Assembly (NCBI GenBank): GCA_965287045.1
Contig: OZ336878.1
Coordinates: 96,968,001 to 97,032,000 of the forward strand
Direction of reading: 5' to 3'
DNA length: 64,000 nt
Origin: Carcharhinus amblyrhynchos
Lineage: Eukaryota
Shown here one piece after another: positions 1 through 64,000 of this stretch. The position numbers and the translations under genes were made by a program. Position 1 is the stretch's first letter. Each line of letters begins with the position of its first letter. The notes under the pieces were generated by a model. The model did not search any database and had not been told where the DNA came from. It worked only from the letters and a program-made list of their open reading frames with translations.

Positions 1-639
1 GCTGGGAGCACAATCGGTCTCCCTTGCCTTTCTTGGTTGCAGCCAATCGTTCATAAACCCCAACACCTGAATGCTAAACAGCACATATTTTACAAACTTA
101 TCCCAAATTTTCACTCCGCAGCACAATAAATACAGCATGGTCCCACTGGTGAAAACCTGAAATGAAAACCGAGTGTTTCTGGAATTATTAGACCCGAAAC
201 AACAGCTCTGTTTGTCTGTCCACAAATGTACGAATAATTGCAACTTTGTGGCGACACTTTCTACTTGTACGTCAGTTCTCCTTACCTGCATTACGATGTT
301 TCCAGGAAAATTTTGTGATCGCCATCGCATGTAGGCGTTTCCAGAATTATGGCTGTGAGGCCAAAGAACGAGATGTTTCTCCCCTGTCTTTTCAACGCAG
401 AAGGTGCGAAAGGTTCCGTGTAATCCCAAAAACAGAGATTGCAGCAAAAGACACTCCACGGTGTCAGTGGAAGTGTAGAACGATGAAAGTCACAAAAAAA
501 AGTGAGGATAACAATGGGAAGAAAATGAAATCAAGTGTATTATTGAACGTGAGAACGGGAATGTCTGCCACAAGAGGCGCCGTTGAAGTCTTGAGCATCA
601 GAGATATGCAAGGGCGCAGAATGTGTAATGATTATATGT

Positions 640-900
640 GGAGTCCCACGGTGGTACAATAGTTAGCACAGTTGCCAGGAATCCAGATTCGCATCCTGGC
701 TTGGGTTACAGTCTGTGAGTTGCCCGCACTTTCTCCAAAGTTTCCTCCAACAAGTCCGACATACGTGCTGGTGCGTTGAACTGGTCCTGCAAAATCATCC
801 CCCAGTGCACCCCAACAGGTACAAGATGTGGCGCCTTCATTACTTTCGCGGTAACTTCATTGCGATGTTATGTAACCATCTTGTGGCACGAATAAATAAA
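640..900 (+). mobile_element. Degenerate tRNA-derived SINE (HE1/V-SINE-like)
   Basis: A-box-like gtggtacaatagttagcac, B-box-like gattcgcatcc, core tttcctccaacaagtcc, tail gtaacttcattgc...ttgtggcacgaataaa. Confidence 0.7.
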
Positions 901-1030
901 TTTTATATGACGGATTGCGCGTTTTGCCTTCAAGAAATGATTCTTTCGCACATGATTCTCCCCTGTGAACCAAACCCGCTCTGCGTTTTATGAGCATGAG
1001 CCATGGGAGTGAAATTTTAAAAATACCTAC

Positions 1031-1099
1031 TGTCGCGACTTGAACTCGAATCAAGGTTACTGCCACCACAACGCAGAATACTAAACCACCAAGCATAGC
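1031..1099 (-). pseudogene. tRNA-His pseudogene
   Basis: Degenerate match; anticodon region ccacaacgc retained; B box damaged; shares the extra D-loop base (ctaaacc) with the 16861 and 42727 copies. Confidence 0.7.
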
Positions 1100-1762
1100 A
1101 TCCTGCATTCCACAATTGGTCGGGTATACACATATGTCCAACCAGTTGCCCAGAGGAATAATTTCAGCTTTCAATTCATTGACCGCTGAGCGGAAATCAG
1201 TCTCATTAATGGCCCGTTCGGATGGAAACTCCGTTTTGAACTCTCCACGCATCCTTCCAGAATTATTCCTTCAACATATTCTATTGTTGGTGCATGTGAC
1301 ACATCGCAGAGTTCTGCGTCTGAATTAACATTGCAAATGAGTTTATTATAATAATAATGAATAAATATGCGAAAGAAACAAAACGTCGAAGTGTTAGTCC
1401 CACGCTCTCTTGTGTGGTAACCTAAGAAACATCGTGGAACTGACATCTTTATTTTTATTAGGGAAGATGAATTCTTACTTGTTCTGCTGGGGTAGTGAAT
1501 GCATGGATGGCTCCCCACCTCACGTCATACGTTCATCCAGGCCGGCAATTGAACCACGGCACTCTGAAATATAACAAAAAAAATCAAAAAATGCAGGGAA
1601 ACAGTTTCAGGTCTGTCACTTTCTGTGCAGGTAGAATAGCTCAAAGTTTCGGATCCGGATGAACTTTCGTCAACTCTGTGCGTCATTCTGCTGGTTCCCG
1701 CCATTAAGCACCTATCATAAGTACCGATATACTCTGAAGCATCTGTGTATTGTCTAACATAA

Positions 1763-2042
1763 CAAGCGGTCTCGCAACACCAGGTGAAAGTCCAACAGGT
1801 TTATTTGATAGCACAAGCCACTAGCTTTCAGGGTCAGATGAGTGGGAGTTCTGTTCACAAGCATGGCGTAGAAACACACTTTATATGCTCCATTTGTGAA
1901 CCGAACTCCAACTCACCTAATGAAGGGACAGTGCTCCGAAAGTTAGTGGCGTGCTCTTCCAAATAATTTTTTTGGATTTCAACCTGGTGTTATGAGACTT
2001 CTTACTGCGTTTACCCAAACACAACGCCGGCATCTCCACATC
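1763..2042 (+). mobile_element. Short Penelope-like element: inverted pLTR hairpin with 13-bp TSD
   Basis: Arms tctcgcaacaccaggtgaaagtccaacagg... and ...ttggatttcaacctggtgttatgaga are inverted; TSD ttgtctaacataa at 1750-1762 and 2043-2055; empty site at about 43745. Confidence 0.8.
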
Positions 2043-2823
2043 TTGTCTAACATAAAGCAGAGTTAGCATTGATGTGTTTTTTTTTGCTTTCCAGCAAGTG
2101 ACCTGAGTGTACCATAGTGATTAGGCCTGAGGTTGAAACATGTAGTAATTGACATCAATGTCTTTGACGGGTACAATAGTTGTTTAAATAACTCAGCTCA
2201 TAACTTAGCATTACAGTAGCGCAAAATTATGCAAATGTTGGAAATCTGAAATGAAAACAAAAACTTTCTGGAAACACCAAACTCGAAACGTCAGCTCGGT
2301 TTCGCTCTCCACTGATGTTGCCAGATCTGTAACGTTGACTGCCCTTATATCAGTTAGCATTGCCTGCATTGCTGGTTCCCTGTAAAATGCTGTCATCACC
2401 ATCAAATCCAGGTGCTTCCAGAATGTTGATTCTCTGGAACCAGAAAAATCGAGTTCATTCTCTTCCAATGGTTTACAAGAATAGACCTACATCGTGCGAA
2501 ACCTGACTGTGCAACCCCAGAAACAGAGACGGTAGCCAACAAAGTCCACATAGTTATCCGAGTGTGAAATTACGCAATGCCAATGAAAAACGATGGTACA
2601 ATGGAAGAAGCGAAGACAAGAGGATTCCTGATATTAAAGATTCTGGGAAATGGAAAGGTGTCACCCCGTAGAAGATGTGCGTCTGAACTTCGGACCATTA
2701 GAGACATGTATGGAAGGATTATTGTTTTGTGACTGATGGGGCATTTTACCGTCAAAACAAGTATTGTGCACTACGAATGAAGACTTCCTTACGCTGCTGA
2801 AGTCAAATATTTTAAATAACTTT

Positions 2824-2894
2824 GGCTGAGACTCGAAATTGCTCCGAATTTGCTGCAGCCACAACGGAGAATGCTAAGCATATACGATCACAGC
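2824..2894 (-). pseudogene. tRNA-His pseudogene (type Y)
   Basis: Degenerate match, T-loop destroyed (aaattgctcc); paralogous to 18951 and 44516. Confidence 0.7.
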
Positions 2895-4436
2895 ACAACA
2901 GACGGCTCGGTACCTTATCTGACCTAGGAAAAGTTTGCGTGCGCTCAGCCCTTTAACTAAAGGACAGGCTCCTCAACCGTTTGACGAAGGTATCACAGAC
3001 GAATGGCTCCACCTTTAAATTCAATGACGACAGACTGAAAGCCTGAATCAATTATGGCCCGTTCGGAGAATTTTGTAAATTTTCCACAAATTCTTGCAGA
3101 GTTGTTCAATTCTTCCATATGTTTTGATGTTTATGCATGTTAACCATGAGTTTTTTTTGTCCTTTGTTCGTCGACCTCAGAGCATGGAATTGAGAGAAAG
3201 GATAAATGCACTTCACAATCATTTGTCTTGGTGGCGCAAACAACTTTGCCTTTCACGTATCCGTAAGTTAATTATGCGGCTATTCAAAGGCCGTGGGTCG
3301 GCGTCGGATTCTACCCCACCCCCCTCCCTCCCCCCGCCCCCCTCCCCTCTCCCCGGCCCCCCGTCCCGCCAAAGAAAAGAAAAAAAAACATTGTCCTATG
3401 GTTCTTCTTTCATTTGCACATATAAAAGATTCCATATCCTTTCCGGAGATTTCTCTCACACAACAGCTTTCCTTCCATGTTCTCACAACCACATTAATGT
3501 TTTTCTTTCGCAAAACAGCGTCATGCGCCATTTTTGTTCTGAGAGCATTTTGCATGGTACAAAACCTCTTCAAAGTCCCTCATTTTTCGGCACTATCTTT
3601 TTTTCATTTGCCGGTCTTGCAGCCCACTCACACATTTCAACAGCTAAGATGAGTCTGGAGCACATTCAATGTGATTCACCTCTCCAAGTACCAGGCAATC
3701 ACTCATCAACACCAGCTGCCAACTCCTGAGTGCTAACCGCCACCTACTTTGAAAGGTTCACTTAACCTGAAGATAATCGTACCGACGTCCGGATGGTGGA
3801 AACCTGAAAAGGCAGACAGAAAATTTCTGAAAACATTACACTCTTTACATCAGCTTGGTTCCTCTCTTCACAGATGTTCCCAAAGCTGTAGCGTTTTTTT
3901 TTCCGGCACGTTCCACTTCTACCGCAGTGAATATTACCCGAATAACGACGTTCCCAGACAAATGATATGTTCGCCATCGCGCATGAAGGCGCTTCCAGAA
4001 TTTTGGCTACATGGGCACACACATATCGAGGTGTTTCCCATCCATTCATTTCAAAACGCAGATTTTGATCGGTGTGAGTGGAACCAAGGAACCCCAGGAA
4101 AGGAGATGGGAGCCAGCAAACTCCACGGTGTTTGTGAAAGTGTGACAGGAAAGTAAGAAGGGAATGAAAGGAGCTCTCAGGGAATGAAAGGGAGAGATGA
4201 TGCAATGTGACAGCACGGTAGGATGGAAAGCAAGGAGTGAAATGAAGGATATTAATGATTTTGAGAGTGCAAATATCTGGGTGAAAAAGTGCATTTGAAT
4301 TCCGGGGCATCAGAATTACATCTAGGAGCATTACATATGTGAGAGTTTGAACGGTTCGCCGTAAAAGTATCCCTTTATAATTACTTTTCTTTTCCGCCTT
4401 ATACGCAGCGGAGTGACAAATATTTAAAATCGACAC

Positions 4437-4500
4437 TGCTGTGATCCGGGTTCGAACCGAGATTGCTTCACTCTCAGTGCAGAAAACGAACAGCTACACA
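4437..4500 (-). pseudogene. tRNA-His pseudogene (type Z, highly decayed)
   Basis: tgctgtgatccgggttcgaaccgag retains the T-arm; remainder decayed; correct position in the unit. Confidence 0.55.
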
Positions 4501-5915
4501 AATTGCTGAAAGCAACGCAACCGTGCAGTAGAAGAGATGTGCGTCCATGCGGCCCTGCAATACAGACAGCACTTTGCATTTCGGCCAGGTTATCGAAGAG
4601 AAATACTTTTTACTTTCAGAAATGTGGCTGCTGACTAAAAAAGGAGCCTCAGTAATGACCCTTTCGTTGTTGCATGATTTGTTTCGAGCAAATTTGATCA
4701 GTTCCGACCGATCAGGAAAATAATGCGGTGAATTAAACGAAGGGTTTAATGTGTTGTTGGGAATCAAGTGGATCAGACAAGCATATGTTCTGGAAGTGAA
4801 TCAAAGCTGGTGAATTACCAATTAAATGTTTGCAGTGTTCACACTTTCCCTCACAACGCGTCACATGCCGAGAGGTTTAATTTCCTTTCTTGATTTTTTG
4901 TTTTCCTCACACAACAGGCTTCCTTATATTTTCACACACTAAAATATATATTTTGTCCAAAAACGACATATTTGTTCTGAAGCCTTTTTCGCATGACGCT
5001 AAACCTCTTCTAAATCTCTAATTTTCTGAAATTAAATTTATTTTGTCACTCGGTTGACTCCTAGATTTCAACAGACAAAATCAGATTGCAGCACAGTCGG
5101 CTTCCTTACTTTTATTGGTTGCAGTTAGTCAATCACGAAGCTCAGCTGCTAAGTGCTTATCACCACATATTTCGCAAACATACCGAAATGTTCACTCAGC
5201 AGTACCTTAAACGCAGCATTATCGTTGAGGTGGAAACCTGGCAGAAATTTGGTTGTAAGGACTCAAAACTATCAAGATATCTTCATCCAGTAATATCAAA
5301 GCACAGATCAAGGTCGATGTGAAGGAGCCCCGAGTAACCCCAGAAACAGGGATGGTAGCAAACAATCTCCACGTTTGCTTGTGAAACTGTGAGATGATAC
5401 AATGTCACAGGAAATTAGGAATGGAACGGACGGAGCTAATGAAGATATTTGGTGCTTCCGAAATGGGGGAATCATGAAGAAGACGTGCGTTTGAATTGTA
5501 AAGCACAAGAGGCATGTACGGGCATTAGACATGAAAGGATTATGTATGTGTCTGAGTGTCCAGCCATGAAAATATGTCTCCTCCCCTAAATGATTTCCCT
5601 CTCCCACTTCTTCGCTGTGCTGTTTGAGCATGTCTCGCAGGGAGTGAAAGGGTGAGATGATGCAATGACACAGGAAAATAGGGTGGAACAGAAGGAGCGT
5701 AGTAATGGAATTTAATGACTGTGAGAGGGAAATGTGTGAGTCAAGATTCACTGTTTTCTTTTTGAATTCCGGATCATCAGAAACATATCTGGGAGTATTC
5801 TATGTGCGACTGCTTGCACGATTTGCCGTTAAAGAAAATGACCTGACTTTGGCAAGTAATTCTTCTTTTCGTCGCTTGAGCATGAGCAGCAGTGTCAAAT
5901 ATTTAAAACAACGCC

Positions 5916-5987
5916 TGTCGTGACTCGGATTCGAACCGAGGTCGCTGCGGCCACAACGCAGAGTACTAACCACTACACAATCACGGC
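5916..5987 (-). tRNA. tRNA-His(GTG), 4 substitutions
   Basis: 72-nt match; A and B boxes intact; one acceptor-stem mismatch; TTTT terminator downstream. Confidence 0.75.
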
Positions 5988-6725
5988 GCTAGGTCGGGCT
6001 TAATACCATACTGCGTGCCCGAGATCTCATATACTTCAAAACAGATCTGCAACGGAACGACAGCGCTTTGCATCTCGGCCGGCTTATCGCAGAGAAAGAG
6101 GTTTTCCTTTCAAACAGTTTGATTTTTCTCTCACATACAAGAGGTTTCCTTACAGTTTCACACATTTACTTTTTTTTATTTTTTAAGGAACTGTACCATA
6201 AGACATCTTCATTCTGAAGGTTTTCTTTCGCATGACGTGAAACCTTTTTCTAAATCGCCCATTTGCTGTCACTAAAGTTATTGTTCTCATTCAGAGAACT
6301 CGTAGATTTCAACAGGCAAAATAAGATTGGACCACAGTCGGGCTTCGTTACTTCTATTGGTTGCAGACAATCATTCATGACATTGAAAATATGTCTCCTT
6401 CCCCAGCTGATTCCCCTCTTCCTCTTACTTTTTCGCTGTGCTATTTGAGCATGTCTCGCAGCGTCTGAATGTGTGAGATGATGCAATGACACAGACAAGT
6501 GGGATGGAAAGGAAGCAGCGAAGTAGAAGAATTTAATGAGAGGGCAAAAGTGGGGGTCAAGATTTACTTTTGTATTGCGAAGCGTCATAAACATATCTGG
6601 GGGCATTCTATGTGTGACTGCTTGAACGATTTGCCGTAAAAAAAAATGACTCACCTTTGGGATGTAATTCTTATTTTCGTCGCTTGAGCATGAGCAGCAG
6701 AGTTACAAATATTTAAAACACCATC

Positions 6726-6797
6726 TACCATGACTCGGATTCGAACCGAGGTCGCTGCGGCCACAACGTAGAATACTAACCACTATACGATCACGGC
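6726..6797 (-). tRNA. tRNA-His(GTG), possibly pseudogene
   Basis: 72-nt match with about 5 substitutions, including an anticodon-stem mismatch; boxes intact. Confidence 0.6.
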
Positions 6798-9324
6798 GCC
6801 ACGAACTGCATGGTGCACAAATGTGTGCCTGAGAACTGATAAACTTAAAATAGCCCTGCAACTAAACGACTGCGCTCTGCATCGCGGCCGGTTTATCGTA
6901 GACAAGTAGTCTTTTTTTCCCTTTCAAACAGTTGACTTCTCTCTCCCTCAGAAGAGGGTTCCTTACATTTTCACACATTCACTTCATTGTATCTTTTTTT
7001 CAAGAATTGGATCATGCGACATGTTCATTCTGAAGGCGTTTTTCGCATGACGTGAAAACTGTCTAAATAGCTGATTTGCTATCACCGGAGTTGCTTTTTT
7101 TTGTCATTCAGTGAACTCGTAGATTTCAACGGGCAACTTCAGATTGCAGCACAATCGATCTTCCACACATTTCTGCTTGCAGCCATTCATGAACTTCAAC
7201 TTCTGAGTGCTAAACACCACATATTTTGCAAATATATCCAAATAGTCACTCAGCAGTACAATAAACGCAGCATTATCGCCGTGGTAGAAATCTGCGCTTC
7301 CAGAAATTCGTCTGTAAGGACTCACGAATATCAAGATGTGTTCATCCAGTAATTTCAAAGACAGATCTAGATCAGTTTGAATTGGCCTCGAGTAACCCCG
7401 GGAACAGGGATGTTAGCAAACAATCTCCACGTTGCTTGTGGAACTGTGAGATAATACAATGTGACAAGAAATTAAGAATGGAATAGACGGAGCGAAGTGA
7501 AGTTATTTGATTCTGCGAAATGGGGGAATCATGGAGAAAACGTGCGATCGAATTGAGGAGCACCAGCGGCACATAAGTACTTTAAGCATGAAAGGATTAT
7601 GTATGTGTCTGAGTGTCCAGTCATGAAAATATGTCTTCTCCACCAAATGATTCCCCTCTCCCACTTACTTCTTCGGTGTGCTGTTTGAGCATGTCTCGCA
7701 GGGTGAGAAAGTGTGAGATGAAGCAATGACACAGGAAAGTAGGGTGGATCATAAGGAGCGTAGTAATGGAATTTAATGTGAGAGGGAAATGTGTGAGTCA
7801 AGATTTACTTTTTTTTACTTTTACTGCTCGGTACCTTATCTGACCGAGGAAACGCTTGCGTGCATGCAGCCCTGTAACTAAAGGATAGCCTCCTCAACCA
7901 TTTGACGAAGTTATCGCAGACGAATGACTTCACCTTTCAAAACAATGACTACTGACTGAAAGACTGAATCAATTACGACCCTTCGGGGAAAGGTCATTTT
8001 GTAAATTCTCCACAAATTCTTGTAGAGTTGTTCAATTCTTCCATCATATTCTGTTGTTTGTGCATGTTAATCATGAGATTCCTTTTTTTTTCTGTCAATT
8101 GCCTGTCAACTTCAGAGCATGGAATTGAGAGGAAGTATTAATGCACTTTACAGTCATCTGTCTTGGCGGCGGAAATAATTTTGTTTTTGACGTATCCGTG
8201 AGTTAATATTGCGGCAATTCAAAGGCCAGTGGGTCGGCGTCGGAGTCTGTACCGCCCACCCCCCGCTTCCCGCCCCCGTCCCCTTTCCCCACCAAAACAC
8301 ATCGTCCTTTGGCCGCTTATTTCATTTGCACATATAAAACATTTTATATCCTTTCCAGAGGTTTCTCTCACATAACAACTTTCCTTACATTTTCACGTAG
8401 CCACATTAATGTTTGTCTTTCGCGACACAGCGTCATGCGCCATTTTTGTTCTGCGAGCTTTTCGCATGATGCAAAACCTATTCAAAATCCCTCATTTTTC
8501 GGCACGTTAGTTTTTTTTTCATTTGCCGGTCGTGCAGCCCACTCACACATTTCAACAGCTAAGCTGAGTTTGGAGCCCGTTCAATCTGATTCACCTTTCC
8601 AGGTACCAGGCAATCACTCACCAAACCGAGCTGCCAAATTCTGAGTGCTAACCACCACCTACTTTGAAAGGTATAACACTATTAACCTGAAAATAATCTA
8701 CCGATGTCCTGATGTGGAAATCTGAAAAGGCAAACAGAAATTTTCTGAAAACGTTACACTCTTTACATCAGCTCAATTTCTCTCTTCACACATGTCCCCA
8801 AAGCTGTAGCGCTTTCCGGCACTTTCCGCTTCTACTGCAGTGAATATTACCCGAATAACTACGTTCCCAGAAAAATGATATGTTCGCCAACGCGCATGAA
8901 GGCACTTCCACAATTTTAGCTACATGAACTCACGCATATCGAGGTGTTTCCCATCCAGTCATTTCAAAGCGCAGATTTTGATCGGTGTGAATGGAACCGA
9001 GGAACCCCAGGAAAGGAGATGATAGACAGCAAACTCCATGGAGTTTGTGAAAATGTGACGGGGAAGTGAGAATGGAATGGAAGGAGATCGCAGGGAATGA
9101 AGGAAAGAGATGATGCAATGTCACAGCAAGGTAGGATGGAATGCAAGGAGCGAAATGAAGGAGATTAGTGATTTTGAGAGTGCAAATATCTGGGCGAAAA
9201 TTTCCCTCTGAATTCCGAAGCATCAGAATTACAGCTAGAAGCATATGTTTGAACGATTTTCCGTTTAAAAAAAATCTTTTTCCGTCTTCTACACAGCGGA
9301 GTAATAAATGTTTAACATCGCCAC

Positions 9325-9396
9325 TGCCAGAATGCGGATTCGAACCAACATTGCTGCATTCACAGCGAAGAGAACTGATAACTACGCAATCATCGC
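9325..9396 (-). pseudogene. tRNA-His pseudogene (type Z)
   Basis: ggattcgaacc B box retained; D-arm and acceptor stem decayed. Confidence 0.6.
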
Positions 9397-9843
9397 ACCA
9401 CAAGTTGCAGAATGCAAGGCAGTGGTGCAGGAGAAGACGTGTGCGTCCATGCAGACCTGCAACACAGACAGCGCTTTGCAATTCGGTCAGGATATCAAAG
9501 ATAACTTGTTTTTATTTTCAAAAAATGGCTACTGACTGGAAGAAACGCCTCAATAATGGCCCTTTCGGATGGAAGGTCGTTGCATGATTTGCTTCGAGCA
9601 AATTTGATCAAATCGGACCGATAACGAAAATAATGCAGTGAACTGAGCGAAGAGTTTAATGTGTTGTCGGGAATCGAGAGGATCTGACAAGAATATGTTC
9701 TGGAAGTGAATCAAAACTGCTGAATTACCAACTGCATGTTTGCAGTGTTCATAACGTCCGTGACAACGCACCACATGCCGAGAGGCTTAATTTCCTTTCT
9801 TGTTTCCTTTTTTAGCCTCACACAGCAGGCTTCCTTATGTTTT

Positions 9844-9868
9844 CACACACACACACACACACACACAA
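9844..9868. repeat. (CA)n microsatellite
   Basis: About 12 CA units expanded from the unit motif ttttcacaca; independent expansion at about 47768-47792. Confidence 0.9.
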
Positions 9869-10837
9869 ACACGTACTTTTTTTGTCCAAAAACCGACATA
9901 TTCTTCTGAAGCCTTTGTCACATGACGGTAAAAGTCTTCTAAATCTCTCATTTCCAGAAATAAAATTTATTTTGTCACTCGGTTGACTAGTAGATTTCAA
10001 CAGGCAAAGTCAGATTACAGCACAATCGGCTTCCTTACTTTTATTGGCTGCAGCCAATCATTCATGAATCTCAACTGCTAAGTGCTAATCACGCATATTT
10101 TGCAAATATATTCAAATGGTCACTCACCAGTACCATAAACGCAGCATTATCGCTGTGATGGAAACCTGGCCCTTCCATACATTTCGCTGTAAGTACTCGG
10201 AAATATCAAGATGTGTTCATCCAGTAATTTCAAAGCACAGGCCTAGGTAGGTGTAAATGGGCCCCGAGTAACTCCAGAAATAGGAATAATAGCAAACAAC
10301 CTCCACGTTTGCTTGTGAAACTGTGATATGATACAATCTCACAGGAAATTAGGAATGGAATGAACGGAGCGAATAAAGATATTTGGTGCTTGCGAAATGG
10401 GGGAATCATGGAGAAGACGTGCGTTCGAATTGAGGAACACCAGAGGTACGTAAGGACCTTAGACATGTATGTGTCTGACAGTCCAACCATGAAAATATGT
10501 CTCCTCCCTCAAATGATTCCCCTCTCCTACTTAGTTCTTCGCAGTGCTGTTTGAGCATGTCTTGCAGGGAGTGAACGTGTGGGATGATGCAATGACACAG
10601 GTAAGTAGGACGGAATAGAAAGAGCGAAGTAAAGGAAATTAATGACTGCGAGAGGTCAAATGTGTGGGTCAAGATTTAGTTTGTTGAATTCCGGAACATC
10701 GGAAATATACTTGAACCATTCTATGTGCGACTGCTTGAACAATTTGCCGTTAAAAGAAGGGCTGAACTTTGGAAAGTAGTTCTTCCTTTCAACGCTTGAG
10801 CATTGGCAGCAGAGTGACAAATATTTAAACCAGCCAC

Positions 10838-10909
10838 TGCCGCGACTCAGATTCGAACCAAGGTTACTGCGGCCACAACGCAAAGTACTAACCACTATAC
10901 GATCACGGC
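10838..10909 (-). tRNA. tRNA-His(GTG), several wobble-type substitutions
   Basis: 72-nt match; stem changes give G-U pairs; boxes intact. Confidence 0.65.
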
Positions 10910-11653
10910 GCCACGCAGATCTTGGGCACGGTTGAGTGCCGTGAACTCGTATAGCTCAAAAAAAAACCCTGCAACGAAACGGCAACGTTTTGTATCTCGG
11001 CCGGCTTATCGCAAACAAATGGGTTTTCCTTTCAAATAGTTGATTTTGTTTTCTCTCACACACAAGAGGTTTCCTTACATTTTCACACATTCACTTTATT
11101 GCATTTTTTTAAGGAACTGTATCATAAGGCATGTTCATTCTGAAGGTTTTTTTTTCGCATGACGTGAAACTTTCTAAATCGCTCATTTGCTGTCACTGGA
11201 GTTATTGTTCTCATTGAGTGAACTCGTATATTTCAACAGGCAAAATAAGATTGGAGTACAGTCGGGCTTCCTCACTTCTATTGGTTGCAACCAATCATTC
11301 ATGATATTGAAAATATGTCTCTTCCCCCAAATGATTCCTCTCTTCCTCTTACTTTTTCCTTGTGCTATTTGAGCATGTCTCGCAGCATCTGAAAGTGTAA
11401 GTTGGTGCAATGAGACAGGAAAGTAGGGTGGAATAGAAGGAGCGAAGTAAAGGAATTTAATGACCGTGAGAGGGCAAATGTGTGGGTCAAGATTTACTTC
11501 TGTATTCCGGAGCATCAGAAACATATCTGGGAGCATTTTATATGTGACTGTTTTAACGATTTGCTGTAAAAAACGATTCACCTTTGGGAAATAATTCTTA
11601 TTTTGGTCGCTTGAGCATGAGCAGCAGAGTTACAAATCTTTAAAAAAAACACC

Positions 11654-11725
11654 TGCCGTGACTCGGATTCGAACCGAGGTTGCCGCGGCCACAACGCAGA
11701 GTACTAGCCACTATACGATCACGGC
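11654..11725 (-). tRNA. tRNA-His(GTG)
   Basis: 72 nt, 2 differences from canonical vertebrate tRNA-His; T8 terminator just downstream (11642-11649). Confidence 0.88.
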
Positions 11726-12413
11726 ACCAAGAAAGGCTTGGTGTAAAGCTATGTGCCCGAGAACTGATAAATTTCAAAAACTGTCCTGCAACTAAACGAG
11801 AGCGCTTTGCATCGTGGCCGGTTTATCGTAGACAAATAGCTTTTTTTTTCCTTGCAAACAGTTGACTTCTCACACAAACACGGGAGGTTTCCTTACATTT
11901 TCACGGATTCACTTTATTGTATTTTTTTTCAAGAATTGATTCATGGGATATGTTCATTCTGAAGGCGTTTTTCGCATGACGTGAGAACTTTTCTAAACAG
12001 CTGATCTGCTATCACTAGAGTTATTTTCTTTTTGTCATTCAGTGAACTCGTAGATTTCAACAGGCAAGTTCAGATTACAGCACTATCGATCTTCCACGCA
12101 TTTCTGCTTGCAGCCAATCATTCATGAACCTCAACTTCTGAATGCTCAACACCGCATGTTTTGCAAATATATCCAAATAGTCACTCAGCAGTACAATATA
12201 CGCAGCATTATCGCGTGGTGAAAATCTGCGCTTCCAGAAAGTTGTCCGTAAGGACTCACGAATATCAAGATGTGTTCATCTAGTAATTTCAAAGCACAGA
12301 TCTAGGTCAGTGTGAATTGGCCTCGAGTAACCCCGGAAACAGGGATGATAGCAAACAATCTCCACGTTGCTTGTGAAACTGTCAGATGACACAATGTCAC
12401 AGGAAATTAGGAA

Positions 12414-12754
12414 GCTCTTCCCGCTCAGAAAGGACAGCAGGACTAGAGGGCACAGCCTCAAGCTAAGGGGGGTGGCGGGTGGCAGTTTAGAACGGAGTTC
12501 AGGAGGAACTTCTTCACTCAAATGGTGGTGAATCTCTGGAATTCTCTGCCTGCTGAAGTGGTGGAGGCTACCTCGCTAAATATATTTGAGTCACGGGTAC
12601 ATAGGTTTTTGGTAGGCAAGGGAATTAAGGGTTATGGGGAGAAAGTGGGAAAGTGGAACTGAGCGACTTCAGATCAGCCATGATCTTATTGAATGGCGGG
12701 GCAGGCTCGAAGGGCTAGATGGCCTACTCCTGCTCGTACTTTTTATGTTTTTAT
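12414..12754 (+). mobile_element. CR1/HER1-like LINE 3' fragment (young subfamily)
   Basis: Encodes LFPLRKDSRTRGHSLKL...RNFFTQ; 3' UTR gatcagccatgatcttattgaatggcggggcaggctcgaaggg; interrupts the unit motif ttaggaa|tggaat. Confidence 0.9.
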
Positions 12755-13251
12755 GAATGGAATAGACGGAGCGAATAAAGATAGTTGGTGCTTGCGAAAT
12801 GGGGGAATCATGGAGAAGACGTGCGTTCGTATTGAGGAGCACCAGAGACACGTAAGAACATTAGACATGAAAGGGTTATGTATGTGTCTGAGCGTCCAGC
12901 CATGAAAATGTGTCTCCTCCCTCAAATGATTCCCCTCTCCTAATTAGTTCTTCGCAGGGCTGTTTGAGCATGTCTCGCAGGGTGTGAAAGTGTGAGATGA
13001 TGCAATGACACAGGCAAGTAGGTTGGAATAGAAGGAGCGAAGTAAAGGAATTTAGTGACTGTGAGAGGGCAAATGTGTGGGTCAAGATTTACTATGTTGA
13101 ATTCCGGAACATCGGAAACATATCTGGGAGCATTCTATGTGCGACTGATTGAACAGTTTGCCGTTAAATAAAGGACTGGACTTCGGAAAGTAATTCTTAT
13201 TTTCGTTGCTTGAGCATGTGCAGAAGAATGACAAATATTTCAACCAGCCAC

Positions 13252-13323
13252 TGTTATGACTCGGATTCGAACCGAGATTGCTGCGCCCACAAGGCAGAGT
13301 ACTAAGTACTATACGATCACGGC
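13252..13323 (-). pseudogene. tRNA-His pseudogene
   Basis: 72-nt match; D-loop GG lost, acceptor and anticodon stems mismatched. Confidence 0.75.
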
Positions 13324-14064
13324 GCCAGAAAGTCTTGTGCAAGACTGAGTGCCGAGAACTCATATAGTTCAAAAAAACCCTGCAACGAAACGACAACATT
13401 TTGCATCTCGGCCGGCTTATCGCAGAACAATGGGCTTTCCTACCAAATAGTGGATTTTTATTTCTGTCACACAAAGAGGTTTCCTGACACTTTCATACAT
13501 TCACTTTATTGTATTTTTTTAAAGAACTCTATCATAAGGCATGGTCATTCTGAAGGTATTTTCTTGCATGACGTGAAACCGTTTCTAAATCGCTCATTTG
13601 CTGTCACTAGAGTTATTGTTCTCATTTAGTGAACTCGTAGATTTCAACAGGAAAAATCAGATTGGAGCACAGTCGGGCTTCCTTACTTTTATTGGTTGCA
13701 ACCAATCATTCCTAATATTGAAAATATGTCTCCTCCCCCAAATGATTCCCCTCTTCCTCTTACTTTTTCGCGGTGCTATTTGAACAAGTCTCGAAGCGTC
13801 TGAAAGTGTGGGATGATGCAATGACACAGGAAGGTGGGATAGAATTGAAGGAACGAATGAAAGTGATTTAGTGACTGTGATAGGGCAAATGGTTGGGTCA
13901 GGATTTGCTTTTGCATTCCGGAGACTGAGAAACATATCTGGGAGTATTCTGTACGTGACTGCTTGAACGATTTGCCATAAAATAAATGATTATCCTTTGT
14001 TATATAATTTTTTTTTAGTCGCTTGATCATGAGCAGCACAGTAGCAAAGGTATAATATAGCAAC

Positions 14065-14130
14065 TGACGTGATTCAAATGAAAGTTACCGCGACCACAAT
14101 GCAGAGTACTAAACACTATACAAGAACGGC
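14065..14130 (-). pseudogene. tRNA-His pseudogene (decayed)
   Basis: ccacaatgcagagtactaaacactata retained; T-arm partly deleted. Confidence 0.6.
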
Positions 14131-15187
14131 GGCAGAGAACAAGTACTGCATGATATGCTACCGGTTTCAAGCCATACGTTCACCCAGGCATGGAACTGAT
14201 ACACAGCACTCTCGAAACACAAGAAAAAAACAGAAAATGCTGAGAAATAGCAGCAGGTTTACCATTGTGGAGATAGAGCAGAGTTCAACCTCTGGAGCCC
14301 GGATCACTCTTCGTTAGCTCCGTGCATCGTTGTGTCAGCGCCAACAATATGCAGCTTTCTGCTCAGCACCGATACATTCTAAATGGCATTCCTATCTGCA
14401 AACATCAAACACAATTGGCAAAGAGAGGTCATTTTGTTTTCTGCTTGGCAGGAAGTGACCATCGTGTAACATCGGGATTAGAGCGGGGCCTCAGCATCTA
14501 GCAATTGGTATCAATGTATTTGACGTTTTTAATTCTTGTTTCAATAACCCAGATGCTCACTTGGCATTACCATAGTGCAAAATTAGACCGATGTGTAGAT
14601 CTGCAATGAAAACTCATAGTGTTTGGAAAGCTTCGGCTCGAAAAGTCAGTTCGGTTTCGCTCTCCAAAAAAGATGCCTCGTCTGTAACTTTGTTGCAGGG
14701 CTTTCCGCCTTTAGGTCAGTTAGCATTGACTGCATTACTGGTCCCGGTAAAATTTCGTCATCATCATCGCATGGAGTTGTTTCCAGAATTTTGTCTCCCT
14801 GGAATCGGAAATATCGTATTGTTTCTCTTCCAATACTTTCAAAGCACGGATCTACGTCGTGCGAAATGTCTCTGTACAACCCCAGAAACAGAAATCAACA
14901 AACGCCATGCTGTTTGTCAGATTGTCAAATTATGCAATGCGAATGGAAAGCAATGATACAATCGAAGAATCGAAGTCAAGAATATTTGTGATAGCAAAAG
15001 TGATGGGAGGAACCCGGAGAAGAAGTGCGTCTGAAGTCCGGACTATTAGAGGCATCTGTATGGAGGGAAGATTTGTGTGACTTGTGGAACAAGTTACCGA
15101 CGAAGTAACTATTGTGCTTTGCAAATTAAATTTTCTCTGTGCTGTTTAAGCATGAGCCACAGGGAGTCAAATTGTTTGAATAAATTA

Positions 15188-15258
15188 GGTCGAGAATTGA
15201 ATTCCAACGGAGGTTGTTGCGGCCACACCAAAGAACTCTAACCATTATATGGTCAGGC
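15188..15258 (-). pseudogene. tRNA-His pseudogene (decayed)
   Basis: gaggttgttgcggccaca core at the unit position; paralog of 39281. Confidence 0.55.
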
Positions 15259-16471
15259 GCTGCAAACGACTCCGTACAACGTTGGGTTCCCGAGAATCCA
15301 TTTCCGTACTCACAGCCCTTCAAATCATCGGCAGCGCATTCCATCTCTACCGGGGTATCGCAGACAAATAGTTATTACTTTCAAACAATTGGCTGCTGAC
15401 TTTAAAAAGCCCCTCTAACGACCCTTTCGAATGGAAGGTTGTTGAATGATTCACTACCACCAAATTTGATTAGTTCCGAACCATGAGGAAAATAATGTGA
15501 TTTTTCAGGACGAAGTGTTTCATGTGCTGTCGGGAATCGAATGGATCAGGCCACTGCCGCGATCTTCTGGAAGATTAATCAAAGCTGGTGACTTATCTGT
15601 TGTAAGCTTCCAGTGTTTGCCGTTTTCCTGGAAACGCGCCATATAGCTAGCTGGTTCATTTCGGTTGCTGATTTTTGTCTCTGACTCAAGAGATCTCCTG
15701 ACATTTTAACACACCCACTTGAATGTTTATTTTTTTCCAAAAGCTGTACCATGAGACATGTTCATTGTGAATGGTTGTTCACATGACGAATGCCCTCTTG
15801 CACATGTCACATTTTAAGACACTGGATTTTTTTTTGTCATTCAGTTCACTGGTAGATTTCAACAGGCAAGATGAATTTGGTGCACAATCAGTGTCTCCAA
15901 CCCTCCTTGGTTGCAGCCAATCGTTCATGATCCCCAACTTCCGAATGCTAAACAGCACATATTTTGCAAACATATCCCACATTTTCACTCAGCAGCACAG
16001 TAAATGCAGCATGATCCTGGTGGTGAAAATCTGAAATGAAAACCGAGTTTCTTCTGGAATTATTAGACTCGAAGCAGTCCACAAATGTTCGACACTTTCT
16101 ACTTTTACGTCAGTTCTCCTTACCTGCATTACGATGTTTGCAAGAAAATTTTGTGATAGCCATCGCATGTAGGCGTTTCCAGAATTATGGTTATGAGCCC
16201 AAAGAATAAGATGTTTCTCCCCCGTCATTTCAACGCAGAGATCTACATCAGTGCGAAAGGTCTCGCGTAACCCCAGAAACAGGGATTGCAGCCAAACACA
16301 CTCCACGGTGTCAGTGGAATTGAAGGATGATGAAAGTCACAAGAAAGTGAGGATAACAATGAAAACATGCAGTCAAGTGTATCAGTGAGCATGAAAAGGC
16401 GTACATCTACGACAAGAGACGCCCTTGAAGTCTCGAACGTCAAGGGCGCAGAATGTGGAATGATTATATAT

Positions 16472-16730
16472 GGGGTCGCACGATAGCACAATGTTAGCAA
16501 AGTTGACAGGAATCAGGTTCGCATTCCTGGCTTGGGTTCTTCTCTGTGCGTCGCCTGCACAGTTCTCCACAGTTTCCTTCAACAGGTCCGATATGCGCGC
16601 TGGTGCCTTGAATGGTCGTGCAAATCTTCCCCCAGTGCACCCCAACAGGAGAAAGTTGTGGTGCTTAGATTATTTTCGCAGTGACTTCATTGCGGTGTTA
16701 AAGTAAGCCTATTGTGACACTAATAATTAA
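16472..16730 (+). mobile_element. Degenerate tRNA-derived SINE (paralog of 640-900)
   Basis: Same head, core and tail (gtgacttcattgcggtgttaaagtaagcctattgtgacactaataa) at the same unit position. Confidence 0.72.
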
Positions 16731-16860
16731 ACTGTATGTGACTGATTGCGCGTTTTCCCGGCAAGAAATGTTTCTTCCCACAAATTATTCTCCTCTGCGA
16801 ACCAATCCTCTGCGTTTTTCAGCTTGAGCCGTGGGAGCGATTTTTTTTTTACATAAGCAC

Positions 16861-16933
16861 TGCTGTGACTCGGACCCCAACCGAGGTTGCTGCGGCCACA
16901 ACGCAGAGTACTAAACCACAATGTAATCATGGC
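16861..16933 (-). pseudogene. tRNA-His pseudogene
   Basis: Central 40 nt near perfect but B box mutated (ggaccccaacc). Confidence 0.78.
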
Positions 16934-17651
16934 GCCACACATTATTTGCTGCACACCATACTTGGTCGGGTATACACATACGTCCAACCAGCACTTCACC
17001 TGAAGTACCGTTGCTTTCCTTCTCGGCAGGTTGCCCAGAAGAATAATTTCAGCTTTCAATTCATTGGCTGCTGAGAGGAAATCTGTCTCATTAGTCACCC
17101 GTTCAGTTGGAAACTCCTTTTTGAACTCTCCACCTGTCCTCCTAGAATTGTTCCTTCAATATATTCTAATGTTGGTGCACTTGACACATCGCAAAGGTCT
17201 CCTGTTCGTCGCCTGCGTGGTGAATTAACATTGCAAATGAGCTTATTATAAAAATAACGAACAAATATTTGAAATAAACAAAATGTCGAAGTATTGGTTC
17301 CGCGCTCTCGTGTGCGGTAATATAAGAAGCACCGTGGAACTGAAATCTTTATTTTTATTTTGGAAGATGAATTCTTACTTGTTCTGAGGAGATACTGAAT
17401 GCATGGATGACTCTCCGTCTCACGTCATCAGTTCACCCAGGCCTGCAGTTGAAACACGGCACTCTGGAGTAAAACAGAAACAGAAAATGCTGGGAAACGG
17501 TGTCAGGTCTGCCATTGTCTGTGCAGAAAGAGCTTAAGGTTGCGGATCCGGATGACCGGATCTGTGCATCATTCTGCCCGCGCCGGCCACCAATCACCTT
17601 TCTGCCATAAGTACCTACATACTCTGAAACATCTTTGTGTTGTCTAACAAC

Positions 17652-18203
17652 ACAAGAGGTCTCACGACAGCCGGTTAAAGTCCAACAGGTTTATTTGGTA
17701 GCACAGGCCACTAGCTTTCGAGCTCTGCCCCTTCATCGGGGGAGTGGGGGTTCTGTTCACAAACAGAGCATATAAAGTGTCTTTATATGCCCTGTTTTTG
17801 AACAGAACTTCCACTCACCTAACGAAGAGTGGGTGGACAGTGAAAGCCTTTTTCCTTGGATGGTGATGGCAAAGGGGAGGGGACATAGCTTTAAATTGAG
17901 GAGTGCTAAATATAGGACAAATGTCAGAGGTAGGTTCTTTACTCAGAGGGGAGTAAGGGCGTGGAATGCCCTGCCTGCAGCATTAGTGGACCCGCCAACT
18001 TTAAGGGCATTCAAATGGTCATTGGATAGACATATGGATAATATTGGAATAGTTTAGGTTAGAGAGTCATTAGATTGGTTCCACTGGTCGACGCAACATC
18101 AAGGGCCGAAGGGCCTGTACTGCGCTGTAATGTTGTATGTTCTATGTTATATGTTTTACTTCTTACTGTGTTTACCCCAGTCCAACGCTGGCACCTCCAC
18201 ATC
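17652..18203 (+). mobile_element. Penelope-like inverted pLTR hairpin (paralog of 1763-2042) interrupted by CR1
   Basis: ggttaaagtccaacaggtttatttgg arm; centre aaacagagcatataaag...ctttatatgccctgttt; 3' end ggcacctccacatc followed by TSD ttgtctaacataa. Confidence 0.78.
17830..18157 (+). mobile_element. CR1-like LINE 3' fragment nested in the Penelope hairpin
   Basis: Encodes RGHSFKL...RGRFFTQRGVRAWNALP; tail gggccgaagggcctgtactgcgctgtaatgttgtatgttctatg. Confidence 0.88.
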
Positions 18204-18950
18204 TTGTCTAACATAAAGCAGAGTTAGCATTTTTTTTGTTTGGCAGCAAGTGACCAGAGTGTACAATACTGATTAGACCTGAGGTTGCAACATGTAGTAA
18301 TTGACATCAATGTCTTTCGGGTACAATAGTTGTTTAAATAGCTCAATTCTTAACTTAGCCTTGCAGGAGCACAAAATTATGCGAATGTTGAAAATCTGAA
18401 ATGAAAACAGAAATTTTCTGGAAACGTCAGTCTCGAAACGTCAGCCTGGATGTTGCCAGATCTGCAACGTTGACTGCCCTTACATCAGTTGGCATTGCCT
18501 GCATTGCTACTTCCCTGTAAAATGCCGTCATCACCATCAAATCCAGGCACATTAGAATGTTGGTTCTCTGGAACCGGAAAGATCGAGTTCTTTCTCTTCC
18601 AATAGTTCACAAGAACAGACCTGCACCGTGCGAACAGTGACTGTGCAACGCCAGAAACAGATGGTGGCCAACAAACTCCACGTAGTTAGTCAGAGTGTGA
18701 AATTACGCAATGCTAATAAAAAAAATGATACAATGGAAGAAGCGAAGATAAGGGGATGCGTTATATTTAAGTTGGTGGGAGATGGAAAGGTGTCATCCCG
18801 TAGAAGAGTTACGTCTGAACTTCGGACTAATAGAGACATATATGGAAGGATTATTTTTGTGACTGATGGGGCATTTCACCGCCAAAAGAAGTATCGTGCA
18901 CTGCCAATTCAGTCTTCTTTGCGCTGTTTAAGTCAAATATTTTAAATAAC

Positions 18951-19019
18951 TGAGACTCGAATTTGCTCCGAGTCTGCTGCGGCCACAACGGAGAATGCTA
19001 AGCACTCTATGATCACGGC
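18951..19019 (-). pseudogene. tRNA-His pseudogene (type Y)
   Basis: gctgcggccacaacgg core; T-loop destroyed. Confidence 0.7.
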
Positions 19020-20392
19020 AAAACAGACTGCTCGGTACCTTATCTGACCGAGGAAACGCTTGCGTGAGCGCAGCCCTGGCTTCACCTTTCTATACAATGA
19101 CTACTGACTGAAAGCCTGAATCAATTATGACCCGTTTGGAGAAAGGTCAGTTTGTAAATTCTCCACAAATTCTTGTAGAGCTGTTCAATTCTTCTATCAT
19201 ATTCTGTCGTTTGTGCATGTTACTCATGAGATTCTTTTGTTCTGCCCAATGCCTGTCGACTTCAGAGCATGGAATTGAGAAGAAGGATTAATGCATTTTA
19301 CCGTCATTTGTCTTGGTGGCGCAAACAATTTTGTCTTTGACGTATCCGTGAGTTAATAATGCGGCTTTTCAAGTCCGTGAGTCGGCGTCGGTTTCTCCAC
19401 CCCTCCCATCACCGCCCCCCCCCCCACAACTTCTGCGCCCCCCCCAAAAAAAAACATCGTCCTTTGGCCTCTTCTTTCATTTGCATATATAAAAGATTTC
19501 ATATCATTTCCAGAGATTTCTCTCAGACAACAGCTTTCCTTCCAGTTTCACATAACAACATTAATGTTTGCCTTTCGGGACACAGCGTCATGCGCCATTT
19601 TTGTTCCGAGAGCTTTTCGCATGATGCAAAACCGCTTCAAAATCCCGCATTTTTCGGCACTATAGTTGTTTTTTCATTTGCCGGTTGTGCAACCCACTCA
19701 CACGTTTGAACAGCTAAGATGAGTTTGGAGCACGTTCAATCTGATGCACCTCTCCAGGTGTACCGATGACCGGATGGTGGAAATCTGAAAGGCAAACAGA
19801 AATTTTCTGAAAACATTTCACTCTTTACATCAGCTCAGTTTCTCTCTTCACAGATGTTCCCAAAGCTGTAGCGTTTTCTGGCACTTTCCACTTTTACCGC
19901 AGTGAATATTGCCCGAATAACTACGTTCCCAGAAAAATGATATGTTCGCCAGCGCGCACGAAGGCGCTTCCACAATTTTTGCTACATGGACTCACACATA
20001 TCGAGGTGTTTCCCATCCAGTCATTTCAAAGCGCAGGTTTTGATCAGTGTGAATGCAACCGCGTAACCCCAGAAAAAGAGATGGGAGCCAGCAAACTCCA
20101 TGGTGTTTGTGAAAATGTGACAGGAAAGTGAGAATGGAATGGAAGGAGATCGCAGAGAATGAACAAAAGAGATGATGCAATGTGACAGCAAGGTAGGATG
20201 GAATGCAAGGAGCGAAATGAAGGAGATTAGTGGTTTTGAGAGTGCAAATATCTGGGCGAAAATGTCCTTTTGAATTCCGGAGCATCAAAATTATAGCTAG
20301 AAGCATTATGTATATGTTTGAACGATTTTCCGTAAAAAGAAAACCTTTTCCGTCTTATACGCAGCGGAGTGACAAATGTTTAAAATAGTCAC

Positions 20393-20464
20393 TGCCGTAA
20401 TGCGGATCCTAAGCGAGATTGCTGCACTCGCAGCGAAGAGAGCTGATAACTACGTAATCATCGC
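20393..20464 (-). pseudogene. tRNA-His pseudogene (type Z)
   Basis: Decayed; paralog of 9325 and 46087. Confidence 0.55.
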
Positions 20465-21831
20465 GCCACAAATTGCTGAATACAGGGCTGTCGTGTGGGA
20501 GATGACATGTGCGTCCACACAGTCCTGCAATACAGACAGCGCTTTGCATTTCGGCCAGGATATCAAAGATAAATAATTTTTACTCTCAAAAATTTGGCTA
20601 CTGATTGAAAGAAAATCCACAATATTCGGCGCGATGAGGAAAATAATGCGGTGAACTGATCGAAGAGTTTAATGCGTTGTAAGGATATGAGTGGATCAGA
20701 CATGAATATGTTCTGGAAGTGAATCAAAGCTGGTGAATTACGAACTGCATGTTTCCAGTGTTCACAGTTTCCCTGGCAACGCGCCACAGGCCGAGCGGCT
20801 TAATTTCCTTTCTTGTTTTTGTTTCTTCTTCACGCCACAGGCTTCCTTATATTTTCACACACTTTCTTTTTTGTCCAAAAACCGACATAGTCATTCTGAA
20901 GCCTTTCTCGCATGACGCTAAATCTCTTCAAAATCTCTCATTTCTTGAAATAAAATTTATTTTGTCACTCAGTTGGCTCGTAGATTTCAACAGGCAAAGT
21001 CAGGTTGCAGTATAATCGGCTTCCTTACTTTTACTGGTTGCAGCCAATCATTCATGAATCTCAACTGCTAAGTGCTAATCACCACATATTTTGCAAATAT
21101 GTCCAAATGGTCACTCAGCAGTACCATAAACGCAGCATTATCGCTGTGATGGAAACCTGGCAATTCCAGAAATTTGGTTGTAAGGACTCGGAAATATCAA
21201 GATGTGTTCATCCAGCAATTTCAAAGCACAGATCTAGGTCAGTGTGAATGGGCCCGGAGTAACCCCAGAAACAGGGATAGTAGCAAACAATCTCCCCGTT
21301 TGCTTGTGAAACTGTGAGATGATACAATGTCACAGGAAATTAGGAATGGAATGGACGGAGCGAATAAAGATATTTGGTGCTTGCAAAATGGGGGAACCAT
21401 GTAGAAGACGTGCGTTCGAATTGAGGAACACCAGAGGCTCGTAAGGACGTGAGATATGGAAGGATTATGTATGTGTCTGAGTGTCCAGCCATGAAAATAT
21501 GTTTCCTCCACCGCATGATTCCCCTCTCCCACTTACTTCTTTCTCTGTGCTCTTTGAGCATGTCTCGCAGGGTGTGAAAGTGTGAATTGATGCAATGACA
21601 CAGGAAAGTAGGATGGAATAGAAGGAGCGAAGTAAAGGAATTTAATGACAGTGGGAGAGTATATGTGTGAGTCAAGATTTACTTTTTGAATTCCTGATCA
21701 TCAGATCCATATCTGGGAGCATTCTGTGTGCGACTGTTTAAAAATTTGCCGTTAAAAAATACTTAATTTTGGAAAGTAATTCTTATTTTCGTCGCTTGAG
21801 CAGCAGAGTGACAAATATTTAAAGCAGTCAC

Positions 21832-21904
21832 TGCCATGACTCGGATTCGAGCTGAGGTTACTGCGGGCACATACGCAGAGTACTAAACACGATACAATCA
21901 TGGC
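21832..21904 (-). pseudogene. tRNA-His pseudogene
   Basis: Insertion in the anticodon loop plus multiple substitutions. Confidence 0.72.
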
Positions 21905-22615
21905 ACCACGGAGGACTTGTGTAACGCTGAGTGCCCAGAACTCATATACTTCAAAACAACCATGCAACTAAACGACAGCGTTTTACATCTCGGCCGGCTT
22001 ATCGCAGACAAATGGGTTTTCGTTTCAAACAGTTGACTTTTTTTCTCACACATACCAGAGGTTTCCTTACATTTTCACACATTCACTTTATTGTTTTCTT
22101 TTTGACGGAACTGTATCATTTCAAGGAACTATATAATGAGACATGTTCATTCTGAACGTTTTTTTTTTCGCATGACGTGAAACCTTTTCCAAATCGCCCA
22201 TTTGCTGTCAATAAAATTATTGTTGTCATTCAGTGAACTCGTAGATTTCAACAGACAAAATCAGATTGGAGCAGAGTCAGGCTTCCTTACTTGTATTGGT
22301 TTCAGCCATTCATTCATGATATTGCAAATACGTATCCTCCCCCAAATGATTCCCCTCTCCCACTTACTTCTTCGCTGTGCTATTTGAGCATGTCTCGCAG
22401 GGTGTGAAAGTGTGAGATGACACGGGAAAGTAGGATGGAATGGAAGGAGAGAAGTAAAGGACCGTAAGAGGGCAAAGGTGGGGGGCAAGATTTACTTTTG
22501 TATTCCGGGGCAACAGAAACATATCTTGGAACATTAAATTTCGACTTTGGCAAGTAATTCTTATTTTCGTCGCTTGAGCAGAAGCAGCAGAGTGCCAAAT
22601 ATTTAAAACAACACC

Positions 22616-22687
22616 TGCTGTGACTCGGATTCGAACCGAGGTTACTGCGGCCACAACGCAGAGTACTAACCACTATACGATCACGGC
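22616..22687 (-). tRNA. tRNA-His(GTG), A70 variant
   Basis: 72 nt, 2 differences (C3:A70 mismatch, variable-loop change); TTTT terminator. Confidence 0.82.
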
Positions 22688-23871
22688 ACCACGAACTGCT
22701 TGGCATACTACTGAGTGCCTGAGAACGTATAAACTTCAACACAGCCCTGAAACTAAACGGCAGCGGTTTGCATCGCGGCAGGCTTATCGTAGACAAATAG
22801 TTATTTCCTTTCAAACAGTGGACGCCTCTCTCTCTCGCTATCTCACAAGAGGTTTCCTTACATTTTTACGCATTCACTTCACTGTATCTTTTTCAAGAAA
22901 TGATTCATGAGAAAGCTCATTCTGAAGGCGTTTTTCGCATGACGTGAAACCTTTTCTAAATAGCTGATTTGCTATCATTAGAGTTGTTTTTTTTTGTCAT
23001 TCTCTGAACTCGTCGAGTTCAACAGGCAAGTTCAGATTGTAACACAATCGATCTTCCACGCATTTCTGCTTGCAGCCAATCATTCATAAACCTCAACTTC
23101 TGAGTGCTAAACACCACATATTTTGCAAATATATTAAAATACTCACTCAAATAGTCACAATAAACGCAGCATACCGCCGTGGTAGAAATGTGAAGCTTCC
23201 AGAAGGTTGTCTGTAAGCACTCACGAATATCAAGAAGTGTTCATCCAATAATTTCAAAGTACAAATCTAGATCAGTGTGAATTGGCTTCGAGTAACCTCA
23301 GAAACAGGGATGATAGCAAACAATCTTCACGTTTGCTTGTGAAACTGTGAGATGATACAATGTCACAGTAAATTAGGAATGGAATGGACGGAGCGAATAA
23401 AGATATTTGGTGCTTGCAAAATGGGGGAACCATATAGAAGACGAGCGTTCTAATTGAGGAACACCAGAGGTACGTAACGACGTTAGACATGAAAGGATTA
23501 TGTCTGTGTCTGAGCGTCCAGCCATGAAAATATGTCTCCTCCCCCACATGATTCCCCTCTCCCACTTACTTCTTCGCGGCGCTCTTTGAGCATGTCTCGC
23601 AGGGTGTGAAAGTGTGAATTGGTGCAATGACACAGGAAAGTAGGGTGGAATAGAAGGAGCGAAGAAAAGGAATTTAATGACAGTGGGAGGGTATATGTGT
23701 GGGTCAAGATTTACCTTTTGAATTCCGGATCATCAGAAACATATCTGGGAGCATTCTATGTGCGACGGCTTGAACAATTTGCCGTTAAAAAAAGACCTAA
23801 TTTTGGAAAGTAATTCTTATTTTCGTCGCTTAAGCATACGCAGCACAGTGACAAATATTTAAAGCATTCAG

Positions 23872-23943
23872 TGCTACGACGCGGATTCGAAGCGAGGTTA
23901 TAGTAGCCACAACGCAGAGTACGAACCACCACACGATCACGGC
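23872..23943 (-). pseudogene. tRNA-His pseudogene
   Basis: 72-nt match with T-stem and anticodon-stem disruption. Confidence 0.75.
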
Positions 23944-24671
23944 GCCACGAAGGGCCGGCACAACACGTAGTGCCCAGAACTCATATACTTCAAAACAACC
24001 CTGCAACTAAACGACAGCGTGAAACATCTCGGCCGGCTTATCGCAGGCAAATGAGTTTTCCTTTCAGTTGATTTTTTTTCTCTCTCTCACGTACAAGCGG
24101 TTTCCTTAGATTTTCACATATTCACTTTATTGTTTTCTTTTTAACGGAACTGGATCATTTAAAGGAACTGTATAATAAGACATGTTCATTCTGAACGGTT
24201 TTTTTTTCGCATGACGTGAAACCTTTTCTAAATCGCCCATTTGCTGTCACTAAAGTTATTGTTATCATTTAGTGAGCTCGTAGATTTCAACAGGCAAAAT
24301 CAGATTGGAGCACAGTCGGGCTTCTTTACTTGTATTGGTTTCAGCCAATCATTCATGACATTGCAAATATGTCACCTCCCCCAAATGATTCCCCGCTCCC
24401 ACTGACGTCTTCGCTGTGCTGTTTGAGCATGTCACGCAGGGTTTGAACGTGTGAGATGGTGCAATCACACCGGAAAGTAGGACGGAATGGAAGGAGCGAA
24501 GTCATGGAATTTAATGACCCTAAGAGGACAAGTGTGGGGGGCAAGATTTCCTTTTGTATTCCGGGGCATCAGAAACATATCTTGGAACATTAAAATTCTA
24601 CTGTGGGAAGTAATTCTTATTTTCGTCGCTTGAGCCTGAGCAGCAGCTTGCCAAATATTTAAAACACCGTC

Positions 24672-24743
24672 TGCCGTGACTCGGATTCGAACCGAGGTTG
24701 CTGCGGCCACAACGCAGAGTACTAGCCACTATACGATCACGGC
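24672..24743 (-). tRNA. tRNA-His(GTG)
   Basis: One D-loop difference from canonical; TTTT terminator at 24661-24664; upstream TTTATAA at 24783-24789. Confidence 0.93.
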
Positions 24744-25548
24744 GCCACGAACTGCTGGGTGTACTGTTGAGTGCCTGAGATCTTATAAACTTCAACACAG
24801 CCTTGCGAATAAACGACAGCGCTTTGCGTCGCGGCCAGCTCATCGTGGACAAATAGTTTTTCCATTCAAACAGTTGACCCGTTTCTCTCTCTCAAACAAG
24901 AGGTTTCCTTACATGTTCACGCATTCACTTTACTGTATCTTTTTCAAGAATTGATTCATGAGACATGCTCCTTGTGAGGGCGTTTTTTGCATGATGTGAA
25001 ACCTTTCCTAAATAGCTGATTTGCTATCATTAGAGTTTTTTGTTGTCATTCAGTGAACTCGTAGATTTCAACAGGCAACTTCAGATTGTAACACAATCGA
25101 TCTTTCACGCATTTCTGCTTGCAGCCAATCATTCATGAACCTCAACTTCTGAATGCTAAACGCCACATATTTTACAATTATATCCAAATACTCACTCAAA
25201 TAGTCACAATAAAGGCAACACACCGCCGTGGTAGAAATGTGTGCTTCCAGAAGTTTCTCTGTAAGCACTCACGAATATCAAGAAGTGTTCATCCAGTAAT
25301 TTCAAAGTACAAACCTAGATCAGTGTGAATTGGCCTCGAGTAACCTCAGAAACAGGGATGGTGGCAAACAATCTCCACGTTTGCTTGTGAAACGGTGAGA
25401 TGATACAATGTCACAGGAAATTAGGAATGGAATGGACGGAGCGAATAAAGATATTTGGTGCTTGTAAAATGGGGGAACCATGTAGAAGACGTGCGCTCGA
25501 ATTGAGGAACACCAGAGGCACGTAAGCACGTATTTCCAGAGGCACGTG

Positions 25549-26746
25549 TTTTCAGAAGGCGTTTGACAAGGTACCTCACAAGAGGTTATTGCAGAAGGTC
25601 AGGGGACATGGAGTTGGGGGTAGGGTGTTAGCGTGGATAGAGGACTGGTTGTCAAATAGGAGGCAGAGAGTGGGGGTCAATGGGTGCTATTCGGATTGGC
25701 GGTTGGTGACAAGTGCAGTGCCTCAGGGGTCGGTGCTGGGGCCTCAGCTTTTTACCATTTATATAGATGATCTGGAGGAGGGAACCGAGTGTATGGTGTC
25801 GAAATTTGCTGATGACACCAAGATTGGTGGAAAGGCAAACGCAGAGGGTGTGGAGAGTCTGCAGAAGGATCCAGATAGGCTGGGCGAATGGGCCAGGAAA
25901 TGGCAAATGGAATTTAATGTTGGCAAGTGCGAGGTGGTCCACTTTGGTAGGAAGAATGGTAGGAAGGACTATTACTTACGGGGCGAAAAACTGCAGCAGG
26001 CGACGGTGCAGAGGGACCTCGGGGTCCTTGTGCATGAGTCGCAAAAACCCAGCTTGCAGGTGCAGCAGGTGGTCAGGAAGGCGAATGGGATGCTGGCCTT
26101 CATAGCGAGGGGGATTGAATATAAAAGTAGGGAGGTCTTGCTGCAACTGTACAGGGCACTGGTGAGGCCGCAGCTAGAGTACTGTGTGCAGTTTTGGGCG
26201 CCGTACTTACGCAAGGATATTTTGGCCTTGGAGGGAGTGCGGAGGAGTATTACTAGGCTGATGCCGGAGTTGAGGGGCTTGAGCTATGAGGAGAGGCTGA
26301 ATAAACTAGGCTTGTACTCGTTAGAGTTTAGAAGAATGAGGGGGGATCTCATTGAGACGTATAAGATGATGAATGGGATGGATAGGATAGAGGTGGAGAG
26401 ACTCTTCCCGCTCAGAAAGGACAGTAGGACTAGGGGGCACAGCCTCAAGATAAAGAGGGGGGGGGGGGTTTAGAACGGAGTTGAGGAAGAACTTCTTCAC
26501 TCAAAGGGTGGTGAATCTGTGGAATTCTCTGCCCGTTGAAGTGGTGGAGGCTTCCTCGCTAAATATTTTTAAGACGCGGGTTGATGGGTTTTTGATAAGA
26601 GAGGGGATTAAGGGTTATGGGGAGAGGGCGGGAATGTGGAACTGAGCCACGACAAATCAGCCATGATCTTATTGAATGGCGGGGCAGTCTCGAAGGGCCA
26701 GATGGCTTACTCCTGCTCCTATTTCTTATGTTCTATGTTCTTATGT
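25549..26746 (+). mobile_element. 5'-truncated CR1/HER1-like LINE (RT C-terminal half and 3' UTR)
   Basis: ORF 25589-26473 with (D)FQKAFD, VPQGSVLGP, KFADDTK, LVRPQLEYCVQFW; (ttctatg)-type tail; TSD-like gtaagc at 25522-25527 and 26745-26750. Confidence 0.95.
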
Positions 26747-27141
26747 AAGCCCATTAGGCATGAGAGGATTATGTATGTGTCTGAGTATCCAGCCATGAAC
26801 ACATGTGTCCTCCCCCACATGAATCCACTCTCCCACTTACTTCTTCGCGGTGCTCTTTGAGCATGTCTCGCAGGGTGTGAAAGTGTGAATTGATGCAATG
26901 ACACAGGAAAGTAGGATGGAATAGAAGGAGCGAAGTAAAGGAATTTAATGACAGTGGGAGAGTATATGTGTGGGTCAAGATCTACTTTTTGAATTCCGGA
27001 TGATCAGAAACACATCTGGGAGCATTCTATGTGCGGCTGCTTGAACAATTTGCCGTTAAAAAAAACCTAATATTGGAAAGTAAATCTTATTTTCGTCGCT
27101 TGAGTATGCGCAGTAGAGTGACAAACATTTGAAACAGCCAC

Positions 27142-27213
27142 TGCCGTAACCCAGATCCGAACCGAGGTTGCTGCGGCCACAACTCAGAGCACGAAGCGCT
27201 ATACGACCACAGC
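27142..27213 (-). pseudogene. tRNA-His pseudogene
   Basis: 72-nt match; A58 and D-arm mutated. Confidence 0.75.
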
Positions 27214-27918
27214 GCCACGAAGGGCGAGCACAACACAGAGTGCGCAGAACTCGTATATTTCAAAACAACCCTGCAACTAAACGACAGTGTTTTATATCTC
27301 GGCCGGCGTATCGCAGACAAATGAATTTTCCTTTCAAACAGTTCATTTTTTTTTCTCTCACATACAAGATGTTTCCTTACGTTTTTCGTACATTCAATTT
27401 TTTTTTACGGAACTGTATCATTGAAAGGTACTGTACAATAAGATATGTTCATTCTGAAGGGTTTTTTTTCGCATGACGTGAAACCTGTTCTAAATCGCCC
27501 GTTTGCTCTCACTAAACTTATTTGTTGTCATTCAGTAAACTCGTAGATTTCAACAGACAAAATCAGATTGGGGCACAATAGGGCTTCCTTACTTGTATTG
27601 GTCTCAGCCAATCATTCACGATATTGAAAATATGCCTCCTCCCCCACTTACTTCTTCGCTGTGCTATTTAAGCATGTCTCGCAGGGTGTGAAAATGTGAG
27701 ATGATGCAATGAGACAGGAAAGTAGGGTGGAACGGAAGGAGCCAAGTAAAGGAACTTAATGACCGTAGGAGGGCAAATGGGGGGGGAGCAAGATTTACTT
27801 CTGTATTCCGGGGCATCAGAAACGTACCTTGGAACATTAAAGTCCAACTTTGGGAAGTAATTCTTATCTTCATCGCTTGAGCCTGAGCAGCAGAGTGACA
27901 AATATTTAAAGCAACATC

Positions 27919-27990
27919 TGCCGTGACTCGGATTCGAACCGAGGTTGCTGCGGCCACAACGCAAAGTACTAACCACTATACGACCACGGC
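27919..27990 (-). tRNA. tRNA-His(GTG), G7 variant
   Basis: 2 differences, both giving G-U pairs; boxes intact. Confidence 0.88.
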
Positions 27991-29161
27991 GCCACAATTT
28001 GCTGGGTGCCCTGCTAACTGTCTGAAAACTTATAAGCTTCAAAATAGCCTTGCGAATAAACGACAGCGCTTTGCATCGCGGCCAGCTCATCGTAGACAAA
28101 TAGTTTTTCCATTCAAACAGGTGACCCGTTTCTCTCTCTCACACGAGGTTTCCTTACATTTTCACGCATTCACTTCATTGTATCTTTTTCAAGAATTGAT
28201 TCATGAGATATGCTCATTCTGAAGGCGTTTTTCACATGACGTGAAACCTTTTCTAAATAGCTGATTTGCTATCACTAGATTTATTTTCTTTTTGGCATTC
28301 AGTGAATTCGTAGATTTCAACTGGCAAGTTCAGATTGTAGCACTATAGATCTTCCACGCAATGGTTGCAGCCAATCATTCATGAACCTCAACTTCTGAGT
28401 GCTCAACACCACGTATTTTGCAATTATATCCAAATACTCACTCAAATAGTCACAATAAACGCAGCATACCGCCGTGGTAGAAATGTGTGCTTCCAGAAGT
28501 TTCTCTGTAAGCACTCACGAATATCAAGAAGTGTTCATCCAGTAATTTCAAAGTGCAAATCTACATCAGTGTGAATTGGCCTCGAGTAACCCCAGAAACA
28601 GGGATGGTAGCAAACAATCTACGTTTGCTTGTGAAACTGTTGGATGATACAATGTCACAGGAAATTAGGAATGGAACGGACGGAGCGGATAACGATACTT
28701 GGTGCTTGCGAAATGGGGGAACCATGTCGAAGACGTGCATTCGAGTTGAGGAGCACTAGAGGCACTTAAGGGCATTAGGCATGAAAGGATTATATATGTG
28801 TCTGAGTGTCCAGCCATGAAAACATGTCTCCTCCCCCATATGATTCCCCTCTCCCAATTACTTCTTCGCGGTGCTGTTTGAGCATGTCTCGCACGGTGTG
28901 AAAGAGTCAGTTGATGCAGTGACATGGGAAAGCAGGATGGAATAGAAGGAGCGAAGTAAAGGAATTTAATGACAGTGGGGGAGTAAATGTGTGGGTCATC
29001 AGTTCAGTTGAATTCCGGATCATCAGAAACACATCTGGGAGCATTCCATGTGCGACTGCTTGAACAATTTGCCGTTAAAAAAAAACCTAAGATTGGAAAG
29101 TAAATCATATTTTCGTCGCTTGAGCTTGCGCAGAAGAGTGATAAATATTTAAAACAGGCCC

Positions 29162-29233
29162 TGCCGTAGCTCGGATTCGAACCGAGGTTGCTGCGGCCAC
29201 AACGCAGAGTACTAACCACTATACGACCACGGC
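29162..29233 (-). tRNA. tRNA-His(GTG), G7-C66/G6-U67 variant
   Basis: Acceptor stem GCCGTGG/CTACGGC fully paired; rest canonical; TTTT terminator. Confidence 0.9.
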
Positions 29234-29956
29234 GCCACGAAGGGCTGGCACAACACTGAGTGCCCAGAACTCATATATTTCAAAACAACCCTGCAACTAA
29301 ACGACAGTGTTTTATATCCCGGCCGGCGTATAGCAGACAAATGGGTTGTCCTTTCAAACAGTTCATTTTATTTTCTCTCACGTGCAAGAGGTTTCCTTAC
29401 GTTTTTCGTACATTCAATTTTTTTTACGGAATTGTATCATTGAAAGGAACTGTATAATAAGACATGTTCATTCTGAAGGGGTTTTTTTTCGCATGACGTG
29501 AAACCTTTTCTAAACCGCCCATTTGCTGTCACTAAACTTATTTGTTGTCATTCAGTAAACTCGTAGACTTCAACAGGCAAAATCAGATTGGGGCACAATC
29601 GGGCTTCCTTACTTCTATTGGTTTCAGCCAATCATTCATGATATTGAAAATATGCCTCCTCCCCCAAATGATTCCCCTCTCCCGCTTACTTCTTCGCTGT
29701 GCTATTTGAGCATGTCTCGCAGGGTGTGAAAATGTGAGATGATGCAATGAGACAGGAAAGTAGGGTGGAACGGAAGGAGCGAAGTAAAGGAATTTAATGA
29801 CTGTAGGAGGGCAAATGTTGGGGGGGCAAGATTTACTTTTGTATTCCGGGGCATCAGAAACGTACCTTGGAACATTAAAGTTCAACTTTGAGAAGTAATT
29901 CTTATTTTCATCGCTTGAGCCTGAGCAGCAGAGTGACAAATATTTAAAACAGCAAC

Positions 29957-30028
29957 TGCCGTGACTCGGATTCGAACCGAGGTTGCTGCGGCCACAACGC
30001 AGAGTACTGACCACTATACGACCACGGC
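29957..30028 (-). tRNA. tRNA-His(GTG), G7 variant
   Basis: 2 differences (G7, D-loop C); boxes and terminator intact. Confidence 0.9.
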
Positions 30029-31203
30029 GCCACGATCTGCTGGGTGCCCTGCTAACTGTCTGAAAACTTATAAGCTTCAAAATAGCCTTGCGAATAAACG
30101 ACAGCGCTTTGCATCGCGGCCAGCTCATCGTAGACAAATAGTTTTTCCATTCAAACAGGTGACCCGTTTCTCTCTCTCACACGAGGTTTCCTTACATTTT
30201 CACGCATTCACTTCATTGTATCTTTTTCAAGAATTGATTCATGAGATATGCTCATTCTGAAGGCGTTTTTCACATGACGTGAAACCTTTTCTAAATAGCT
30301 GATTTGCTATCACTAGATTTATTTTCTTTTTGGCATTCAGTGAATTCGTAGATTTCAACTGGCAAGTTCAGATTGTAGCACTATAGATCTTCCACGCAAT
30401 GGTTGCAGCCAATCATTCATGAACCTCAACTTCTGAGTGCTCAACACCACATATTTTGCAATTATATCCAAATACTCACTCAAATAGTCACAATAAACGC
30501 AGCATACCGCCGTGGTAGAAATGTGTGCTTCCAGAAGTTTCTCTGTAAGCACTCACGAATATCAAGAAGTGTTCATCCAGTAATTTCAAAGTGCAAATCT
30601 ACATCAGTGTGAATTGGCCTCGAGTAACCCCAGAAACAGGGATGGTAGCAAACAATCTCTACGTTTGCTTGTGAAACTGTTGGATGATACAATGTCACAG
30701 GAAATTAGGAATGGAACGGACGGAGCGGATAACGATACTTGGTGCTTGCGAAATGGGGGAACTATGTCGAAGACGTGCGATCGAGTTGAGGAGCACTAGA
30801 GGCACGTAAGGGCATTAGGCATGAAAGGATTATGTATGTGTCTGAGTGTCCAGCCATGAAAACATGTCTCCTCCCCCATATGATTCCCCTCTCCCACTTA
30901 CTTCTTCGCGGAGCTGTTTGAGCATGTCTCGCACGGTGTGAAAGAGTCAATTGATGCAGTGACATGGGAAAGTAGGATGGAATAGAAGGAGCGAAGTAAA
31001 GGAATTTACTGACAGTGGGAGGGCATATGTGTGGGTCAAGATTTACTTTTTGAATTCCGGATCATCAGAAACATATCTGGGAGCATTCTGTTTGCGTCTG
31101 CTTGAACAATTTGCCGTTAAATAAAGACTTAATTTTCGAAAGCAATTCTTCTTTTTCTCACTTGAGCATGGGCAGCAGAGTGACAAATATTTAAAGCAAT
31201 CAT

Positions 31204-31275
31204 TACTGTGACTCGGATTCGAGCTAAGGGCGCCGCGGCCACAACGCAGAATTCTAACCACTATACGACCACGGC
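31204..31275 (-). pseudogene. tRNA-His pseudogene
   Basis: T54 and T-stem mutated; about 10 substitutions. Confidence 0.75.
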
Positions 31276-32032
31276 GCCAGGAAGGGCTTGCGCAACATCG
31301 AGTGCCCAGAACTCATATACTTCAAAACAATCCTGCAACTAAACGACAGTGTTTTACATCTCGGCCGGTGTATCGCAGACAAATGGGTTTTCCTTTCAAA
31401 CAGTTCATTTTTTTTCTCACGCATACAAGAGGTTTCCTTACATTTTTCATACATTCAATTTTTTTTTAACGGAACTGTATCACTGAAAGGTACTGTATAA
31501 TAAGACATGTTCATTCTGAAGGGTTTTTTCTTCGCATGACGTGAAACCGTTTCTAAATCGCCCATTTGCTGTCACTAAACTTATTGTTGTCATTCAGTAA
31601 ACTCGTAGGTTTCAACAGACAAAATCAGATTGGAGCACAGTCGGGCTTCTTTACTTGTATTGGTTTCAGCCAATCATTCATGGGATTGAAAATATGCCTC
31701 CTCCCCCAAATGATTCCCCTCTCCCACTTACTTCTTCGCTGTGATATTTGAGCATGTCTCGAAGGGTTTGAAAGTGTGAGATGATGCAATGATACAGGAA
31801 AGTAGGACGGAATGGAAGGAGTGAAGTAATGGAATTTAATGACCGTAAGAGGACAAATTTGGGGGGCAAGATTTACTTTTGTATTTCGGAGCATCAGAAA
31901 CATTTCGAGGAGCATTCTATGTGTGACTGCTTGAACGATTTGCAGTTAAAAAAAGACTCTCCTTTGGGAAGTAGTTCTTATTTTCGTAGCTTGAACAGGA
32001 GCAGCAGAGTGACAAATATTTGAAATAACACT

Positions 32033-32104
32033 TGCCGTGACTATGATTCGAACCGAGGTTGCTGCGGCCACCACGCAGAGTACGAACCACTATATGATCA
32101 CGGC
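32033..32104 (-). pseudogene. tRNA-His probable pseudogene
   Basis: 72-nt match; U33 changed to G and T-stem mismatch. Confidence 0.75.
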
Positions 32105-33272
32105 GCCACGAACTGCGTAGTGCACTGCTGATTGCCTAAGAACTTATAAACTTCAAAACAGCCCTACAACTAAACGACCGCCCTTTGCATCGCGGCCGGC
32201 TTACCGTAAACAAATGGTTTTTCCTTTCAAACAGTTGACTTCTCTCTCACATGAGGTTTCCTTACATTTTTACGCATTCACTTTACTGTATCTTATTCAA
32301 GAATTGATTCATGAGACATGGTCATTCTGAAGGCGTTTTTCGCATGACGTGAAACCTTTTCTAAATAGCTGATTTGCTATTACTAGATTTATGTTCTTTT
32401 TGTCAGTCAGTGAATTCGTAGATTTCAACAGGCAAGTTCAGATTGTAGAACAATCGATCTTCCACGCAATGGTTGCAGCCAACCATTCATGAACTTCAAC
32501 TTCTGAGTGCTAAACACCACATATTTTGCAAATATATCAAAATAGTTATTCAGCAGTACAGTAAACGCAGCATTATCGCCGTGGTGGAAATATGCCCTTC
32601 CAGAAATTTGTCTGTAAGGACTCACGAATATTAAGATGTGTTCGTCCAGTAATTTCAAAGTACAGACCTACTTCGGTGTGCCGTGGCCTCGAGTAACCCC
32701 AGAAACAGCCATGATAGCAAGCAATCTCCACGTTGATTGTGAAACTGTGAGATGATACAACGTGACAGAAAATTAAGAATGGAATGGACGGAGCGAAGTA
32801 AAGATGTTTGTTGCTTGCGAAATGGGGGGATCACGGAGCAGACATGCGTTCGAATTGACGAACACCAGAAGCACGTCAGGGCGTTAGGCATCAAAGGATG
32901 ATGTATGAGCCTGAGTGTCCAGCCATGAAAATATGTCTCCTCCACCAAATGATTCCCCTCTCACACTTACTTATTCGCTGTGTTATTTGAGCATATTTCT
33001 CCGGGAGTGAACGTGTGAAATGATACAATGCCACAGGGAAATCGGGTGGAATGGAAGGACAGAAGGAAAGGAATTTAGTGACTGTGGAAGGCAAATGTCT
33101 GGGTCAAGATTTGCCTTTGAATTCTGGAGCATCAGAAACATATCTGGGAGCATTTTTTGCGTGCCTGCTTGAATGATTTGCCGTAAAAGCAAATGATTCT
33201 CCTTTGATAAGTAATTCTTCTTTTTCTCCGTTTGAGCATGAGCAGCAGAGTGAAAGTGTATAAAATAACTGC

Positions 33273-33343
33273 TGCTGCGACTCGGATTTGAATCGAGTTT
33301 AGTGCAACCACGCGAAGAGTATGAACTATTGTATGGTGAGGGC
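33273..33343 (-). pseudogene. tRNA-His pseudogene (decayed)
   Basis: tgctgcgactcggatttgaatcgag at the expected 1240-bp spacing. Confidence 0.6.
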
Positions 33344-34426
33344 GCCACGAAGCAACAAGTGCAATAGCTCGTTTTCGAGAACACAGATACTTCAACACAG
33401 CCCTGCAACTCAACGACAACCCTTTCCATCTCTGCCGCTTTATTACAGACAAATAGTTTTTACTTCCAAACAGTTAGCTGCTGAGTGAAGAAAAAGACTC
33501 ACTTATGACCCTTTCAGATGGAAGGCCGTTGAATGATTCACTTCGAACAAATTTGATACGTTCTGACCAATGCGCAAAATAATGCGATGAACTGAGCGAC
33601 GTTTTGTCGGGAATCGAATGTATCAGACAAACAATATCGTCTGGATGGTGAATCAAAGCTGGTGACTTTTCTGCAGAATGTTTGCAGTGTTCACAGTTTC
33701 CGCGAAAACGTGGCACATTCCAAGCGGCTTCATTTGCTGTCTTGGCTTGTTTCTCTGTCACACAACAGGTTTCCTTACATTCTCACTTTAATGTTTTTTA
33801 TTCAAAACTGTATCATAAGACATGTTCATTCTGAAGACTTTTTTTTTCAGAATGACGCGAAACCTTTTCTAAATCTCTCATTTGCTGTCACAAGAGTTAT
33901 TTTTGTCATTCAGTGAAGTCGTAGATTTCAACAGGCAATTTGGGATTGGAGCACAATCGGTCTTCCTGACCTTTTTGGTTGCAGCCAATCATTCATGAAC
34001 CCCAACTTCTGGATGCTAAACACCAGTTATTTTGCGAATATATCCTACATTTTCACTCAGCAATACAATAAGCGCAGCGTTATCCCGGCGGAGGAAATCT
34101 GAAATTAAAACAGTGTAAGTGGAAACACTAGACTCGAGGCCACAGCTCCATTTGTCAGTCTACAGAAGTTCGCAGAAGTGCAACGTTGTTGCAGCATTTT
34201 CGACTTTTAACTCAGTTCTCAATGTCTGCATGATTATCTTTCTGGGAATGTTTTGTGATCGTCATCGCATGAAGGCTCTTCCAGGATTGTGGATGTGAGC
34301 CCAAAGAGCGAGAAGTTTCTCAGTTTCAATGCAGCAATCAACATCGGTGTGAAAGGACCGTGTCACCCCAGAATAGCGATGGTAGCCAACAAACTCCACA
34401 GTTTTAGTTAGAATGTGAGGTCATGC

Positions 34427-34500
34427 GGGTGTGGCGACTAGAATATTTTTGTCGCAACTTCCTTGCAGTGTAAGCCTACTGTGACATTAATAATTAATTT
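34427..34500 (+). mobile_element. SINE 3' tail remnant
   Basis: gtgtggcgactagaatattttt...ttgcagtgtaagcctactgtgacattaataa. Confidence 0.6.
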
Positions 34501-34627
34501 TTATGTGACTGATTTGGCGTTTTGCCATTGAAACATGATTCCTCCTTTAATGATTCTCCGCTGTGGAATAATTCTCTGCGTTGTTTGAGCTGGAGCCGCA
34601 GGGAGCTATTTTTTTTTAAATGGCTGT

Positions 34628-34790
34628 TGCTGTGACTTGGGTTCGAACCTAGGTCTACTGCAACCATAAAGCCGCCGACAACACCATTCTACAAACACAG
34701 CATCATAGAAGGCTTGCTGTAATCATTGTCATCATTTGGGTTCGAATCGAAGTTGGTGTGGCTATAATGCAGTGTGCTAAACCATTCCAA
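34628..34790 (-). pseudogene. Two adjacent decayed tRNA-His remnants
   Basis: tgctgtgacttgggttcgaacctagg (34628) and tgtcatcatttgggttcgaatcgaag...gtgctaaaccatt (34727). Confidence 0.5.
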
Positions 34791-35579
34791 CGCCAAAGGT
34801 AACTTGTGGCAGATGTGACTCGCCGGGTAACCCCATACGTCTATTAAGCTCGGCAAATGAAGGATATCGTTCCCTTTCTCAACACTTTGTCACAGAAGAA
34901 TAGTTTCAGCTTTCACTCATTTGCTGCTGAAAGAAAATTTGTCTCAGTAATAACCCGTTCAGGAGGAAACTCGTTTCCTAACTCTCCGCATATCCTTGCG
35001 GAATTGATCAGTACATCCAGCATGTTCTGGTGTTGTGAATGCTATACACCGCCGAGTTTTCCTACTCGTTGTCTGCTGCCCTGAGAGCGTGGAATTGAGT
35101 GGAGGCGTAAATTGTTTTACAATCATTCGTCTCAGTCTGTCGACAAATAGTCTATGTTTGATAGATGCGAAAGGTATTATTGCGAATGTTCATAGGTCGC
35201 GGGAATGGTTCGGACTCACATCTCCCACCATGCAAACCTTCCCCCGCAGCCCTCGCCGCCCCCTCATCCGCCCACACACCTTCCAGCGAGCCCCCCATCC
35301 CCGCACCCCCGCCCCTCCGCCTCGAAAGACGTCGCCAAATATCCTGAAGTTTCATTCGCAAAACTAACCAAATATCGCGGACGTTCAAAATCTGAACGAT
35401 AAACCAGTATTGTTCAGGTACACTGAATTTATTGCAGCAGTTGTGGGAAGATCAAAGGATTTTCCGAATACGCAGCAAACGAATTTAGCTGCCAGTACAA
35501 ATAATGAACCTTCCTTTTCATTAAGACATCAGGGGAGGACTTGACTCAGACCTTAACAGAAATTAAAATCGTCACCAAC

Positions 35580-36940
35580 CGCCATGTCGTCAATAGTATA
35601 CAGCTCTCAACTTCAGTGAAAAGGGAGGAAGGCAGAAAGTGGGCAGCAGCAGGTTAATTAGCCTACAGTTTGCCAGGTAAACCTGTTAGAAATTAAAATT
35701 TAGGGATGACGTATTGGGGTACGTGGAAGAGTTCAAGGCTATCAGGCATTATATGAAAGGCTTGTATGACTGATTCATGGAAATCACTTTTTCTTTGAAT
35801 TAGAAGAAGCTGCTGGATGCCCGGTCCTCAGACTTCCAGAATCCATTTCCTGAAAATACCAGCTGCTGTAAGAGCCGGTAAATGTTGGCCTGGATTGAAG
35901 ATTGGCTGGCTAACAAAAATCAGCGTTATATATGGTTGACAGTATTTAACCAGTGGTATGGCACAGGAATCAACAACTGGCGCCTCAACATTTTCCAATA
36001 CATATATAATATTTATAAATGAGTTGGATGAATCGACTGAAGCTGTGCTTGCTCAATCTGGCCAGGTAACAAAGATAGGCGGGAAAGAAATATTTGAAGA
36101 GAATATAAGGTGGAAAGAGATAAGTCATTATCTCATAATAAGTCATTTTTTTCTCTCTCAAATGTAGTGTTTTGTGTGAAAACGTGCAATGATCCATTAT
36201 GGCGGGATGAAAATTAAAGATGATTATAATCTAAATGGATGGGGAGAGATCTGAGCTGAAGTTTGATCTGAGTGTCCTAGTGCAGGAATCACAAAAGACA
36301 CAGCAGACACAACAAATAATTGTGAAGCGAATAAAAATTTATCTGTCATTTCGTGAGGAATTTTGGGTTGTAATAGCTTAGTTTCAAGGGGACCACAGGT
36401 GGGTTACTGTGCTCAACATTGGTCTTTTAATTTAAGTTGTAGATTCGTTAGAAGAAGTTCCGTAAAGGTTTTCTTGGACTAATTCCAGGAAACGACTGAG
36501 TTTTTCTATGGGGAAGGTTTTTACTTAAATCCAATCGAGTTTAGAAGCATAAAAAGTGGGTTTGGTCGAAACAGCTCAGATCATGTGTGGTTTTGCCAGG
36601 CTGCACGAAGATAGAATGACTCATCTTGTTGGACACTCTAGACCGAGGGTTCACCTTTGGAAAATATCGGGTCGATGGTTTAGTAAGCAGGCGAGGAGAA
36701 TTTTTGTCCCTCAGAGGATCTTTAGTCTGTAGAAATCTCTTCCACAAAGACAGTGGAAGGACCCCTTGAATATGTCAAAGGCAGAGCTCGAAAAAATCTT
36801 GATAAAGGAGGGAATGAAAGGATGTCGGGGATAGCCTAAAATGGTTGAACTTACTATCATATCAGCCATGACCTCAATGAAAGTCGGAGAGTTGTCGAGG
36901 GGCCGGCTGGCCCACTGCGCGTAAGTCGTATGTTTATATT
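35580..36940 (+). mobile_element. Old decayed CR1-like LINE
   Basis: Remnants encoding WIEDWL (tggattgaagattggctg), INELDE, TKIGGK; 3' atcagccatgacctcaatgaa; paralogs at 40480 and 58850. Confidence 0.7.
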
Positions 36941-37212
36941 CAAACAATTTAGTAACTTGAAACCATCTCCTTCGCTCCTCTTGTAAGATCAGGTTAGCAG
37001 ATGTATGTCAGAATTCGAGTATTCACTGGTATTCATTGCATTGGTCCTCTCCATCGGTGTTCTGCACCAAATGTTTTGGAGAATTAAATTCCCAAATCAG
37101 CTTATTATAATACTAACGAACACATATGTAAAATATTTAAAAGAATGGCTTTGTAATCAACTGCCTGAAACGCATCAAAGCCTTTGTTCCGCGTTGCTTA
37201 GAATGCGAACGT

Positions 37213-37927
37213 GATATGGAAATTCTGGCATTGGACTGGGGGCGGCACAGTAAGAAGCCCACAAACAGCAGGATAAAGTCCAACAGGTTTAATTTGGTAG
37301 CACGAGCTTTCGGTCCTGCCCCTTCAGCAGGTGAGAAATGAGTTGGGTTGATAAACAGGTCATATATAAACGCAAACACAATTACAAGATAATGGTTGGA
37401 GTGTGATTCTTAACAGATAATGAAGTTTTTACATGTGCAGAAAATGCGAGTGAACAGAGTGTTAAGCACACGTTAAAGACTTGTGAATTGTCTCAAGCCA
37501 GAACAGCTAGTAAGATTTTGCAAGCCCAGGCACGTCGAGGAGTGTACAGAAGGTGTGCCGTGGACACAAGATCAAAGTAGAGGCAGGCCTCATGTGTGTG
37601 GAACTTGGCTATCAGTAAATGCTCGGCCATTCTGTGTTGTGGTGTATCTTGAAGGCCACCTTGGAGAACACTTTCCAGAAGATCAGAGGCTGAATTCCTG
37701 TGACTGCTAAAGTGTGCCCCAATAGGAAGGGAACACTCCTGCCTGGTGGCTGTCAAGTGGTGTCAATTAAACCGTTGTCGTAGCTTCTGTGCCTGAGTCT
37801 CTGTCTATATATGGCTTGTTTGTGAACCCAACTCTCGATCAAGTGATGAAGGGGCAGCGCTCCGAAAGCTCGTGATATCAAGTTGTTGGACTTTAGTGTT
37901 GGACTTTAAACTGGTGTTGTGACACTT
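37213..37927 (-). mobile_element. Penelope-like element (GIY-YIG C-terminus, pLTR, 5' inverted pLTR) with 16-bp TSD
   Basis: ORF 37493-37756 SLPIGAHFS...ASDL...LQGGLQD...EHLLIAKFHT resembles the PLE GIY-YIG C-terminus; TSD cttagaatgcgaacgt / cttagagtgctaacgt. Confidence 0.82.
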
Positions 37928-38148
37928 CTTAGAGTGCTAACGTAAGACAAACTGTGAAAATGAAAACGTTCTTTTTTATTTGGGAAGATGAATTCTTACT
38001 TCTTCTGCTGGGGATAGTAAAGATCGTTTGAATGCGTTTTGCCATCAATAATTGGCTCTTACCGCACATGATTCTGCGTTGCGAGCTAATTATTTTCTGT
38101 GTTGTTTGAGCACGAGCTGCAGCGAGCGTGTTTTTTTAGCAAAACAAA

Positions 38149-38220
38149 TGCTTTGAGTCAGATTCGAACCGCGATTGCTGCAACCAAAACGAAGAGGGCT
38201 AACAACTACACGGTTATGTC
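38149..38220 (-). pseudogene. tRNA-His pseudogene (decayed)
   Basis: gattcgaacc retained at the unit position. Confidence 0.55.
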
Positions 38221-39280
38221 GCCACAAAAAAAGTGCTGCATAAAAGACTGCCCGTTTCAAGCCACACGTTTACCCAGGCCTACAGCTAAAACACAGCACT
38301 CTCGAAACACAACAGAAAACCGAAAATGCTGAGATATTGTAGTAGGTTTACCATTGTCTGTGGAGGTAGAACAGAGTTCAACGGCTCGAGCCCCACCACC
38401 CTTCGTCATCTCCGTGCATCGTTGTGTCCGCACCAACCATCAAGCACCTTCCTGCTCAGTACCGATACATTCTAAATCACCTTTCTATTTGCAGACATAA
38501 AGGAGTTGGCAGAGTGAGGTATATTTGTTTTCTGCTTAGCAGGAAGTGACCAGAATTGTAGCATAGGGATTAGCGCTGCAGCATCAGCATGCAGCAATTC
38601 ATATCAATGTCTTTGACGTGTTTAGTTATTGTTTCAATAACCCAATTGTTCACGGGGCATTACAACAGCGCAAAATTATGCGAATGTTGGAAATCTGAAA
38701 TAAAAACCGATAGTTTCTGGAAAGCTTAGTCCCGAAACGTCAGGTCGGTTTCGCTCTCCAAAATGTTGTCACATCTGTAACGTCGTTGCAGGACTTCCCA
38801 CCGTTAGGTCATTTAGCATTGACTGCATTACTGGTTCTCCAGAAAATATCGTCATCACCATCGCATTGAGTCTTTCCTAGAATTGTGGCTCCCTGGAATC
38901 TGGAAAATCGAGTTGTTTCTCTTCCAATAGTTTCAAAGCAGAGACCGACATCGTGCGAAATCTCTCCATGCAGCCTCAGAAACAGAGATCAACAAACTCC
39001 ACGCTGTGTGAAGAGTGTGAAATGATGCAATGCGATTGAAAAGCAATTATATAATGGAATAAATGAAGCCAAGGAGATTAATGACAGTAAAAGTAATAGG
39101 ATCATCCCAGAGAAGAGGTGCGTCTGAACTCTGGACCATTAGACACACATATATGGAAGGATTATATGTGTGATTGGTGGGGCAATTTACCGACAGAGTA
39201 ATGATTGTGCTCTGCCACTTAATTCTTCTCTGCGCTGTTTAAGCATGAGCCGCAGGGAGTCAAACAGCTTGAATAAATCA

Positions 39281-39352
39281 GGGCGACAGCTGGATTCCAA
39301 AAGAGGCTGTTGTGGCCACAACATAGAGCTCTAATCACTGCACGATCACAGC
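39281..39352 (-). pseudogene. tRNA-His pseudogene (decayed)
   Basis: tggccacaac...cacgatcacagc retained. Confidence 0.55.
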
Positions 39353-40479
39353 ATCACAGATGACTAGGTGCGGTAACTGGCTGAGGAAATGTTTGCGTGC
39401 ACTCAGTTCTGCAAATAAAGAGCAGCATCCTCGACCGTTTGGCGGGTTTATCACAGATGAATAGTTTCAGCTTTCAACCCCATGACTGCTGACTGAGAAG
39501 GTGAATCAATTGCGACCTGTTCGAAGAAAGGACAATTTTATATTCTCAACATATCCTTAAAGAGTTCTTGCAGTATAATATGCTGTTGTGCATGTTACGC
39601 ATGAGTCCTGTTCACTGCCTGTCCACATCAGATCATGGAATTTAGTGGAAAAATAAATGCATTTTACAAATATTTTTCTTACTGATGGAAATTTTGTCTT
39701 TAATGTATCCGTAAGTTAAGCATGCGGTTGTTTAAAGCCGAGGGTCCGCGTCGGATCATTTCCCAGAAAAAAAACATCGTAACATAGCCTCTCGTTTCAG
39801 TTCCAAAAGCTAACGTCTTCATGTTTTTGGACGCTTCTTTCACACAAAAGCGTTCTTTACATTTTCACATATCCACTTCAATGATTTTTTTTTCGAAAAA
39901 AAACAGCGTCATGCGCAAATTTATTTTCGAATGACGCAAAATCTCTTCGCAATCTCTTATTATCCATCACTATAGTTTTATTTTCATTTGTGGGTCATGC
40001 AGTTCGCTGGCATATTTTAACAGATAAGATGTGTTTGCAGCACGTTCAATCTCGTTCATCTTTCCTGGTATCAGCCAATCGCTCATCAACCACAGTTGCA
40101 ACTTCTGGGTGCTAACCATCACCTAATTTGGAAGTATAACCCAATTGTGCGCTTAGCGTGAAATTAATCGCACCATTGCCCGGATGATGGAAATCTGAAA
40201 TGAAAACAAATAAATTCTGAAAACATTAGACCCGCAATAAAAGCTTGGTTCTCTGTTCATAAATGTTCCTAAAACTGCAAAGTTTTTTTTTGGTTTTGTT
40301 TTTGGCACTATCCACTTATACAGCAGTGAAATCTACAGGCAATACTATCTTCCTAGTAAATTATATGTTCGCCATCGCGCGTGAAGGTGCTTCCAGAAAA
40401 TTTGCCCCATTGACTCACAAATATCGAGATGTGTGTCATCCAGTAATTTCAAAGCACCGATCTAGCTTGGTGTGAATGG

Positions 40480-41400
40480 GCGCCTCAACATTTTGCAACA
40501 TATATAAATGACTGATGAATCGACTGAAACTGTGCTGACTCATTTTGGTCAGGAAACAAGGATAGGTGGGAAAGAAGAGTGCAGAGAATGTAAGGTAGCA
40601 AGGGATTGAGTTAATGTGCCAAATTTTCTCAAATGTAATGTATTGTGCGCAAAGGTGCAATGGCCCATTATGGCAAGAAGAAAATTAAAGATGTTATAAT
40701 CTAAATAAATAGAGCGAGCAGAGACTGGAGTTGTAGTTTGATCTGAGTATCCTAGTGCAGGAATCACAAGAAGCGTAGCAGACACAAGGAATAATTGTGA
40801 AGCGACCAAAATTGTATCTGTCATTGCAAACTAAATTTGTTACAAATGTTGGGGTCCAATGCCCTAGTTTCAAAGTACCACAGGCGAATTATTGCATCCA
40901 ACATTGTTCTCTTCATTGAAGGAAAGGTGTAGATTCGTTAGAAGATGTTCAGTGAAGGCTTTCTAGAGTAATTCGAGGAAACGACTGGTCTTTTCTATGG
41001 GAAGAGTGGAAGGTTTGTATTTATATCAAATCGAGTTCAGAAGCACCAGGGTGGACTTCATCAAAGCCGCTTAGATCGGGTGGGGTTTTGGCAGGCTTGA
41101 CGTGGAGAGTATGACTCCTCCTGTTGGATAATCTAGACAGAGGGTTCGCCTTGTAAATGTATGGGGTCGACAGTTTAATGAGAACGTGAGGAGAATTTCC
41201 GACCCTCAGAGGATCTTTAGTTTCTGGAAATCCCATTCTCAAAAGGCAGTAGAAGGAGAAATTGAATATGTCAAATGCAGAGCTAGAAAAATAATTGATA
41301 AAGGAGGGTGTGAAAGGATATTGGGGATGGCCTAAAATGTGGGGTTGAAGTTACAGTCATATCAGCCATGACGTCAACGAAAGTCGAAGTTAAGTCATGT
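40480..41400 (+). mobile_element. Old decayed CR1-like LINE (paralog of 35580)
   Basis: Colinear with 35980-36940. Confidence 0.68.
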
Positions 41401-41677
41401 TTGTATTCAAACGATTCAATAAATTGAAACCATCTCCTCCGGTCCTCCTGTAAGATCACATTAGCACATGTATATTACAATTCGATTATTCACTTGCATC
41501 ATTGCATTGGCCTTCCCCATCGGTGTTCTGCATCGAATGTTTTGGAGAATTAACTTTACAAACCAGCTGATTACAATAATGACGAACAAATATATAAAAT
41601 GTACAAAATGGCCTTGTAATCGGCAGTCAGAAACCCGTCGATGATTTTGTTTTCCACGCTGCTTAGAATGCTAACGT

Positions 41678-42350
41678 GATGTGGAGATGCCGGCGTTGAA
41701 TGGGTAGGCACAGTAAGAAGCCAAACACCACCAGGTTAAAGTCCAACCGGTTTATTTGTTAGCAGGAGCTTTGGGAGTCCTGCCACTTCCGCAGGTGAGT
41801 GCAGAGTTGGGTTAATAAAAAGGACATATATTGACAGGCTCAATTAAAATATAATGTTTGGAATACGAATCTTAACAGATAATGACGTCTTTACAGGTGC
41901 AGACTATACGAAAGGAGAGAGGGTTAAGCACACTTTAGAGAGATGTGAATTGTCTCAAGCCAGGACAGTTAGTAAGATTTTGCAAGCCCAGGCAAGTCGT
42001 AGCGTGACGTGACCCCAAGATCCCAGTTCAAGCCGCCCTCAAGTGTGCGGAACTTGGCGATCAGTTTCTGCTCGGTCATTCTGCGTTGTCGTGTGTCTTG
42101 AAGGCCGCCTTAGAGAATGTTTACCCGAAGATCAGAGGCTGAGTTCCCTTGACTGATGAAGTGTGCCCCGACAGGAAGGGGACACAGAGGTATCAATTAA
42201 ACCGTTGTCATGGCGTCTGTGCGTGCGCCTGTGTTTATATGTGGCCTGTTTGTGAACCCAACTCTCCACTCACCTGATGAAGTGTCAGCGTTCCGAAAAC
42301 TCGTGTTACCTAATAAACATGTTGGACTTTAACCTGATTTTGTGACATTT
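41678..42350 (-). mobile_element. Penelope-like element (paralog of 37213)
   Basis: Minus strand encodes LPVGAHF..SASDLRV..GGLQDTRQRRMTEQKLIAKFRT; inverted pLTR with cacctgatga...gaaa; TSD cttagaatgctaacgt / cttggagtgataacat. Confidence 0.82.
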
Positions 42351-42449
42351 CTTGGAGTGATAACATAACAAACAACTGTGAAAATGATGTTTTCTTCATT
42401 TGGGAAGACGAATTCTTACTTGTTCTCCTGGAGATAGGAAAGATGGTTT

Positions 42450-42610
42450 TCTCCAACAAGTTCAATATCGACGCTGGTGCAGTGAATTGGCCATGCAAAA
42501 TCCTTCCCCAGTGCACCCCAACAGGCACAAGAGTGTGGGGCCTAGATTAGTTTCGCCGTGACTTCATTGCAGTTTTAATGTAAATCTATTGTGACACTAA
42601 TAATTAAACT
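42450..42610 (+). mobile_element. SINE 3' half (paralog of 640-900)
   Basis: gtgaattggccatgcaaaatcc...gtgacttcattgcag...ttgtgacactaataa. Confidence 0.68.
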
Positions 42611-42726
42611 TTGTGTGACTGATTGCTCCATCATAATTCTTCCCGCAAATGATTCTTCTGCGAAGCAATCCTTCTGTGCGCTTTTTGAGCATGAACTATA
42701 GGGAGAAAAATTTTAAAAGTAACTAT

Positions 42727-42799
42727 TGCCGTGACTCGGATTCGAACCGAGGTTGCTGCGGCCACAACGCAGAGTACTAAACCACTATACGATCACGGC
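42727..42799 (-). tRNA. tRNA-His(GTG), 73 nt with an extra D-loop U
   Basis: Otherwise identical to canonical; TTTT terminator at 42715-42718. Confidence 0.93.
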
Positions 42800-43420
42800 T
42801 CCACACATGGCTTGATGTACGTTGTCTTTGGTGGATATGCATATATGCCCAACCTGTCCTTCAACTGAAGCACTGTTGTTTTCCTTCTCGGCAGTTTACC
42901 ACGGAAGGATAATTTCCGGTTTCAATCCATTGCCTGCTGAGAGGAAATCTGTCTCACGAATGATCCGTTCTGATGGAAGCTCCTTTACGAACTCTCCATT
43001 TGTCCTTCCAGAATTGTACTTCCAAAATGTTCTGTTGTTGGTACATGTTATACATTGCAGAGTTTCCCCGTTCGTACCTGCGTGGTGAAAAATCTTCGCA
43101 AATGAATTTATAATAATAATAATAAACAAATATGTTAAATGAACAAAATGGCACTGCAATTGCCAGGCAGTATCCCGTCGAAGTGCTGATTCCGCGCTCT
43201 CTCGTGTGCTAACATAAGAAACACTGTGAAACTGAAAAATGTATTTTTATTTAGGAAGGTGAATTTTTACTTGTTCTGCTGGAGATAGCAGAGATGCGTT
43301 TGAATGCGTGTTGCCATCAAAACATGTCTCTTACCACACATGATATTATTACCAGAGTTAATTATTTTCTGTTCACTTTGAGCATGAGCAGCAGGAGACG
43401 TTTGTTTCTAGCTAAACGAA

Positions 43421-43491
43421 TGCCGTGACGCCGGTTCGGAAAGATGTGGCTGCGGCACAACACAAAGTATGAACCATTGTGAGATTAGGGC
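43421..43491 (-). pseudogene. tRNA-His pseudogene (decayed)
   Basis: tgccgtgac...gctgcggcacaac; deleted in the paralogous segments at about 1500 and 17400. Confidence 0.58.
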
Positions 43492-44515
43492 GCCACAGAA
43501 CAACTGTTGCATCGATGTCTGCCCGTGTCAGTGTTGCAACTGAAACACGGCACTCTCGAATAGAACAAAAACAGAAAATGCTGGGAAACAGTGTCAGGTC
43601 GGCCATTTTCTGTGGAGGTAGAAGAGAGCTCAAGGTTTCGAATCCGGATGACCTTTCGTCAGCTCCGTGCATTATTCTGTCCAGGCTGGCCATCAAGCAC
43701 CTTTCTGTTAGAAGTACCGATATATATTGTGAAGCACCTTTGTATTGTCCAACGTAAAACAGAGTCAGCATTGATGGGTCTTTTTTTTGCTTGGCAGCAA
43801 GTGACCAGATGTACCACAGTGATTAGACCTGGCGTTGCAACATATAGTAATTGATATCAATGTATTTGATGCGTACAATTGTTGTTTAAATAGCTCAATT
43901 GTTCACTTAGCATTACAGTGGCGCAAAACTTTGCGAATGTTAGAAATCTGAAATGAAAACCGAAATTTTCTGGAAACATTAGAATCGAAGCATAAGCTTG
44001 GTTTCGCCATCCACAGATGTTGCCAGGTCTGTAACGTTGTTGCAGGACCTTCTGCCCTTATATCAGTTAGCATTGCCTACGGTACTTGTTCCCAGTAAAA
44101 TGCGTCATCACCATCAAATCGGAGCGCTTCCGGAATGGTTTTTGTCGGGAACCTGAAATATTGAGTTCTTTCTCTTCCAGTAGTTTACAAGCACAAACGT
44201 ACACCGAGCGAACCGTTTCTGTGCAACCCCAGATAAATTCTACGTAGTTAGTCAGAGTGTGAAATTACGCAATGCCAATGGAAAGCGATGATACAATGGA
44301 AGAAGCGAGGACAAGGGGATTTGTGATATTAAAGATGGTGGGAGGTAGAAAGGGATCATCCCGCAGAAGAGGTGCGTCTGAACTCCGGTCAATTAGAGAC
44401 ATATATGGAAGGATTAATATTGTGATTGATGGAGCATTTTACCGTCAAAACAAGTATTGTGCACTGCGAATTAAATCTTCTCTGCTCTGCTTCGTGAAAT
44501 ATTTTAAATAACTTT

Positions 44516-44587
44516 GGCTGAGACTCGAATTTGCTCCGAGTTTGCTGCGGCCACAACGGATAATACTAACCACTATAGGCTTACAAC
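44516..44587 (-). pseudogene. tRNA-His pseudogene (type Y)
   Basis: gctgcggccacaacgg...actaaccactata; T-loop destroyed. Confidence 0.7.
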
Positions 44588-46086
44588 ACACAGACGTCTC
44601 GGTACCTTAACTAACCAAGGAAAGGCTTGCGAGCGCTCAGCTTTTAATAACTAAAATGCAGCCTCCTCAACCTTTTGGCGAAGTTATCACAGACGAATAG
44701 CTTCACTTTTCAATACAATGACTACTGACTGAAAGCCTGAATCAATGATGACATGGTCGGAGAAAGGTCATTTTGTAAATTCTCCACAAATCCTTGCAGA
44801 TTTATTCAATTCTTCTATCATATTCTGTTGTTTGGGCATGTTAGTCATGAGATTTTTTTTTTCTGTTCATTGCCTGCGACCTCGGAGCATGGAATTGAGT
44901 GGAAGAATCAATCCACTTTACAATCATTTGTCTTGGTGCGCAAATAATTTTGTCTTTGTCGTATCCATAAGTTAATAATGCGGCTGTTCAAAGACCGTGG
45001 GTCAGCGTCGGATTCTACCTCCCCCCGCCCCGCCCCCGCCCCCCGCTCCAGTAAAAATAATCATCCTTTGGCCTTTCGTTTCATTTGCACATATAAAGTG
45101 TTTTTCTATCCTTTCCGGAGATTTCTCTCACACAATAGCGTTCCTTCCATTCTCACATAACCACTTTAATGTTTGTCTTTCGGGAAACAGCGTCATTTTG
45201 ATAGTTTTTTTTCTCATGACACAAAACCTCTTCAAAATCCCTCATTATTCGTCACAAAAATTATTTATTTCATTTGTCGGTAGTACAGCTTACTCACACA
45301 TTTCAACAGGCAAGATGAGTTTGGATCACGTTCGATCTGATTCACCTCTCCAGGTACCAGCCCAATCGCTCATTAACCCCAGCTGCCAACTTCTCATTGC
45401 TAACCACCACCTATTTTAGAAGGAATAACACAATTGTTCACTTAGCGTGAAAATAATCGCACCGATGACCGGATGGTGGAAATCTGAAAGGAAAACAGAA
45501 ATTTTCAGAAGACCTTATATTCGTTACATCAGCTCAGCTTCTTCATTCACATGTTCCCAAAACTGCAGCGGTTTTTTTTTCCGGCACTTTCCACTTTGAC
45601 CGCCGTGAATATTGCCCGAATTACTGTGTTCCCATCGGGCATGAAGGCACTTCCAGAATTTTGGTTCCGTGGACTCACAACTGCCGAATTGTTTCCCATC
45701 ACGTAATTTCAAAGCACAGATCTTGATCGGTGTGAGTGGAACTGAGTAACACCAGAAACAGAGATAGTAGCCAGCAAACTACAGGGTGTTTGTCAGCGTG
45801 CAACAGGAAACTGAGAATCGAATGGGAGCAGCTCGCAGGGAACGAAAAGGTGAGGCGATGCAATGTGGCAGGAAGGCCTGGTGGAATGGAAGGAGAGAAA
45901 TGAAGGCGATTAGTCATTGTGGGAGTGCAAATATCTGGGCGAAGATGTGGTTTTGTATTCCAGAGCGTCAGAAATATATCTGGAAGCACTATATATGTGA
46001 GTGTTTGAACGATTTGAACCTCCCCACCCCAAAAAAACCCTTTCCGACTTATAAACAGTGGAATGACAAATGTTTAAAGTCGCCGC

Positions 46087-46158
46087 TGCCGTAGTGCGGG
46101 TTTGAACCGAGGTTGGCGCGCTCGCAACGCAGGCAAGTACCCATTACGCAATTATGAC
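46087..46158 (-). pseudogene. tRNA-His pseudogene (type Z)
   Basis: tgccgtag...tttgaaccgaggtt; decayed. Confidence 0.55.
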
Positions 46159-46407
46159 ATCACAAATTGCTGAATGCGAGGTAGCCTTGCCCGAGAAACA
46201 TATGCGTTCACGCAGCCCTGCAACTCACAGACAGAGCTTTGCATTTCGGCCAGATTTTCGCAAACAAAAGGTTTTCCTCTCAAAAATTTGGCTGCTGACT
46301 AAAAAAAAAGCCTCACTAATGACCCTTTCGGATGGAAAATCGTTGCATGATTTACTTCGGCCAAATTTGATTATTTCCGACCCATGAGGAAAATAATGGG
46401 TGAACGT

Positions 46408-47563
46408 AAGAACATAAGAACATAAGACATAGGAGCAGGAGTAGGCCATCTGGCCCTTCGAGCCTGCGCCGCCATTCAATAAGATCATGGCTGATCTGTC
46501 GTGGCTCAGTTCCACTTTCCCGCCCTCGCCCCATAACCCTTAATCCCCTCTCTTATCAAAAACCCATCAACCCGCTTCTTGAAAATATTTAGCGAGGCAG
46601 CCTCCACCACTTCAACGGGTAGAGACTTCCAGAGATTCACCACCCTTTGAGTGAAGAAGTTCCTCCTCAACTCCGTTCTAAAACGCCCCCCCCCCCCTTT
46701 ATCTTGAGGCTGTGCCCCCTAGTCCTGCTGTCTTTTTTGAGCGGGAAGAGTCTCTCCACCTCTATCCTATCCATCCCATTCATCATCTTATACGTCTCAA
46801 TGAGACCTCCCCTCATTCTTCTAAACGCCAACGAGTACAAGCCTAGTTTATTCAGCCTCTCCTCATAGCTCAACCCCCTCAACTCCGGTATCAGCCTAGT
46901 AAACCTCCTCTGCACTCCCTCCAGGGCCAAAATATCTTTGCGCAGGTGCGGCGCCCAAAACTGCACACAGTACTCCAGCTGCGGCCTCACCAATGCCCTA
47001 TACAGCTGCAGCAAGACCTCCCTACTTTTATATTCAATCCCCTTCGCTATGAAGGCCAGCATCCCATTCGCCTTCCTGACCACCTGCTGCACCTGCAAGC
47101 TGGGTTTTTGCGACTCATGCACAAGGACCCCGAGGTCCCTCTGCACCGTCGCCTGCTGCAGTTTTTCGCCCCATAAGTAATAGTCCTTCCTACCATTCTT
47201 CCTACCAAAGTGGACCACCTCACACTTGCCAACATTAAATTCCATTTGCCATTTCCTGGCCCATTCGCCCAGCCTATCTAGATCCTTCTGCAGACTCTCC
47301 ACACCCTCCGCACAATTTGCCGTTCCCCCAATCTTGGTGTCATCCGCAAATTTCGACACCCTACACTCGGTTCCCTCCTCCAGATCATCTATATAAATGG
47401 TAAAAAGCTGAGGCCCCAGCACCGACCCCTGGGGCACTCCACTAGTCACCATCCGCCAATCCGAATAGCACCCGTTGACCCCTACTCTCTGACTCCTATT
47501 TGACAACCAATCCTCTATCCACGCTAACACCCTACCCCCAACTCCAAGTGCCATGACCTTCTC
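46408..47563 (-). mobile_element. 5'-truncated CR1/HER1-like LINE (young subfamily)
   Basis: ORF 46667-47617 RT motifs SGVPQGSVLGP and KFADDTK; tail aacataagaacataag; near-identical to the 25549 copy. Confidence 0.95.
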
Positions 47564-47897
47564 GAGTGAATTGAGTGAAGAGTTAATGTGTTGTCGAGAA
47601 TCGAGTGGATCAGACAAATAATATGGTTTGGAAGTGAATCAAAGTTGGTGAATTATCTGCTAAATGTTAGCAGTGTTTCCAGTTTCCCTGGCAACGCGCC
47701 ACATGCCTAGCGGCTTAATTTCCTTTCTTGATTTTTTTTCCCTCACACAACAGGATGCTTTATATTTTCACACACACACACACACGCACACACTTCAATA
47801 TTCATTTTCTGAACATTCTGAAGCTTTCTTTCGCATGACGTTAAACCTCTTCTAAATCTCCCATTTCCTGACATTAGATTTATTTTTGTCATTCAGT

Positions 47898-48090
47898 TAA
47901 TGGGAGAGATGCAGAAGTGTCCAGAGGGTCATTTCTTTTTTCACACGAAGGGCGCAGAGTTTTTCGAACAAGCTGCCACAGGTAGCAGTAGCGGGGACTA
48001 CAATTTTATCTTTTAAAAAAGGGCAGCATGGATAAGTTCGGCCGAATGCCTGTTTCCATGCTGTATACCTCTATGACTCTCTATGACTCT
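47898..48090 (+). mobile_element. CR1/HER1-like 3' end
   Basis: tttttcacac...aacaagctgcca, tail cctgtttccatgctgtata followed by (ctctatga)n. Confidence 0.72.
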
Positions 48091-48290
48091 AAGAGAAGTA
48101 AACGAATTTAGTGGCTTTATGCGTACAAAAGTCTGGGTCAAGATTAGCTTTTTGAATTCCGGAGCATCAGAAACATATCTGGGAGCATTCTATATGTGAC
48201 TGCTTGAACGATTTGCCGTAAATAAAAATGGCCAGTATTTTTTCTTTTCGTCGCTTGAGCAGCAGAGTGACAAATATTTAAAATACCCAC

Positions 48291-48362
48291 TGCTGTGAGT
48301 TGGATATGAACCGATGTTGCTGCAGCCACAATGCAGCGTACTAACCACTGTACCGTCTCGAT
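48291..48362 (-). pseudogene. tRNA-His pseudogene
   Basis: gttgctgcagccacaatgcagcgtactaaccact core. Confidence 0.65.
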
Positions 48363-49184
48363 GCCGCGGGCGGCTTGGTGCCCGGGAAGTCACATATTTC
48401 AACACAGTCCTGCAACTAAACGACAGCAATTTGCATCTCGGCCTGCTGATCGCAGACAAATAGATTTTCCTTTCAAACAATGTATTTTTCTCTCTCACAC
48501 AAGAGGTTTCGTGACATTTTCACAATTCACGTTATTGTAACTTTTTTTTCCAAAAACTGTATCATGAGACATGTTCATTCTGAAGGCTTCTTTTCGCGTG
48601 ACACGAAACACTTTCTAAATCTCTCATTTGCTATCACTAGAGTTATTTTTGTCATTCAGTGAACTCGTAGGTTTCAAGTTCAGATTGTAACACAATCGAT
48701 CTTCCTGACATTTCTGCTTGCAGCCAATCATTCATGAACACCAACGTCTGAGTGCTAAACACCACATATTTTGCAAATATATTCCAAATATTCACTGACC
48801 AGTACAAATGAATGAGAAATAAAATGTGATGTGGATACGCCCGCTTATCGCTGTTATTGAACGACTTCCTTTCGTTTCCTGAATATTTATCTCACATAAG
48901 AGCGTTCCTTCAATCTTGTCACACACATTTTAATGTCTGATTTTTTTCTCGAAAAGTACCGTCGTTCTTTCTGAAGGCTTTCCCCCGATGCAAAACATCT
49001 CCTACATCTCTCATTTTACGTCACTATATCTATTGTTTCATTAACCTCGCCCCCCCCCCCCCCCACCATTCAGTTTACTCGCACTTTTCAACAGATAAGA
49101 TGAATTTCGAATGCAAAATCTTATCTTCCTATCCAAGTTTCATCCAATCAGCCATGAATCCCAGCTGCCAACAGATGAGTACCA

Positions 49185-49330
49185 TAAAACATCCTGACTA
49201 GATAAATAAACACTCGGATAAAACTTACTTGCACCCTTTCCAAAGCATCTCCCGTCCTTCTGGCACTGTGGATAACAGAACTGCGCGCAGTATTGTAATT
49301 ATGTAACCAAAGTTTCGTTCAGCTGCAACA
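49185..49330 (-). mobile_element. Decayed CR1 fragment
   Basis: cagaactgcgcgcagtatt...cagctgcaaca is the reverse of the LQL...YCAQFC region. Confidence 0.5.
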
Positions 49331-50734
49331 GAAGCGAGTTTGAAGGAGCTCGGGCGGTGGTGCGTTTGAATTCTGGACCTTCAGCGACATGCATGAAAGG
49401 ATTATAAGTGACTGATTGAGAGTGCTTCCGGGAGCCCGACTCCTCCGACTGAGCTGCATTCACTATTCACTGCCCTGCGTACCTTCCTCTATTTGGCTGA
49501 CATAAACGAAAATGAGACAACAGAGACCCGTGTACTCTATATTGGGTCGAGCTGTTGTTCTCTGTTAGTTTCAAACATGCTTTGTCTGAATCACTTCGAC
49601 CAAATTTGATTAATTCTGACCCTCGATGAAAATAATGCGATGAACTGAAATAAATGTTTCATGTGTTTTCGGGTTTCGAATGGATCGAGACAAACCTTAC
49701 TTCTAGTCGGTGAATTAAAAGTCAGTCACCCATCTGGGGTGTTTTCAATGTTTGCTGTTTCCGAGGCAAGGCGCCAAATACCTAACGGCTTCATTTCCTT
49801 ACTTGAGTCTTTATCTCGCACAATGGCGCTCCGTACGTTTTCACACATCCGCTTTAATGGTTCTCTTTCCAGAAACTGCGCCACGCGCCAGTTTCATTGT
49901 AAAAGTTTTATGCGTGATGCAAAACGGCTTCTAAATCTCTCATTTTCCATAACTGTGATTATGTTCCTTTTCATTTATCTGCCTTTCAGCTCGCTCGCGC
50001 ATTTGAATAGAGAAGGCGAGCTTGGAGCAGGTTCGATCTTGTTCACCTCTCCAGTTTTCAGTCGGTCACTCACGAACACCTGAGCGCAAAACGCCACACA
50101 TTTTGCAAACATCATGCAAATGTTCACTCCGCGTTACAATAAATGTAAAATTATGCTGATGGCGGAAATCTGGAAAAAAAAGGAAGTTTCTGGAAACATT
50201 AGACTCGAAACAGAGGCACTGTTTCCCTCTTCACAGATTTTGCCAGAACATTAATGTTGTTGCGGCACTTACCCTTCAGTTCGCATGGTCTGCGTTCATA
50301 TCTTACCGGTAAATTGATGTGATTGGATGTGCTTAGAGGCGTTTAGAGGATTTTGGCCATGAGCCACAAAAATTGAAATGTTTCTCTCGCAGTTTATTTG
50401 AAAGCACTCATCTACATCAGTGCAAAAGGGTAGCCAACAAACTTCATGGCGTTAGAGAATGTGTGAGATAATGCATTGTCACAAGACAATTGGATTGAAT
50501 GGAAGGAGCGAACTAAAGGAGATTAGTCATTGTGGAAAGGGAAAAGAGTAGTGTTTGAATTCTGAAGCATAAGAGAGACATTTAAGGGAAGTAGATATGA
50601 AGCAATTTTATCTGTAACTAATTGAGTGTTTCGTCATCAAAACATATCTTCGTCTGAAACGATTCTCTTCTGTTAAATACTTTTTTGGTTGTTTGAACCT
50701 GAGCTGCAGCGTGCCAAACTTTTAAAATAACCAT

Positions 50735-50805
50735 TCTCCTGACTTCGGTCGAACGGAGGCTGCTGCTATTGCAAGGCAGAGTATGAACCATCATACGGCC
50801 ACGGC
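50735..50805 (-). pseudogene. tRNA-His pseudogene (decayed)
   Basis: gcagagtatgaaccatcatacggccacggc at the unit position. Confidence 0.5.
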
Positions 50806-50980
50806 ATCTTCGATGGGATGGTGCACCATTGACTGCCTAAATGAAGCCATATGTCCACACAGCCCATCAACTCAAGGAAAACGTTGTCCCTCTCGGCCAA
50901 CTTATCACAATGGAATTGTTCCATCTTTCAAACCACTGGCTGCCGACTGAAAATTTGTCTTAGGAAGGACCAGTTCGGAT

Positions 50981-51780
50981 AAGAATGGTAGGAAGGACTA
51001 TTACTTACGTGGCGAAAAACTGCAGCAGGCGACGGTGCAGAGGGACCTCGGGGTCCTTGTGCATGAGTCGCAAAAACCCAGCTTGCAGGTGCAGCAGGTG
51101 GTCAGGAAGGCGAATGGGATGCTGGCCTTCATAGCGAGGGGGATTGAATATAAAAGTAGGGAGGTCTTGCTGCAGCTGTATAGGGCATTGGTGAGGCCGC
51201 AGCTGGAGTACTGTGTGCAGTTTTGGGCGCCGCACCTGCGCAAGGATATTTTGGCCCTGGAGGGAGTGCAGAGGAGGTTTACTAGGCTGATACCGGAGTT
51301 GAGGGGATTGAGCTATGAGGAGAGGCTGAATAAACTAGGCTTGTACTCGTTAGAGTTTAGAAGAATGAGGGGAGATCTCATTGAGACGTATAAGATGATG
51401 AATGGGATGGATAGGATAGAGGTGGAGAGACTCTTCCCGCTCAAAAAAGACAGTAGGACTAGGGGGCACAGCCTCAAGATAAAGGGGAGGCGGTTTAGAA
51501 CGGAGTTGAGGAGGAACTTCTTCACTCAAAGGGTGGTGAATCTCTGGAATTCTCTGCCCGTTGAAGTGGTGGAGGCTGCCTCGCTAAATATTTTTAAGAA
51601 GCGGGTCGATGGGTTCTTGATAAGCGAGGGGATTAAGGGTTATGGGGAGAGGGCGGGAAAGTGGAACTGAGCCACAACAGATCAGCCATGATCTTATTGA
51701 ATGGCGGGGCAGGCTCGAAGGGCTAGATGGCCTACTCCTGCTCCTATTTCTTATGTTCTTATGTTATGTTCTTATGTTCT
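50981..51780 (+). mobile_element. 5'-truncated CR1/HER1-like LINE (young subfamily, intact C-terminal frame)
   Basis: ORF 51035-51670 RDLGVLVH...FFTQRVVNLWNSLP...GERAGKWN; tail (ttcttatg)n. Confidence 0.95.
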
Positions 51781-52019
51781 AACTCGCCACATGATTTTTG
51801 ACTCTCCACAAATCCGTTCAGAATTGTTTTGTACTTCCTGCAAAATCTGTTGCTAGTGCATTGTACATACGAAGATGTTTTCATGTTCGTTGCTTGTGGA
51901 CCTCAAGGCATAGAGTTGTGCGGTGGGATAAATGCATTTTACAATCATTTGCTTTGGCAACGTCACACGACTGTGAGGATGGAATGGAAAGTGTGACTAC
52001 GTCACTCTTTCCATTTTGG

Positions 52020-52530
52020 CATATCTGTTACGCGTCTCACTAACTTTTACAGATGCAATATAGACAATATTATTTCTGGTTTGATCACAGCTTGATATGG
52101 CTTCTGCTCTGTCCAACACCTCAAAATACTACAAAGGATCGTGAACGAAACCCAGCCCATCACGCAAATGAGCCCCCCATTGATTGATTCCGTCTGCACT
52201 TCCTGCTATCTCGGAAAACCAGGAAAGATTATCAATGACTCAACTTACTCTGGGCGTACGATCTTCCACCTTCATTCGTCAAGAAAATATACAACATTCT
52301 GACGTCATGCACCAAATGGGTCAACACAGCTTCTTCCTCGATGCCGCCAGGCTTTTGAATGATCTACCTCTTATTACGTCGATCTGTCTCTACAGCATAA
52401 GGATGACTGCATCACTACATTCTGCACCGCCTCCGATCCTTCTCTATGAATGGTATTTTTCTTAAGGACAGCACGCAGGAAACATCACTTTTCATTCGGT
52501 TCAAGTGACAATAATAAATCAGTCAAATCA
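52020..52530 (+). mobile_element. Rex/Babar- or L2-like LINE 3' fragment (decayed)
   Basis: atcacagcttgatatggc...gcccatcacgcaaa...acagcttcttcc...gacaataataaatcagtcaaatcaa resembles fish Rex1/Babar 3' ends (from memory). Confidence 0.55.
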
Positions 52531-52642
52531 AGTAAAGGATATTAGTGAAAGTGAAGAGGGGGATATCTGAGACAAGAGACCAGCACTGAATGCTGGAGCT
52601 TCAAATACATGCAAGGGCGCTAGATACGGAAGGATTTTTGGA

Positions 52643-52910
52643 GGGCGGTACGGAACCGCAATTGTAATCACTGTTGCCAGGGACGCGGGTTCGATTCCCT
52701 GCTTTGGTTACTGTCTGTGCTGAGTCTGCATGTTCTCCCCGAGTCTGCGTGCGTTTCCTCCGGCTGCTGCTTCCCCTACATGTGAAAGAGGAAAGGGGTA
52801 AGTGCGCTGGCCATGCAAAGTTCGTCCTCGGTGAACAGGCGACTAGCGGATTTTCACAATAAACTCATTGCAGTATCAATGCAAGCCTTCTTGTGACACT
52901 TATAATTAAA
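52643..52910 (+). mobile_element. tRNA-derived SINE (HE1/V-SINE-like)
   Basis: gccagggacgcgggttcgattccc B box; ctgtctgtg...ttctccccgagtctgcgtgcgtttcctccgg V-domain-like core; same tail as the other copies. Confidence 0.78.
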
Positions 52911-53029
52911 CTGTAAACTTCATGTGACTGATTGAGCGGGTTGCCATCAAACATGGCTTCCCTTGCAAATGATGCTTCTTTGCAAATGACGATGAGCAGC
53001 ATGAAGCGATTTTTTTTATAAATGGCCAG

Positions 53030-53089
53030 TGCTGTGATTTGCATTCGAGCCTTGGCTGCTGCGGATTACTAACAACTATACGATAATGG
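53030..53089 (-). pseudogene. tRNA-His pseudogene with anticodon arm deletion
   Basis: gctgcgg joined directly to tactaacaactatacgat. Confidence 0.55.
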
Positions 53090-53936
53090 GGTCACTCATG
53101 GCTTTCTGCTGTTATTCGTTCCTAAGTAAACCATACGTCCAATGAAGGACAGCGCCCTCCCTCTCGACCAGGTTATTACAGGGGACCAGTTTCAGCTTTC
53201 ATTCCGTTGGCTGCTGACTGAAAATCTGTATCAATAATGACCCGTTCAGATGGAAACTCATTTTCTACCTCGCCACCCATCCTTCCAGAATTGTTCAGAA
53301 CATCTAGCATGTTTTGTCGCCTGCGCATGTGACGCATGGATTTTTTTTTCTGGCCATCAGTTACTTCAAGGCATAGAAGTGTTCGGAGTGATAAATGCAT
53401 TTTACAATCATTTGTCTTAGTGGTGCAATTAAAGGTCATGGGCAAGACTTGGATGATCCCCGCCTCACCAGCAAGGCATCGTCACATATCTTCCAGCTTT
53501 ATTTGCACGAACTATCTAAATACAGTGAACGTTCGAAATCTAAACGAAAAGCAAAAGCTCCTGAGGTAGACTGAAAACCAGGAAGCAGTTTTCAAAAGAG
53601 GGACAGATTTCAGGACGATCTGAAAACGAAGTTAACTGCCGCCAAAGGCAGTAAGCCTTTGGTTTCATTAAGGAATCAGGTTTGGATTTGTCTGTGATTT
53701 TAGCGGGAATGAATTAATCACCAATCATCATATCACCTATAGCAACAAGTTCTCAAATTCAAGACTGTTCTGAAAAAGAAAGAAAGGATGGGACAGAAAA
53801 CAATGAACAACTGGTCATTTAGAACAAATTTTGTACAGGAAAAATATTCGTAACCATTATTAAGAGATGTTATAGCAAGCACTAGGGAAAGTTCAAGGTT
53901 ATCTTTTGTGAAAGGGAAAACATTTTTGCTAAAAAA

Positions 53937-54850
53937 GTACCAGCCCTGTCTTTGTATCGCCTGGTGCGCAGGATTCAATCCGTCACGATGTAATTGGAGG
54001 AAGGCTGGGTTATTCGATCGATATTAGGCATGCCGTTATCTGCAAGGAAAGCTTCGAACTTCCTGTTCGCATATTCTTGGGCTCCTTCTCCTCTTTTCGG
54101 GTGATCCCCACGATGGCATTCCAATTTACGGGGATTTGACCTAGGGTATCAGTTACGTCAGCCTTACAAGTCAGGAAGTCTTGCTTCTGATGGTGGGCGT
54201 TTGCACACCAAGTTCCACCCTAGTGGGCAGCCTGCAATCGCAGCCAGTAATTTTCAGGCATTTTTGTTCTAATTAGCCTCGAATACCCCAATTATGAAGG
54301 TGATGGCAGATTCTTTGAGTTTCTGCCAGAAAACTGCGTTACCACTGTGATGCTTTAATACAGGCAATTTATCCAGCAATGCCATAATCTCCCCAGGGGA
54401 TAGGGAGATATATGTCATCCTCATTTTAGGTGACTATTCCCCGTATTCTCTGTTGGGCAGAAATCGCTGGATGTATCCAATCTTCACAGGGGCAGCTGTA
54501 ATCTGAGTTTCTAGGTCATAAGGTGGCGGGACGTCCCCGTCCCTCCCTAAACCTTGACTGAGCATCTATAACGTCTTGGTTGTCCAATTTACATCCTCGA
54601 TATAGACAGAGAGCTCGGGATTTGTTCCATGAGTGTTGGCAACATCGTCTGTGCTGTCATAACTGGCAGTTGTTGATTTCTACTGTTAACATACGCATTT
54701 ACCTTTTCTGTCAGAACTACATGGGCACAAAGTATTAAAGCTAATGCCTTTTCATCCTGTTCTTTCTTTTCGCCTTCCACACTCCCTCTGATTTTCTGGG
54801 GGATCTTGGGGCTTCCAACTTGATTTGATTATTTTGTCAATAACTGTCAT
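53937..54850 (-). pseudogene. gag: Retroviral gag remnant (stops and frameshifts; 3' truncated)
   Basis: Manual translation: VPPPYD late domain (54518-54529), TYISLSPGEIMALLDKLP, MHR-like IPVNWNAIVGIT..RGEGAQEYANRKFEAF, FLQLHRDGL. Confidence 0.75.
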
Positions 54851-55230
54851 TTTTTTCTCCGCGGATCACGGAGCCTTCTGGCCCCCATTTGAGCTCCCTT
54901 TCTTCACTTGTCAAGATTGGGTGGGACTAAAACTGTTAAACATCCACTTTCAGAGGTTCACGTTTACGTCCACGCTACTTGTAATGGGCACGTCTCTAGG
55001 TTAACTGTCTGTCACACGCCAGTTACTTATTTTAACACAGTAAACAATTCCTGACAATGCCTGCGTTCCTCAACGAACTACCCACAGCCGTTTTGACTGT
55101 TGACTAGACCCTATTCTCAAGTTCGGAAATTCGTCAGCCGCCGAACTTCACCCGCGTCCTGGGATAAGTCTATACGTGTAATGAGTAAATACACTCACCC
55201 AGTTCTCTGCTGGTATTGGTCGACCGAGGA

Positions 55231-55248
55231 ATCCGAGTCACAGCACCA
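55231..55248 (-). promoter_or_regulatory. Primer-binding site complementary to the tRNA-His 3' end
   Basis: + strand atccgagtcacagcacca matches the last 18 nt of mature tRNA-His including CCA (17/18 to canonical). Confidence 0.92.
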
Positions 55249-55251
55249 AAC

Positions 55252-56014
55252 TGTTAGCGGGAGAGTGTTTCAAAGAAATCACATAACGCTCAGGGTTGGC
55301 ACTCGCAGCAAACGGTTTATTTTCGCCTGCGGGGAGATAGCTTCTGTCAAACCCAGTGCCTCTCTCCGACGAACAAAGGAAAAATATACATTCTTATACA
55401 TTTTTCAAACACCTACACCGTCCATCGCGGCTGGACCTTGTCCAATTATATTGATTACAGATTGCATACTGCAGTCACATATTCAATGAAGAATGTATTA
55501 TGTTAGAAGGGCTTGTGCATGATCAGCTCGTGGTCTCGTGTACACGACTCTTGGTACCTCATCAATATTATCTTCCTTTCTCCCATCTGGAGTCCTTGAG
55601 TGTACAATACTCCTTGTCCAGTAGGCCTCCTTATCATCTCCCATGACTATCCTCCCTAGTCCTCCGTGTCTGGTTTTCACCCAAGACCTCAGATCGTAAA
55701 CTGGTACCAATCAATAGTCCCTGTGGTCTATTGTGCACAAGTTTGTACTCAAGGCAGCTAGTAGTGTTCAGGAATGTGGCTAGCATCCATCTTGCGTCAT
55801 TTTATTATCCTGAGTTCCTGTTATCATGTTGGAGTTTTCATGCATGTCCTTTGTGATTGTATAACGATAAATTCATACACGTTTATTATATATTATTCAT
55901 TCCTGCCAATATAAATTGGTATGCAGGTACCATTTCATATAAATAGCTGTGCAGGCGCCTCCACCAAGGATATTGTTCCGTCTAAACCTACTCCTTAAAT
56001 CTGTGTCTTCAACA
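55252..56014 (-). repeat. Retroviral 5' LTR (outer boundary uncertain)
   Basis: TGTT...AACA termini candidate; minus-strand AATAAA at 55316-55321 and TATAA at about 55394-55398. Confidence 0.6.
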
Positions 56015-57169
56015 CCTGGTTACAGAAGACGCTTCAGTAAGGGTCAAATTGGATGTCCCCAAAGGGTCACTGCCAAGCTGAATATACAAGCGTTCCTGCA
56101 TCCGTGGTCATATCTATACTGCGTCTGGGCAGTGACGGAACCTTTTCATTATCTTGCAAAATGTGTTCCCTCATTAGAATTTCCAGATTTGAATTCTGCT
56201 AGTGAATATATTTCCAGGCATTTGGCTTTAAACTTTTTACCGTTCCCAAAGCGTCTTTCATAATTTGCATTGGTCAAATTGTCCATTCACAGAAAGACGT
56301 CTGGCATACATTTGGAATATCAATTTGTATGTTTTGAAATCATGGCAACTTGTTTATTCTTCTTGCTGCATCTACATGTAAGTATTTTATCATTTAAGTA
56401 TTTGCTGTTAGCTCTGTCAGTACCTATGCGCCATCCTAAACCAAAGATAAATGTAAAATAATCGCTTTCATGCGTTATGTTAATTCTGAAGGTTTTTCAC
56501 AGGACCCAAAAGCTCTTCTAAATATCTCATTTTCCATCACTATATTTATTGATTCAATCATTTGTCATTCAGTTCACTCGCACAATTTCACAGATAAGTT
56601 TTCAGACCAATGCTCTGTAATGCTAAGTGAACAATCGAGTTATATTTGCAAAATACATGTTGGTTGGCACTCGGATGTTTTCAGCTAGTGCTCATGAGCA
56701 CCAGCTGAAAACGTCTGAGTGCAAAATCAACATCCATTTTGCTAGTATAACTCAATTGTTCACTTAGCATTACAGTAAAGACGGGTGGTGGAAATCATCT
56801 CAAATGAAAAAAAAGATTTTGTGGAACCTTTGACTCAAAACGTCAACTCGATTTCTTTCTCCACAGATGTCGACAGACCGTAATGCTGTTGCAGGAATTT
56901 GTACTTTAACGTCAATTTACAATACTAGTTCCTAGTAAAATGTTGCACCGTCATTACGTCAAGGCCCTTCCAGCAATTTGACCGTGCTGACTCAGAAACA
57001 TCGAGATATCCCAGTTCAAATAGTTCAAAGCACATGGTGCGAAACGCTTCCGTGCAGCGCCAGAAACAGAGATGCCAACCAACAAACTCCACGGTGTTAC
57101 CGAAGTGTGAGATCATGCAGTCACAAGTAAATGAGGATAGAATGATAGGAGCGAAGTAAAGGGGCAAGA

Positions 57170-57790
57170 AAAGGAATAATACAATACCGAGCACGTCATT
57201 CAGGCCGCGATACTGCATCAATTCCTAATCATTATTCAGACCCACTCTGTACTGTCGATGCGAGGTTTCTTTCTCTCTGTTCTCCTCCCGACCATGTGTC
57301 TATCAAGATACCCTTGAACGTTGCGATCATTGCTGCTTCCACTACCTCCACTGGCAATGCGTACCGGGCTCCCACCATCGCCTGTGCGAAAACTTTGCTC
57401 CAATGTGTTCCCGAAACGATCCCCTCACACCTTTAAACTTTTGTAGTTGACTTTTACGCACAAAGAAGATGCCTGAACCTGTTCCCTCTCTTATTGAGCA
57501 TTCCACCATGGGGCGCGGAGAAGGGGGTGGGGGTGGGCGAAACTTCCCACTATCCATCCGAATTTTGCAGACCTCGATGAGGTCACCCCTCACCCTCCGT
57601 CTTTCACGTGATAGCAAATCGAGTTTATTCCATCTCTTCTCATATCTAAAACCCTCCGACAAGGCCACGCTCTGGTACATCTTCTTTGTACCCACTCCAA
57701 AGCATTTTCGTCCTTCTGGTACTGCGAGAACTGAACTGCACGCAATAGTCCAATTTTCCAATTGTCCTATTTAAAGTTTTATACCGCTAT
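57170..57790 (-). mobile_element. Decayed CR1-like LINE 3' part
   Basis: ORF 57342-57761: YEKRWNKLDLLSRERRRVRGDLIEVCKI. Confidence 0.75.
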
Positions 57791-58030
57791 AACAGAAGAG
57801 AGTTAAAAGTTTGGGGGGGGGGGGGGGTGGCGGGGTGGTGTTGGTGATGGGCCTGTGGAGGGAGGTGGAATCTGGTAGAAATTGTGCGTTTGAATTCTGG
57901 ACCTTCACAGACATGTAAGAAAGAATTATATATATATACATATGTCGGATTGAGAGTTTTGCGTCCAAGAAAATAAATCATGTTTCCTTCGAGCATGAGC
58001 TGCAGGAACCCAAATATTTATTCCTGCTAG

Positions 58031-58104
58031 TGCCGGAACCGCTATTCGAATTGAGTTTGCAGAGACGACAAGGACAGAATACTAACCCACCAGAACATTA
58101 CGGA
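58031..58104 (-). pseudogene. tRNA-His pseudogene (very decayed)
   Basis: tgccgg...attcgaa...cagaatactaaccc at the unit position. Confidence 0.4.
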
Positions 58105-58849
58105 GCCACACAGCGCTCTCTGCAATGGGACTAGCCGAATAAACCAATACGGCCAATGAGTCCCGCAAGTGAAGGATGGCGCTCTCCTCGGCACTTTTTC
58201 ACGGAAGAATAATTTCAGCTTTTAACCCATTTTCTGCTGAGAGAAAACTTGTCATTCTAATGATTTGTTTAGACGGAAACTCATTTTCTAACTATCCACG
58301 TATCCTTCCAGAATTGTTTAGTGTTTTCAGCATGTTTTGTTATTAATGCATGTTGCATATGGCAGAGTTTTCCTGGTCAACTGCTGCTCTGCACAAGACG
58401 TAGAATTGAGTGGCGAGATAAATGCGTTACGCAATCATTCCTCTTAGTGACGCAAATAGTTTGTTTTTAATAGTTGTGGAACTTATGAATGCGAGTGTTC
58501 AAAGACCGTGGGGACGATTCGGACTGATTCTTAATTCCCAGCCGCCACCCACCTACCCTTTCAAGCAGCTCCACTCCGCACTGCACTCCGCCCTTCGCGT
58601 TGAAAGACTTCGTTAGATGTTCTGAAGTACAAATACCGCGGATAGTTTATACAAACTGTCTAAATACCGCGGATGTTGGAAACCTGAACGATAAACAGAC
58701 ATTACAGAGGTACACTGCATTTCTTGCAAAAGCTTTGAAAAGATGGTCAGATTTCACGAATTCTCAGCGAACAGATTTAGCTGCCGGCACTAACATAAGC
58801 CTCGCTTTTCATTGAGGAATCTGATTCGGACTTGTCTCTGACCTTAATA

Positions 58850-60190
58850 GAAATTAAAATCATCACAAATCGTCATGTCATCCACACCATCCCGCTCTCA
58901 AATTCATAAAAATGCGAGGAAGGCAGAAAGCAGAAAAGAGCAGATTACTTCGCCTAAAGTCTGCAACGGGAATATGTTAGCAACTAATATTTTAAAATGT
59001 CACAGAATGGAAAGTTCAAGGATATCACGCCTTTCATGAAACGGAACATTTGTTTGATTAATTTATGGGAGGCACATTTGCTTTGAATTAGGAAAGCTGA
59101 TGGATGACCTGTCCTCAGATTTCGAGGAGCCAGGAGCCAACTTGTCGCTGAAAATGCAGTGCCTTGGTGTAGCCGATAACATATTGACCTGGATTGAAGG
59201 TTAGCTAATTAAGCAAAAGCAGTTTTATATATGGCTGACATGATGTGGCCAGCCGTATGGCATATAAATCAACAAGCTTTGTCTTAACATTTTGTCACTT
59301 ATGTTAATGACTTGGTGGAATCGGCTGAAGCTGTGCCTATTCGGTTTGCTCACGAAGCAAAGCTAGGTAGGAAAGTAAGGTGTGAAGAGAACATAAAGGA
59401 TAACACGTTACATGGATGTGCAAAAATCTGGCAAACGGAGTATAATGTGCACAAATCTGTAATGATCCATTATGGAAGGAAGAAAATTAAAGATGATTAT
59501 ACTGTAAGTACCGAGGATGTTCCGTAGCCTGAGTGGCAGATTGATCTGAGTGTCTTCGTGCAGGCATTATAAGAAGCTAATGTGTGGATACAGCAAATAA
59601 TCCTGAAGCGAATAATATGCTCATTGGAATCAGAATTGTTTCCGAATGTAGGGATGTAGAGCCTCAGTTTCAAAGGGGCTATTGTGTAAAGGAACGGTTG
59701 GTTAAATTAAAGAAAGTGTGCATTCTTTAGAATTAGTTCAGTGAAAGTTTTTCAGACTAAGTCCTGGAAAGGGCTGATTTATCGCTGGTAAAGGTGGAGA
59801 GTTTTAATTTAAATCCAGTTCAGTTTAGAAGTCTAAGAGTCGACTTCATCAAAACCGTTAAGATCTTGAGAGGTTTTGACAGGCTGGACACGGAGAGGAG
59901 GGTTCCTTCTGCCGGACAATCTGGGTCGATCGCTTCCTTTTTGAAAATAAGTGGCCGATCATTTAATAAGGATGTGAGGAGATTGTTCATCCTTCAGAGG
60001 ATCGTCAGTCTCTGGAAGGCATATATCAAAGATAGAGCTACAAAAATCCTTGTTATAAGAGAGAGTGAAATGATATCTGGGATAGCCTGGAATGTGGGGT
60101 TGAAGTTACAATCTGATCAGAGTTAACCTCAGTGAAATTCGGAGCGGCGTCAAGCGGCTGGCTTTGCCCAGTGCTCGTAATTCTTATGTT
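58850..60190 (+). mobile_element. Old decayed CR1-like LINE (paralog of 35580)
   Basis: ORFs 59312 (RFAHEAKLGRKV..WQTEYNV) and 59794 (FRSLRVDFIKTVKILRGFDRLD). Confidence 0.75.
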
Positions 60191-60718
60191 TGTAATCAAA
60201 CAACTTAGTAACTTGAAACCATCTCCTCCGTTCCTCCTATAATTTGACATCAGCAAACGTATATTACAATCCGAAAATTAACTTGTATTCATGACATAAT
60301 CTTTCTCGATCCGTGTTCTGTGTCGATTGTTTGGAGAATTAACTTTGCAAATCAAGTTATCATAACAATAACGAAGAAACTTGTGAAATATACAAAATCG
60401 CATTGTAATCGCCATTCCGAAACCCCTCGAATTTCCTGTGATCTGCTAACAGCTGTGTCAGCTGTGCTAACAGAAGAAACACTGTGGAAAAAAAGTTTTA
60501 CTTCTTCTGCTGGAGATAGTAGAGGTGCATTTGAATTCTGGAGCCTCGGATATACTCAAGGGAATTGAATATGATCGGATAACATGGGCCATTGATTCAG
60601 CGTTTTGCCATCAAAACATGGTTTTTAGCGCATGTGATTCCACTTTGCTGGTTAATTGTTTTCTGTGCTGTTTGAACATGAGCCGCAGGAGGCGTATATT
60701 TTTCAGAAAAAAAATGAA

Positions 60719-60790
60719 TGTCGTGACTCGGATTCGAACGGAGGTTACTGTGGCCACAACGCAGAGTACTAACTACTATACGATCACGGC
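60719..60790 (-). tRNA. tRNA-His(GTG), probably impaired
   Basis: 72-nt match with 5 substitutions (G18, T-stem, anticodon stem, acceptor stem). Confidence 0.6.
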
Positions 60791-61214
60791 GCTACACATT
60801 AACTGCTATAGCAACGACTTCATGTTTCAACCTATACTTTCAACCAGGCCGTCAACAGAAAAACAACTCTCTGGAAAACAACAAAAGCAGAAAATCTGGA
60901 AAATAGCAGCAGGTCTGCCAGTTTCTGAGAGAGATCATTTCGCGTCCTGATCTCCCTTCGTCTCTCCGTGCATCATTCGGTCAGCGTCGGCAAACAAGCA
61001 TATTTCTGTTCTAAGTTCCGATATTTTCTAAAGCAACTTTCTGTTTGTTAAAATAAAGCAGAGTTACCAAAGCTTTTTTTTGGTTGGCTGGAAGTTACCT
61101 TTAATGTACTATAGGGAATAGCGCTGGGGCCTCAACATATGGCAATTGATATTACTGTCTTTGCGTGGTGGCGGTGGTGCGGGCTGGGGGTGCAGGTACG
61201 TGGGATGTTCTCCA

Positions 61215-61384
61215 CGGGAGTAACTATGACTAATTGTTTTGAGGTGAGACCTCTCACTGAGAGCGATCGGTGATATTTGCCGTTGTGATCGTTTTGGCGT
61301 ACTTTTAGCGATCAGAGCGCTAGTTCTGCCTCCTCGGGCCCCGCTGGTAACCTTGGTGCTTTAGGGCCGACGGCTAAATGACCA
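61215..61384 (+). ncRNA. HDV-like self-cleaving ribozyme of the R2 5' UTR (degenerate)
   Basis: P3/L3 gcc-tcctcg-ggc, P1' cccgct, P1.1 gg, P4 ccttggt/gccga(c)gg, J4/2 ctaa (C61374), P2 tagttct/atgacca (5 of 7 pairs). Confidence 0.7.
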
Positions 61385-64000
61385 CTCAGAAAAACTACGT
61401 ATTGGGTGATCTGGCGAGATCTGCGAAAAAAATGAGTGTTTTGCCTAGAAGGCAGGTGACCGGATGGGTTGCGAACCGGACAAACAACAACCCCGCAGAT
61501 GAGTCCGTAACCGCTCTCTGTGAAAAGTTAAAAATGCTAGGTTACACAGTAACTAACTCAAAAGAATTAGTAACAAGATCAGTCTCGACCCAGACGGAAG
61601 GGATGATCTTGAGACGAAATCAACCCGCTGGGCACTATTGAGTGATAGACTCGGGTCCTAGGCCAGAGGAACTTGTCGTCCCAATATGTGCAGAGGAATT
61701 GGCGGTTGTAGATGAGCCGGCTTGGACTGCCCATCCAGCCGAGGAGGTTGAGGTAACTGCTTGTACCTTCTACATCAAGGCCTACCAAACCCAAATTAAA
61801 GGAACAGGAACGATGGCTAACATCGCCAATACCGCAAACAATGGAGGTGCCCAGGATGAAGCCACCTTCATTGAGAAGTAATAATTGAACCATCACAAGA
61901 CCGCTCAGAGGTTAAGGAGGTGGTGATCCACTATCTCACTGATGCGTTGTATTGCAAGCCCTGTAATACCATACTCCCCACGGTTGGTGCGTTTAGAGAC
62001 CACCTCAAAACAGTGTACAAAACCAAGAACATTAAGGCCAAATGTTCTTGATGTGGTAAGTATGGGGAGTTCCACTCTATTGCCTGCCACTACCCGAAAT
62101 GTCAGGGTGAGGGTCGATCCTTGATAGTTGGGCAATATCAGTGCAGTGCTTGTGAGTTGGCCTTCACAACAGAGAATGGACTCAGCCAACACGAGAGACA
62201 CGGTCATCCAGTTCTTCACAATGAGAAACGCGCGAAGAAAGCACTGCCTAAAACCACAACCAAATGGGGTAAAAACATGAGTGTATGGTCCGAGGAGGAG
62301 GAATCACTCCTCAAAGAGCTTGAAAAGAGATTTGCTGGTGCCTGGTTTATAAATAAAGAGATTGCCAGTATTTTAACATCTAAAACTGGCAAGCAAATCT
62401 CAGATAAGCGCAGGTTGCTTGCAATTGCATGCAAAACAGCAAACACTGCAACACGGGCAGATGTTGATGTACATCCGGATTCCGAGCAAGAACAGGAACC
62501 GGAAGAGGCAGATGTCGGGAGCCCAGCCCCGCATGTAAGTATCGCTGGTAAACCTCCGGACCGAGTCCCTAAGTATAGGGACGTGGATGAACACCTGATC
62601 CAGGTGGAGGAGCTCCTGAATGCAAGGAATGATCCCGACAAACATGTCTTAGCAGTGGGTATAGTCGAGAGCATCACTGACCTTCTGATGGACGATGAGA
62701 CAAACAGGCAAAGAAAGAACGGTCTGACGGCAAAGGTACCTAAGAAAGGCACTCGGAAGGTAAGGCACGAGGTCAACAGCGGAGCCAGAAAGTGATGGGC
62801 AAAACAGAAATCCGTTTTCAGAGCAACTCAGCTGCTCTAGAAGAACAACAGGCGCCAGCTGGCCCGTCAAATCACGGGCATGCCGTCACAAATCACTTGT
62901 CCACTATCCATAACTGAACTGGAGGCAAGCTTTTGGGAGAAACTCTCCAGCCAGAACAATAAGGCAAATATAAGCAAAAACACACCATACAGCGGGCAAA
63001 CGGATAAGGGTGAGTTGATGAAGCCGATCACCACAGAAGAGGTTATCCAAGCCATCTAGGGTACTAAGGAGGCAAGTGCACCTGGACCAGATGGTCAAAA
63101 GTTGGAAGACATCCGAGACATCCATGAGGCATATGAGACCCGTATATCTCGCCTCTTCACTCTGTGGTTGGCCTCGAGAACAATCCCGAACTGTATGAAA
63201 CAGAGTTGGACAGTCCTTATCCCAAAGTGCCAGGATAAGGAACGGCTGAAAAGCATTGACAACTGGTGTCCAAATACGATCGGCCCAATGCTGCTACTAC
63301 GCCTCTTTGCCAAGATCACGGCGAAGAGACTGAGTGAGATAGTCGAAATAAACCCATGGCAGAAAGGGTTTTTAGCAGCAACTCCCGGATGCAACGAGAA
63401 CTTCGCAGTGTTGCAAAACATCATGAAGGGAACTAAGAAAAATCACAAGGACCTGGCCATTGTTTTTGTGGACCTGGCAAAAGCGTTCGACTCGGTGGGG
63501 CACAAGCTGGTCATCAGGTCATTACAAAGAACAAAGCTACCAAACGCCTTTGTAGAGCTTATTCAGGACCTCTGCACTGGCAACACAACGGTGGTCGAGG
63601 GCACAAAGTCCAAGACCGCCCCAGTAAACATTGAGAGGGGTGTCAAGCAGGGAGACCCGCTCTCTCCAATATTATTCAACATTCAAATGGATCCACTGAT
63701 ATGTAGTCTCGAAGAGGCGAGATCTGGTGTCAGCATGACGCTAGATGGAGCAAGAGTCAACTGCTCAGCCCTTGCATTTGCGGATGACATTGCCCTGCTT
63801 AGTGATTCATACGTCGGGATGACCCGTAACCTGAAGATTCTCCAGTCTTTTTGCGACTCGACAGGTCTGGCTGTCAGCACCAGCAAGACCAAAGGCTTCC
63901 ACTTTACCTGTAAGAGGAAGACCTTCATATACAATCAATGCAAGAACTGGCAGATTCGGAAGGAAGATATTGCATACATCCCCCCAGGAGAGGCTGAGAA
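61378..64000 (+). pseudogene. R2 ORF (ZnF x3, Myb, reverse transcriptase) with in-frame stops and one frameshift
   Basis: CKPC..DHLKTV(Y), CS*C..CHYPKC, CSAC..HERHGH, Myb WSEEEE..NKEIA..KTGKQISDKRR; RT SAPGPDG, DLAKAFD, GVKQGDPLSP, AFADD (63774-63788). Confidence 0.92.

Follow-up and report, generated by a model that had tools for sequence, protein, structure and literature searches.

Structure of the retroviral fragment

The 64-kb stretch of DNA analysed here (the window) carries a piece of an endogenous retrovirus (ERV) on its minus strand, within an array of tRNA-His copies. Its 763-bp 5′ LTR runs from TG at 56014 to CA at 55252, with a TATA-like box near 55398 and an AATAAA near 55321 on the same strand, and belongs to a family with at least 53 other independent insertions, in other copies of which the TG/CA termini recur. 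Three nucleotides (GTT) beyond the LTR lies an 18-nt primer binding site (PBS; 55231–55248, minus strand) matching 17 of 18 positions of the reverse complement of the tRNA-His 3′ end plus CCA, the single mismatch falling at a CpG. This was the sole minus-strand site of the window with fewer than four mismatches. The LTR–PBS junction was repeated, with one to three PBS mismatches, at seven other loci (L007, L008, L015, L022, L041, L043 and L056), so the junction in the window is not a chance match. Genome-wide, a degenerate His-PBS pattern gave 42 matches versus 10 for a control. The arrangement proposed in the initial annotation, an LTR end in CA, 3 nt and an 18-nt tRNA-His PBS, was thereby borne out.

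The PBS is followed by a 5′ leader (54927–55230, minus strand) with a putative splice-donor-like site at 55199, and then by a decayed, frameshifted gag (53930–54926, minus strand) that extends from the N-terminal part to the C-terminal part of capsid and is cut off before the zinc knuckles. By tblastn it aligned to the gag frame of a better-preserved relative, L061, in six segments and three frames (E 5e-44, 40–70% identity), and the alignment contains two in-frame stops. A PPPY, which we take to be late-domain-like, lies at 54518–54529 (minus strand); ten other copies were readable there and an eleventh was gapped. None of the ten has an exact PPPY and seven differ from it by one residue. The stretch at about 54047–54094 (minus strand), presumably MHR-like, falls within a segment 68% identical to L061 gag. 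No gag family was found by Pfam search of the three window gag frames and the family's internal frames, and a PDB sequence search with a gag piece gave no match. The decayed gag with PPPY and MHR-like motif that had been read from the sequence is confirmed by homology to L061. An ATG-GGG at 54888 was rejected as a myristoylated gag start, the L061-homologous frame there being a different one.

ERV homology stops near 53930, where array-spacer homology picks up; the two overlap by a few bases at the deletion junction (53926–53933, no strand). Gag is the only gene part present, and pro, pol, env and the 3′ LTR are lacking. The element is thus a truncated 5′ piece, about the front quarter, and not a whole provirus. 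Without a 3′ end no target duplication can be read at this copy, and without a second LTR it cannot be dated from an LTR pair. Neither an empty site nor a target duplication was found among paralogs, which match the left flank to 53928 and leave the right flank unmatched. No second copy of the element was present within the window; the array has not copied it.

The tRNA-His array and cluster

Thirty-eight tRNA-His-like copies, all on the minus strand, were detected by nhmmer in the window (1032–60790), of which 13 were called as tRNA-His genes by ARAGORN and 11 by Rfam; most are therefore remnants. The initial annotation had counted roughly 37 same-strand tRNA-His genes, a figure that fits the number and strand of the copies and exceeds the 11–13 that score as genes. 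The array is part of a cluster at about C9:96.96–97.78 Mb (C9 being the contig of the window, which covers its positions 96,968,001–97,032,000). As 32 of 41 genome-wide His pattern matches fall in these 0.82 Mb, this is the main tRNA-His cluster. Both orientations occur elsewhere in it, and the common strand of element and array is a coin toss. CCA is absent from the tRNA-His gene sequences in the window.

The two tRNA-His copies that flank the element are the weakest remnants of the window. The one on the truncated side (53031–53088, minus strand) scored 16 bits with no gene call, and the one on the integration side (58032–58092, minus strand; 10 bits, E 0.055) lies 2.0 kb from the LTR end. 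The nearest called tRNA-His gene (60719–60790, minus strand) is 4.7 kb from the LTR. The description of an ERV inside a tRNA-His array thus holds for its position within the main cluster, with the amendment that it is a truncated piece between the weakest remnants. Spacers adjoining the element are at most 66–72% like their paralogs, versus 82–88% in the array core. The window LTR differs from sister LTRs by K2P 0.16–0.28. Since the adjoining spacers are diverged, the flanking tRNA copies weakest and the element single, it probably entered a part of the array that was no longer being homogenised.

Other features were observed in the array. A 162-bp near-palindrome at 56615–56775 is 86% self-complementary and built of array-spacer sequence. 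Young CR1-like LINE pieces, 93–98% alike, occur at 25589–26746, 46411–47638 and 50981–51777, and an older CR1-like piece lies at about 59150–59960.

The ERV family elsewhere in the genome

An LTR search of the 2.92-Gb assembly gave 41 matches from the 40 scored among 109 candidates; matches other than the window copy were 73–85% identical to it. A 22-nt LTR motif gave 58 matches genome-wide versus 3 for a control, and the LTR was present in 16 of 20 newly fetched motif loci, with three motif matches left unfetched. With duplicates collapsed, at least 53 independent insertions besides the window copy were obtained on 23 contigs, mostly solo LTRs. Among twelve solo LTRs with clean ends, an exact 5-bp duplication was seen in three and an exact 4-bp duplication in one; a 5-bp duplication with one mismatch was seen by eye in four more, and none was clear in the remaining four. 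A PPT precedes the 3′ LTR in L013, L026 and L030. Gag, pro, RT, RNase H, integrase and env follow in order behind a window-type LTR in L031 and the adjacent L045, and Pfam confirmed retroviral domains in the relatives L061 and L072. The lineage has an RT with tether and a retroviral RNase H, the RT being nearer to retroviral than to Ty3/Gypsy sequences. Among named sequences, the closest to the gag and env of the family come from Mustelus, Chiloscyllium, Heterodontus and Pristiophorus, which makes a shark host likely.

LTR pairs diverged by K2P 0.104 (L007, 685 bp), 0.13–0.17 (L015, two short pieces), 0.21 (L031/L045) and 0.24 (L022). At a mammalian rate of 2.2e-9 per site per year (PMC4422223) the age of the youngest pair comes to about 24 million years, and would be greater at shark rates.

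In L007, L022 and L043 pol is deleted and about 1 kb of A-rich sequence stands in its place; L031/L045 and L008/L046 keep pro and pol. The shared deletion suggests a non-autonomous subfamily. Seven further loci (L049–L055) form a sister family that shares the gag end and the deleted-pol segment but differs in the 5′ part. Their fetched stretches gave no His PBS, the nearest approach being one 4-mismatch site in L052. Two of the seven (L049 and L050) lie on C9, at 96.83 and 97.45 Mb. These were considered as the lost half of the window copy and rejected: the sister family occupies seven loci on six contigs, its matches begin at one base, and its members share an upstream sequence of their own.

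Near-identical gag-like matches occur by the dozen, tens of kb apart, over the whole of contig C48, at C13:74.9–75.5 Mb and at C16:64.70–64.78 Mb; these are ERV gag pieces amplified inside large tandem repeats. A Mustelus gene model (P0001) opens with about 85 residues of the family gag, with 81% identity to the L007 piece across 40% of it, and continues as a host protein with PF23283 domains. This fusion is either an exonisation or an annotation artefact.

Retroviral affinity of the lineage

The RT score was highest for MLV-type structures (220 bits; foamy virus 124, Ty3 91), and the order was repeated for a family copy. In a midpoint-rooted tree of 68 RT pieces (10 of 76 matches, redundant or partial, were skipped), built without named epsilon, snakehead or foamy reference sequences, the lineage fell among shark and cyprinid proteins and apart from those that bear Gag_p30; no Gag_p30 match was found in the lineage gag. 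In L061, pro follows the gag stop and is in frame with gag. This arrangement and the MLV-like RT are as in epsilon-type viruses. Use of a tRNA-His primer is shared with the epsilonretroviruses (WDSV, WEHV-1 and WEHV-2) and clade Mu ERVs. Such priming is not exclusive to epsilonretroviruses, as HERV-H uses tRNA-His too. The walleye retroviruses prime with histidyl-tRNA (PMC3185748). Judged by sequence, the lineage resembles fish epsilon-like ERVs, and the likeness drawn in the initial annotation holds at this level of resemblance; genus membership is not established. Among the Callorhinchus milii ERVs, CmiERV lineages II and III are epsilon-like and lineage I is snakehead-like (PMC4422223). As published, lineages I–III compare with the present one in being old chondrichthyan ERVs with pol and env; primer and tRNA-gene neighbourhood go unmentioned in the available text of PMC4422223.

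The lineage env was located at L007 1200–3200 (minus strand) and L061 8272–9998 (plus strand), together with the database protein P0007, and has homologs named from sharks and frogs. Neither Pfam, PF00523 included, nor a PDB sequence and profile search placed this Env: the former assigned no family to P0007, and the latter returned nothing better than E 0.2. A model was built from the homolog P0007 (pLDDT 66, pTM 0.34). Its predicted fold matched the F proteins of hMPV, measles virus and RSV, and foamy Env (E 4e-7 to 1e-5, TM-score about 0.2). Foldseek also matched it to models of the WEHV-1 and WDSV Env (E 1e-5 and 4e-4, TM-scores 0.14–0.17); other F-type proteins reach equal or higher scores with it. 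VIA-align of the model gave a middling best Z of 6.2 (rmsd 23.8, 271 aligned), crowded by coiled coils. An F-type fold is thus predicted for the lineage Env.

Lokiretrovirus Env is related to paramyxovirus and pneumovirus F and has an RXKR site (PMC7947760); the lineage shares the similarity to Mononegavirales F, by predicted fold only. Lokiretrovirus RT is sister to that of all sampled retroviruses (PMC7947760), whereas the lineage RT is far nearer to MLV than to foamy virus or Ty3. These RT scores, obtained without a loki reference, argue against a loki placement of the lineage. The main text of PMC7947760 contains neither the word shark nor the word cartilaginous. A limited literature search found no paper on an epsilon Env with an F-like fold, which does not imply absence from print. 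A shark and frog Env family that lacks a Pfam match and is predicted to be F-type, like foamy, loki and (by Foldseek) walleye Env, bears on the origin of retroviral envelopes, and may be of more use than the main result.

Placement of the family relative to tRNA genes

The other insertions were examined for neighbouring tRNA genes in fetched stretches with flanks of about 4.5 kb per side for most loci (for L007, L022 and L041 at least one side had less than 0.7 kb). Neither an ARAGORN tRNA gene nor an nhmmer tRNA-His remnant was present at any of the 53 other independent insertions, which puts the proportion of copies near a tRNA gene at no more than about 5.5% (95% upper bound). Taken by itself, ARAGORN is a weak control, since the nearest called gene to the window copy is 4.7 kb away and the program would miss the window copy itself at equal flank; remnants of other tRNA types are therefore weakly tested. 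For tRNA-His this gap is closed by nhmmer, which reported matches down to about 15 bits and would catch the 20- and 16-bit neighbours of the window copy. Relaxed ARAGORN on the first 40 loci made 1, 14 and 63 calls at 95, 90 and 85%; the calls were of mixed tRNA types and were judged noise.

Within the His cluster the window copy stands alone, both among the 58 LTR-motif matches and among the 42 His-PBS motifs. A further 18 stretches taken from the cluster and next to it, of which 17 contain His copies, yielded neither a family LTR nor a retroviral protein. An Rfam tRNA search of the genome, in which 63 candidates were scored and which is not a map, gave further tRNA clusters on C13, C39 and C27; no family LTR lies near these among the matches listed.

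Insertions related to the window copy are clumped around it. Three lie within 0.5 Mb (0.02 expected; P about 2e-6 versus uniform placement) and seven within 10 Mb (0.42 expected). The nearest three comprise one solo LTR, seen as L021 and its 94% duplicate L025, and the sister-family insertions L049 and L050. L021/L025 and L049 lie among rhodopsin-family GPCR genes and L050 beside C2H2 zinc-finger genes; no tRNA gene was called in their stretches or adjacent ones. L050 falls inside the His cluster span, about 19 kb from the nearest His remnant. The family is clumped off C9 too, with four pairs within 1 Mb versus one expected (P 0.017).

In the interval C9:96.7–97.9 Mb (L145–L164), arrays of rhodopsin-family GPCR genes, C2H2 zinc-finger genes, pairs of tRNA-Glu/Asp and tRNA-His arrays form a mosaic, and another retroviral pol remnant lies at C9:97.40 Mb (L160). 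The idea of a generally tRNA-rich distal C9 was rejected, 0 of 20 spaced samples of C9:89–109 Mb having a tRNA gene.

Origin of the locus

The element is best read, with a probability of about 0.82, as the truncated 5′ end of an old dispersed ERV that landed, with no tRNA-specific targeting, in the already decaying edge of a tRNA-His array and is inert. The match between its primer and its neighbourhood is likely a coincidence, because tRNA genes are lacking next to its relatives at other genomic sites. Were copies placed uniformly, one of 54–109 would fall in the 0.82-Mb cluster with a chance of only 1.5–3%; so small a value means that the case for coincidence depends on regional density and on how many pairs of family and array a scan takes in. 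At the rate of distal C9 the chance rises to about 20%, for a region chosen post hoc. On this reading the virus would have primed reverse transcription with tRNA-His from the general pool of the cell and integrated by its ordinary integrase. A later deletion or unequal exchange would have fused gag to array spacer and removed the remainder, and the copy would have been tolerated in a 1-Mb domain that, being pieced together from duplicated arrays of tRNA, zinc-finger and GPCR genes, accumulates insertions.

The initial annotation had raised a more specific link, in which the lineage prefers the tRNA gene clusters of its own primer, as Ty3 does Pol III start sites. The low uniform chance of one copy in the main tRNA-His cluster is what speaks for such primer-matched integration. 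Ty3-type targeting acts at a short, fixed distance from Pol III genes, and most Ty1 and Ty3 copies are so placed. The window copy resembles these in being an LTR element among Pol III genes, but only 1 of 54 copies here is near tRNA sequence and no fixed position is seen. Ty1 and Ty3 integrate at Pol III genes or a short way upstream of them (PMC4041453), whereas the integration end in the window lies on the downstream side, 2.0 kb from the 10-bit remnant and 4.7 kb from a called gene. The enrichment of LTR copies near tRNA genes that had been set as a test beforehand was absent from the 53 sampled insertions, none of the seven other His-PBS-bearing loci is near a tRNA gene, and the two nearby sister-family insertions have no His PBS in their fetched stretches. 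Primer-matched targeting is scarcely credible and is contradicted by the sampled copies. The annotation had also proposed the array as a linked source of primer or tRNA fragments (tRFs), and the two could have been kept together for a role such as tRF-His target, source of piRNAs or regulatory LTR. Consistent with this, the fragment is fixed across related organisms with LTR, PBS and leader kept, and its one PBS mismatch is the low end of the family's range; but a single mismatch is found too in L007, which is distant from any tRNA gene, gag is broken, and ERV pieces differ from those of other organisms about as much (1.8–3.8%) as flank pieces do (2.4–4.3%; short pieces, with 40 of 342 differences listed), so that there is no sign of constraint. 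CCA-bearing 18-nt 3′ tRFs block ERV reverse transcription by sequence-dependent binding to the PBS (PMC7515703). As CCA is not encoded in the genes, such fragments come from mature tRNA and reach any His-primed copy; acting by sequence, they would confer no advantage on linkage to the array. Co-option of the pair is accordingly very unlikely.

A broader preference, in which the virus favoured chromatin domains of clustered Pol III and other tandem genes regardless of primer, draws on the one result that leans towards the initial annotation, the clustering of related insertions at the 0.5-Mb scale. To this may be added the excess within 10 Mb, the second pol remnant at C9:97.40 Mb, and gag relatives at 1–2.5 Mb from the C13 tRNA cluster in both directions. 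LTR enrichment is seen at human tRNA clusters as well, and a Pol III-linked bias was raised for them as conceivable, and not tested (PMC4041453). ERV pieces lie in and around the clusters at 1q23.3 and 6p22 (LTR share 38% at 1q23.3, and 13.28% versus 8.05% at 6p22; PMC4041453), a regional enrichment as seen here; there, however, every one of the repeat units contains an LTR fragment, whereas the window element is single and unamplified, and the available text reports no primer match. Against a domain-level preference, the neighbouring insertions sit in GPCR and zinc-finger arrays with no tRNA gene called there or adjacent, so that the clumping marks a gene-cluster domain and not tRNA genes or the primer; the 20 distal C9 samples lacked tRNA genes, and no family LTR is listed near the C13, C39 or C27 clusters. 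Retention and segmental duplication explain the clumps equally well, as the L021/L025 duplicate illustrates, and integration and retention cannot be told apart as causes from such old copies. We consider a domain-level preference unlikely. Its stronger form is quite improbable: a shark retrovirus lineage with F-type Env that prefers tRNA, zinc-finger and GPCR cluster domains, as a vertebrate, domain-scale counterpart of Ty1/Ty3. Its trace would be the four related insertions in 0.7 Mb, one of them His-primed inside the array. If true, domain-level targeting would give a vertebrate retrovirus with a Pol III-linked integration bias.

On the preferred reading this is an ordinary ERV fossil, lying in a domain of multigene clusters where insertions gather. 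Both junctions of the element, the truncation point and the outer LTR end, were bridged by contigs from four public runs (two of which, X2 and X3, are one sample) covering three related organisms and three studies, with 1.8–4.2% difference. As both are common to the three organisms, insertion and deletion predate their split. The fossil thus marks an insertion common to related sharks and matters little as it stands; it also shows how a match of primer and neighbourhood can arise in the absence of targeting.

An R2-like element in the array

A full-length, decayed R2-like element lies in array spacer 5 kb from the ERV (61215–64000 of the window and 1 to about 1600 of L039, plus strand). Zinc finger, Myb and RT domains were found by domain search, and CCHC and endonuclease-like motifs by eye. 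Array-spacer homology to L057 ends at 61214, one base before the element, whose first 17 nt equal the 28S rDNA sequence immediately upstream of the R2 site. With the CR1 pieces, this element indicates that the window takes insertions freely. On contig C201 the 28S 17-mer falls within an Rfam LSU match, recurring about every 40 kb. A second dispersed R2 copy with a 28S leader was found on C1 (L123; 66–72% alike), and L121 and L122 share another sequence behind the leader. Sharks are known to carry R2 (PMC5035012, PMC13188248), and with 39 genome matches in all, ectopic R2-type insertions with 28S leaders may be common in this genome.

Follow-up and report, generated by a model that had tools for sequence, protein, structure and literature searches.

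Among site-specific retrotransposons R2 serves as the model, and R2 proteins of avian clade-A elements have found use in inserting genes into rDNA. The vertebrate clade-A elements treated in PMC13188248 (Hassan et al. 2026; PlaMe, R2Tg/TaGu and the chondrichthyan R2s) share with the element described here three zinc fingers, a Myb domain, a reverse transcriptase (RT) and a restriction-like endonuclease (RLE), the HDV-like ribozyme at -28 and the nick before TAG. The R2s in the accessible part of that paper are reported to have conserved 28S specificity, whereas the shark copies lie outside rDNA, are broken and sit, for about half of them, at one non-rDNA site. Dispersal outside 28S is known from R2NS-1_SMed and R2NS-1_CSi (Kojima et al. 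2016, PMC5035012), presented there as non-specific flatworm elements of clades D and C; unlike them, the shark family belongs to vertebrate clade A and has a 28S leader, a 28S-like junction and a single-base hot spot. The avian R2 remnants with fragmented-28S or non-rRNA flanks (PMC5035012) are likewise old, disrupted clade-A copies outside intact rDNA, but the accessible part of that paper describes no target rule or recurrent secondary site for them, in contrast to what we find in the shark.

In human cells, off-target insertions of R2Tg are described in the available part of Edmonds et al. 2025 (PMC12222951) as agreeing with the RNA tail over 4-5 nt downstream, matching upstream between -19 and -25, where -20 is T, and carrying a T/C patch close to -9, the same downstream match, upstream match and pyrimidine patch as in the shark. 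That system is engineered and over 99% on target, whereas the shark copies are a germline record over long times. R2 SIDEs (Eickbush and Eickbush 2012, PMC3414825), which combine a 5' ribozyme with the 3' end of R2 and lack a long ORF, resemble a 1,104-bp insert found here; unlike the SIDEs in the accessible text of that paper, it is vertebrate, contains repeated ribozyme-like units, has dispersed copies and aligns with the coding family over its last 53 nt only. According to the available part of a 2026 review (PMC13580325), R2 specificity is probably graded, the split into specific and non-specific elements is an oversimplification, and specificity is difficult to deduce from genomes, since copies inside rDNA and copies outside it disappear at unequal rates.

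Results

A decayed clade-A R2 in the spacer of a tRNA-His array

The window, the whole stretch of 64,000 nucleotides that was analysed (G000:C9:96968001-97032000 in a 2.9-Gb genome), ends inside an R2 element of 4,894 bp whose 5' end is at 61215 and whose 3' end is at G000:C9:97034108. The features are collected in Table 1; the boundaries, domains and broken frame of this copy are direct observations. ZnF3, ZnF2, ZnF1 and Myb precede the RT in the clade-A order, which bears out the sequence-only reading, where clade A had been proposed from three zinc fingers and Myb. The last residue of ZnF3 is His in most sister copies. Past the window follow a zinc knuckle (CRRC..H..C) and then RHN and PDIV..LDVTV of the RLE (PD..D). 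The closest solved structures are the clade-A proteins 9NL2, 9NL3 and 9DOU (E ~1e-73; 1e-34 for 8GH6) and the closest database proteins are from sharks (67-70% identity), which points to a cartilaginous fish as the host. An RT phylogeny with vertebrate R2, a check that the first reading had proposed, groups the window element with the shark R2s (support 100/99), in a tree whose references lie outside clades C and D and whose deeper nodes are weakly placed. The protein P0005 falls in the same shark clade, and its N-terminus is that of the 28S-resident R2-1_CPu. Judged from its predicted domains and its descent, the element is a clade-A R2.

Table 1. Features of the R2 element and its surroundings, in window positions
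Feature	Position	Strand	Detail
Decayed full-length R2-A, 5' 2,786 bp inside window	61215..64000	+	remaining 2,108 bp past the window
28S-derived leader, 28S positions -26 to -11	61215..61231	+	comparison with the genome's own 28S
Off-target site, upstream half, in tRNA-His array spacer	61192..61214	+	G-21, T-20, A-19 and AGG^TA as in 28S
Nearest tRNA-His, degenerate, 36.6 bits, 424 bp from junction	60719..60790	-	context, not target
HDV-like ribozyme (predicted)	61215..61383	+	pair counting across copies
Ribozyme P1	leader with CCCGCT 61340-61345	+	leader GGCGGG pairs with CCCGCT
Ribozyme P2	61322-61327 with 61378-61383	+	pairing
Ribozyme P3	61328-61330 with 61337-61339	+	pairing
R2 ORF, N-terminal remnant	61462..61803	+	one stop, then frame change
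ZnF3, CCHH	61953..62018	+	last His is Tyr in the window copy
ZnF2, CCHC	62043..62102	+	stop inside
ZnF1, CCHH	62142..62207	+	domain comparison
Myb domain	62286..62408	+	Pfam Myb_DNA-bind_6, E 0.004, under the curated cut-off
Reverse transcriptase core	63285..63914	+	RVT_1, E 2.6e-30

The window copy does not have the intact single ORF of an active element: its frame is interrupted by nine stops (eight in stretches aligned to P0005 and one in the N-terminal piece) and four frame changes. Its flank had been read as tRNA-His spacer and not rDNA, and indeed the window holds 13 tRNA-His genes in a degenerate array and no rRNA match in its 64 kb. Beyond the window the 3' junction, which the first reading had named as the place to look, returns to tRNA-His spacer with no 28S continuation, and this 3' flank is the same spacer as in two paralogous units, 11 and 15 kb downstream, that are without insertion. 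The locus is therefore not a rearranged rDNA fragment; tRNA-array spacer, and not canonical 28S rDNA, lies on both sides. Both flanks join up in the paralogous spacers, and by comparison with these empty units 1-2 bases were lost at insertion, without duplication.

In X5 record 21, a contig of another organism runs across the filled 3' junction, so the insertion is probably old; no bridging contig for the filled 5' junction was present among the longest pieces listed. Empty-site joints in runs X2, X5 and X6 were not accepted as evidence of an empty allele: the X5 and X6 contigs show a divergence of ~10%, as does the paralogous spacer next to the insertion. The tRNA-His array itself is loose and mostly degenerate and runs from window position 5916 to 60790 and on to G000:C9:97049000, with three more tRNA calls downstream of the window and spacers that are 68-90% alike. 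The array is incidental to the insertion, and the single window copy is by itself ordinary.

The leader edge and a predicted ribozyme

The genome's own 28S confirms the leader that had been recognized at the 5' end: CGGGAGTAACTATGACT is present and starts two bases inside -28. The two G at -28/-27 are missing from the window copy and kept by most sister copies, so the ribozyme of the window copy is probably dead. The 28S sequence that would follow, CTCTTAAGG, is absent, as first noted; this is a family trait, seen at the same junction in the 28S-flanked copy L086, and the basking shark element R2-1_CMax likewise leaves 28S at about -11 according to the available material of PMC13188248. Among 37 leader-bearing copies with non-28S flanks (eight with long 28S flanks and two mis-parsed ones being omitted), the 28S base is kept at -27 in 30, at -28 in 27 and at -29 in five, and this sharp -28 edge occurs in copies whose flanks are unrelated.

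R2 cleavage at -28 with 28S in P1 is a known arrangement, as documented in the accessible part of PMC3774820. In the shark family the leader is likewise paired in P1 of an HDV-like double pseudoknot, with the first P1 position G-U in 12 of 18 copies. Of the ribozyme cells, 91% are paired, a level reached by none of 500 shuffles in a control that ignores kinship between copies, with a structure string that was hand-adjusted once (the first register gave 69% paired). Changes on both sides occur in four of the six P2 pairs. The pseudoknot is shown by pair counting only; minimum-energy folding of the window copy gave no significant result (z -1.4), and an Rfam search of the ribozyme region gave no model match. 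Predicted fold, covariation and the -28 edge agree with the 5' HDV-like ribozyme of clade A, the P1 end being lost in the window copy; by HDV topology, the catalytic residue is likely C at 61374.

Two further features of the 5' junctions were seen. The base before the leader is T in 20 of the 25 copies with GG at -28/-27, and in 13 of the 18 such copies outside the LINE site described below, where 28S has C; a non-templated A in the cDNA and CpG decay are both possible sources of this T. At L080:5780 (minus strand) the 28S leader stands three times in tandem at the 5' junction.

A dispersed family and its probable home in rDNA

An element-only search returned 42 matches to the element's 5' end, spread over many chromosomes; most of the best ones begin with the same leader. 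Among long copies, the 17 that match best show 82-90% identity to the window copy, and an older family, B, is ~68-70% identical to it. Among at least 67 protein matches, none lies on the rDNA contig C201, none spans the query unbroken, and neither an intact R2 nor, in assembled rDNA, a coding copy was found; we therefore infer, rather than observe, a master element in rDNA. The family tree is a ladder in which 28S-flanked copies are nested, and third codon positions differ between copies 1.6-2.4 times more than first positions, so the source would be a functional lineage. This pattern suggests that one functional lineage shed dead copies over time.

Use of the canonical 28S site by the lineage is suggested by those 28S-flanked family copies and by a derivative at the exact base. 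On contig C201, two of eight assembled rDNA units carry the 1,104-bp non-coding element at the canonical R2 base, and the 53 nt that it has in common with the coding family are 92-94% identical; a further copy of the derivative lies in 28S on C13 (L226). Copies 94-99% alike also occur outside rDNA, where they start at -28, so leakage continued late. A displacement of the R2 nick by ~22 bp upstream in 28S was considered and rejected, the rDNA junctions being canonical. The SIDE-like derivative, 1.1-1.3 kb long with repeated ribozyme-like units, comprises L077 and L078 (G000:C201), L226, L233, L234, L237 and L229, and an older type of it L220, L221, L224, L225, L227, L228, L230 and L235.

The related shark elements R2-1_STig, R2-1_SAc, R2-1_CMax and R2-1_CPu are listed with upstream 28S in Table S2 of PMC13188248, and two of the first ten of its 15 chondrichthyan rows give a 28S fragment only or no upstream 28S. 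Shark database proteins of the window's R2 lineage sit on scaffolds of 0.26-4.4 Mb. The large scaffolds and these two rows are hints that dispersal may be common to sharks.

Several side observations concern the surroundings and interior of the copies. Dispersed 28S fragments around the R2 site reach from ~-20 to -185 upstream and from +15 to +45 downstream, and hold R2 copies, short stubs or a small nick deletion (L064, L065, L068, L101, L137 and L146, with further fragments of this kind at L223, L236, L036, L039, L085, L086 and L289); these are possibly reverse-transcribed pieces of the co-transcript. In family B, L277 and L283 have imperfect flanking duplications of ~89 and 107 bp; other sites have small deletions. 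Within the R2 3' UTR, L031:4600-4800 corresponds to a repeat of very high copy number (depth above 200,000), suggesting a putative SINE-like segment inside the 3' UTR of the family.

Recurrent insertion at one LINE site

Gathered with their flanks, as had been proposed from the window alone, the genomic copies are dispersed outside rDNA and recur at one place. A search with the last 331 nt placed the 3' ends of 30 loci at a LINE hot spot (15), at a short 28S fragment outside rDNA (5) or elsewhere (10); with the remaining matches, counting five duplicates on C43 once and leaving out one match, there are 33 events of the window's family, 16 at the hot spot, five at a 28S fragment and 12 elsewhere. 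The hot spot is a single base in an APE-RT LINE and falls inside the codons KKGSRDNPGNY^RPVSL; of the final 16 insertions, two lie 3 nt off this base, and all are in sense to the LINE ORF. The host LINE has Exo_endo_phos and RVT_1 domains and 45-58% identity to bird LINE proteins, with no match named CR1; as CR1 predominates among bird LINEs, we label it provisionally as CR1-type. For elasmobranch genomes, the available part of PMC13343379 gives a CR1-group share of 22-34%. The empty site is present in at least 1,179 exact copies, far too few for the hot spot to be due to chance: the probability of 15 of 25 insertions there is below 1e-52 even with 100,000 sites.

Independence of these insertions needed testing because 69 of the 80 other 3'-end matches retrieved, from 189 genome-wide, are a single chimera of an R2 fragment and a LINE tail; for the same reason the 189 matches were not taken as 189 insertions. 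The chimera (69 of the 80 loci L097-L176, e.g. L125 at G000:C8:55323750-55330150) consists of an internally deleted R2 3' fragment of up to ~650 bp directly before a LINE-like tail, is found on many chromosomes with one common junction, and is apparently an R2 end captured and amplified by a LINE. The hot-spot insertions, by contrast with a composite of this kind, are independent, and a shared composite origin is rejected. Their hosts are spread over several LINE subfamilies, with 54-70% likeness between most of these; in the main subfamily, empty LINEs are interspersed among the nine hosts, and a single clade of the nine against 12 of 20 empty sites is rejected (p-AU 3e-6). Host and R2 trees disagree, L091 grouping with L087 in the former and with L089/L090 in the latter, and the 5' junctions differ among hot-spot copies.

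Hot-spot copies occur at the base, in the middle and at the tips of the family tree and also in family B, where L095 and L096 are the only copies at the site. A prediction set beforehand, that several hot-spot cases would be found among further loci, failed: of nine protein-found loci with a 3' end, none was there (of 14 new protein-found loci, 11 are family B-like and two are family A pieces without a 3' end). The hot spot thus has a strong hold in the window's family and a weak one in the older family. In place of GSRDNPGNYRPVSL, the LINEs of birds and turtles mostly have G(R/K/Q/W)KEDPGNYRPVSL, so the decoy may be weaker there. Possible minor hot spots are the LINE codons RSLK^(V/I)A, with three events (L040, L164, L023), and a similar repeat sequence that follows two family B events (L282, L284); L189, from a junction-pattern search, was a chance match and was dropped. 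The literature searched, with subscription titles mostly outside it, held no earlier report of an R2 hot spot in LINE/CR1 or of dispersed shark R2. None of five junction motifs occurs in supplementary file 7 of PMC13188248.

Target sites resemble 28S

The window site equals 28S at 16 of 30 positions between -25 and +5 (background 6e-4). At the LINE site, 17-19 of 30 positions agree once one base is removed (nick at ^ATAG), and 8-9 of 30 without this shift. Among junctions that are neither in 28S nor at the hot spot, 18 of 24 start with TA and 11 of 24 with TAG (P ~1e-12 each). Of the alternatives put forward in the first reading, relaxed specificity thus finds support in a graded sense. The LINE site shows all three features of the R2Tg off-targets, including T at -20 from the nick at ^ATAG, a base that is checkable at only a few other sites and is missing from the LINE paralogue of L164. 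The N-terminal domains of clade A bind only the upstream half-site, according to the accessible part of PMC11204384, so an upstream box plus a few primed bases would be a plausible minimal code.

Discussion

On the evidence presented here, we regard it as quite probable that the window copy is a dead full-length clade-A R2, one of dozens of off-target copies derived from a leaky, rDNA-based shark R2 with a LINE decoy. An rDNA-resident R2 lineage likely nicked imperfect mimics of its target elsewhere in the genome. The R2 RNA would be cut from a Pol I co-transcript at -28; ZnF1 and RT6a would read a GGGAGTA-like box ~20 bp upstream and the endonuclease would nick; the 28S tail of the RNA (A-UAGC) would then pair with 2-5 target bases and prime reverse transcription. 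Where 28S is not available for annealing, the 5' end would join by microhomology or end-joining, the leader being kept and a few target bases lost, and copies outside rDNA would escape rDNA turnover and then decay. The Gly-Ser-Arg and Tyr-Arg-Pro codons of an RT-proximal motif in shark CR1-type LINEs would spell both recognition halves at nearly the right spacing, so that more than 1,000 LINE copies would act as decoys. The sharp -28 edge, the ribozyme fold and the 28S-like target thereby uphold the original proposal that a ribozyme-processed full-length RNA was integrated off target.

The most substantial competing explanation is a change of host, in which a sub-lineage of R2 resides in CR1, uses the LINE promoter, carries its own portable ribozyme and retargets the same motif through a LINE-derived 3' tail. 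One well-supported clade, with seven of eight copies at the hot spot, in one LINE subfamily and without a 28S-flanked member, would fit such a change, as would the uniform sense orientation and a ribozyme that is self-contained once the leader is carried. Yet the leaders in this CR1-rich clade contain more 28S sequence (GACTCT) than does that of the window copy (GACTAA), as a renewed passage through rDNA would produce, its sister clade holds 28S-flanked copies, every copy is broken, and no LINE-tailed copy was seen at an unrelated site except the ambiguous, rearranged L174; we therefore consider a change of host unlikely. Inflation of the hot-spot count by duplication or by LINE-driven spread of composites, or a misassembled window locus, is less likely still and has a very small probability in our estimation. 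Composite spread is real in this genome, as the chimera attests, but the filled hosts do not form a clade, their tree disagrees with that of R2 and the junctions differ; as for misassembly, the continuity of both window flanks in the paralogous spacers and the contig of another organism across the 3' junction argue against it.

Loss of all specificity, with spread from dispersed copies as in R2NS, is similarly improbable. The shark family, like such elements, has copies outside 28S, dozens of them on many chromosomes, and the assembled rDNA holds no coding copy, but the shark junctions show a clear preference (the TA and TAG starts and the single-base hot spot) and the derivative occupies the canonical 28S base, so that the junction bias largely refutes this reading. 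The sequence-only reading had also raised a switch of specificity towards another tandem RNA-gene array. The window copy does lie upstream of a tRNA-His gene at the distance given in Table 1, and one other event, L023 (five duplicates on C43), is in a tRNA cluster; insertions that recur at a set position beside tRNA genes are nevertheless not what the genome shows, since 59 of the 60 other loci scanned have no tRNA nearby, the neighbouring paralogous spacer sites are empty, and the secondary target that does recur lies in LINE coding sequence. L023, too, has a 3' flank that is presumably a LINE remnant, to judge by its codon motif, which counts further against tRNA genes as the target. A switch to tRNA or other RNA-gene arrays is the least credible of these alternatives, with hardly any probability left to it.

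Taken as misses of a leaky rDNA-based R2, the off-target copies are likely a natural record of how an R2 enzyme misses its target. They provide a set of natural misses by a clade-A enzyme in the germline, dated and resolved to the nucleotide, which agrees with the off-target rule derived from cells, and the LINE site offers a concrete second substrate to assay. The conserved coding motif of an abundant LINE, as a ready-made target, would also represent a route to new specificities.
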